A model generated the notes under the pieces. That model searched no databases and was not told the DNA's origin. It worked only from the letters and a program-made list of their open reading frames with translations. A stretch of DNA of 64,000 nt, from IMG/VR virus record IMGVR_UViG_3300025280_000022. One strand, written 5' to 3'. The DNA comes from a virus. Of this stretch, positions 1 to 64,000 are shown one piece after another (the stretch's first letter is position 1; each line of letters opens with the position of its first letter). The translations under genes and the position numbers were made by a program.

Positions 1-1
1 A

Positions 2-1459
2 GATATTACAGGAGACGGCGACCAGGACAACAGCGATTTCGTAATTGCCTATAAGGAAGGCGATGGAGAGACGGACTTGAGTACCGATACGGTAGTTACT
101 TTAAGTAATTCCAAGCATATGCTCCCAGGCAATAGTGGCGTTCAGAATCTAGGTTCCGTTGAGCTGCCTTATGGCAAAGTATTTAGTGATAGTCTGGCGG
201 TTGGCGTTCACCCAACCTCGTTTGTTCCCTCAGCAAATCAGCTTCACGTTGCGGGAACCCAGGTTCTTTCAGGCGACACAACCGTTAAGCTTAGTTTGAC
301 TTCCACGGGGGCAGGTACTAGCGCAAGCCAGTATATATCCTGGGATCATCCCAGTGGCATCTCCTATCTGGGAACAGTCTGTTCCTCCATTCCTAATAAT
401 GATTCGGATGTTCCTACTAATTATATGGGAATTCTTGCGAACGATAATCTACCCTTATTTCTTGGACACGTAGGATTTCGACCTATTCGTATCGATTATG
501 ATGCCACCTCTGATAAGGGGAACGTAGTTATCGGTGATGATTCGGTCACCGCGCCAGTTAGTGGCGGTAGGTCGGTTTTAACTGTCCGCAATTCGGGACT
601 CAGGGGCGCTCCTCTTCTTTCGCTGGAGTCTACAGCACCAAGTCCAGTGGCAGCACGGCCTAGTATACTGTATAAGACCGTAGGCTTTGGTAGAGGAGAC
701 GGTGGTCCAGGGAATTATTCCTGGTTGGGAGGGGCTTACAACAACGATCTTAGTTACAGACTGTCTTTTACTGGCCGCAGCGCCGAAGCCCAAGGCGGTA
801 CGGGTGACATGCTGATTGTCCATTCGCCCAGTGGCGTCGACGGAGATGCCCACAAGCCTGGTTCGGCTGGGGCTATAACTCCAGGACAAAGCGGCACACA
901 GAATTTAGGACTGCCTGACCTATCGTGGCAGACAGGATATTTGGAGCACTTAGAGGCCACCAGTGGAATGTCGCTCGGAACAGGCGTAGGGTCTACTAAT
1001 ATTATAGATAACGCGCCCGACTTCCTAGTGAGTGGCGGTAACGTTATGGTGGGCACGGGTGCTCCAGGCGCTTATAAGGTTCACATTAAGGGGGCCACCC
1101 ACGTAGAAGGAGCTTTTTCCGCTTCCAGCAAATCCTTCTTAATCGATCACCCTCTAAACCCAGGAAAAGTTTTACATTACGGGAGCCTTGAAGGTCCCGA
1201 ATATGGAGCGTATGTCCGCGGTAAGCTGGAAAACAATAACGTAATTTCATTGCCTGATTATTGGACCGCCTTGGTAGATGCCGATACCATTACGGCTCAA
1301 TTGACTCCTTATGGTTCGAGCCAAAGCCTTTATGTTCAATCAATTTCAAACAACCAAATCGTGGTGGGCTCCGATCAAGCCGAAGTTTACTGTCATTATT
1401 TTGTCCAGGCAGCGCGTAAAGACATTGGCCCATTAGTCGTAGAAAGAACTAAGGAGTAA
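2..1459 (+). CDS. Tail fibre / virion structural protein, C-terminal part (5'-truncated by the window edge)
   Basis: Frame is open from position 2. G/S/T-rich beta-strand sequence. C-terminal SKSFLIDHPL..LHYGSLEGPE.G.YVRG..LPDYW block is typical of phage tail-fibre C-termini. Confidence 0.7.
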   Translation, partial: DITGDGDQDNSDFVIAYKEGDGETDLSTDTVVTLSNSKHMLPGNSGVQNLGSVELPYGKVFSDSLAVGVHPTSFVPSANQLHVAGTQVLSGDTTVKLSLTSTGAGTSASQYISWDHPSGISYLGTVCSSIPNNDSDVPTNYMGILANDNLPLFLGHVGFRPIRIDYDATSDKGNVVIGDDSVTAPVSGGRSVLTVRNSGLRGAPLLSLESTAPSPVAARPSILYKTVGFGRGDGGPGNYSWLGGAYNNDLSYRLSFTGRSAEAQGGTGDMLIVHSPSGVDGDAHKPGSAGAITPGQSGTQNLGLPDLSWQTGYLEHLEATSGMSLGTGVGSTNIIDNAPDFLVSGGNVMVGTGAPGAYKVHIKGATHVEGAFSASSKSFLIDHPLNPGKVLHYGSLEGPEYGAYVRGKLENNNVISLPDYWTALVDADTITAQLTPYGSSQSLYVQSISNNQIVVGSDQAEVYCHYFVQAARKDIGPLVVERTKE

Positions 1460-1572
1460 AAAATTCAGCAGACCATCCGCCTGCTCCACTTCTCCCCAGA
1501 CCCTCAGGACACCTACGATCCCACGGCATTGGGCGCCAATGGACGGCAGGACATTCCTCGGTATTTAGGGTT

Positions 1573-2700
1573 ATGAAAAAAAATATCTGGCTCACTATAT
1601 TTTCTTATCTTTTGCCTAGTCTGGTTTTATGTAGCGCATTGAGCATTGCAGGAACCGCCGCTTATTTTAGCATTATTGGACTAACCGCCCTATTTCCAGG
1701 TGCGCTTGCGCCAATTATTCTTATGGGGGTCGTTTTAGAGTGCGGAAAACTGCTTGGAGCGTTATGGCTGCATCAAAACTGGGCTAAATCCCCTCGTTTT
1801 ATGCGTTATTATTTAACTTTCGCGGTTGTGGTATTAATGGGCATCACCAGCATTGGTATTTTTGGGTTCTTAGCTAAGTCTCATCTTGAACACCAAAAGG
1901 ATGCACTGCAAGAAAAGGCAGCAATTACCCAGCTTAATGATAAAATAAATTTTGAGCAGAAGCTAATCGTCCAGCATACCTCTAATATTGATAAATTAAA
2001 TACGCAAATAAGCTCCTTTAACAGCTTCAAGAAGGAAGATATCCAAACCGAAGAGAAACTGCTGCAGGAAATATACAAAAATTTAGAAAATGGCATCAAG
2101 ATAGAACAGGGGCGCATAGTTTCCCTAACTGCTCGATTTGGGGAACTGGAGGCCGAAAGATTAGTGATTCAAAACGGAAGTTCCTTCTCAAAGAGGTCCA
2201 AATTAGAGAAACTTACAGAGCAGCAAGCTCCCGAACGCGAAGAAATAAAAAATAAAACCCGCGAAGCCAATGTTAAAATAGACCTACTGCGCCAAAACTC
2301 CGACAATGAAATTAAAAAATTAAGAGAGAAAATAGACGGCTTGCGGCAACAAAGCTTAGGGACCAAAGATCAAAGCCTAGAAGAAATTGATAAATACAAT
2401 GCCTCCATATCTGTTTCTCAAAAAAATATAGATAGCCTAAACAATGAAAAATTTAAATTAGGAGATAAATTGCGCGCAATTGAAGTAGAAGTTGGTCCAA
2501 TTAAATATGTCGCCGAACTTTTATCCAGCGTCTTAGGCAAAGAAATTCCTTTGGGCACCGCAGTAAAAACACTCATAATGAGTATTATTTTTGTCTTTGA
2601 TCCGCTCGCGGTACTGCTCCTCTTGGCCTCAACATCGACCTTGCGATTTAAATTCATGTCGGCCCATGAAAAATTAAAGGCCGTAGCTAAATGGGGGTAA
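1573..2700 (+). CDS. Membrane protein with a long coiled coil (3 N-terminal TM helices, C-terminal TM)
   Basis: Hydrophobic N-terminal helices, E/K/Q-rich coiled-coil middle, EVGPIKY..FVFDPLAVLLL tail seen in large-phage membrane proteins. Confidence 0.6.
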   Translation: MKKNIWLTIFSYLLPSLVLCSALSIAGTAAYFSIIGLTALFPGALAPIILMGVVLECGKLLGALWLHQNWAKSPRFMRYYLTFAVVVLMGITSIGIFGFLAKSHLEHQKDALQEKAAITQLNDKINFEQKLIVQHTSNIDKLNTQISSFNSFKKEDIQTEEKLLQEIYKNLENGIKIEQGRIVSLTARFGELEAERLVIQNGSSFSKRSKLEKLTEQQAPEREEIKNKTREANVKIDLLRQNSDNEIKKLREKIDGLRQQSLGTKDQSLEEIDKYNASISVSQKNIDSLNNEKFKLGDKLRAIEVEVGPIKYVAELLSSVLGKEIPLGTAVKTLIMSIIFVFDPLAVLLLLASTSTLRFKFMSAHEKLKAVAKWG

Positions 2701-2856
2701 AAACCATTAATTAAAAAAAATATTGAAAACGAAAATTAAGCACAGTGGACTACATACAGCGTTGCAATAAACTGGAAATAATTCCCACGCACATGTGTAA
2801 TAGTTACCAACTATATAATATTATTTTACAAACCCCACTCTATCACTCAATCTAAA

Positions 2857-2872
2857 TTGGCACGAATCTTGC
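2857..2872 (+). promoter_or_regulatory. Sigma54 (RpoN) -24/-12 promoter
   Basis: TTGGCACGAATCTTGC matches YTGGCACG-N4-TTGC; it ends 13 nt before the ATG at 2886. Confidence 0.7.
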
Positions 2873-2885
2873 CTACATATATACA

Positions 2886-4007
2886 ATGAAACAATTAATT
2901 ACTACTCTCTTATTGTTAGGTGTTTTTTCTCTCAATGCAGCAGAAAAGAAACCTCTTAAACTTGAACGCCCTCAGCGTGCTGCGGCCCCTGAGATTTCCA
3001 AAGATCACTATGGAGCGTGGTTAGACAAAGACGGTTTTGTTAAACCTGGTCCCAAGATTAAAAATTGGATCGATGCGGATCGAGATCGTGTTGATGATCG
3101 ATATCAGGCAGGACCAGGAAAGCCTGCTGGCAAGCCTCGTCCTGAAGTAAAGCCTAAACCTGAGCCTAAGCCTGAGCCTAAACCAGAGGTAAAGCCTAAG
3201 CCCGACAAGAAGACTCCTGAACGCCACTTCCCCTTGCATTGGGGACGACCGCCCGAAAGACAAACCCGTGATTTAGTAGATCTTCCTGGAAAGTTCGGTA
3301 AAGGAAGTAGCACGTTAGCCAAGTGGATTGAAAAAAACTTACGCGAAGACGGAGATTGGCATAAAAAGCCCCCCGCCCCAAAAAAGCCGCTGCTTCCCAA
3401 AGAAGGGGACCCTGAAGGCGAAAAGCCTAAAGCCAAGAGGCCCGAGCGCCCTACGCGACCAGAACTTCCAAGGGAGCTTAAGGCCAAACTTGATTCTTAT
3501 AAAAAAGAAAAAGAAACCTTGGGACATGAGCTCAAGAAGGCTATCAAGGAACTCGAAAAGCCCAGTCGCAAAGCGGTAAAAGAAGTGGTGGAGGCGTTTC
3601 ATAAAGCCCACAAGGATCGTTTTGAGGCCCAAAAGGAGCTCGGAAAAGAGATTAAAGAAGGGTTTAGGGCAACGAGGCCCGAAAGGCCCTCAAAGCCCGA
3701 AGTCTCCAAGGAGGTCGAAACTCTTCGTAAGCAGAGCGGCGACGTAATGAAGAAACTTCACGAGAGCAAAAAAGCTCTTATGGAAAAACTTAAGGCCTCC
3801 AAGCGTGAGGATCACAAAGATATCCTCGGAGCCTTTAGAGAGGAACAAGGCTCTTTAATGAACGAATTAAAAGATATTCAAAAACAAATTAGGGAAGAAA
3901 TGGATAAAGGACGCCCTACGGATGAGGTTCATGAAAAGCGGCGCCCTCCCCGTCGCCCCATTAAAGAAAAGGAGCCTCACCAACGCAGGCCTGCGGATAG
4001 ATCGTAA
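2886..4007 (+). CDS. Secreted Pro/Lys/Glu-rich protein with KPEP repeats
   Basis: Signal peptide MKQLITTLLLLGVFSLNA, (KPEP/KPEV)n repeats, HWGRPP..QTRDL..LPG.FGKGSSTLAKWI block, helical C-terminus. Confidence 0.6.
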   Translation: MKQLITTLLLLGVFSLNAAEKKPLKLERPQRAAAPEISKDHYGAWLDKDGFVKPGPKIKNWIDADRDRVDDRYQAGPGKPAGKPRPEVKPKPEPKPEPKPEVKPKPDKKTPERHFPLHWGRPPERQTRDLVDLPGKFGKGSSTLAKWIEKNLREDGDWHKKPPAPKKPLLPKEGDPEGEKPKAKRPERPTRPELPRELKAKLDSYKKEKETLGHELKKAIKELEKPSRKAVKEVVEAFHKAHKDRFEAQKELGKEIKEGFRATRPERPSKPEVSKEVETLRKQSGDVMKKLHESKKALMEKLKASKREDHKDILGAFREEQGSLMNELKDIQKQIREEMDKGRPTDEVHEKRRPPRRPIKEKEPHQRRPADRS

Positions 4008-4018
4008 AAGTAGTCGTC

Positions 4019-4276
4019 CTATTCCTCAAAAGGCTCCCTACGTGGGAGCCTTTTTTGGAGGTCTTCTATATAGTCAAATACTAAAATTTTCTTATTCAAT
4101 GCGGTAGGTTTAATTTGAGTTATTAAATAATTATTTCGATAAAGGCGCCTACAGACCTCCCTTGCATAGCGCTCTCCGACGACTACCACTATACAGGTCG
4201 TTTTTTTAACCTCTGAATATAATTGTATAATTTGATTACTATATTCTTCGCATATACTATAAGCTCTTTCATGCAT
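4019..4276 (-). CDS. Hypothetical protein (likely start MHERAY)
   Basis: Part of ORF 4019..4369; the ATG at 4276 lies about 10 nt downstream of a minus-strand GTGTA motif. Confidence 0.45.
   Translation of the reverse strand: MHERAYSICEEYSNQIIQLYSEVKKTTCIVVVVGERYAREVCRRLYRNNYLITQIKPTALNKKILVFDYIEDLQKRLPRREPFEE
4028..4056. terminator. Bidirectional intrinsic terminator
   Basis: AAAAGGCTCCC-tacgt-GGGAGCCTTTTTT between convergent genes. Confidence 0.8.
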
Positions 4277-4341
4277 GTCTGAATATACACTGCGCCACTT
4301 TCTAATAGAAAAGCCCTTCGATGCGCATATCATATAGGTAT

Positions 4342-5277
4342 ATGAAAAAATTCTTATCAAAGTTCGCAATCGGTTTATTGTTGATGTTTTCTAGCGCACA
4401 GGGCGAAGATACCCTCGAACGCAAAAAGGTTTCGGAGCATTTGCAAAATATTTCTGTGACCATCAAATCACAGGGAGAATATAGCACCTCTGAAGGGTCA
4501 GGGGTTTTAATCGTAAGAGAAGTCAAAGGCGAACAAGTTACCTTTGTATGGACCGCAGCTCATGTTATTGATAATTTACGTACGGTTCGCGAGGTTATTA
4601 ATGAAGAGGGTCAGGCACGTAAGGTTGTAGAGTTTAAAGATCCCCAAATTGTCAAAGAGTTAATTGAGAATGGCCGTCGGGTGGGAGAAATTAAGATGGA
4701 TGCCGTAGTAGTAAAATATTCTGACGCTGAGGACGGACACGATCTAGCACTGCTAATGGTGCGCGCTAAAGACTATGGAAAGGGAAGCGCATCATTCTTT
4801 TTAAACAAGAAAGACCCAATTGTTCCCATCGGTACCCCCTTATATCATGTAGGCTCGCTTTTGGGACAAATGGGAGCTAATTCCATGACTTCAGGAATTG
4901 TTTCGCAAGTGGGGCGCACATCGGGCAAGGTGGAATTCGATCAAACTACCGTTACCGCATTCCCAGGTTCTTCAGGCGGCGGCGTCTTCCTTCAAGATGG
5001 CCGTTATATGGGGATGTTAGTACGAGGAGCGGGGGAAGGTTTTAATTTAGTTGTTCCCGTGCGGAGAATGATGGAGTGGGCTAAATCTACTAATTTATTG
5101 TGGGCGCTTGATCCTGAGCTAGAGGTGCCCACGCTGAACGAAATTGAAGCAATTTCAGTAGAAGATGCGGGGCTAAAAAGGAAGAGGGGAGGGCGCCCCG
5201 ACAAGAAAAAATTTCCCTTTCTTATTAAGACGGTAGCCGCTGCCCCGCTTATTTTTGGGCCGCAGCTTGAGCGGTGA
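4342..5277 (+). CDS. Secreted trypsin-like serine protease
   Basis: Signal peptide; TAAHV (His), DLALL (Asp), PGSSGGGV (Ser) catalytic triad motifs. Confidence 0.85.
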   Translation: MKKFLSKFAIGLLLMFSSAQGEDTLERKKVSEHLQNISVTIKSQGEYSTSEGSGVLIVREVKGEQVTFVWTAAHVIDNLRTVREVINEEGQARKVVEFKDPQIVKELIENGRRVGEIKMDAVVVKYSDAEDGHDLALLMVRAKDYGKGSASFFLNKKDPIVPIGTPLYHVGSLLGQMGANSMTSGIVSQVGRTSGKVEFDQTTVTAFPGSSGGGVFLQDGRYMGMLVRGAGEGFNLVVPVRRMMEWAKSTNLLWALDPELEVPTLNEIEAISVEDAGLKRKRGGRPDKKKFPFLIKTVAAAPLIFGPQLER

Positions 5278-5281
5278 CGGA

Positions 5282-5584
5282 TTAGATTAGTCGTGCCTTG
5301 GGCGGAGATGGCGGGACGCCGTAAAGGAAATCTATGAAGCGCTTTAAAATTTCGAGCTCTTCAGCATTTAATTCACTTAGTTCTCGCTCTATTTGCTTCA
5401 CTTCCGCGGGAATCAAAAAAGGTCGATTAATTTTTTTAAGTCTAATACTCGTCATCCCTCTTACCTTTTCTATAATAATAAATTTATCAGGCTGAGGTGG
5501 AGGACTTGGAGAGGATATGGCCTTTTCCGTAAGGCAGCCTGGGGCGACCAGCAATAATATGAGAACAAATATCTTTTTCCGCAT
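5282..5584 (-). CDS. Putative lipoprotein
   Basis: MRKKIFVLILLLVAPGC lipobox-like signal; GTGTA motif 9 nt upstream. Confidence 0.55.
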   Translation of the reverse strand: MRKKIFVLILLLVAPGCLTEKAISSPSPPPQPDKFIIIEKVRGMTSIRLKKINRPFLIPAEVKQIERELSELNAEELEILKRFIDFLYGVPPSPPKARLI

Positions 5585-5645
5585 GTATAATAATACACTT
5601 TCGTATTGACTTTACCGAGTATTCATGCTAAACTAAGTGGTTTAA

Positions 5646-5984
5646 ATGAAATTCAACAAGCGCCACATTATAGAAAAACTAATTATTATCCCCGCCAAGG
5701 GTCGCCGACCCTTCTGGGCCAAACAGATGGCAATTCTTAACAAGCTCCTGAAAAAATTTCCCAGCCAAGAGTTTTGGAGCAAGGTATGCTTTCCGAAAAA
5801 ATACGAGGGAATGGAATATCTTATGAGTGAATATGGAGTTAAATTATTGGAACAAAAATATCGTGATTTTAATTACAAAATCCCCCCTCCTCCCAAATTT
5901 TCCTTTGGGAATAACAAAATAGGAGAGGCGCCCAAATTACCTCCTAAAACCCTTAATCTTAGACAGTTTTTACAAGATGACTAA
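5646..5984 (+). CDS. Hypothetical protein, first gene of the replication operon
   Basis: Follows a TTGACT-N17-TAAACT promoter; overlaps the recA start. Confidence 0.6.
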   Translation: MKFNKRHIIEKLIIIPAKGRRPFWAKQMAILNKLLKKFPSQEFWSKVCFPKKYEGMEYLMSEYGVKLLEQKYRDFNYKIPPPPKFSFGNNKIGEAPKLPPKTLNLRQFLQDD

Positions 5985-7080
5985 AGCAGTAACCTCTTCC
6001 TCCGAACAAATAAAATCCTTTCTCCAAGACAAGGAGAATAAAAAATATCACTACAATGATTATGAGGAATTAAATTATAAAATTCCTTGTGGGAGCCTTA
6101 ATCTTGACCTGGCTTTAGATGGAGGATTTCCCGCGGGGGTTCATCGTTTTACAGGAGTAAATGAAGGGGGTAAAACTTCTTGTGCGTTAGCTGTAGCCAA
6201 AAACTTTCAAGATTATTTTAAAGAAGACGGAAAAGTTATCTACATTAAAAGCGAGGGGAGGCTCGGCCCTGAACTCATAGAGCGCTCGGGCATTGATGTC
6301 TCCGAAGAAAATTTTTTTAAATTCGATTGCAATATATTTGAAAAAGTTTTTGACTTGATTAGGTTGCTCGTAGATGAAAACCACGAAGACAAGAAGTATT
6401 TATTTATTATTGATAGCGTGGATGCATTATGTCGCCAAAACGATTATAATAAGCCTTTTGTAGAAAGCGAACAGGTGGCGGGGGGAGCCTTAATCACTTC
6501 GGTCTTTTTAAAAAAAATGGTACTTCCTATCATGAAGCTTAACCATATGATGATCTTAACCTCTCAAGTGCGCGTAGAGGTTGCGACGAATCCTTACGCA
6601 GCCCGTGGAGGCCCCAAAACCAAACAGGCGGGCGGCAACGCCATTAAGCATTATGCTAATTTTATCCTTGAATTTCAAGATAGGTATACCAGCGACATTA
6701 TTTTTGAAAATCCCAGCGCAGCAAAACTGCAAGACAAAGGCTCGCCCCTCGGCCATTTTTGTAAAGTAATTTTTCGCAAAAGTATTAACGAAAAAACAGG
6801 AGCTCAGGTTCGCTATCCTATACGGTATGGACGTAAAAGGGGTACCTCGGTATGGGTAGAGCGAGAACTCATCGAGTTGTTATATCTCTGGGGCTACTTA
6901 GAAAAAAAAGGCGCCTGGATTTCTTTTGACGCAGACCTTGTAAAAAAAATTAAGAGCGATGGAATAGAATGTTCTGAAAAAATTCAAGGCGAGCCCAAGC
7001 TCGTGGAATACCTCGAGCGCAATCCTGAACTCCAGGGGTTTCTCCTGGCTTACATAAAAGAAGAATTCGCCGCTTTGTGA
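5977..7080 (+). CDS. recA: RecA/UvsX-like recombinase
   Basis: GSLNLDLALDGGFP, Walker A GVNEGGKT, IIDSVDAL, QVR..GGNAIKHYA motifs. Confidence 0.9.
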   Translation: MTKAVTSSSEQIKSFLQDKENKKYHYNDYEELNYKIPCGSLNLDLALDGGFPAGVHRFTGVNEGGKTSCALAVAKNFQDYFKEDGKVIYIKSEGRLGPELIERSGIDVSEENFFKFDCNIFEKVFDLIRLLVDENHEDKKYLFIIDSVDALCRQNDYNKPFVESEQVAGGALITSVFLKKMVLPIMKLNHMMILTSQVRVEVATNPYAARGGPKTKQAGGNAIKHYANFILEFQDRYTSDIIFENPSAAKLQDKGSPLGHFCKVIFRKSINEKTGAQVRYPIRYGRKRGTSVWVERELIELLYLWGYLEKKGAWISFDADLVKKIKSDGIECSEKIQGEPKLVEYLERNPELQGFLLAYIKEEFAAL

Positions 7081-7487
7081 AGTTTATAACTTTAGGCGGA
7101 AAAGAACGTAGGATTTTAAGGCTTAAAAAATACCTTATTGACTGGGACGGTAAAAGCAGGAGCAAGCTACAGCGGGGCGTTAAAAAATATTTAAAAAAAC
7201 ACTGGCGCCACCATATAGTTTTTGAGGAGTTCCCCGTAGCGGGAAGCAGAATGACCTTTGATTTTTATAATTCCAATAAACGCATTGCTATCGAAGTGCA
7301 GGGCGCGCAACATGACAAATATGTACCCTTCTTTCATGGCCGCAACAAAATTAACCACATCGCTCAATTAAGGCGCGACGTGAATAAAGAAAAATTTTGC
7401 GAGCTTAATTCTATTACCTTAATACAAATCCTTTCCACTGATATTTTAACCGATGACTTTTTTCGCAGATGTGGAGCAATAACATAA
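7077..7487 (+). CDS. PD-(D/E)XK (Vsr/DUF559-like) endonuclease
   Basis: FDFY..IAIEVQG.QH and RD..K..FC motifs. Confidence 0.7.
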   Translation: MKFITLGGKERRILRLKKYLIDWDGKSRSKLQRGVKKYLKKHWRHHIVFEEFPVAGSRMTFDFYNSNKRIAIEVQGAQHDKYVPFFHGRNKINHIAQLRRDVNKEKFCELNSITLIQILSTDILTDDFFRRCGAIT

Positions 7488-7505
7488 TTAAGTGTATTAT
7501 ATAAT

Positions 7506-7772
7506 ATGCCTCTTTTTGACGCCAACAATGAGGACCTGAGCCCCTTTACTCTTCCTGAGAGCACTCTTTTACAACTTTTTGAATTAACAGGAGGTGTGGA
7601 TTCCCATAAAGGTATTATTTTGGCCTATGTAAACGAAGACGGTGCGCCTGTAATTTTCTCCAAGACCGCTAATCAAATAGTGGAGATGGGACTCCATCGC
7701 GCCCTGGAGCAGTTTGTGAGTGAAGCCAAGGTAGGCACGGGGATAGAATTTCCCCCGTCTAGCGAGGAATGA
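7506..7772 (+). CDS. Hypothetical protein
   Basis: Clean ORF preceded by a GTGTA motif. Confidence 0.55.
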   Translation: MPLFDANNEDLSPFTLPESTLLQLFELTGGVDSHKGIILAYVNEDGAPVIFSKTANQIVEMGLHRALEQFVSEAKVGTGIEFPPSSEE

Positions 7773-7809
7773 CTTGACAAATCATTCTATTTCTGTTAAC
7801 CTAGAGTGA

Positions 7810-9318
7810 ATGATTCACTCAAAAGAACTAGAAAAAAACCTTTTAGCTGCATTACTTCGTTTTCCTCATAAGTACGTGGAGATTGCCAGCTTTATAGATG
7901 AAAATGACTTTTATACAGAAACCAGCATTGTCCACCAAACCCTATTTAAAGTCCTTAAAACTGCTCTAGAATCAGGGGATGCCATAAATGATGTAATTTT
8001 ATCCGAAAGAGTTAAGAGTTTTATTTCTTCTTTCGAGGATAATATTAACATTACGGAGTATATCAAATCTCTTTCCTTGATAAAAATCGCAGACGAGAGC
8101 GTGGTGGCCCTCGCAAAAGAACTAAAAAAACATACCGTTAGGCGTGAGATTTATAATTCCTCCCTTAAGGTGGCGGATAAAATGAAAAGGCTCCCGCGCT
8201 CCTCTTCTTTTGACGAGATTATTTCCACGGCTGATTCCGCTTATAATGAACAAATTAATCTCTATTTAATGCGAGAGGATGCTCCCCGCAATATATTTGA
8301 AAAAATGGAGGCCATGGTTGAGGACCGCGGAGAAAACCCCGATAAATATAAAGAGGCGGGATTCATGTCTCCCCATCCTCGCCTTAATGAAACCTATGGT
8401 TCGCTTTTGCGGCCAGGAAATATTACCGTCATTGTGGCGCGTTCAGGAGTGGGAAAAACTTCTTTTTGTTTAAATTTCGCCACTAAAGTTTCGGCGGCCT
8501 ATAACCATACCCCCGTCTTACATTTTGATAATGGCGAGATGAGCGAGACCGAAATCATCATGCGCCAATGCGCCGCCCTCTCAGGTGTTCCTCTTACTTT
8601 TCTTGAAGACGGCAAATGGCGGCAGAACGAGGATTTTGTAAAAAAAGTTAGAGAGACGTGGCCCAAAATCAAAAATATGAAATTTTATTATTATAATGTG
8701 GCAGGTCTTACCGCAGACAGCATGCTTAATATTATTCGTCGCTTTTATTACTCCAAGGTAGGCCGCGGAAATAAAATGATTTTTAGCTTTGATTATATTA
8801 AAACTGCGGCCGAACGTTCAAACAACAAAAGCTCTTGGGAGTTAGTGGGCGAAATGGTAAACAAGTTTAAACAACTTATCCACAAAGAAATTATTTTTGA
8901 TGAAGAGCCCGTCATCTCCATGCTTACTAGCGTTCAAAGTAATCGTTATGGAATTACTCATAATCGTACTTCTGATGCTGTGATTGAAGATGAATCTATT
9001 GTGGCCCTTTCTGATCAAATAACACAATACTCTTCGCATATGTTTATTTTACGCCAAAAAACCCTTGACGAAATGCAGTCTCACCCTGCGGGTTGCGGTA
9101 CCCATAAACTTATTTGCGTTAAATATCGTCATTTGGGCGAAGATGTTCATCGTGCCCTCCAGCCCGTCGAGTGGATAGACGGTTCAAAAAAGAAAAATGC
9201 TATTTTTCTTGATTTTGACAATTTTGATATTACTGAAAAAGGAGACCTTCGCGATTTGGCGCTTCAACTCTCTACGGATCTCGTTCTTGAGTCCAGTGAC
9301 CCAATCGACCTTTTATGA
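7810..9318 (+). CDS. dnaB: Replicative DNA helicase (DnaB family)
   Basis: N-terminal HS.ELE..LLA, Walker A ARSGVGKT, EM, FDYIK, Q.NR motifs. Confidence 0.9.
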   Translation: MIHSKELEKNLLAALLRFPHKYVEIASFIDENDFYTETSIVHQTLFKVLKTALESGDAINDVILSERVKSFISSFEDNINITEYIKSLSLIKIADESVVALAKELKKHTVRREIYNSSLKVADKMKRLPRSSSFDEIISTADSAYNEQINLYLMREDAPRNIFEKMEAMVEDRGENPDKYKEAGFMSPHPRLNETYGSLLRPGNITVIVARSGVGKTSFCLNFATKVSAAYNHTPVLHFDNGEMSETEIIMRQCAALSGVPLTFLEDGKWRQNEDFVKKVRETWPKIKNMKFYYYNVAGLTADSMLNIIRRFYYSKVGRGNKMIFSFDYIKTAAERSNNKSSWELVGEMVNKFKQLIHKEIIFDEEPVISMLTSVQSNRYGITHNRTSDAVIEDESIVALSDQITQYSSHMFILRQKTLDEMQSHPAGCGTHKLICVKYRHLGEDVHRALQPVEWIDGSKKKNAIFLDFDNFDITEKGDLRDLALQLSTDLVLESSDPIDLL

Positions 9319-10358
9319 AATTAAACCCTAGCGAAATCGAAGAAATTTTAATATCTTTGGGATATAACCTCACAGATCAGGGTTCCTATTGGCAAACCAA
9401 TGCAGTTTTTAGAAATGGCGATAACAAAACCGCGTTACAAATATATAAAGACTCGGGGGTATGGCGGGATTATGTGGCCCAAACCGCACCGATGCCCTTT
9501 AGAGCGTTGCTTGAAGCTCATTTAGGGACTAACGCATCCAAAGAAATCAATAAATATCTTAAGACAGAGACTAGAGGCTCTTTTTACAAAAAACCTCAAA
9601 ATGACTATAAAATAGAAATGGAAGAATTACATTCAATGCAGGAATTAAAAAAATTCTTGCCTCATTATAAATTTTACAACAACAAGGGAATTTCAAGCGG
9701 CCTCTTGCAAACCCTCAAAGCAGGACTTTCCACCCAAGGGCAATTGTACCAAAGATTTGTCTTTCCAATTTTTAATTCCCATCAACAGATACATGGTTTT
9801 GCGGGGCGCGACATGGCAGATCATCCTGATCGGCCCAAATGGAAGCATGTTGGTAAAAAAACACAGTGGGTATATCCTCTTCATATTTACCCTTCTACTC
9901 GCGACGCTATTGTCGCAAATGGAGTTATTTTGGTGGAGAGTATTGGAGACATGCTCAATTTAATAGAAAATGGTTTTAGCAATGTATTGGTGGTTTTTGG
10001 CCTCGATGTTTCTCCTGCCCTTATGTGCTCCCTAATTGCTCTTGCGCCATCATCTATTACTCTTTCTCTCAACAACGATAAGGAAAGCGCCGTAAATCGC
10101 GGTCTTTTGGGTTGCTGTAAAAATTATCTTAAACTCCTTACCCACTTTGATCCTGAGCTCATAAAAATTTGCCTTCCCGTGAAAAATGATTTCGGAGAAA
10201 TGGAAGCCGAAAACTTTGAGAAGTGGGAAACAAAACTCAAGAATACCTCTCTTTCGGATCAATTACCTTATCTTCTAGAATATATGCAAAAATTTCATAA
10301 CGACAAGCTTATTTCCAAAAATCTTTATAAAAATATTAAAATATTAAAAAATTTATGA
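9315..10358 (+). CDS. dnaG: DNA primase (TOPRIM)
   Basis: RFVFPI..GFAGR..PKWK, ILVESIGDML, next to the helicase. Confidence 0.8.
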   Translation: MKLNPSEIEEILISLGYNLTDQGSYWQTNAVFRNGDNKTALQIYKDSGVWRDYVAQTAPMPFRALLEAHLGTNASKEINKYLKTETRGSFYKKPQNDYKIEMEELHSMQELKKFLPHYKFYNNKGISSGLLQTLKAGLSTQGQLYQRFVFPIFNSHQQIHGFAGRDMADHPDRPKWKHVGKKTQWVYPLHIYPSTRDAIVANGVILVESIGDMLNLIENGFSNVLVVFGLDVSPALMCSLIALAPSSITLSLNNDKESAVNRGLLGCCKNYLKLLTHFDPELIKICLPVKNDFGEMEAENFEKWETKLKNTSLSDQLPYLLEYMQKFHNDKLISKNLYKNIKILKNL

Positions 10359-19949: not shown

Positions 19950-20489
19950 ATGAAAAATCTATTACATAAAACCAAAACTTATTTGGTTGGCCACATGCAG
20001 TATCTGGAAGGGCGCGATTGGCGTGGCGAAGTGGCAGATAAACTTGGGGCATTAGGTATTACATGTTTTAATCCATACAATAAGCCGTTCATTAAAGACG
20101 TGGAAGAAGATGAATCCACTCGCGAAGAGATGGAGGTTTGGATGAAGACCAAACAATATGATCGGGTCACTGAAAGAATGAAGTGCGTAAGATCGTATGA
20201 TTTAAATTTAGTAGACCGCTCTGATTTTATTATTGCCCACCTAGTTCCAGATGTGGCAAGCTGGGGAAGCGCAGAAGAAATTGTTACGGCCGTACGCATG
20301 AAGAAGCCTATTTTTGTGAGCATGGAGGGAGGAAAGTGCAAAACGCCGCTGTGGATGCTGGGCATGTTTCCTCATAAATATATTTATAATTCTCTCGAAG
20401 AAATTGTGGAAATGCTTTATGCTATTGACAATGGGAGTAAAGAAATAGATTCGGATCGCTGGCGACTGTTGAGAAGAGAATTTAGGTAA
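19950..20489 (+). CDS. Nucleoside 2-deoxyribosyltransferase-like protein
   Basis: TYLVG.M..DWR..FNP, DL..V.RSD, SWGSAEE motifs. Confidence 0.7.
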   Translation: MKNLLHKTKTYLVGHMQYLEGRDWRGEVADKLGALGITCFNPYNKPFIKDVEEDESTREEMEVWMKTKQYDRVTERMKCVRSYDLNLVDRSDFIIAHLVPDVASWGSAEEIVTAVRMKKPIFVSMEGGKCKTPLWMLGMFPHKYIYNSLEEIVEMLYAIDNGSKEIDSDRWRLLRREFR

Positions 20490-21433
20490 TGAGAGAACTT
20501 AAATATTCTGACATTATATTGTTGCCCCAATACTCCACGCTCAGGAGTCGCTCTAAGGCATGTACCGCTGTCCATCTTGGATCCAACATAGATTCCTTTG
20601 TGTCCCCCATTATTCCTGCAAATATGCGGGCCGTAATCGATGAGGATCGAGCATTTTCATTGAGCGAAGATTATTATTTTTATACAATGCATCGCTTTGG
20701 CGTGGATCCTATTGAGTTTTGCAAGCGAGCGCGGAACTGGAAAACCATTTCCATTAGTATAGGTGTCAAGCCACGGGACAAAGTTTATATTACAGCCCTG
20801 GCTCAAAGAGACTTAAGGGTCGATTACATTACAATTGATATTGCGCATGGCCACTCTAGCGCCATGAAAGAAATGATTAAGCTTATAAAAAAACACTTGC
20901 CCGACACTTTTGTTATTGCGGGTAATGTGGCTACCCCAGAGGCAGTTAAGGCTCTGGCGGAGTGGGGCGCAGATTGCGCAAAAGTAGGGATCGGACAAGG
21001 TTATGTTTGCACGACTAAAGACAAAACAGGGTTTACTCGCCCAATGTTTTCGTGTGTTGAGGACTGCGCACGAAACAAATCCATCCCCATTATTGCTGAT
21101 GGAGGAATTAGATGCAATGGAGATATAACGAAGGCTTTAGTGGCAGGGGCAGATATGGTGATGGCGGGTTCTATATTTAGTCAATGTGTGGATAGCCCCG
21201 CGGTGTCTACAGTGGTAGACGGCAGGATTTATAAACAATATTTTGGCTCAGCCAGCGAACATAACAAGAAAGAGAAAAAACATATTGAAGGCATGATGAA
21301 AGAAGTCCCATCTAATAATATGACCTATCAAGAAAAGCTCGGTGAAATAAAGGAAGATTTGCAATCTGCTATTTCCTATGCGGGAGGTAAAGACCTTACG
21401 TGCTTTAAAAATGTAAAATATTTAGAAATTTAA
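20489..21433 (+). CDS. guaC: GMP reductase
   Basis: PANM, IDIAHGHS, AGNVATPE, KVGIGQGYVCTT, IADGGI, YFGSAS; no CBS domain. Confidence 0.85.
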   Translation: MRELKYSDIILLPQYSTLRSRSKACTAVHLGSNIDSFVSPIIPANMRAVIDEDRAFSLSEDYYFYTMHRFGVDPIEFCKRARNWKTISISIGVKPRDKVYITALAQRDLRVDYITIDIAHGHSSAMKEMIKLIKKHLPDTFVIAGNVATPEAVKALAEWGADCAKVGIGQGYVCTTKDKTGFTRPMFSCVEDCARNKSIPIIADGGIRCNGDITKALVAGADMVMAGSIFSQCVDSPAVSTVVDGRIYKQYFGSASEHNKKEKKHIEGMMKEVPSNNMTYQEKLGEIKEDLQSAISYAGGKDLTCFKNVKYLEI

Positions 21434-21455
21434 ATTTTTAACTTTATTATCTAAC

Positions 21456-21695
21456 ATGACCGATCAAGAATTAAAAAACGCTTTAGTCACAGAGCTCCTT
21501 AACACGATGCCTCTATATAAGATATTAGATTTAGCTAGGGGATTTGCCGACGTTTTGGCAGATCAACAGCTGACAGACATTACCGAGGAGCAGCGCGAAG
21601 CTCTGGTGGCCAATTTTAGCCCACCGCCTTCCGAGGACTCAGAAGAAGTCGCGCCGAAAAAGGCCTCCAAGAAAAAGAAGGTTGCGGCCAAGTAA
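21456..21695 (+). CDS. Hypothetical protein with basic C-terminal tail
   Basis: ORF ending KKASKKKKVAAK. Confidence 0.5.
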   Translation: MTDQELKNALVTELLNTMPLYKILDLARGFADVLADQQLTDITEEQREALVANFSPPPSEDSEEVAPKKASKKKKVAAK

Positions 21696-21716
21696 TTAAT
21701 ATAGTGTATCATAAGG

Positions 21717-22129
<413 letters not shown>

Positions 22130-22138
22130 TATTTTATA

Positions 22139-22441
22139 TTGGTTAATTTTAAACAAAGCCCGTGCCATGGCAATGGCTTAATTGCTGAAGAAAACATTGA
22201 GGCAGACACCTTTGTGTGGAACACGCATCTTACATTCCCCGAGATTAAAGGGTTATGGATAAATATTACCCCCAATTGCCTTTACAATCATTCAAAAAAA
22301 TACGAAAATTGCAAAATCGTGACGAGCGGCGACGTCAAAAGCCTCTATACAATTAAAAAAATAAAAGCAGGAGAAGAGCTTTTTATAGATTATACCAAGG
22401 ACAGGGAGCTCGAGCAACCCGAAGAGCAGTGGGAGAAATAA
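22139..22441 (+). CDS. SET-domain protein
   Basis: QSPCHGNGLIA, YNHS..NC, IKAGEELFIDY SET signatures. Confidence 0.8.
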   Translation: MVNFKQSPCHGNGLIAEENIEADTFVWNTHLTFPEIKGLWINITPNCLYNHSKKYENCKIVTSGDVKSLYTIKKIKAGEELFIDYTKDRELEQPEEQWEK

Positions 22442-22548
22442 TTACGCTTGACTTTTAAAGCGGATTAATGTATTATATAACTCATGTTCGAGGTCACATT
22501 ATATATCACTTTAACTCTATATTATTATTTTTTTGTCCTTAAGCCCTC

Positions 22549-22800
22549 ATGATTTCGTTGGTTTCCAATAAAGAATTAGGATTTTCTTTCGGGTTCAATC
22601 AAGACTCTGAGGAGGTTATTGAGGCATTGCGTGAGTTATATATCCAGAAATACGGAAAAGAAGCTTATGCACAGGCGCGCGTCATCCTAGTGTCGGCAGA
22701 CAAATTTTTTCACACTATTAAAAATGTTTATAACCTTCCTTCTCTTTATGAATTTACGGAAGACCTACAATCATATTTAGAACAATACCTAGACATATAA
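22549..22800 (+). CDS. Hypothetical protein
   Basis: ORF track; same-strand gene run. Confidence 0.5.
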   Translation: MISLVSNKELGFSFGFNQDSEEVIEALRELYIQKYGKEAYAQARVILVSADKFFHTIKNVYNLPSLYEFTEDLQSYLEQYLDI

Positions 22801-22802
22801 AA

Positions 22803-23054
22803 ATGAGACAACAATACATTCAAGGAATATACGGCGAAATCGCTGGAAAATTAGATCAAAAACTAATGGACCTCGAGAATCTTTTGACTAATTCGGTGGG
22901 CATTGGAGAACACGGCAGTATATCGGACGAAATTAAAAAGCATCTAGAGGAAGTAGATAAGCTTAAGTCCCTTAAGCAAACCATTGAGGAGCTTTTTACT
23001 CAAAATAATTCCGCTGCTCCCGTGGGCGAAGACGTTGCAGCTGGTCCAGAATAG
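22803..23054 (+). CDS. Hypothetical protein (VGIGEH motif, common in phages)
   Basis: LTNSVGIGEH.SI..EI motif. Confidence 0.55.
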   Translation: MRQQYIQGIYGEIAGKLDQKLMDLENLLTNSVGIGEHGSISDEIKKHLEEVDKLKSLKQTIEELFTQNNSAAPVGEDVAAGPE

Positions 23055-23331
23055 CATGAAGGGTAGAGGAGTCTATTCGTGCAACAGTTATGCTAGCTCG
23101 CTTGGGGCGTACCGAGATGTCCCGTTCTGTAAAGGGGTCAACAATATCCGCCACATAGTCAAAGGCTCCATATTTTTTTAGCCAGCGCCAGTAGATGTCG
23201 CGCATATTCCTCTCGCACTCAATCACCACATTTTTTTTAATAAAACAATTGGTATAAAGAGTGAGGTCCCGAAAACAAGCTATCGAACTAGGCGGCTCAC
23301 TTAGGCTGGCATCAATTATTATAGGCATCAT
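22996..23331 (-). CDS. Hypothetical protein
   Basis: ORF preceded by a minus-strand GTGTA motif. Confidence 0.5.
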   Translation of the reverse strand: MMPIIIDASLSEPPSSIACFRDLTLYTNCFIKKNVVIECERNMRDIYWRWLKKYGAFDYVADIVDPFTERDISVRPKRASITVARIDSSTLHAILDQLQRLRPREQRNYFE

Positions 23332-23346
23332 TATAATTTACACCAG

Positions 23347-24216
23347 ATGAATGGAATAATATATGCAGCAACCAACACCAATAGATGGTTTGCGCCTGTC
23401 AATAAAGAATCTAAAGGCATTGATGTAGCATTCTCAATATATGCAGCGCGCTCAGCAAGGTCTGTCAAGAAGGTGGTGCCCAATATACATATCACCCTTT
23501 TTGCAGATAAAATAAATCAGGAAGTTATTGAGCGTGAAAACATGGAGAAGGTATTTGATGACATAATTTTTCATAAATATCCCAAAATAAAGAAGGGCGA
23601 GAACTTTCAGTTTGAAAGCAAGCTCTATGCGATGCTGAACAGCCCTTATGAAAAAACTATATTTTTAGATGCAGATACCATAGTTTTAAACAACAGAATA
23701 AATGAATTTTACGACGCCCTAGAGTGGCATGATATTGCGGCTCCCCTTCACGCGAGGGGCCATACTATCTGCCCAGCGAGCTTTAGACACCTCGCTGCTT
23801 TGGGTAATTTTGAGAAAGTTGCGGGGATAGACCACATACCACCCTCTTTCCTTGAATTATCCAGTGCCGCCCTAGGTTTTAATAAAAACTCAAAGACTCG
23901 TAAAATGCTTGAGCTGGCATATGAGATGTATATGACAGATCCTCTTAAGTGGAAACCGCTCCTCCGCCAGCCCCCTGTTTCTAAAAAATATTGGTCAGAC
24001 ATGTATACCTTATGGCATGCCCAATGGGAAGCGAAAGTTACTCGTTTTGTTCTTCCTCGTGAATTTCTTCTGGTGGGAAATAATCTTGCCCCCCTTTATC
24101 CTAATTCAACCCAGCGTTTTTATGCCGATACAATTATTCATCACGGAAGAAATACCTATGAAGATCTAACGGAGATGGGGAGCGTATCATTTTGGAAAAC
24201 CCAATTTAATGATTAG
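23347..24216 (+). CDS. GT-A fold glycosyltransferase
   Basis: SARS.K, K..A..SPYEKTIFLDADT (DxD). Confidence 0.75.
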   Translation: MNGIIYAATNTNRWFAPVNKESKGIDVAFSIYAARSARSVKKVVPNIHITLFADKINQEVIERENMEKVFDDIIFHKYPKIKKGENFQFESKLYAMLNSPYEKTIFLDADTIVLNNRINEFYDALEWHDIAAPLHARGHTICPASFRHLAALGNFEKVAGIDHIPPSFLELSSAALGFNKNSKTRKMLELAYEMYMTDPLKWKPLLRQPPVSKKYWSDMYTLWHAQWEAKVTRFVLPREFLLVGNNLAPLYPNSTQRFYADTIIHHGRNTYEDLTEMGSVSFWKTQFND

Positions 24217-24949
24217 CTATAAAGATCGTTTTTTATTTATACATGTGCCTCGAACAGGCGGCACCTCGATCGAAAATTTTTTACAACGACACACTGCAGC
24301 TCTGGACGAGCTTCCTCGTGACGAGGCGCTGGTGGAAGATTTATTGCGCTATCAACACCTTCACGCAGCAAGAGCAGAAAAAATATTTTTAGAAAAAAAA
24401 ATTTCTTTTGGGGGGTTTTTCAAATTTTCTTTTGTCCGTAATCCCTGGGAGGCTTTGGTTTCTTTCTTTTTTTATGACCAGTATACTCTTTTAAATGAAA
24501 GCCCAGGAGCCTCTCACACGGTAGTTTTTGCCGATTATGTAAGAGAGAATATACCACCCAAGGAATCTTTTTCTTCAACCCCCAAGAAGAGCGATGTCCT
24601 CTTTGGCCTTATGGGCGAACTGTCGATGGGAGTGAAGTGTCATCGTTTTAGCCCAAGTTTTTGGTTATGCGACGATGACGACAATATGTTAATGGATTTT
24701 GTAGGGAGATTCGAAAACCTCCAACAAGATTTTGATTTAATATGTGATAGAATAAAAATTCCTCGAGGGGGGCTATCGAGGCTCAGGGCGTGCGGCGACA
24801 CAGACAGCTGTCCATGGCATAAAGAGAGGGGCATCCATATTCCCCCTTACGGTCTTTATACTGAATATTATAACGATGAAAGCCTACAGTTGGCCAACGA
24901 TCTTTTTCAAAAAGATGCTGATTACTTTGGGTATAAATTTGGAGAATGA
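24209..24949 (+). CDS. Sulfotransferase (family 2)
   Basis: FIHVPRTGGTS (5'-PSB), FVRNPW..VS, GRFENL, D..FGY.F. Confidence 0.85.
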   Translation: MISYKDRFLFIHVPRTGGTSIENFLQRHTAALDELPRDEALVEDLLRYQHLHAARAEKIFLEKKISFGGFFKFSFVRNPWEALVSFFFYDQYTLLNESPGASHTVVFADYVRENIPPKESFSSTPKKSDVLFGLMGELSMGVKCHRFSPSFWLCDDDDNMLMDFVGRFENLQQDFDLICDRIKIPRGGLSRLRACGDTDSCPWHKERGIHIPPYGLYTEYYNDESLQLANDLFQKDADYFGYKFGE

Positions 24950-24973
24950 GAAGGGGTCGCCTCATAACGCGGA

Positions 24974-25696
24974 ATGTTTGTTTCTTATAAATATAAATTT
25001 ATTTTCTGGAGGCCTCAAAAGGTGGGAGGCACTAGCGTTCAACACGCATTAAATCAAATACCCGCAGGAGATCAAGACCTTATGACTCTTCTTTCTCTCA
25101 AAGAGCCAATGAAGGCTTTATTTACTCGCCCAATGTTTTCGGGTGTTGAGAACTGTGCGCATCGACCCTGGGTCGCGGGAAGCAATGAAGGGCTGGAGGG
25201 ACATGGGCACGCAAAACCTTTGAAGATTTTTAAGGAGTTAAAGTTCTCCCCCGCAGAGTGGGATTCTTTTTATAAGTTTACTATTATTAGAAACCCTTGG
25301 GACCTCTGTGTTTCCCTTTATTGGTTTCGCGAAGCAACCCATCGGGCGGGAGTAGGGGTGGCTCCCCTCCCTCAGCCTAAAAACCCTATTTATATTGAAA
25401 GATTCAAGAGGTGGGCGTTTCAACATTATAAAGATAAACATAGTGATAACTATTTTTATCCCGATTCTCTTCAGCCTATTGCTGATTATTATATACGTTT
25501 TGAAACCCTTCGGGAGGATTATGCTTATGTTTGCAATCATTTACAAATCCCTGTAATTCCGTTGCCCCACCTAAAGGGCCAGTTTAGAAAAAGCAAGTTA
25601 CCGTATTGGGAATATTATAATAAAGAACTGGAGGAGATGGTGCGCGAGCAGTTCTCGAGAGAAATTAAAGTATTCGGATATAAGTTTGGAGAGTAA
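24974..25696 (+). CDS. Sulfotransferase (family 2)
   Basis: QKVGGTS, IRNPWD..VS.Y, RFETL, FGYKF. Confidence 0.85.
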   Translation: MFVSYKYKFIFWRPQKVGGTSVQHALNQIPAGDQDLMTLLSLKEPMKALFTRPMFSGVENCAHRPWVAGSNEGLEGHGHAKPLKIFKELKFSPAEWDSFYKFTIIRNPWDLCVSLYWFREATHRAGVGVAPLPQPKNPIYIERFKRWAFQHYKDKHSDNYFYPDSLQPIADYYIRFETLREDYAYVCNHLQIPVIPLPHLKGQFRKSKLPYWEYYNKELEEMVREQFSREIKVFGYKFGE

Positions 25697-25701
25697 AAGC
25701 G

Positions 25702-26205
25702 ATGAGATACCCATTAAAAAAAATAAAGGATGCCGCTATCTGTGCGGAAATTGGGGTGTGGAAAGGGAATTTTTCCCATAAAATACTTCGGAGAGACCCG
25801 AAGGAACTGCACTTGATTGACCCTTGGGCGCATCAGGACTATAAAAAAAGATGGTATTCTATTGAACAAGAAAAAATGGATAAAATCCACTTAGGCGTTC
25901 AAGAAAGATTTAAAAATTGCCCAAACGTAAAAATTCATCGAAAATTCTCGACTGAAGTTAAGTTCCCTAAAAATTATTTTGACTGGGTTTATGTTGACGG
26001 AAACCATTCTTATGAATTTGTTTTAAAAGATTTAAATTATTATTTTCCCTTAATTAAGAAAGGCGGGTATTTGTGTGGAGATGATTACGGCTGGCGAGAT
26101 GCTGATTGCCCTAAAGGCCCCAAGGTGGCCGTAGATGAATTCGCGCTAAAAAATAATTTAAAGCTAAAAATTAGCGGAAATCAATTTGTAATTCCCATAA
26201 CGTGA
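25702..26205 (+). CDS. Class I SAM-dependent methyltransferase (Methyltransf_24-like)
   Basis: EIGVWKG, LIDPW, DWVYVDGNHSY, GG...GDDY. Confidence 0.85.
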   Translation: MRYPLKKIKDAAICAEIGVWKGNFSHKILRRDPKELHLIDPWAHQDYKKRWYSIEQEKMDKIHLGVQERFKNCPNVKIHRKFSTEVKFPKNYFDWVYVDGNHSYEFVLKDLNYYFPLIKKGGYLCGDDYGWRDADCPKGPKVAVDEFALKNNLKLKISGNQFVIPIT

Positions 26206-26453
26206 TACCCCACAATGCGCTTGAAAAAAAAGTTCTTGACTTCTAAGTTTATTTTTAGTATACTATACGTCTAATGAATCAAAAATCGGCCAAGCGCCTT
26301 AGAAAGCTCATAAATCCGCAAGATGCAACATCTCGCAGGGCTTATCGCAGATTAAAAAAAACCTACACAGGAATTAAAAATACCAAGGCTAAAGAAGATT
26401 TTTTATTTATGGTAGAAAACTTACAAAATTCATCTAATATTAACTAATACATT

Positions 26454-26765
26454 ATGAGCGAAGAAGCAAATACTGAAAGCAAGTGGAGGTCCAGAGAGCT
26501 GGGCGCCCTTTGGAAACGACAAGGACGCAACCAAAACTATCTCACGGGTACGATTCGTGTGGGAGAGTTTGGGGTGGAGAAAGAAGTAAAGGTGGTCATC
26601 TTTACCAACAAGAATAAGTCCAAGAATGAACGCGCCCCCGATTTTATTGTTTATGAGTCGGAGCCCCCCGAAGCCAAAGAAGATCAAGAGGTGGCAGCAT
26701 CCGCCGCGCCTGTGGTGGATACAGAGGGCGTTAATGATGAAGAGGTCCCCGAGTTACTGGTGTAA
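26454..26765 (+). CDS. DUF736-like putative ssDNA-binding protein
   Basis: ELGALWKR..YLTG..N..K..APDF plus acidic tail. Confidence 0.55.
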   Translation: MSEEANTESKWRSRELGALWKRQGRNQNYLTGTIRVGEFGVEKEVKVVIFTNKNKSKNERAPDFIVYESEPPEAKEDQEVAASAAPVVDTEGVNDEEVPELLV

Positions 26766-26771
26766 ATCATT

Positions 26772-27140
26772 ATGAACTTGGAGTACGCCTTAATTACGTC
26801 GGCCTCCCTCCCTACTCAAGTTAAAGAGAGTGCGAATTATGTTTCGCTGGACAAGGCGCAGTGGTTCGACTTAGTAGATTATAGTGAGGATCTTGTCAAT
26901 GAAGATTCCAATCAACAGGTTTTATTGCTGATTTGCGCTCGAGGAACTCCCGAGCAGGAAGAGGCGGATAAGCTGCAGCGAGAACACCTTAAAGAGATGG
27001 AAGATGAGACGCACCGAAAGCTTCAAGAAGCGGACGAGCTCAAAAAATCCAGAGAAGAAGAGGTGGCCACCCGAGATAAGCGCCGCGTAGAGTTGCGCAA
27101 AAAGTCTAAATCTATATTCAATGCCCTTTACGGAAAGTAA
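26772..27140 (+). CDS. Hypothetical coiled-coil protein
   Basis: ORF preceded by GTGTA. Confidence 0.5.
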   Translation: MNLEYALITSASLPTQVKESANYVSLDKAQWFDLVDYSEDLVNEDSNQQVLLLICARGTPEQEEADKLQREHLKEMEDETHRKLQEADELKKSREEEVATRDKRRVELRKKSKSIFNALYGK

Positions 27141-27459
27141 TATATCCCTTACTCTCGATCTGGCGGTTTCTTTTGTGGAACAGCACTGTGAACGTAATGA
27201 GATAAAGTTCTATAGACGAAAGCCTGCTGTCGAGACCGATGCGCAAGTTATCATTATTGGTACTGACACGGGACGGTATGGAAGTATCGGTTGGTGCACC
27301 ACAGAAAGGCGAATTAGATGCTTTTGCAGGAACGATGCCAAATATAACTGGGCCAAGCTAGAAGGCTTTCCAGAGGAAAAAATTTACGAAATTTTCGAGA
27401 GCGAAATCGTAAAAGAGGTCTCGCTTGAGGAAATGGCATCGCTTTTTACAGGGGACTAA
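27121..27459 (+). CDS. Hypothetical protein
   Basis: Overlapping ORF in the operon. Confidence 0.5.
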   Translation: MPFTESNISLTLDLAVSFVEQHCERNEIKFYRRKPAVETDAQVIIIGTDTGRYGSIGWCTTERRIRCFCRNDAKYNWAKLEGFPEEKIYEIFESEIVKEVSLEEMASLFTGD

Positions 27460-27692
27460 TAACATGATAGGGCGCCTTCAGGTTATCAAGAGCACTCTTT
27501 CTACCTTTAATTCTCTTGTTATTAACGAAGTAACCTTGAGGCATTTAGAGGTGGATAAAATTTTAGTGAGGTCTCCAGGCTTTGAATTCCCCTTGTGGCC
27601 TCGCAATATTATCTTTGAAGAAAATCAGCTGCGCCTCAATGGATTTGTTCTCTATAAGGGGATTATGGGCCAAGTGGAATGTGTAATAACAC

Positions 27693-28211
27693 TTGGTGGC
27701 TAATTTTATAATAAATTTTTTTACGGGTGACTGTTGTACGGGGGCGAATTGCGACAGTATAGATATTACGGGCTGCGCTTGCTCAGGAGTGTGCATTCAG
27801 TATAAGTGTGGGTGCGCGGGTGACCCACCCACTCTGATGGATATTCCCTGCGCCTTGTTGCTGTACAACGAGTATGAAGATATTGAAACCAAATATGTTA
27901 ATCTTACCACCGACACAGGCAGTTGCTATTATCAAGCATGTGATGGGGACACCTATACCCCCGATTCCACTCAGATCTGGTATGATCCAGTGGGGGGAAG
28001 TTGGTCAGGTTACAATTACCCCCCAGGAATCGATCTTTTTGAGGGTCCTGGGGCTTGCGAAGGGCCTACTGGTAGCTATGAGGGCATAGGCTCGGAGGCT
28101 GGTAATAGTTTTACGGTAAAGCTCTGCGTTCTGTGCTCGGGGTGCGGTTGCGTTGATTGGCCATCAGGCGATTACCATAACACAAGTGGGTGTTTAGATT
28201 TTCCCGAATGA
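27693..28211 (+). CDS. Cys/Gly-rich hypothetical protein
   Basis: Many cysteines in CxC/CC clusters; preceded by GTGTA. Confidence 0.55.
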   Translation: MVANFIINFFTGDCCTGANCDSIDITGCACSGVCIQYKCGCAGDPPTLMDIPCALLLYNEYEDIETKYVNLTTDTGSCYYQACDGDTYTPDSTQIWYDPVGGSWSGYNYPPGIDLFEGPGACEGPTGSYEGIGSEAGNSFTVKLCVLCSGCGCVDWPSGDYHNTSGCLDFPE

Positions 28212-28543
28212 CAATATTACTCTATATTCTTGGGGCCCTGATTAACTGTTGGTTTATCTGTACCTGGTTTTTTACCTCATTGCCCGTCCATTTATTTAAG
28301 CCTTTTATAAAAAAAGAAGCGAAAGTTTATTTGTGGGAAGATTGGAGTAGGTGGTTGATGTGGAGGAACGAGTTTCTGGCAGAGCTGTTAGGTTGCCCTT
28401 TGTGTTTGGGGTTTTGGGTTGCGCTCCCGATTTCCACCATAATAGCATGGACAAATAATTTAGAAGTTTCCTTTGTATTCGCCTGCTGGTTTAGCCACCC
28501 TTTCATTTCGTTTGTGGCCCATAAATTTCTCGAAAAAGAATAA
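28208..28543 (+). CDS. DUF1360-like membrane protein
   Basis: ELLGCPLCLGFWV motif between TM helices. Confidence 0.6.
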   Translation: MTILLYILGALINCWFICTWFFTSLPVHLFKPFIKKEAKVYLWEDWSRWLMWRNEFLAELLGCPLCLGFWVALPISTIIAWTNNLEVSFVFACWFSHPFISFVAHKFLEKE

Positions 28544-29215
28544 ATTCTAACTATTATATAGAAATGGACATAGAAGCTATTTATAATAAATTTATAGGAG
28601 GGGAAATTGACGAAGACACCCCTTACGCCGAAGAGCTGCGGGAAATGTTGGTGGCTTTTCAGAATCAGCTTATAGGTCCTGGTTGTGCTGCGTGTCGAAG
28701 ACGAGCGGTGGAGAAAAATTTTAAACATCGATTCATTGATGTCATGCAAAAATACAAAAACTGAACTTTCTCGGAGAGAGAGGTTTGCCGAGTACTGGAT
28801 GGATTGCCATTACGAGAGGGCGCTCGGCTTAATTCAAGGACTTTCTTGTAATGAAGTGGTAGACTATGCATATTATATAGCCAAATATTTTGGCCTACAA
28901 GATTTAGATTTTTTTAACAAGCTCCTTAATTAACGCTTGACCTTTAGCGCAATTTGTGTAATAATGGGCATGAAGATAAGAAAAATAATGCTGAACCGAC
29001 TAAACAGGGAGACCAACAAATCCAAGGGCCCCTGGGGCATGAAAAGCTTTAATATTACCTATGTAAAAAAAGGACGAAAACTAGAACGGCATCGATTTGT
29101 GAGCGCCCCGAACAAAAGAAGGGCCTTAAAGCAATTTGAAGCGATAATGAACAAGTCCAACATTCAAGTAGAGATTTTATCCGTTAAGGAAGTAAAAGAT
29201 TTTTAATCATAGATT

Positions 29216-29899
29216 ATGAAAACTAAAACTAAAGTAATTCTAGGAGTCGCGATAGCCATTATTATTGGCCTATTCGCATACAACAAGATGAACGCGGAAG
29301 AGTTGTCTGGCAACTTTTCTCTCGGCTATAATTCCGAATTAAGCTTCAGGGGAGTAGCGGCAGAGACTTCTGCCATTCAAAGCTCTCTAGGCTTAGACGC
29401 AAATATTTTTGGTCTAGATATCGGACTTGGAGCTGCAACAAATATTAAGGATGTAGGAAAGAATGAAACGAGACTTTCTGCGCAGACAGGAGTTAAGGTC
29501 CTGGACTCTGTTAGTACATCCGTTGGCGTTGTTAAGTATAGCAATAACCATGCTGTTGGGGACGATGCGGAGCTTTTTATTGTTCTTGGAGCTGAGATTA
29601 TTCTTAGTCCAGGGGTGAAGCTCTTTTATAATCCTAGCGAGGCCCATACTACAGTAGAAGGATCTGTTTCTCAAGTTATTGAGATTACAGACGAAATTTC
29701 CGTCGAGGCCGTTGGTAGTGTCGGAAATACCACTATTGGGGGCGACTGGGGTCTTTACTATGGACTAGATGTTAGTGCTGGTTATTCTCTTGGAGATAAC
29801 ACTAAGGCTTATATTGGCATTGACCTGAAGGACTTAAAGGATATTAATATAGAAGCGCCCGAACTTGCATTTGTGGCGGGCGTTACTCGTACTTTTTAA
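29216..29899 (+). CDS. Outer-membrane beta-barrel protein
   Basis: Signal sequence, YNSE..FRGV start, alternating beta strands, terminal GVTRTF with a C-terminal Phe. Confidence 0.7.
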   Translation: MKTKTKVILGVAIAIIIGLFAYNKMNAEELSGNFSLGYNSELSFRGVAAETSAIQSSLGLDANIFGLDIGLGAATNIKDVGKNETRLSAQTGVKVLDSVSTSVGVVKYSNNHAVGDDAELFIVLGAEIILSPGVKLFYNPSEAHTTVEGSVSQVIEITDEISVEAVGSVGNTTIGGDWGLYYGLDVSAGYSLGDNTKAYIGIDLKDLKDINIEAPELAFVAGVTRTF

Positions 29900-29921
29900 C
29901 CTCTATTCGCTACATTAACTA

Positions 29922-29949
29922 GTAAAGGGGCGCTTCGGCGCCCCTTTAC
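29922..29949 (+). terminator. Intrinsic terminator hairpin
   Basis: GTAAAGGGGCGC-TTCG-GCGCCCCTTTAC. Confidence 0.8.
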
Positions 29950-30226
29950 ATAAATTTTAAAATATTATGAGCCTCTTAACAGCAACAGTTAATCACATTT
30001 GCCACAAGGCATTCCCCTATCTTATTATTTCTTTTTTGCTATGGGTCACATTAGGGTTGACACGGTGGGAACCTTATGCTATAATGGGCCTTATAATTTT
30101 TATGGATAAATACAATTACAAAATAGGTTATTTTTCCTGCATGATGGAACAGACTTTAAATCAGAACACTATTAAGAATGAAAAAAAGTCAGAGATGGAA
30201 GAATAAACTCAAGAGGAAGTTTTTAT

Positions 30227-30844
30227 ATGCCAAATATACTCCCACAAAAAAGAAAAAGGAAGAGCGCGTTAAATATGGCTTACGTTAATAAATATGACAA
30301 AGGAGGGAAGTGCTCCGTGATGGGGCATGGTGCAGAAGGTACATTCTCGAACCTAGCAGAAGCTCGAGGCTTCAAGGTCGATAAGGCCACTCGTTATGAA
30401 AATATGCATGAGCATTGGGATTTTTCGATAGATAGATGGGGTGATGATGATAACGACCTTGTTTATATGCAGGTAGATGTGAAGGCCCGCAAAAAGACCA
30501 GCAGAAAAGACACTAATTTTAATGATGAGTGGACATGGCTGGAGTTTAAGAATGTGAGGGGAGACCCTGGCTGGCTCAAAGGCGGTGCCACCCATATCGC
30601 ATTCGAGAGAGAAAATGATTTTGTGGTCGTTCCTCGTGGAGCTTTAAAAGATTGGGCTGCAGAGGAAATTGAGCGTAGGTGTCATCCTGACGGAGGCTCT
30701 CACCCCCATAAACACTGGGCTAAAAACGCTAGGGATGCAAAGTATAAATATTATACTCGCTGGAAAAGAGAAGATCTTCTTACCCAAGTCAAGATGGCGG
30801 ACATTATAAGCCACGTAAAAGAAGTGCAAATTTGGAAAAAATAA
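30227..30844 (+). CDS. PD-(D/E)XK-type nuclease-like protein
   Basis: G..AE..F, HWDF, VDVKA, WLEFKNV.G.PGWL motifs. Confidence 0.6.
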   Translation: MPNILPQKRKRKSALNMAYVNKYDKGGKCSVMGHGAEGTFSNLAEARGFKVDKATRYENMHEHWDFSIDRWGDDDNDLVYMQVDVKARKKTSRKDTNFNDEWTWLEFKNVRGDPGWLKGGATHIAFERENDFVVVPRGALKDWAAEEIERRCHPDGGSHPHKHWAKNARDAKYKYYTRWKREDLLTQVKMADIISHVKEVQIWKK

Positions 30845-31290
30845 TGGAGTTCCCCACAAAGCAAAACAACAAAAGAGTTAATACTAAAGGGTGGGGCCAA
30901 GAAACGATTGTGCATAATAATGAAAATTATTGCGTAAAACTTTTAACTCTCCAAAATGGCGGCCAATGCAGTCTCCACTTTCATAAAGAGAAAGAAGAAA
31001 GCTTTTTGGTTTTGGAGGGCCATGTGGAAGTTGAGCTTTTTTATGACCTAAAGAGGGAATATGTGGACTTGAGAGCGGGAGAGTCTATTGACATTCCTCC
31101 TTTTATGGCGCATCGCTTTAGGGCTATTGAAGATTCCAGATTACTCGAGGCTAGCAATCAGGATCTTGAAGAAGCGGATTTAGTTAGAATAGAGAGCGGC
31201 GACACGCAAAAAAACAAAATTCTTCCCATAGATGATGCTGAGTTCATCAAGTGGGAAAAAGACTGCAGGGCTATTATTGGTGACAGATAA
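30844..31290 (+). CDS. Cupin (mannose-6-phosphate isomerase-like)
   Basis: KGWGQE, CSLHFH..KEESF, IPP..HRF. Confidence 0.75.
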   Translation: MEFPTKQNNKRVNTKGWGQETIVHNNENYCVKLLTLQNGGQCSLHFHKEKEESFLVLEGHVEVELFYDLKREYVDLRAGESIDIPPFMAHRFRAIEDSRLLEASNQDLEEADLVRIESGDTQKNKILPIDDAEFIKWEKDCRAIIGDR

Positions 31291-31572
31291 AATTCCAGAA
31301 GCTGGCCGCGTGACAGGCGCCAAGCCAAGCAATAAAGATCTTTTGATATTTGTATTGATAGCGTTCTTCATATGCCAAGTGATGACCTTTGTTAGGCTTA
31401 ATAATCAACAAAAAAATTTAGACATTCAAAACGAGGCCCTACTTGAGTTGGCTCATACCACCGAAGCCCTTTTTGAGCTCGCTCGGCTACAGATGGAGCT
31501 CTCTAAACTAGATCTAAAAAAAGAAGAGCGGGAGTCAAATAAATACCAAGAGTGGAGGCTCCACGAAATTTA

Positions 31573-32004
31573 ATGGCTCAAGCACGAGAGCTCGATAGGG
31601 CTTATTTAAAAATGGCCCACATTTGGGCGCAACTCTCCAAGGCTCGGAGAAAAAAAGTGGGATGCCTTATCGTCAAGGATGGAATGATAATTTCTGATGG
31701 ATTTAATGGAATGCCCAAGGGATTTGATAATAATTGCGAAAAAGCGGGGAGGGCAGACGCATTAGTGACGAAAAAAGAAGTGCTCCATGCCGAAAGCAAT
31801 GCTATAACTAAATTAGCGAAGTCAACGCAGTCGAGTGATGGAGCAACAATATATATCACCTGTTCGCCTTGCGTTGATTGTTCTAAATTAATCATACAAG
31901 CAGGCATCAGGCGATTGGTTTTTAGGGAAGTATATAAAAACGATCATGGATTAAAACTTCTAGATAAAGCGGGTATACTCACTTCATTAATAAATACCTC
32001 ATGA
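31573..32004 (+). CDS. dCMP deaminase
   Basis: HAESNA and PCVDC zinc motifs, KVGC.IV, GFNG. Confidence 0.9.
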   Translation: MAQARELDRAYLKMAHIWAQLSKARRKKVGCLIVKDGMIISDGFNGMPKGFDNNCEKAGRADALVTKKEVLHAESNAITKLAKSTQSSDGATIYITCSPCVDCSKLIIQAGIRRLVFREVYKNDHGLKLLDKAGILTSLINTS

Positions 32005-32414
32005 AATTAAAAATTAAAAAATTAAGCGATAGGGCCGTGGCCCCTAAATTTGCTAGGGGTGGCGATGCTGGGATGGACTTAATAGCCACATCACTAAAGC
32101 AGCGAGCTAATTACCTAGAATACGGCACAGACCTAGCCATGCAAATTGAAAAAGGTTACGCTGGTTTAATTTTTCCTAGGTCAAGTATTTCCCAAACAGG
32201 ACATAGATTATTAAATTCCGTTGGCGTAATTGATAGTGGCTACCGAGGAGAGATAAAAGTTCGAATGAGCTGGACAACGGACAATACGTATCAAATTGGA
32301 GACAAAGTCGCGCAATTAATTATCACAAAGCTTCCGCGGGTCAATATTATTGAAGTAGATAAATTAGATCTCTCGGACCGAGGCGCAGGAGGTTTCGGTA
32401 GTACAGGAAAATAA
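32001..32414 (+). CDS. dut: Trimeric dUTPase
   Basis: DAGMDL, PRSS, GVIDSGYRGE, RGAGGFGSTG. Confidence 0.95.
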   Translation: MKLKIKKLSDRAVAPKFARGGDAGMDLIATSLKQRANYLEYGTDLAMQIEKGYAGLIFPRSSISQTGHRLLNSVGVIDSGYRGEIKVRMSWTTDNTYQIGDKVAQLIITKLPRVNIIEVDKLDLSDRGAGGFGSTGK

Positions 32415-32451
32415 GCTTGACAATAGAACGGAAATATCGTATAGTATAGGC

Positions 32452-32676
32452 ATGTTAAATCTATTACTAAATAAATTCCAAAAGAGGTATCTCCTTGTAT
32501 ATCGCAAGAGAGATGGAGAGACCAAAAGCTATGAAATCGACCGTCCTCGTTTGAGCGATTCAGTTCCAAATAAGCAAGAGGGGCGCAATAACGTAGGGTT
32601 TAAGGCTTATTGTTTTGTGCGGGGCGAAGTTAGAAGCTTTCGTCATGACGGAGTAATTTCTATCACCAAGCTATAA
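32452..32676 (+). CDS. Small WYL-like domain protein
   Basis: YRKRDGE..Y..P and AYCFVRGEVRSFR.D pattern. Confidence 0.55.
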   Translation: MLNLLLNKFQKRYLLVYRKRDGETKSYEIDRPRLSDSVPNKQEGRNNVGFKAYCFVRGEVRSFRHDGVISITKL

Positions 32677-32684
32677 GGTAAAAA

Positions 32685-33377
32685 ATGAAAAGGGTTATCG
32701 GGTTAATAACGTTATTTTTTTTAGGAGGCTGCGCCTCAAACACAGTAACGCAGAGCAAGTTTCCCTTTTATGGGCTTGAGCAAACTGCGGAGGAAAAGGT
32801 TCTCCCTATAAATAATGCTCGCATCACCCAGCAAGAATTAAATTCTCGGACTTCTACAGTTCCTGCAGAAGCCTTTCATACTGGATTATCCATTGTGGAT
32901 TATCTGCACGCAGTAAATTCCGATAAGATTAAAAGGGTGACTCCGCAAGCCCTTTTGCCCAACCCCTTTACAACCTTTACGCTGGGAAAGGGTGATGATA
33001 CTTTGGAGATCAGAACCATCCCCGTAAGGTATCAAGCTTATGACCCCAACTTTCCCAAGGTAAGCCCGTTGTTTGATACGCCCGAAGAAGCGCAAGCGTA
33101 TGCAACGCTTAATAATGGCGATGGATTAGTTGGGCACTCCTATGTGGTAAGAGAGGTTGATTTTAAATATGAAGTGCGCCACAAGAACGGCTCTCGAGAC
33201 GATCAGTTACATACCACGCATTCCCTCGCAGAGGCTCGTAAATATTTAGAAGAATATGAAATAAACCATGTCCCAGCTCCGTTGTCAGACCATCTTTTTA
33301 TATATGAACTCAAGCCAACAGGACAAGTGTTGTATTTTTGGCAAGAGCTGGGAGGTTTAAACGAAAGGCCCTACTGA
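32685..33377 (+). CDS. Lipoprotein (paralogous family with 41819 and 55107)
   Basis: FLGGC lipobox; shared YEVR...IYELK domain. Confidence 0.6.
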   Translation: MKRVIGLITLFFLGGCASNTVTQSKFPFYGLEQTAEEKVLPINNARITQQELNSRTSTVPAEAFHTGLSIVDYLHAVNSDKIKRVTPQALLPNPFTTFTLGKGDDTLEIRTIPVRYQAYDPNFPKVSPLFDTPEEAQAYATLNNGDGLVGHSYVVREVDFKYEVRHKNGSRDDQLHTTHSLAEARKYLEEYEINHVPAPLSDHLFIYELKPTGQVLYFWQELGGLNERPY

Positions 33378-34040
33378 TGATTAAAGAAATAAGCGCCGCC
33401 CTTATGTTGGGAGCCCTATTCGCTCTTATTGGAGCTTTTCTAGAGCACAGGTTTGACCTCATCTTTAATTTTTTAACAAAGTAACCTTAAATATAATGCT
33501 TGAAGTAGTTTTTAGTAGCTTTTGGACGTGGGGAGGCACCTTGATATTGGTGGCGAGCTTTGGCTATTGTCTTTCTCTTCCTTTCTTTTGGCACGCTCGA
33601 GGTCTCGAGCAAAAGCGATTACTAGAAAACGAGGAAGAGGCAAGATTTTATCGGTTTCACACCCAACAACCTCCATTAAATTGAGGATTAAATGGTCAAC
33701 CCTTAATAAGAAAGGCAAACTTAATTATATATTTTTTGTGGCAAACCTATCGCTCGCGTTTATGTTTGCACTCCTCGGAGAAAGCATGTGTATTTTGCAC
33801 TCACTAGTGGCGTTTTTATGCTATATATCTTTTAGGTATGCCCCTAATTGTCGAAAATGACAAACGAAGAACAGATGGATGCGCTTTATAATGACATTGC
33901 GAGGGTCTTAATGAGATTTAAACAGGAATTTGACCTTAAAGGCCCCGATATAGTGTGGGTTCTTGAGTGTTTGGTTCATGACGTTTCCGATGTGTGCTTA
34001 GATTTTGAGGCTGACCTCGGAGATGAAGAAGATAAAGAAG

Positions 34041-34676
34041 ATGAGTAGAAAACTTCATGCTTTAGGATTGTGCGGTTCCGCAAGGTGCGGTAAGGACTCT
34101 TTTTACTTCATTGCTAAAGAATATTTGTCAAACCTGGGGTATCATCCATACAGAGTGAGCTTTGCTGACGTCCTAAAACAAGATGTTAATGAGTTCTTAT
34201 TAGAGAAAACAGGAATTAATGCCTTCACCGAAGACGCCGAAGAAAAAGAGTTGATTAGAGATTTCTTGGTAGCATATGGAACCAAATTGATGAGAAGGAT
34301 AGATGAAAATTACTGGATTTCTAAAGTAGAAGAGGCGATCCACTTCCCATCGAGGCTCAATACCCTTCCAACTAGCATTCCTATTTTTACAGATGTGAGA
34401 TATTTAAATGAATTAAAATGGGTAAGAGAAGAGAGATCGGGAATTATCGTTCATATTACCCGAACAGGAACGCTTCCCGCTAATGAAGAAGAAAGGAAGA
34501 GCGATCCTCTTTTGCACGCCCATTCGGATCTTCACCTAGAGTGGGGAGATTTTAAAAATAAAATCCCGACTACTGAAGATCATCGTCTCGTAGAACAGCT
34601 TACAGAGAAATGCCTTCATGATTATGATCGACGCGCAGAACACGCCAAAACCATAGCTTACAACAGGAAAATATAA
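34041..34676 (+). CDS. Deoxynucleoside monophosphate kinase
   Basis: GSARCGKDS P-loop, SFAD.LK, R..L..YGT, TDVRYLNE. Confidence 0.8.
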   Translation: MSRKLHALGLCGSARCGKDSFYFIAKEYLSNLGYHPYRVSFADVLKQDVNEFLLEKTGINAFTEDAEEKELIRDFLVAYGTKLMRRIDENYWISKVEEAIHFPSRLNTLPTSIPIFTDVRYLNELKWVREERSGIIVHITRTGTLPANEEERKSDPLLHAHSDLHLEWGDFKNKIPTTEDHRLVEQLTEKCLHDYDRRAEHAKTIAYNRKI

Positions 34677-35404
34677 TGAATTGGCTTTATAATTTCTCGG
34701 AGTTTCTTTTGGTTAATAGGGTCAAAATAGTCAAGCGAGGAATAGTTGCCTGCCTTGCGTTACTGGGATTCTTGATGTTTAATTATTTAGTATTATGAAT
34801 AAAGACAGATGGTATACCAGATGCATCCTTCTGCCCCTAGAGCTTATTATATTCGTAGTGTTAATTCCCGTTTTCTTTGTTTTATTATTATCAGGGGTGG
34901 CGCTATATTTTTATGATAAAAGAAATAAAGGATTAGATAATTAAAATGAGAATAACTAAAGAATTAAAATACGCCACTTTCGAGTGGGACGAAGGCGCCA
35001 AAACTTTTACGGTGACGGATTCTAACAATAACACTATCGAGTTAAATAAAATATACGGCTTTGCGCTAATGAGATTTATTATTAGGATCGCTCAAAAGAA
35101 TTTCTTAAAAAAGCCATTGCCAAAAGAGGTTTTATGTGATATAATAGAAGAAACTGAAGAAGTATATGAAGACCCACGACAGCAGCGCCTTGATTTTTAA
35201 TTAATGAAACCAGTCAAACCATTAAAGTCCGTGGTTAATATAGCGCCTAATGCGCTTATTGATCCTCTTGTTAATAAGTGGGTGCTAGAGTGGTGCAAAA
35301 AATACCATCCTGAAGCAGTCGAAGAAGCGCAGAAATTTGTCAAAGAATATTTAGCAAAAATGGAGGCAATAGAACGGGTTCGACCTCGTCAAGGAGGAAT
35401 TTAA

Positions 35405-35479
35405 AGCAGAGTGGAGCAGAGGCAGCTCGTCAGGCTCATAACCTGAAGGTCGCGGGTTCGATTCCCGCCTCTGCAACCA
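35405..35479 (+). tRNA. tRNA-Met(CAT), probably initiator
   Basis: Cloverleaf, anticodon arm TCAGG-CTCATAA-CCTGA, GGTTCGATTCC T-loop, 1:72 mismatch, CCA end. Confidence 0.92.
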
Positions 35480-35486
35480 ATTTAAT

Positions 35487-36269
35487 GTGAGAGAAGATCG
35501 TTTAATTCAGCAGTCTAAACCCAGGGAGGATTATTTTAACTCCCCCATTTTTATATTAGGCTTGCCGCGCTCGGGAACCTCTATGATTACGGGGGCGATG
35601 GAGGTTTGCGGAGTGTGGCTGGGGAGCCTTATAGAGGACTTCTTTGAAAACATATTCTTGCGAGAATGCGTAAACAAACCAATATTATCTTATCTGGGCG
35701 TTGATCCTTTAGGGATAAGTAAATTACCCTCGTTGTCCGATGTTCCTGTGGAGATGTTGCCTTGGGTTCTTCAGGGCGCCATTCGAGACCTTATGGCTAT
35801 AAAGAGCCACAATTTTCGTCGTCACCGCATCAATCATCAGATTGGTACGGGTGAGCTAGCTTCTCTTATGCAAGAAATCATTGATCACGATGGTTATAGA
35901 CATGATGGGCCGTGGGCATATAAAGAGACTAAATTAACCCTCTTATGGCCTTTGTATAAGCACACTTTTCCGCATGCTAGGTGGGTGATTGTAAGGCGAG
36001 ACCCTCAAGGCTTTATCGAGTCTTGCCTTCGGGCTCCCTTCATGAACCAACACTCAAAGGATGTTCGTTTCTGGAAGAACGTGGTTAAAGAGTATAATGC
36101 GCGTCTGGACGCCTTGAAAAACTCAGGCGCTCGTGTTTTTGAAATATCCTCCGATGAACTTCCAAAAGGAAATTTTAAAGCTTTTAAAGCGCTAGTGGGA
36201 GATTTGGGGTTAAGCTACAATGAGAAAGAATTGAAGAAGTTTATAGACCCCACTCTTTGGCATAGTTAA
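35487..36269 (+). CDS. Sulfotransferase
   Basis: ILGLPRSGTS, W.YK, RRDP..S motifs. Confidence 0.8.
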   Translation: MREDRLIQQSKPREDYFNSPIFILGLPRSGTSMITGAMEVCGVWLGSLIEDFFENIFLRECVNKPILSYLGVDPLGISKLPSLSDVPVEMLPWVLQGAIRDLMAIKSHNFRRHRINHQIGTGELASLMQEIIDHDGYRHDGPWAYKETKLTLLWPLYKHTFPHARWVIVRRDPQGFIESCLRAPFMNQHSKDVRFWKNVVKEYNARLDALKNSGARVFEISSDELPKGNFKAFKALVGDLGLSYNEKELKKFIDPTLWHS

Positions 36270-37052
36270 TTTGAGCTTGACGAGATAGGAGATTTATAGT
36301 ATAATAAGAGACAGAAATAATTATGGCAAAAAACAAACAACAATTCACATCGCTGATCGAGCAAAAACCTTCCGCCTTTGAACTCCTGTTCAAGCAAAAG
36401 GCTGTGAAGTTCGAGCCTTTTCTGCCGTCGGTCTTACAACAAATAAAGGATTATGAAACTATCCGAAACTCAGATAATTAATTACATCGAATGCTCGCGG
36501 GAACTAGCCGAACTTTCTTCCCTCTTATTGCAACAAGTCACGAATGACAAAAAAAGATTAGGAAATAAGATAGAAGCCCAATCGGCCGAGTCTCTTTATT
36601 GGCTCTGGCTTTTAATCACAGAATACTTTTCCGAAGAAAAAATTAAAAAACATCTAGATAAACATGAAAAATAAAAGATTTTTTTATTGGTGGGATAAGT
36701 GCAAGGCTTTTGTCGGTGGAGGCATCGGCCTTAGGATCTTCAAAAATAAAGCCATAGGACTAGACATAACTTATTCCAAACTTTTTTTTCAATGGGTTCA
36801 TTTTTCTATAGAGTGGACGCGAAAGCAAGATTACGCAGGATTGTGGATTGAGTTTTCTATATTGGCATTAGATTTTCATTTTAAACTGGGCGATACCCGC
36901 CGCTGGGATCATAGAGACGATTGTTGGGAAGAAGAGGCCGTCTTAAAAGAAGAAGAGCAAGCAAAGGCATTTAAATATGAATGGTTTTAGGCTCGGTTTA
37001 TTTTTAAAAGGCCAAATATAGCAAAAATTTTTTAAAAAGAAAATCACCCGCA

Positions 37053-37220
37053 GTGGACGATAGACAACAGAGATACGCTTCCTCCCAGAAGGGAAAGGAG
37101 GCGCGTAAACGCGCAAATAAAAAATACGACAGCGATAATCTAGCGAAAAGAAGACAACAAAAACGCGATTATATGCGCCGCAGACGAGCACAAGATCCTA
37201 ATTATTGCAAATGGAAATAA
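37053..37220 (+). CDS. Small basic protein (55 aa)
   Basis: GTG start, MDDRQQRYASSQKGKEARKRANKKY...YCKWK, between repeat copies 1 and 2. Confidence 0.5.
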   Translation: MDDRQQRYASSQKGKEARKRANKKYDSDNLAKRRQQKRDYMRRRRAQDPNYCKWK

Positions 37221-37272
37221 GGCTCGGTTTATTTTGGAGAAGGCAAATAAGCGCGGGAGGCTTAAATTCATT

Positions 37273-38100
37273 ATGAGTAAACCGCGCATTAAAATAGCTA
37301 CTGTTTTTTATCAAAAACCTCCGCCCAAAGAGTCATTGCCAAGGATTCTGCGCACCACCCCAAGGGAGCAGGAGGAACCAAAATATAAGCCAGAACACGT
37401 TTACCGAATGTATGAACAAATTCGGCGCAACACCACGAAGGAGTTTGATTTTTACTGCTTAACAAATACCGATAAAATTTCCCACCCTAATATTAAAACC
37501 ATTAAATTGGATGATATGTATAAGGGGTGGTTTGCTAAGATGAGATTATTTGACCCTAAGATATTTGCAAGCGGAAGAATATTTTATATAGACCTTGATA
37601 TGTCTATCCTTAAAAACATAGATGACATTTTAACTTTCAAGGGGGATCTTTGTATGTGCAAAGATGCGCACTATGAAGGAGAATATTGGTCAACTATAAT
37701 GCTATTTGATGCGCCGAAATTCCATTTTATTTATAAGAATTTTATGATACAGCATGATCGGTCACGGTATTATTTGCGTACTCTCGATAGCGGAGAAGAA
37801 GCTGCTCAATTTGGAGACCAAAATTGGATTAATGCGCTGTGCTCCACTAAAACCCCAGTACTTCCGCATACCCGACGTCCTAGCCATCGCAAAACGCAAA
37901 AGATAAAAGGGTTTTTGCCGCACGAAGCACACCCCAAAAAACATTTAATCGTAGATTTGCCATCGCAATGGTTTCCCCCTGCTAAAAAGTGGATAAATGA
38001 CCATTGGGAATTAGTTAATCTTGATGATCTTGCGCCAGAAGCTAAAATTCTAGTTTATCACGGTGATCCTGCTCCGTGGGAAAGGGAAAAATATAAATGA
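37273..38100 (+). CDS. GT-A fold glycosyltransferase
   Basis: FYCLT, GWFAKM.LF, YIDLD, GDQNWI, YHGDP.PW. Confidence 0.8.
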   Translation: MSKPRIKIATVFYQKPPPKESLPRILRTTPREQEEPKYKPEHVYRMYEQIRRNTTKEFDFYCLTNTDKISHPNIKTIKLDDMYKGWFAKMRLFDPKIFASGRIFYIDLDMSILKNIDDILTFKGDLCMCKDAHYEGEYWSTIMLFDAPKFHFIYKNFMIQHDRSRYYLRTLDSGEEAAQFGDQNWINALCSTKTPVLPHTRRPSHRKTQKIKGFLPHEAHPKKHLIVDLPSQWFPPAKKWINDHWELVNLDDLAPEAKILVYHGDPAPWEREKYK

Positions 38101-38789
38101 AAATTGTAATTTGCGGATTTTCCCGATCAGGAAGCACATTGTTCTTGCAAATGCTCAACACCTCGGTTTCAAACTTTAAGGTAAGGGAGTTTGAGGGGAG
38201 CTATAAAAATACCCCTGAAGACAATGTTATCACCAAAAGACCTAATGACATTGAATTTTTGCCCGAAATGTTAAATGATCCAAATATTCAACCTATAATT
38301 ATTGTGCGTGACCCAAGGGCAATTTTAACATCATTTCACGCAAGCGTTCCCTATAATTATTTTTGTAGCTATCATAAGATTTATTTTGTTCCCCCAAACG
38401 GATCACCTCCTTATCAGATCTCCACATATAGCCTTTCCTATGTCTATAACATCATAAATAAATATAAAGATGATAAACGAATTATCCTCATACGATACGA
38501 AGACTTAATAGAAGACCCTCCTAGAATCCAAGAGTTTTTAGGGGACAAATTAGGTTTAGAATATAAAGATGATTTCGCAAATTTCCACAAGCATAATTTA
38601 AAAAATATACGCGCGCTAAATGGCGTCCGAGCCGTAGATCTCTCGCGCAAAGATAGATGGAAGCGCCCCGATCATCATCAACGCATAATTGGGCAATTCA
38701 CTAAATTCCCTCATCTTTTTGACATATTAATAGAACTAGGATATGAAAAAAATAAAAAATGGTTCAAGAAATACAAGACGGCTATTTAA
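38097..38789 (+). CDS. Sulfotransferase
   Basis: GFSRSGST, VRDPR..S, RYEDL..P. Confidence 0.8.
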   Translation: MKIVICGFSRSGSTLFLQMLNTSVSNFKVREFEGSYKNTPEDNVITKRPNDIEFLPEMLNDPNIQPIIIVRDPRAILTSFHASVPYNYFCSYHKIYFVPPNGSPPYQISTYSLSYVYNIINKYKDDKRIILIRYEDLIEDPPRIQEFLGDKLGLEYKDDFANFHKHNLKNIRALNGVRAVDLSRKDRWKRPDHHQRIIGQFTKFPHLFDILIELGYEKNKKWFKKYKTAI

Positions 38790-39374
38790 ATAAAGGCTCG
38801 GTTTATTTTAGAGAGGCCAAATAAATGCCTAACGCAATATATTTATGAAAGACTGCAACTCAAATAAATGTCCGACATCTCAAAACGGAAAAGGCTCAAA
38901 GAGCCGAACCGACAGCTTCAGCCAATTCCAAAAAAACTACGATAAAATTAAATGGCAACACCCAAGCGGAGAATTATTAAATACCGAGACACGGAAGCAA
39001 GAATAGTTTTATCACTTTTTCTTTTCGGCTTCTTTGTGTCGTTAGCGGTAGCAGTCGGATCTGTCTTTGCGCTGACGCTATCAGTCGCTCGTCTGATATT
39101 TTTTTAATTTAGACTTGACTTTTTTAATAATGTCATTTAAATTAGATGGCATGGTTAATAAAAAAAGAGGACGACCCAAGGGAAAGAAGAATTCCCCCAA
39201 GTCCACGCTTATTCCCCTATCTATATTAAAGATGCTGGTGAGGGACAATGAGCTTGTGGAGGTATCGTTGGATTGGCTATCCTCCGCACAACCAATTAAA
39301 AAAACACAGCCTCAAGTCAGTCAGGCAAAGCAACCAGAAGAAAAAATAGAATATAAAATTACGGAGTTCAAACA

Positions 39375-40307
39375 ATGAGTGATGACATTTTTAAAGGTTT
39401 AGTTGGACAAGACAACGTAAAGAAGAAGCTCAAGTTTTACTTGAAGGCTTTTAATAAGACAAGTATTTGTCCTTTTTTAAATTTCGTTGGGGCGAAGGGA
39501 TTAGGCAAGACCGAATTTGCCAAAGCCTTTGCCTCTAACTTAACAAATACGGATGGAAGTCAAAGGCCGTTATTGGAAATTAATTGTTCTACAATTAAAA
39601 ATAATGAATCGTTCTTTACTGAAATATTCCTACCTATTATTTCAAATAATGAATTAACTGTTCTCTTGGATGAGGCACACGCCTTACCCAAAGACCTGAC
39701 GATGGCGTTCCTTACTATTTTTAATACAGAGCGCACACATCTTAAAGAGTTCACTTGGCAAGAGCAGGTATTTACATTTGATTTTTCCAAGCAGACATTT
39801 TTATTTGCTACAACTGAAAGCGATAAGTTGTTTCCTCCATTAAAGGATAGGCTTACAACTATTGACTTTGAGGCGTATGAATATGATGAACTGGGCAAAA
39901 TAATAGAACTAAACATTCCAGATGTAAATATAACGCCCGATGCCTTAAAGGAAGTCTCTAAAACTACGAGGGGCAATGCGAGAAGCTGTGTGATGAGAGC
40001 AAAAGAAATAATGCTTTTTTGTGAGGCAGAAATGAACCCCATCTTTGACTTGACTGCATGGAAAAAGTTTTGTGACACCTTGGGAATTTTGCCCTATGGA
40101 ATCACTTGCACCGAAAAGGAATTGCTCGAAATATTAAATGCAAGAGGATGTTGCACCTTGGCAATGTTGTCGGCTGTAACTGGATTGAGCAGGACTGCGC
40201 TCCAGCGTGACCATGAGATGTATTTGCTCAAGAAAAACTTCATGGAGATTGACGGCAAAAGAAAAATTACCCAAGTTGGACAAAAAGTCTTGACATCTGT
40301 GGAATAA
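39375..40307 (+). CDS. ruvB: RuvB-like AAA+ branch-migration helicase
   Basis: VGQDNVK..L, GAKGLGKT, LDEAH, ATT...L.PPL.DR, RG.AR, C-terminal wHTH with E.YL. Confidence 0.8.
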   Translation: MSDDIFKGLVGQDNVKKKLKFYLKAFNKTSICPFLNFVGAKGLGKTEFAKAFASNLTNTDGSQRPLLEINCSTIKNNESFFTEIFLPIISNNELTVLLDEAHALPKDLTMAFLTIFNTERTHLKEFTWQEQVFTFDFSKQTFLFATTESDKLFPPLKDRLTTIDFEAYEYDELGKIIELNIPDVNITPDALKEVSKTTRGNARSCVMRAKEIMLFCEAEMNPIFDLTAWKKFCDTLGILPYGITCTEKELLEILNARGCCTLAMLSAVTGLSRTALQRDHEMYLLKKNFMEIDGKRKITQVGQKVLTSVE

Positions 40308-41818
40308 TCTATTTAATGGAGAGTAAGAATTAGAAATGAAAAAGCACAAGATAGAAATAAAACCCTCGTATCCTCGATGTGAGCATCCAGAAAATAAATC
40401 TAGTTACAATATAGAGTGTTGGGACGTTTACATGGATGGGACGCTTCATTTTTCAACAACCCTCGACAGAGAATACTTGGAGAAATATACCATTCCCGAA
40501 TGGTTGAGACACCTAGAAGAAGATAAGGCATGAATAAATACAAAGTAGCTAGGAGTTATATACTCTCCAAGGAAGGGAGCAAACGAGTCTTCTCTTTTCT
40601 GCGACTTCCCGAACTCAAGTTTTTAAAGACTTGTGCGTTTATTGCAAGTATGTTGTTTTAATAAAAATATAACTATTAATTATGATGAATAAATACAAAG
40701 TAGCAGTATGGGAAGAAATGAGTGGCTTCATCAATGTAGAGGCAACATCACAAGAAGAGGCTCAAGAACTTGCAGAAGAACTGATTAGTGAAAATGGAGT
40801 GGAAGCCTTGTTTTATGGAGAAAGGGATGTGCTTTACCCTAAAGCAGTCCTTGGGACATCGCACACGCATGGCAGTAGAGAAGTTTTAAGCGTGGAAAAA
40901 ATTTAATGAGTTACCATAGGGACTACCATCAATTTGACTTTGGCGACCATCACCTAGATGAGATGTATCCCCCGACTGATTTAGACCTAGAAATAGCACG
41001 AACTTATGGAAAATGTTTACAGAAATGCGAAGAAATAATAGAGGAATTAGATGACAAAGAAAGAGTTACAAGATAAATGGTATGACCTTTATTGCGCTGA
41101 AAATGTAGCAAAGTGGGAGAAAAATAAAAAAATGAGCAAATATACAAGAGAAGAAATAGACGAGATGAAAGAACTCCTTTCAGAATCCGAATGGGAGGGC
41201 TTAAAAGATAGAGAATTAAGAGAAATCCTATGGGATGGTTGTATCGGATGGGCAAACGTGGAAGATGCAGATGTAATTGAAATGTATGAGGAGAATTATG
41301 GATTTGCTCCAGACAATGGATTTAATAAATAATGAACAACATATTTGATAGAATTATTGACATTGAGAAAGATCTCAATGATCTCATTGGCGACATTGAG
41401 ACTCAAGCCGAGCGTTGTGAGCTTAATGAAGGCGCAATTTTAGAAAAACTAAAAAGTGCAAGCGTAAATATTAGCCATGTATATAAATTAAACAAAGCAA
41501 ACTTTAATGAGTAAAAAAGTTACCATCCATTGGAACATTGACGGCCACGTAAAGGGTCATGGCTCTCCAACATCAATAGAGGTAGCCCTTGCTTGGATCG
41601 TGAAAATGAATAAAAAATATGGAGAAGGAACGCATTGGTATGAGTGAATATATGCCCATCATGGAAGTGCTTGAGAAAGTGCGAGAGGGTTGCGAGAGAT
41701 ATATGCATCGCATAGATGAAGAAGGTCAATGTGCAGAAGCAGATGATTATGTAGTTGCATTATTTCATTTTGAGGATTATATAGAATGGGTCAAATGGAA
41801 ACAGGGGAGAAATAAATA

Positions 41819-42073
41819 ATGAGTAAATTACTATTATCCCTTATCTTCCTTGGGGGTTGCACTACTACCGATTGGAGTGGTAGTTCTACCGAAGTTAAAG
41901 AAGTAGATTATAGATATGAAGTTAGGCGAATAAATAATTTAGTTAATCACCTATTATTTACCTTCCAAACACACGAGGAAGCATACGACTATGTAGTAAA
42001 GCAACCTTCTCCTTATAGTGATTTAATCATACACGACCTTAAAACTGGAGAAACATTTGAGGAAACACCATGA
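41819..42073 (+). CDS. Small lipoprotein (paralog of 32685 and 55107)
   Basis: FLGGC lipobox; EVDYRYEVR...IHDLKTG. Confidence 0.6.
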   Translation: MSKLLLSLIFLGGCTTTDWSGSSTEVKEVDYRYEVRRINNLVNHLLFTFQTHEEAYDYVVKQPSPYSDLIIHDLKTGETFEETP

Positions 42074-52968: not shown

Positions 52969-55106
52969 ATTCTTTAATCTAAATTAATAAATATATAATG
53001 ACACTCGCAACAGTAGAAACTCAAGCACCAGCAACAACGCTAGTCAATTCAATCAACAAAGCAAATGAAGCGCAAGTGGATGCTTCTTGGGCGATTCTTA
53101 AATACAAAGAAATTGGCATTTACCGAAAGGTCGCTTGCCTCTCACAACTTCTTGATGTTGATTTTAATGTTGTACTGGATGAGCTTCCGCAAGATGAAGA
53201 TGGCAGGATTTTGGATTACAAGACAAGGCATATCATACATGATGCTCTTATCGAAGTCTCATAATTAAATATAAATTAAATAAAGAGCTTACAATCTATT
53301 CTTCCATCAGCATATAATGGAAAATAAAAAAATCCCCATTCGTTATTTGGTTTACAATAGCAAAGGAGCATGGCAAGCATCCTATTCAACACAACTTGGA
53401 GCCAAGACAGCTTACAGATATGCAAAGATGTGTGTGATGCAAATGGGCGGTGAAATATTCGCAACCTTTCCCCATGATCCGCATACAGAAATCAGTATCT
53501 TCAAACACAAGAATAAAAAGCCTTTGAAGAAATAAATCCTTGACTTTGATAATTATTTACCATATACTTGATAGATAATAAAGGAACAAGCAAAAAGCAA
53601 CTGACTTGCGTAACTTATATAATAAAGGAAAAAACACTAACAAATTGCAGAGAAATAGAATATCGCAAAATACTTTAGGGTAGTGCGAAATCTCTAATTA
53701 TCGCAAATAACTATATAATTAATATTATGAAATTGCAAATTGATAACTATCGTATTAGTAAATTGGATGATTTAAATGTTGTTATTGAACAGTATATTAA
53801 ACTTAATCCTCGTAATCCTTTTGGCAGACATGGCAGTAAAGGAAAAGCGAAACCAACTACAAATAAATTTAAATGGGTTAGGCTTGGTTACTATGCAACA
53901 TTGGCAGAAGCACTAAATAAATTAGTAAATCATAAACTCCTGTCTGTTGATGGCGAGCAAACTGCACAAGATTTGTTGTCAAGTTTGGCGCAACTCAAAG
54001 AAGAAATATTGGAAAAAGTTAGTGAAAAAAGTGGCTGGTAGACCGCCGAAACTTTATCGAATTTTTCATTAAATTAGCCCCATTTTAAACAATTTAGGCG
54101 AAATAACAATATAAAATGAGTATTTTGAAGAAATTTGGATTTGCCATTATTTGGTGTATATTTGGTTGCGGATGCGTTTTTAACCGCCCTCAACAAATAG
54201 ATTTAAATAATAAGCCTCAATATTATGCCAGCTTACATTACGAAGCGCAAATAAATAAAATTTACCAAGAGAAAAATGGTAATTGGAGAGTCGCAAAACA
54301 AACTAATATAAATGCAAATAAATATTGGAAAGCCTATCTTGATGCTCGTCATAATAGTGAGCGCACTCACCTCTTGCACAACAACAAATAACAGGCAGGG
54401 AAATCACAGAGGCGGTCAAGTCACCCACTTTTCGCAGAAGTCCGAAATAACTAATACAAGAGAACTAGAAATAAGAAAACCAACTTTACAAAAACTAAAA
54501 GTGATACAGCCGAAAATAGTTAAAGCGAAAACTACAAATAAAGAAGAAGCAAATACTTCTGAAGTAAAGCGAAATAAAGATAACTTAAACAAAGTCGCCG
54601 AATTAATTGAAGAAGAAAAACCATATGATAGGATGAACATGATTATGTTTTGGTTAGCCCTATTAAGCTCCAGCGTTTTGATCTGGTGTTCCGTATGGTT
54701 CGTTGGGCGCAGTCTCCTTAAATGAAATGGTCACCAGAACACGATAGATACGTAGTAAAGAAAAATAAGAGCATGAACGACCAGAGAAACCTCTTACAAA
54801 AAGAAGATAGACTTTTACTCTGGATAACAATAGCAATGAGTATATTTTATGTTGGACTTGGACTGGTTTATTGGCTATGGTCGAAATAATACATAGTTAT
54901 AAAATAAATAACTTCCATCGCTCTGGCATACAAATAAAAGAAACAACAAATAATACAATAAGCCTCACCTTAATTTCAAGCAATAAACTTGGAAATAAAC
55001 TTCAATCAATCAGCTTCACACCAAGCGAGTTGAAAGAAATAAATTGTGCAATAACAAAAATGCAAAAAGCTCTTGACTCACAAGATAGTTCTGGTAACAT
55101 TGAAGA

Positions 55107-55547
55107 ATGAAAAATAAGAAAAGCAATATTCTCACCTACTTAATTGTATTATTTTTTTTGGTAGGTTGTGCCGACGATAAACTAGAGAAGACCAACGCCA
55201 AGTTAGCGGAGGATCTTGAGAACAAGGATAGGGAGCTACAACAGAAAGAGCTTCAGCTTCAAGCGCAGACTACCGAAATACATCGACTAAACGTCCCTCC
55301 GCCCGATCTTCTACGCAAGATGGGAGGGCTTCCAGAAGCCTCCAATGCCAAATATGAAATAAGGATAAAGAATGATGCACAAGATGAGCGTCTTGCTGTT
55401 ACATCTGATCTGGAGTGGGCAAAGAAATATGTCGAACGCTACATGGAATATCATGGCGACCTTGTAGTATATGAATTAAAGTCAGGAAAAGCTTTATACT
55501 ATTGGAACAAAACAAATAAAAGCGAAATAACTCTTGACAAACAATAA
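55107..55547 (+). CDS. Lipoprotein (paralog family)
   Basis: FLVGC lipobox; KYEIR...VYELKSGKALYYW. Confidence 0.6.
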   Translation: MKNKKSNILTYLIVLFFLVGCADDKLEKTNAKLAEDLENKDRELQQKELQLQAQTTEIHRLNVPPPDLLRKMGGLPEASNAKYEIRIKNDAQDERLAVTSDLEWAKKYVERYMEYHGDLVVYELKSGKALYYWNKTNKSEITLDKQ

Positions 55548-55562
55548 AATTTATAGTATAAT
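55534..55562 (+). promoter_or_regulatory. Perfect sigma70 promoter driving non-coding RNAs
   Basis: TTGACA-N17-TATAAT. Confidence 0.85.
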
Positions 55563-55583
55563 ATACTTATAATAATTGAGAAA

Positions 55584-55654
55584 GGTTAATTAGCTGGAGT
55601 TCAACATCCCAATCCTTTAAGTAGGATTTCAGATTGCTAGTCCAGTAAATAACC
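55584..55654 (+). ncRNA. Orphan TIGR-like guide unit (spacers acatcccaa / gattgctag)
   Basis: ggttaatta-g-ctgga GTTCA N9 tcct-ttaagt-agga TTTCA N9 tccag-taaataacc. Confidence 0.75.
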
Positions 55655-55714
55655 GAAGTTCTTTTGACAGATTTTTAATTTTCACTTTTGCTTGGCGGCG
55701 GCCGAGTAAAAAAA

Positions 55715-55878
55715 GAGGGTGACAGAATAACGGTTTGATACTCGTCGTAATGTGCGCTACCTATCCCCCAGAGGGCAATCGCTTGAGGGATAAGTGTTAG
55801 GGGCGGCTCGAAGTAGGTAACTAGACATTAGTTTATCCCGAAAAGTTGGAGGTAATAATGAAGACCTTCCCCTCGCCA
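55715..55878 (+). ncRNA. Unidentified structured RNA with a tRNA-like 3' end
   Basis: No ORF; GAGGG/CCCTC closing stem followed by GCCA; internal helices TAATGT/ACATTA, TACCT/AGGTA, TATCCC/GGGATA, GGAGGT/ACCTTC. Confidence 0.55.
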
Positions 55879-55886
55879 ATTTTCTT

Positions 55887-55916
55887 AACCGCTTCAGCAA
55901 TCGCTGGGGCGGTTTT
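55887..55916 (+). terminator. Intrinsic terminator
   Basis: AACCGCTTCAGC-aatc-GCTGGGGCGGTTTT. Confidence 0.75.
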
Positions 55917-56303
55917 ATAATTTATAACAATGAATGAAGTAATAATATATGTAGTGTTGGTTTGCCTGTATGCTTATTATCTTACGACTAAATAAGATGC
56001 TAGGTTGAAATAATCTATGCCAAATAATAGTATATAGAGTGAAAAAATGGAAAGCTACCTTATGGGAAACCCCTCGTTCTTGCGGGTCTCCCATACCCAA
56101 GGGAATCAAGGGTCTCAATCAGTTTCCAGTTGATACAGTCTTATTGACTAAAAAATGTTATTCAACTGCGGAAGATATTTTCTTCACGGAACGACATTGG
56201 GGAACAAGAGAGAGGGAGCATCTTCATATTGAGATAGAGGAATTGCCTCGTATTGTTGAAACTGGGGCTTGACATTCTCCACAGACCTGTCATAATGATA
56301 GGT

Positions 56304-56813
56304 ATGAAATTGATTACGGCTCAAAGATTATGCGTTCGCCTGATGGAGAAATTTGATATTCTCGGACAAGGCGAGGAAAAATGGAAATGGGGCGGCTTTA
56401 ACAATAAGCGAGCAAATTGCGGTGAATGTTATACTGCCCTAGGTCATCGTAAGATTATGCTTTCCAAGCATTACGTTGTGGCAAATCCCGAAAAAAACGT
56501 AAGGAATACAATCCTACATGAGATTGCTCACGCACTAGATACCGAAGAACGAGGCGACTCATGGCACGATGCAAATTGGCGTAAATGGTGCAGGTTCGTT
56601 GGTTGTCGTGAAGATCGAATCAATGATGAAGCTATCGTCAAATATAAGTACAACGATGCGTGTTGTGGTTCAGAGTTTGGGCGGCATCGCATAAGTAGCA
56701 ACCATGCTTACAGTTGCAGTAGTTGTGGCAGATCATTGTTTGTTAAGCGTGTAAAGAAGAACACCGCACACAAATATAAGCTCAAGCTAGAAGATTTAAT
56801 ATCAGTAAGATGA
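56304..56813 (+). CDS. SprT-like zinc metalloprotease
   Basis: TILHEIAHA, H...W, C-terminal CxxC. Confidence 0.85.
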   Translation: MKLITAQRLCVRLMEKFDILGQGEEKWKWGGFNNKRANCGECYTALGHRKIMLSKHYVVANPEKNVRNTILHEIAHALDTEERGDSWHDANWRKWCRFVGCREDRINDEAIVKYKYNDACCGSEFGRHRISSNHAYSCSSCGRSLFVKRVKKNTAHKYKLKLEDLISVR

Positions 56814-57418
56814 GAACCCCAGACAATATTCACTTACGATCCTGCAAAGAGCAAATCCAAAAAGAAATACAAGAACTTTCAGCATTAAAGCTTGCACCAT
56901 CAATAATTAAAGACCTTTGTCAAATAGTAGAAAATAACTTCAAGGACTTGGAATGAAAAATCAAATCAAATATAGTGAAATAAGAGATTGGGTAGTTAAT
57001 TATCTTGAACATTGTAGCAAAGAAGATATTGTTAGATTATATGCGCAGGTGGAGTTAGGGAAGCGGTGGCGCTCCGAGCTGACTTATCTTGATATAGAAT
57101 GGGATGAATAATATGAGAAAACAAATCAAATATAGTCAAATATATGCTGATGTACTAGAAACCCTTGGAGGCGACCTTGCTTCTAGTTTTTTCTATGTTC
57201 CCAAAAAAGTTGTTGTGAGGATGTGGGTAAAATTGCCTAACCCCATGTGGGTAGGGAGGACGGACGATCTGGAAATTATCTATGATATGTGAAAAGTTAA
57301 TCGCATAGAAAATTTTGCCCCCCCGCCCGCCGCCAGCCCGCTTATAGAGCCAAATGGGGAGATAACTTTATTCATTTTTGGACTTGACTTAATCAAAAAA
57401 AATGTCATAATTAAAGGC

Positions 57419-57865
57419 ATGAAAGATAGGGAAATAGATTGGGATCGCAGAGTATACGTTTATCGCAACCTGCATAAAAACTGCTGGTCTGTGCGACAGA
57501 ACGGCCTGATTGTTCAACATACTAAAGAAGTTTCGTTGAAAGACGTTCGTTTCTTAGTGGGTCAAACTGGACGCAAGAAAGTTTTAAAAGAAAAGCGTAA
57601 GAATGTTCATGCTGGCATTTCAGGTTACCTTATGGGGTTTCGTGAGTCACACAAAGATATTAATGTTCCGAGATCACCAGCGGCAGCATTTTTCCCTAAC
57701 TCGGCACAGGTTGTTTACAATCCCTACAAGTACAAGACTTTTGTACGCATCCCAGAATACTCGTGGTCGCTCGTAAAAACGCAAGATCTAACGCCTGTAA
57801 AAAAGGCATCTTTCGCCTCTTTAAGCATTGACAATGGCGTGTTTGCCTATATGATAGAAGAATGA
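57419..57865 (+). CDS. Conserved phage hypothetical protein
   Basis: VYVYRNLHK.CWSVR..KRKNVHA..YNPYK motif. Confidence 0.6.
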   Translation: MKDREIDWDRRVYVYRNLHKNCWSVRQNGLIVQHTKEVSLKDVRFLVGQTGRKKVLKEKRKNVHAGISGYLMGFRESHKDINVPRSPAAAFFPNSAQVVYNPYKYKTFVRIPEYSWSLVKTQDLTPVKKASFASLSIDNGVFAYMIEE

Positions 57866-59847
57866 AAATGTTAAAAGATTATACCGTTGTAAATGATGCG
57901 TCCCTGATCACGGACACCTTCTTGCAGGGTTACGTTATCAGCAGTTACCAGAACTTGGTAGACCTCTTTGGCGAACCCACCGTACAGTTCGATCCTTATA
58001 AAACCAGAGCCAACTGGGTGGTGCAGTTTGAAGATGGCGTGGTGGCAACCGTTTATGATTACAAGGTACACGGCAAGCCTATTGAGGAGGTTACCGAATG
58101 GAACGTGGGAGGAAAGTCCCATGTCGGTCACGATAGAATGATGGAACTCGTATATGGAGAAGTTTTCGATGACTCTGGTTTGTAATCCCCAGCTACAAGA
58201 ACACCTCGACCATGAGTTTGGGGCGCAGTACGATGATGTGCGTGAACGCTACGCAAACGAGATTCAAGACATGAGAGATTACGAAGAATCCGAGCGAGAG
58301 TATTACGAGTATATGCAAAAAGTATATGAGGCAGGTTTCGGTGATGACGACCAAGCATACGAAAATTCATGGAAAAGAACTGAAGCATACTTTAACGAAC
58401 GTAACCTTAACTAACCAAAAAATGGACTACGATTACCTACAACTGCACCAAGACGACTACGGCTTCAACGTCAAGGCTTACAAAGCCGATGGTTATCCTT
58501 CATATTCCGTATGCGCTGGGATGACAAAGATTTCCTTTTTGGATTCTTTCAATTCCGAAGCCGAAGCGATTGAAGCGTACCCTGACCTCGTTGGTAGTGA
58601 TGGCGAAGTAAGTTATGGTTCTGCTTTCCTAGATGCCGACCTCAAGGACGTTTCCCACATTCCAGACACACCTGACCTATATATATAATGAAATTAGAAA
58701 AAACACACATGAAAACCTTGGCAGACTTGCGAGAGCAAATCCAAGAGGACATACTAACCTATATTGAATCAATACGAGTTACACAGTCGTGGAAAACTAT
58801 GGGCTTTCGGTACAAATCAGAGCTTTGTCAACTCGTAGGAGAAAGATTCAACCAATACACTAATGAATTACGATAGTTGCGAACATGAATACATGGAACT
58901 GAAGTCTCAATTCCATCAAGAAAGAATGCTTGAGCCGACAGAACCTCACGACAAAGGTTATCTTTTAGTAGACGACAATCAAGTGCAAGAGGCTATTGGT
59001 TTTCGTTCTATTGATGGGGCAGTCGAATACGCCTCGTCCCTTGAACATGACCACTATACAATCTATCAACTCAAAAAAGTATTATGATGACATCTCAATC
59101 AACTTTGGCCGTAAAGGGTTATATTATCGAGGAGGGCTTCCATCGTGAAAAGTGGCACCCTAAACAGCAGGCTTGCTGTGGCAACGGCAGGGCAACCCAT
59201 TATTATGACATTACCTACAAGGTGGATTATCGCATAACAAAATTCATCCGATTCGATAGGCTAGAACATAGGGAACAGTTTATTGAGTTACTGCACGAAG
59301 CAGGTTACAGATACGATGAGCTGTATGACAATCAACCCATCCCACCTCCACCAGGAGGAACAGTACGACCATGAAATACAGTGAACTATACTTTGAGAAA
59401 CACAATGACGATGAGATGAGTGCTTTTGCCCAACTCCTAGCTTACTTTCAGGCTTACTCAGTGAAGTTTGTCGTTGAGGATAGCCATACTTGTATTAAGC
59501 TCATGGTTCAGTGCACTGGGTGAAGTGAGTGATAGAGCGGGCTGGCGGCTGGCCGCCCCGCCCGCGCCGTGCCAATCCGCATGGATAGTGACTTTATTAG
59601 ACCGCCTTATTGAACCCATAGCTGAAAAAGTTTTTTTGTTTTTTGTGCGATTGCCCTTGACTTAATCGTAAAAGATGTCATACTTAAAGGTATGATAATT
59701 AAGGTAAGAAAGACAGGAATCTTTAGTAAAGCTCGCCCCTTCAAGCGTGTGAACAAAGTTCTCCCTCGCAAGCAAAAGCACAAGAAAAGGGTTGACATTT
59801 CCTAAAAAATCTATTTAATTAAAGGTAACAATTAAGCTAAAAAAACT

Positions 59848-60603
59848 ATGAAACAACTCAACCTATCAATCTGCGGTTCAGACCGCACCAAAGCAACCAT
59901 TGAAGATGTCCTCGCAGTCGAGACTCCTCAAAAGACCGACACGTGGACTCCTATCGGTCATGGTTTCCTCATCGACCAGACTCGCAAGCATCTTGACGAG
60001 AATGGTTTCGATGTTGTGGACGAAAATCACAACCTCGCTCGTTTTGGGCAACGCTATTTTGGTCTTATGCAAGTCCAAGATCGCAACGCTCCCGAAAATG
60101 CAGACAGGGCAACTGTCGTTGGTCTGCGGAATGGTCACGATAAGTGCTTTCCTGCTGGCATTATGGCTGGCGATGCTCCTTTCGTTTGCTCCAATCTCAT
60201 TTTCAGCAATGAGATCGTTATTGCTCGGAGGCATACCAAGAACATCGACAACATCAATGTAGCTGGCAACATCTTTATGAAGATTGCTAATGCCATTGGC
60301 AGGTTGCGTGAATCTTGGGTTGGTCAGGAAAAGCGTATTGACTCCTACAAGGAGTACGATCTTGGTTCCAACAAGGAGGCTAATGACCTCATCATCCGTG
60401 CGTATCAATCTGGTGCTTGCTCCAAGACCCAAATTGCTGACATTGTTGAGCAATGGAACAAACCCAACCACAACGAGTTTGCTGACCGCAACTTGTACTC
60501 TCTGTACAATTCGTTCAGCGAGGTCTGGAAGGGTAACTTGGGATTGCTTCCTGCTCGCTCGACTTCGCTCCACTCATTATTCGATGCAACTGCGGAGGCT
60601 TAA
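59848..60603 (+). CDS. DUF932-family protein
   Basis: TP..T.TW.PI.H, GLRNGHD, FVCSNL, RRHT, LYN.FSE. Confidence 0.7.
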   Translation: MKQLNLSICGSDRTKATIEDVLAVETPQKTDTWTPIGHGFLIDQTRKHLDENGFDVVDENHNLARFGQRYFGLMQVQDRNAPENADRATVVGLRNGHDKCFPAGIMAGDAPFVCSNLIFSNEIVIARRHTKNIDNINVAGNIFMKIANAIGRLRESWVGQEKRIDSYKEYDLGSNKEANDLIIRAYQSGACSKTQIADIVEQWNKPNHNEFADRNLYSLYNSFSEVWKGNLGLLPARSTSLHSLFDATAEA

Positions 60604-61040
60604 TCCTCCCAGTTGCCCATCCTTCAAGATTAACCTACTATATTAAAAGATATGAAAAACACTGCTCGTACTATTGACCAAGTTGTCAAGTCCTCACAAG
60701 GACGTTTCGTTTCGGTTCTCGTTTCACGTGGACTAAATCGCATCGCTCATTCGGCAAAGGTGAGTAGCGTAACTTCTGGTTACGTTTACTTTACCGATAC
60801 GAATAACGGTCGCCCCAACAGGCGTGTCGTTCGTGACCGTGTTCTGCGTGTCGCTTGTGGCAATGCGGTTTTCGCTCGTTCTTCGCTTTAATTAGCGGAG
60901 AATGCCCTCGGCTCCCAGCCCGCTCTATGAGCGGCCTGGCGGGCCGCGGCCCCGCCCGCCCAGCGGCAGACCGCATAAACACTGGGCTCAGGGCGAAAGT
61001 TTAGGGTTGACTTAAACGCAAAAACCTGCATAATTAAGGT

Positions 61041-61622
61041 ATGAAAATTAATCCTCAAGAAATCACCGATTACAAACGCACGACTGACGAACTGGAATTT
61101 TTCCTATTGTTCTGCGTGGTCGTTGCAGGTAAGACCTCCGACATTCAAGCTCGCAAGCTGGAGCAATGGTATGATGCTCGTTTTTATCAATGGCATTCTC
61201 CGTTCGATTATATCTCTAGTCTATTGAGTTCGGGTTTGCGTGGGTCTCTCGAAAACGTCAAGATGGGGCAGTATGGTCGTCTTGTTAACTCTTTTCGGGA
61301 TATAGTCTATCTTGGGCTTGACCTCAAGAAATGCTCGTTGCATGACCTATGCAAGATTCGTGGCATAAAGTTTAAGACGGCAAACTTTTTCCTGACTCAC
61401 TCAAGAAAGGATTACAATGTCCCTGTGTTGGACACTCATGTTCTTAAATTCTTGAAAGCTCAAGGAGTTAAAGATGTTCCCAAGGCTACGCCACAAGACG
61501 AAACGGATTACAATTTCTTTGCAGACCAGTTTGCCGAGATTGCCAAGGCGATGAAGATGTCCGTGGCAGACCTTGACCTTCAGGTTTGGAAACAATACTC
61601 AAAATCAACCATAAAGGCATAA
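61041..61622 (+). CDS. HhH-superfamily DNA glycosylase (copy 2)
   Basis: RGIKFKTANFFL, VLDTHVLKFL, DLDLQVW. Confidence 0.75.
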   Translation: MKINPQEITDYKRTTDELEFFLLFCVVVAGKTSDIQARKLEQWYDARFYQWHSPFDYISSLLSSGLRGSLENVKMGQYGRLVNSFRDIVYLGLDLKKCSLHDLCKIRGIKFKTANFFLTHSRKDYNVPVLDTHVLKFLKAQGVKDVPKATPQDETDYNFFADQFAEIAKAMKMSVADLDLQVWKQYSKSTIKA

Positions 61623-61882
61623 CATGATTGCAGAACCAGTAATGGAACCTTCCCTCTACGAACTCAAGTTGGCGTCCAAGACCTATGACCCAACCTATGA
61701 TGTGGAGTGGAACGAAGATGTGGACGCATGGACAACTCGTTTCGTTGACCACTACAACAAGGATGACACCATCGACTATATGTTTAATTCTAAAGAAAAA
61801 GCCGAGGAATTGCTTCTTCAGTTAATTTCATAAAAAACAAAAAAAGGCTTGACTTTAAGTCCAGACCTGTCATACTTTATAT

Positions 61883-63070
61883 ATGATAAAACTTGAAACA
61901 CTATACAAGGTAGATTCCGTGGGGAAGCTACGAGAATGGACAATGGTAATTGACAGCAATTCTTACCATGCCGTAAAAGGACTTGTGGACGGCAAGAAAA
62001 CCACAGACAAACCAAGAGTTGCCATTGGCAAAAACATTGGTCGCACAAATGCAACAACCAATGAAGAACAAGCGGGACTTGAGGCACAATCTCGTTGGGA
62101 AAAGAAATTGAAAGCAGGTTACGCCCAGACTCTCAAAGGAGCAGAGTCGAAAAAATTCTACGAACCGATGCTCGCCCAAAAGTTTGAGGACAGAGAAGCA
62201 ACATTGGAATATCCAGTTTATTCGCAACCAAAACTTGATGGGATTAGGTGCATCGTTCAGAAGAAGAATGGTAAGATTGTCTCACACACAAGAACTGGTC
62301 GCGAGATTGAAACAATTCCCCATATCCTTGAGGAACTGAAGTTTTTCTTTGACCTGTATCCAAACGCTGTTCTTGATGGCGAACTATACAATCACGCCCT
62401 AAAGAGCGATTTCAACAAGATTGTTTCCCTTGTGAGAAAGCAAGTGCCTGTTCGTTCTGAAAAGCAAACAGATAAGGCTTTTGCCAAAAAGGTGCAAGCC
62501 TTTAAGGAACGCATGGTAGAAGCAAAGGCAATGATTCAGTACTGGGTTTATGATTGTCCACGCATAGGGGAACTAGATGAATCAAACACATTTGCCGAAA
62601 GGTTTGAAAAGGTGTCGAACCAATTTGAATTGGGCAATCCTTTTCCAGACGGAATTGTGCTTGTGCCTACCGAAAACATTTCGGACAAGGAAACTCTTGA
62701 CGAATTTTATGCAGAGTGGCTCAAGAAAGGGTTTGAAGGTCAGATGGTTCGCAAGGATGCCTCATATGAAAACAAGCGGAGTGCTACCCTTTTGAAGCGT
62801 AAAGAGTTTACGGATGCGGAGTATAAGGTGCTTGATATTGAAGAAGGCGATGGCAATCGTACTGGAACTGTAAAGCATTTGGTATGCTATTGCCCCACAA
62901 CGGACAGAACCTTCAATTCCAACGTCAAGGGCAACTTTGAATATCTCAAGGAGATTCTGGACAATCGAGAATATTATATCGGTCAACTCGCAACCATAAA
63001 GTTTTTTGAGTTGACTCCTGATGGGATTCCTCGCTTTCCGTTTGCCATAGCATTTAGGGATTATGAATAA
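61883..63070 (+). CDS. ATP-dependent DNA ligase (copy 2)
   Basis: QPKLDGIR, LDGELY, FEGQMVR, LLKRKEF, PRFP; collinear with 44847. Confidence 0.92.
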   Translation: MIKLETLYKVDSVGKLREWTMVIDSNSYHAVKGLVDGKKTTDKPRVAIGKNIGRTNATTNEEQAGLEAQSRWEKKLKAGYAQTLKGAESKKFYEPMLAQKFEDREATLEYPVYSQPKLDGIRCIVQKKNGKIVSHTRTGREIETIPHILEELKFFFDLYPNAVLDGELYNHALKSDFNKIVSLVRKQVPVRSEKQTDKAFAKKVQAFKERMVEAKAMIQYWVYDCPRIGELDESNTFAERFEKVSNQFELGNPFPDGIVLVPTENISDKETLDEFYAEWLKKGFEGQMVRKDASYENKRSATLLKRKEFTDAEYKVLDIEEGDGNRTGTVKHLVCYCPTTDRTFNSNVKGNFEYLKEILDNREYYIGQLATIKFFELTPDGIPRFPFAIAFRDYE

Positions 63071-63496
63071 AACGAAGGACGAACTAACGCCAGAAGATCT
63101 TAAGGTCATACTTGATGTGCTTAACGTCTATGACCCTAATGATATCAAACACGTTTATTCGGCTATGGGTTCCCAGGAGTTTATAGCTGAAGTTAACGAC
63201 ACGTTTCAGAAAGTGTTATCCTTTGTAAAAAAAGGATTGACTCTTCGATCAAATCTGTCAAACTCAATACATGGAAATTCAACAACAGATTGCGATTGGC
63301 TCAAATGAAGTTGCCAACCTTATTGAACTGCACCAAGACCTATTAGAAGATAACGATAAGATTTGCCAAATCGTCCACATAGGTCGTTGCAGTCTAGAGT
63401 TTTTTATGGCATCTGGTAATGACACAAGAGCATTGTATGAGGTGCTTAATACCAGAATAAAACTTATGGAGTTTCTGGGCTTAATGTAATTTATTT

Positions 63497-63583
63497 GCCC
63501 GAGTGGTGGAATGGTAGACACTACGGACTTAAAATCCGTTGCCCCAACAAGGCGTGAGGGTTCGACTCCCTCCTTGGGCACCA
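63497..63583 (+). tRNA. tRNA-Leu(TAA)
   Basis: GCCCGAG..CTTGGGC-ACCA acceptor stem, anticodon arm ACGGA-CTTAAAA-TCCGT, long variable arm. Confidence 0.95.

Positions 63584-64000: not shown

Follow-up and report, generated by a model that had tools for sequence, protein, structure and literature searches.

A probable solitary stem-loop guide unit in the leader of a manA-like RNA of a phage

The hairpin studied here lies at 55584-55654 of the window, i.e. of the whole 64-kb stretch of phage DNA that was analysed (Table 1). It is probably a solitary tigRNA-type stem-loop guide unit of a phage TIGR-Tas-like system, which would have been inserted into a manA leader and be cotranscribed with manA. 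Membership in an RNA family, co-location with manA, the pattern of change between strains and the fold of the presumed partner protein are what the analysis shows.

Table 1. Positions of the guide-manA locus and of other features discussed in the window
Feature	Position	Strand	Basis or remark
Sigma-70 consensus promoter, TTGACA-17-TATAAT	55534-55562	+	12/12; manA-locus alignment
Full guide hairpin	55584-55654	+	sequence and RNA fold
Core 52-nt tigRNA-type unit	55594-55645	+	covariance model, 32.5 bits, E 7e-5; identical in L076, variant in L077
Segment A, ACATC + CCAA	55604-55612	+	first 5 nt variable; C55605 to T in sister strain
Segment B, GATTG + CTAG	55632-55640	+	first 5 nt variable; G55632 to A and T55634 to C in sister strain
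manA-like structured RNA	55691-55879	+	Rfam model at full length, 36 bits, E 7.5e-8
Intrinsic-terminator-like hairpin, 12 pairs then TTTTAT	55887-55914	+	ends the non-coding unit
P0001, presumed partner, 341 aa	18682-19707	+	RuvC-type N-domain with DEDD, coiled coil, helical C-domain; IS110/TasR-like
Three-unit guide array	19708-19893	+	directly after the P0001 stop codon; R1 matches
Other orphan unit	52850-52901	+	just past the ORF ending at 52841; 48.4 bits
Promoter-like repeats	56263-56319, 57378-57434, 59651-59707, 48804-48863, 61826-61885, 63222-63273

The hairpin and its RNA family

The promoter consists of TTGACA (55534-55539) and TATAAT (55557-55562) with a spacer of 17 nt, and its full consensus score makes it the top promoter site within 52700-56400 in a consensus scan. 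The hairpin starts 21 nt past TATAAT and is 71 nt long. This layout had been described in an earlier note made from the letters alone, and both promoter and hairpin were found letter by letter as described there. The order of the hairpin elements is GGTTAATTA-G-CTGGA-GTTCA-ACATCCCAA-TCCT-TTAAGT-AGGA-TTTCA-GATTGCTAG-TCCAG-TAAATAACC. The outer stem of 9 bp contains one A.A mismatch and is followed by a bulged G and then by a 5-bp stem (CTGGA/TCCAG). Next comes an internal loop of 14x14 nt with GTTCA+ACATCCCAA on one side and TTTCA+GATTGCTAG on the other, each strand consisting of xUUCA plus 9 nt, and the tip is formed by a 4-bp stem (TCCT/AGGA) with the loop TTAAGT. Folded as RNA, the hairpin reaches -20.2 kcal/mol (z = -3.3), and one of 200 shuffled sequences was equally stable. 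Elsewhere in the window, near-identical promoter-like repeats of the type TTGAC-N-TGTCATAAT precede many small ORFs and are unlike the manA/guide promoter; paired boxes rich in GC are located at 59536, 60930 and 63600.

To describe the family, units of the same shape were located near the genes in 59 IMG/VR loci carrying homologues of P0001. From these, 18 units of seven other phages, selected for full pairing, were used to build a covariance model (R1). No unit of the window was included, so that circularity was avoided. All nine base pairs vary on both sides in this training alignment, which is to be read with the selection for full pairing in mind. When R1 was run on the 64-kb window with filters off, exactly five sites were found, the sixth match reaching only 10.9 bits (E 5.7). 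The array units at 19708, 19765 and 19842 scored 50.7, 46.6 and 40.6 bits, respectively, and the orphan at 52850 scored 48.4 bits. The 55584 hairpin was matched over the full model length, with the lowest score of the five (32.5 bits). It shares the unit architecture 5-5-9-4-6-4-5-9-5, with two segments in one internal loop and a palindromic closing stem, and keeps all ten positions that are invariant in the 18 training units (UUCA twice, A8 twice) and near-invariant across 89 family units. Therefore, the 55584 hairpin is a real member of the family, and the weakest one in the window.

In 56 tas-type loci, R1 found 93 units, 92 of them on the strand of the gene. Nearly all lie within about 1.2 kb of tas, some overlapping its 3' end; one unit of L016 is ~2.3 kb away and on the opposite strand. 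The hairpin and the array units next to the RuvC-type gene belong to one family of guide-type units, as the earlier note had proposed. In two loci (L007:1149-1200 and L017:1388-1439), the tas reading frame extends into the first guide unit; an intragenic tigRNA case was described by Xu et al. 2026 (bioRxiv 10.64898/2026.09.09.750476). Within the window, the exact TAAATAACC has only two copies (19821-19829 and 55646-55654), each just 3' of a guide unit, and array unit 2 and the 55584 orphan also have GGAGTTCA and the TTAAGT loop in common. Tandem-repeat and direct-repeat scans of the window did not pick up the 19708-19893 array.

Regarding the variable letters, the loop-strand consensus of 89 distinct units, a set biased towards the R1 training units, is R-U-U-C-A, then five letters with essentially no information, then U-Y-A-U/A, with U at position 6 in 88-94% of the units and A8 in 176 of 178 strands (89/89 for spacer A, 87/89 for spacer B). 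In the case of the 55584 unit, UUCA, Y7 and A8 are kept in both strands. It departs from the consensus by C6 in both strands (found in 3-4 of the 89 units) and by G9 in strand B (0/89), and it is without the extra closing pair A1-B14. The spacers had been said not to end in TYAY, and indeed CCAA and CTAG deviate from this ending, but the invariant A8 and Y7 are retained. The conclusion drawn from it, namely that the whole 9 nt is variable, did not hold, since only positions 1-5 are free, both in the 89 units and in the strain comparisons.

The DNA of this phage is present in samples of 17 studies. A metagenome pattern search with fixed stems and open 9-mers detected two relatives, L076 and L077. 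The guide unit of L076 is identical to that of the window. L077 (TARA; the same strain was seen in run X16) shows 95.8% identity to the window over 3.3 kb, and its hairpin differs at three positions (55605, 55632 and 55634), all inside the two pentamers. At the average rate of L077, 0.37 changes are expected in the 10 variable nt compared to three observed (Poisson P about 0.006). The rest of the hairpin (61 bases) and the manA part of 189 nt show no change, with about 9 expected. The variable letters differ between strains and the scaffold is constant. In a third lineage, from run X14 (a 56.6-kb contig), 45 nt of the scaffold are retained with 6 mismatches, and the strand-B pentamer after them is a different one. 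The pattern is stronger in the array than in the orphan. In the comparison with L078 (92% identity), most pentamer letters differ and the boxes and UYAY tetranucleotides are unchanged; the stems are kept as well, one of them with a compensating change. L078 has four array units (L078:1486-1757) and the window has three at 19708-19893. Judging by these two arrays, this is very fast, localised guide turnover.

The manA-like RNA and the insertion of guide units into manA leaders

Downstream of the hairpin lies a manA-like RNA with a score of 36 bits, below the Rfam gathering score of 55.2 (RF01745). Because the model is matched over its full length and the promoter and leader are common to true manA loci, this RNA is most likely a divergent manA member. 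Its last hairpin contains GGAGG and an ATG. The terminator-like hairpin that follows is the sole such site between the guide hairpin and the next gene. Altogether, promoter, guide hairpin, manA-like RNA and terminator make up a predicted non-coding transcription unit of ~350 nt.

A leader alignment showed that manA loci have the promoter and the opening letters of the leader, AATTGAGAAA, in common, whether or not they carry a guide unit. The unit does stand behind a perfect sigma-70 promoter, as the earlier note had it. Since promoter and leader are conserved in phages without the guide hairpin, however, the promoter belongs to the manA unit, and a stand-alone guide gene with its own promoter could not be upheld; the only terminator-like site, placed after the manA-like RNA, likewise argues against it.

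An ORF of 20 codons (MKTFPSPIFLTASAIAGAVL, 55858-55920) starts at the ATG in the last manA hairpin, 5 nt past GGAGG, and ends inside the terminator. L076 has a hydrophobic version of 20 aa with a different tail, and in L077 the stop is lost (A55920T). It may be a gene regulated by manA, or noise. For the ORFs at 55107-55547 and 56253-56813, no relatives were found in IMG/VR, and a DNA search of GenBank phages returned only a 68-nt chance-like match.

To compare leaders, manA loci were collected with a core-pattern search of IMG/VR and picked by eye, giving about 15 true loci. Guide units precede manA in L097/L100 (53.5 bits; the contig of L100 is 179 kb long), in L119 and in L110 (= G006), and they are absent from the other sampled loci. 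G006 is a complete 194-kb phage with a Tas homologue of 39% identity, a unit located 13 nt upstream of manA, and a manA of 92.9 bits, which is above the Rfam threshold. The insertion point in L097 and L119 is after the conserved leader; in the window it is inside the leader hairpin, directly after AATTGAGAAAGG. Contigs of the runs X11 and X14 carry close relatives of the window's locus that have 42 different letters where the window has the 94 nt 55586-55679, a stretch covering most of the hairpin. The replacement resembles the unit-less leader, with the joint at 55585-55680 and a loose end at 55582. Because promoter and leader are shared and close relatives are without the unit, the guide unit is, as read from these alignments, an inserted cassette with presence/absence polymorphism in the manA leader. 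The occurrence of such predicted guide units in manA leaders of several lineages, at two insertion points, is new.

The letters AAATAACC are also present in the unit-less leader of relatives, and they may be the microhomology used in copying the unit into the leader. In L164 (G013), a different insert, ~75 nt long, is found upstream of manA at the same place in the leader; according to R1 it is not a guide unit. The manA leader seems to be an insertion hot spot.

The earlier note had named a missing association with the RuvC protein as a refutation; the records are few but point towards an association. The unit is present in both manA-bearing records with tas (this window and G006; 2/2) and absent from the complete tas-less manA phages G010 and G012 (0/2), for which the positive control of the tas search worked; this co-occurrence rests on very few complete genomes, fragments being uninformative. 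In four complete or near-complete tas-bearing relatives without manA, units were found only beside tas. Other orphans of tas-bearing phages are located at G006:61100-61151 (L081) and G008:59865-59915 (L088). Among the orphans of these two phages, one directly follows a phage tmRNA gene (131 bits) on its 3' side, and another lies ~6 kb upstream of tas. The window itself contains a tmRNA at 21717-22127 (111.5 bits; predicted tag peptide ADINWKGRYLHTRKIFFI), a tRNA-Met at 35405 and a tRNA-Leu at 63497.

Partner protein, proposed mechanism and alternative explanations

Homologues of P0001 fall into 75 clusters from marine and other metagenomes, several of them on contigs of 120-230 kb. No homologues were found in GenBank phages, no Pfam family was matched (including the Pfam IS110 domain), and the only sequence matches in the PDB were His-tag/TEV artefacts. 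The structure was more informative. The AlphaFold model has a pLDDT of 93, and its top Foldseek matches are the bridge-RNA recombinases IS621 and ISCro4 and the TIGR-TasR 9mty (probability 0.96-1.0; 0.99 for 9mty_B against full-length P0001). In VIA-align, residues 7-340 align with the IS110 proteins IS621/ISCro4 at Z 9.0-9.3, and the RuvC part aligns with TasR 9mty_A at Z 8.8 (rmsd 2.9 over 94 residues), compared to a Z of about 7 for RuvC and RuvX resolvases.

The DEDD set of IS621 has D-x-x-D spacing. Among the homologues of P0001, D14, E52 and D123 do not vary, and the conservation of D120 is at least 90%; with this DEDD set in D-x-x-D spacing, the predicted nuclease site appears to be intact. 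For S278, which is invariant, no correspondence to the catalytic serine of IS110 could be established. The C-terminal half is helical when folded alone and then yields no Foldseek matches at E <= 0.001. Its weak matches to ISCro4 (Z 4.1) and to the TasH-pre-tigRNA complex 21kl (Z 3.7) stand among unrelated helical proteins, and in a wide structural search (Z <= 5) ISCro4 and TasH were in the top ten without being outstanding, so that this half is at most a candidate for the Nop-type RNA-binding domain of TIGR-Tas proteins. Taken together, the R1 family and the fold and DEDD set of P0001 point to a stem-loop TIGR-Tas guide unit.

In the mechanism that we propose, the consensus promoter would drive an RNA of ~350 nt, with the guide as 5' module, then the manA-like RNA and the intrinsic terminator. 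A dimer of the TasR-like protein, whose gene is 36 kb upstream, would bind the unit, each protomer holding one xUUCA...UYA loop strand, and each strand of a DNA site ACATCCCAA+CTAGCAATC would be paired with one of the two loop strands. Since the DEDD tetrad is intact, P0001 would probably cut at the target site. As for its origin, the unit would have been inserted into the manA leader. What we infer in this scheme is the binding and processing of the RNA, the targeting of DNA and the timing. The guide may be expressed strongly and early, as the earlier note supposed.

Published work reports an 8-nt 3' overhang and a cut at the fifth spacer base, from which one target strand would read spacer A and then the reverse-complemented spacer B, ACATCCCAACTAGCAATC. 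In typical family units, the conserved TYAY-RTRA would then be central to the site, with one predicted cut on either side. A search for self-targets in the window with the joined 18-mers of all five units found none at up to 2 mismatches, and ACATCCCAACTAGCAATC is absent from IMG/VR. In 596 Gb of genome contigs, ACATCCCAACTAGCAATC had five matches compared to about 17 expected by chance on two strands. These five were rejected as targets, being fewer than chance and located in unrelated or merely orthologous genes coding for IASWDV. No depletion of TYAY-RTRA was detected in the window (17 observed, 19.6 +/- 4.0 expected), nor of CCAACTAG (1 observed, 1.4 expected).

Regarding the manA RNAs, these have been reported to self-assemble into decamers and 60-mer cages (bioRxiv 10.64898/2026.07.01.735769). 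It would be a long shot to suppose that the guide-manA fusion is functional and not a hitch-hike. If it were, the manA particle could display or concentrate many Tas-guide complexes, or, alternatively, guide release could be coupled to manA folding. Recurrent independent insertions into manA leaders of tas-bearing phages would then be a footprint of selection.

Other explanations of the hairpin were weighed as well. It could be a decaying or retired guide unit from the array, which now serves only the structure of the manA transcript as its 5' hairpin, for stability or processing, and is no longer loaded into Tas. Its rank as the lowest R1 score of the five units would be consistent with this, as would the unusual letters that it has at position 6 in the two strands and at position 9 in strand B, the target search without a credible match, and the manA-linked unit of L119, which has UUUA instead of UUCA. 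However, the invariant positions are all present, sister strains change the 5-nt parts and not the stems or boxes, and the third lineage retains the scaffold with a quite different strand-B pentamer, which makes retirement rather unlikely.

We consider it very unlikely that the hairpin is a leader hairpin of manA's own (an RNase site, an anti-terminator or an assembly module), guide-like by convergence and unrelated to the RuvC-type protein. Such a hairpin would be expected neither to be absent from most sampled manA loci, to sit at two different leader positions across lineages and to be exchanged for other letters in close relatives, nor to be detected by the same model R1 that detects the tas-adjacent arrays and to be missing from the complete tas-less manA phages. 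What speaks for it is that the 55584-type unit is always fused to manA within one transcription unit, and that other leader hairpins occupy that place in manA loci. Finally, the element could act as DNA and not as RNA, being an inverted-repeat operator or a recombination site downstream of the promoter. The inverted repeat is indeed 21 nt from the promoter, and the minus strand folds well too (z -4.9), but G-U pairs and strand-specific boxes (UUCA on the plus strand only) are found family-wide, 92 of 93 family matches are on the tas coding strand, and the stem sequences vary with pairing kept (in units selected for full pairing). A role at the DNA level is thus extremely improbable. The solitary guide unit of a TIGR-Tas-like system is the explanation that we prefer and with which the known systems are compared in the following. 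What speaks against it is the low R1 score with the departures from the consensus, the atypical boxes, the weak matches of the C-terminal half and the small number of complete genomes behind the co-occurrence with tas.

Comparison with known systems

In the case of the IS110 bridge-RNA recombinases (IS621, ISCro4; PDB 8wt6, 8wt9, 9t56), the likeness lies in the protein and in the guide principle: they are the best full-length structural matches of P0001, they share the DEDD set with D-x-x-D spacing, and their guides are on both strands of an internal loop. Their bridge RNA differs, having two loops and being present as one RNA per element, whereas the family units are one-loop units in arrays, and no transposon ends were seen. 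In the case of the manA motif (RF01745; Weinberg et al. 2010, PMC2864571), the whole model is matched, and promoter and leader are common to undoubted phage loci. Unlike the motif as described, the locus has a guide hairpin in the leader, and the downstream RNA stays at 36 bits compared to the 55.2 bits of the gathering score.

The closest likeness is to stem-loop TIGR-Tas, represented by PlTasA, PateTasR and CsTasR (Faure et al. 2025, PMC12045711; Xu et al. 2026, bioRxiv 10.64898/2026.09.09.750476), and the kind of system is therefore one already known, having been described in 2025-26. Shared with it are a small protein that begins with a RuvC domain and also has a helical part (RNA-binding in TIGR-Tas), tandem hairpin units beside or overlapping the gene, flexible positions of the units around tas, and the occurrence in phages. 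In both, the internal loop of a unit carries two 9-nt segments, the palindromic stems vary, and the spacers are in some cases separated by a hairpin. With respect to the tandem placement, the family and the array of the window fit, but the 55584 unit itself is 36 kb from tas.

Several features set the clade apart. TIGR-Tas boxes are CCA/CGA/CTA/CAA (or CUU) and UG/CG, whereas the clade has xUUCA and U-Y-A and no UG. As these motifs are outside the motif set of the published finder, it would not seed on the arrays. Only 5 nt per segment vary in the clade. Its DEDD set looks intact, in contrast to the two solved stem-loop TasRs, which are dead. Moreover, single units are located 33-36 kb from tas, within other transcription units. 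Single units far from tas are mentioned in neither Faure 2025 nor Xu 2026; the word 'orphan' occurs in neither text and 'standalone' does not occur in Faure 2025.

The published papers pose as questions the expression and diversification of TIGR-Tas guides and the nature of their targets outside the laboratory. The marine-phage clade bears on these with its atypical boxes, 5+5 hypervariable letters, an apparently intact nuclease site and units tens of kb from the effector. The manA-leader units and their unit-less relatives offer a concrete, testable case of guide-cassette gain, and promoter, guide and manA together a small construct with which the expression of stem-loop guides and their processing could be studied.
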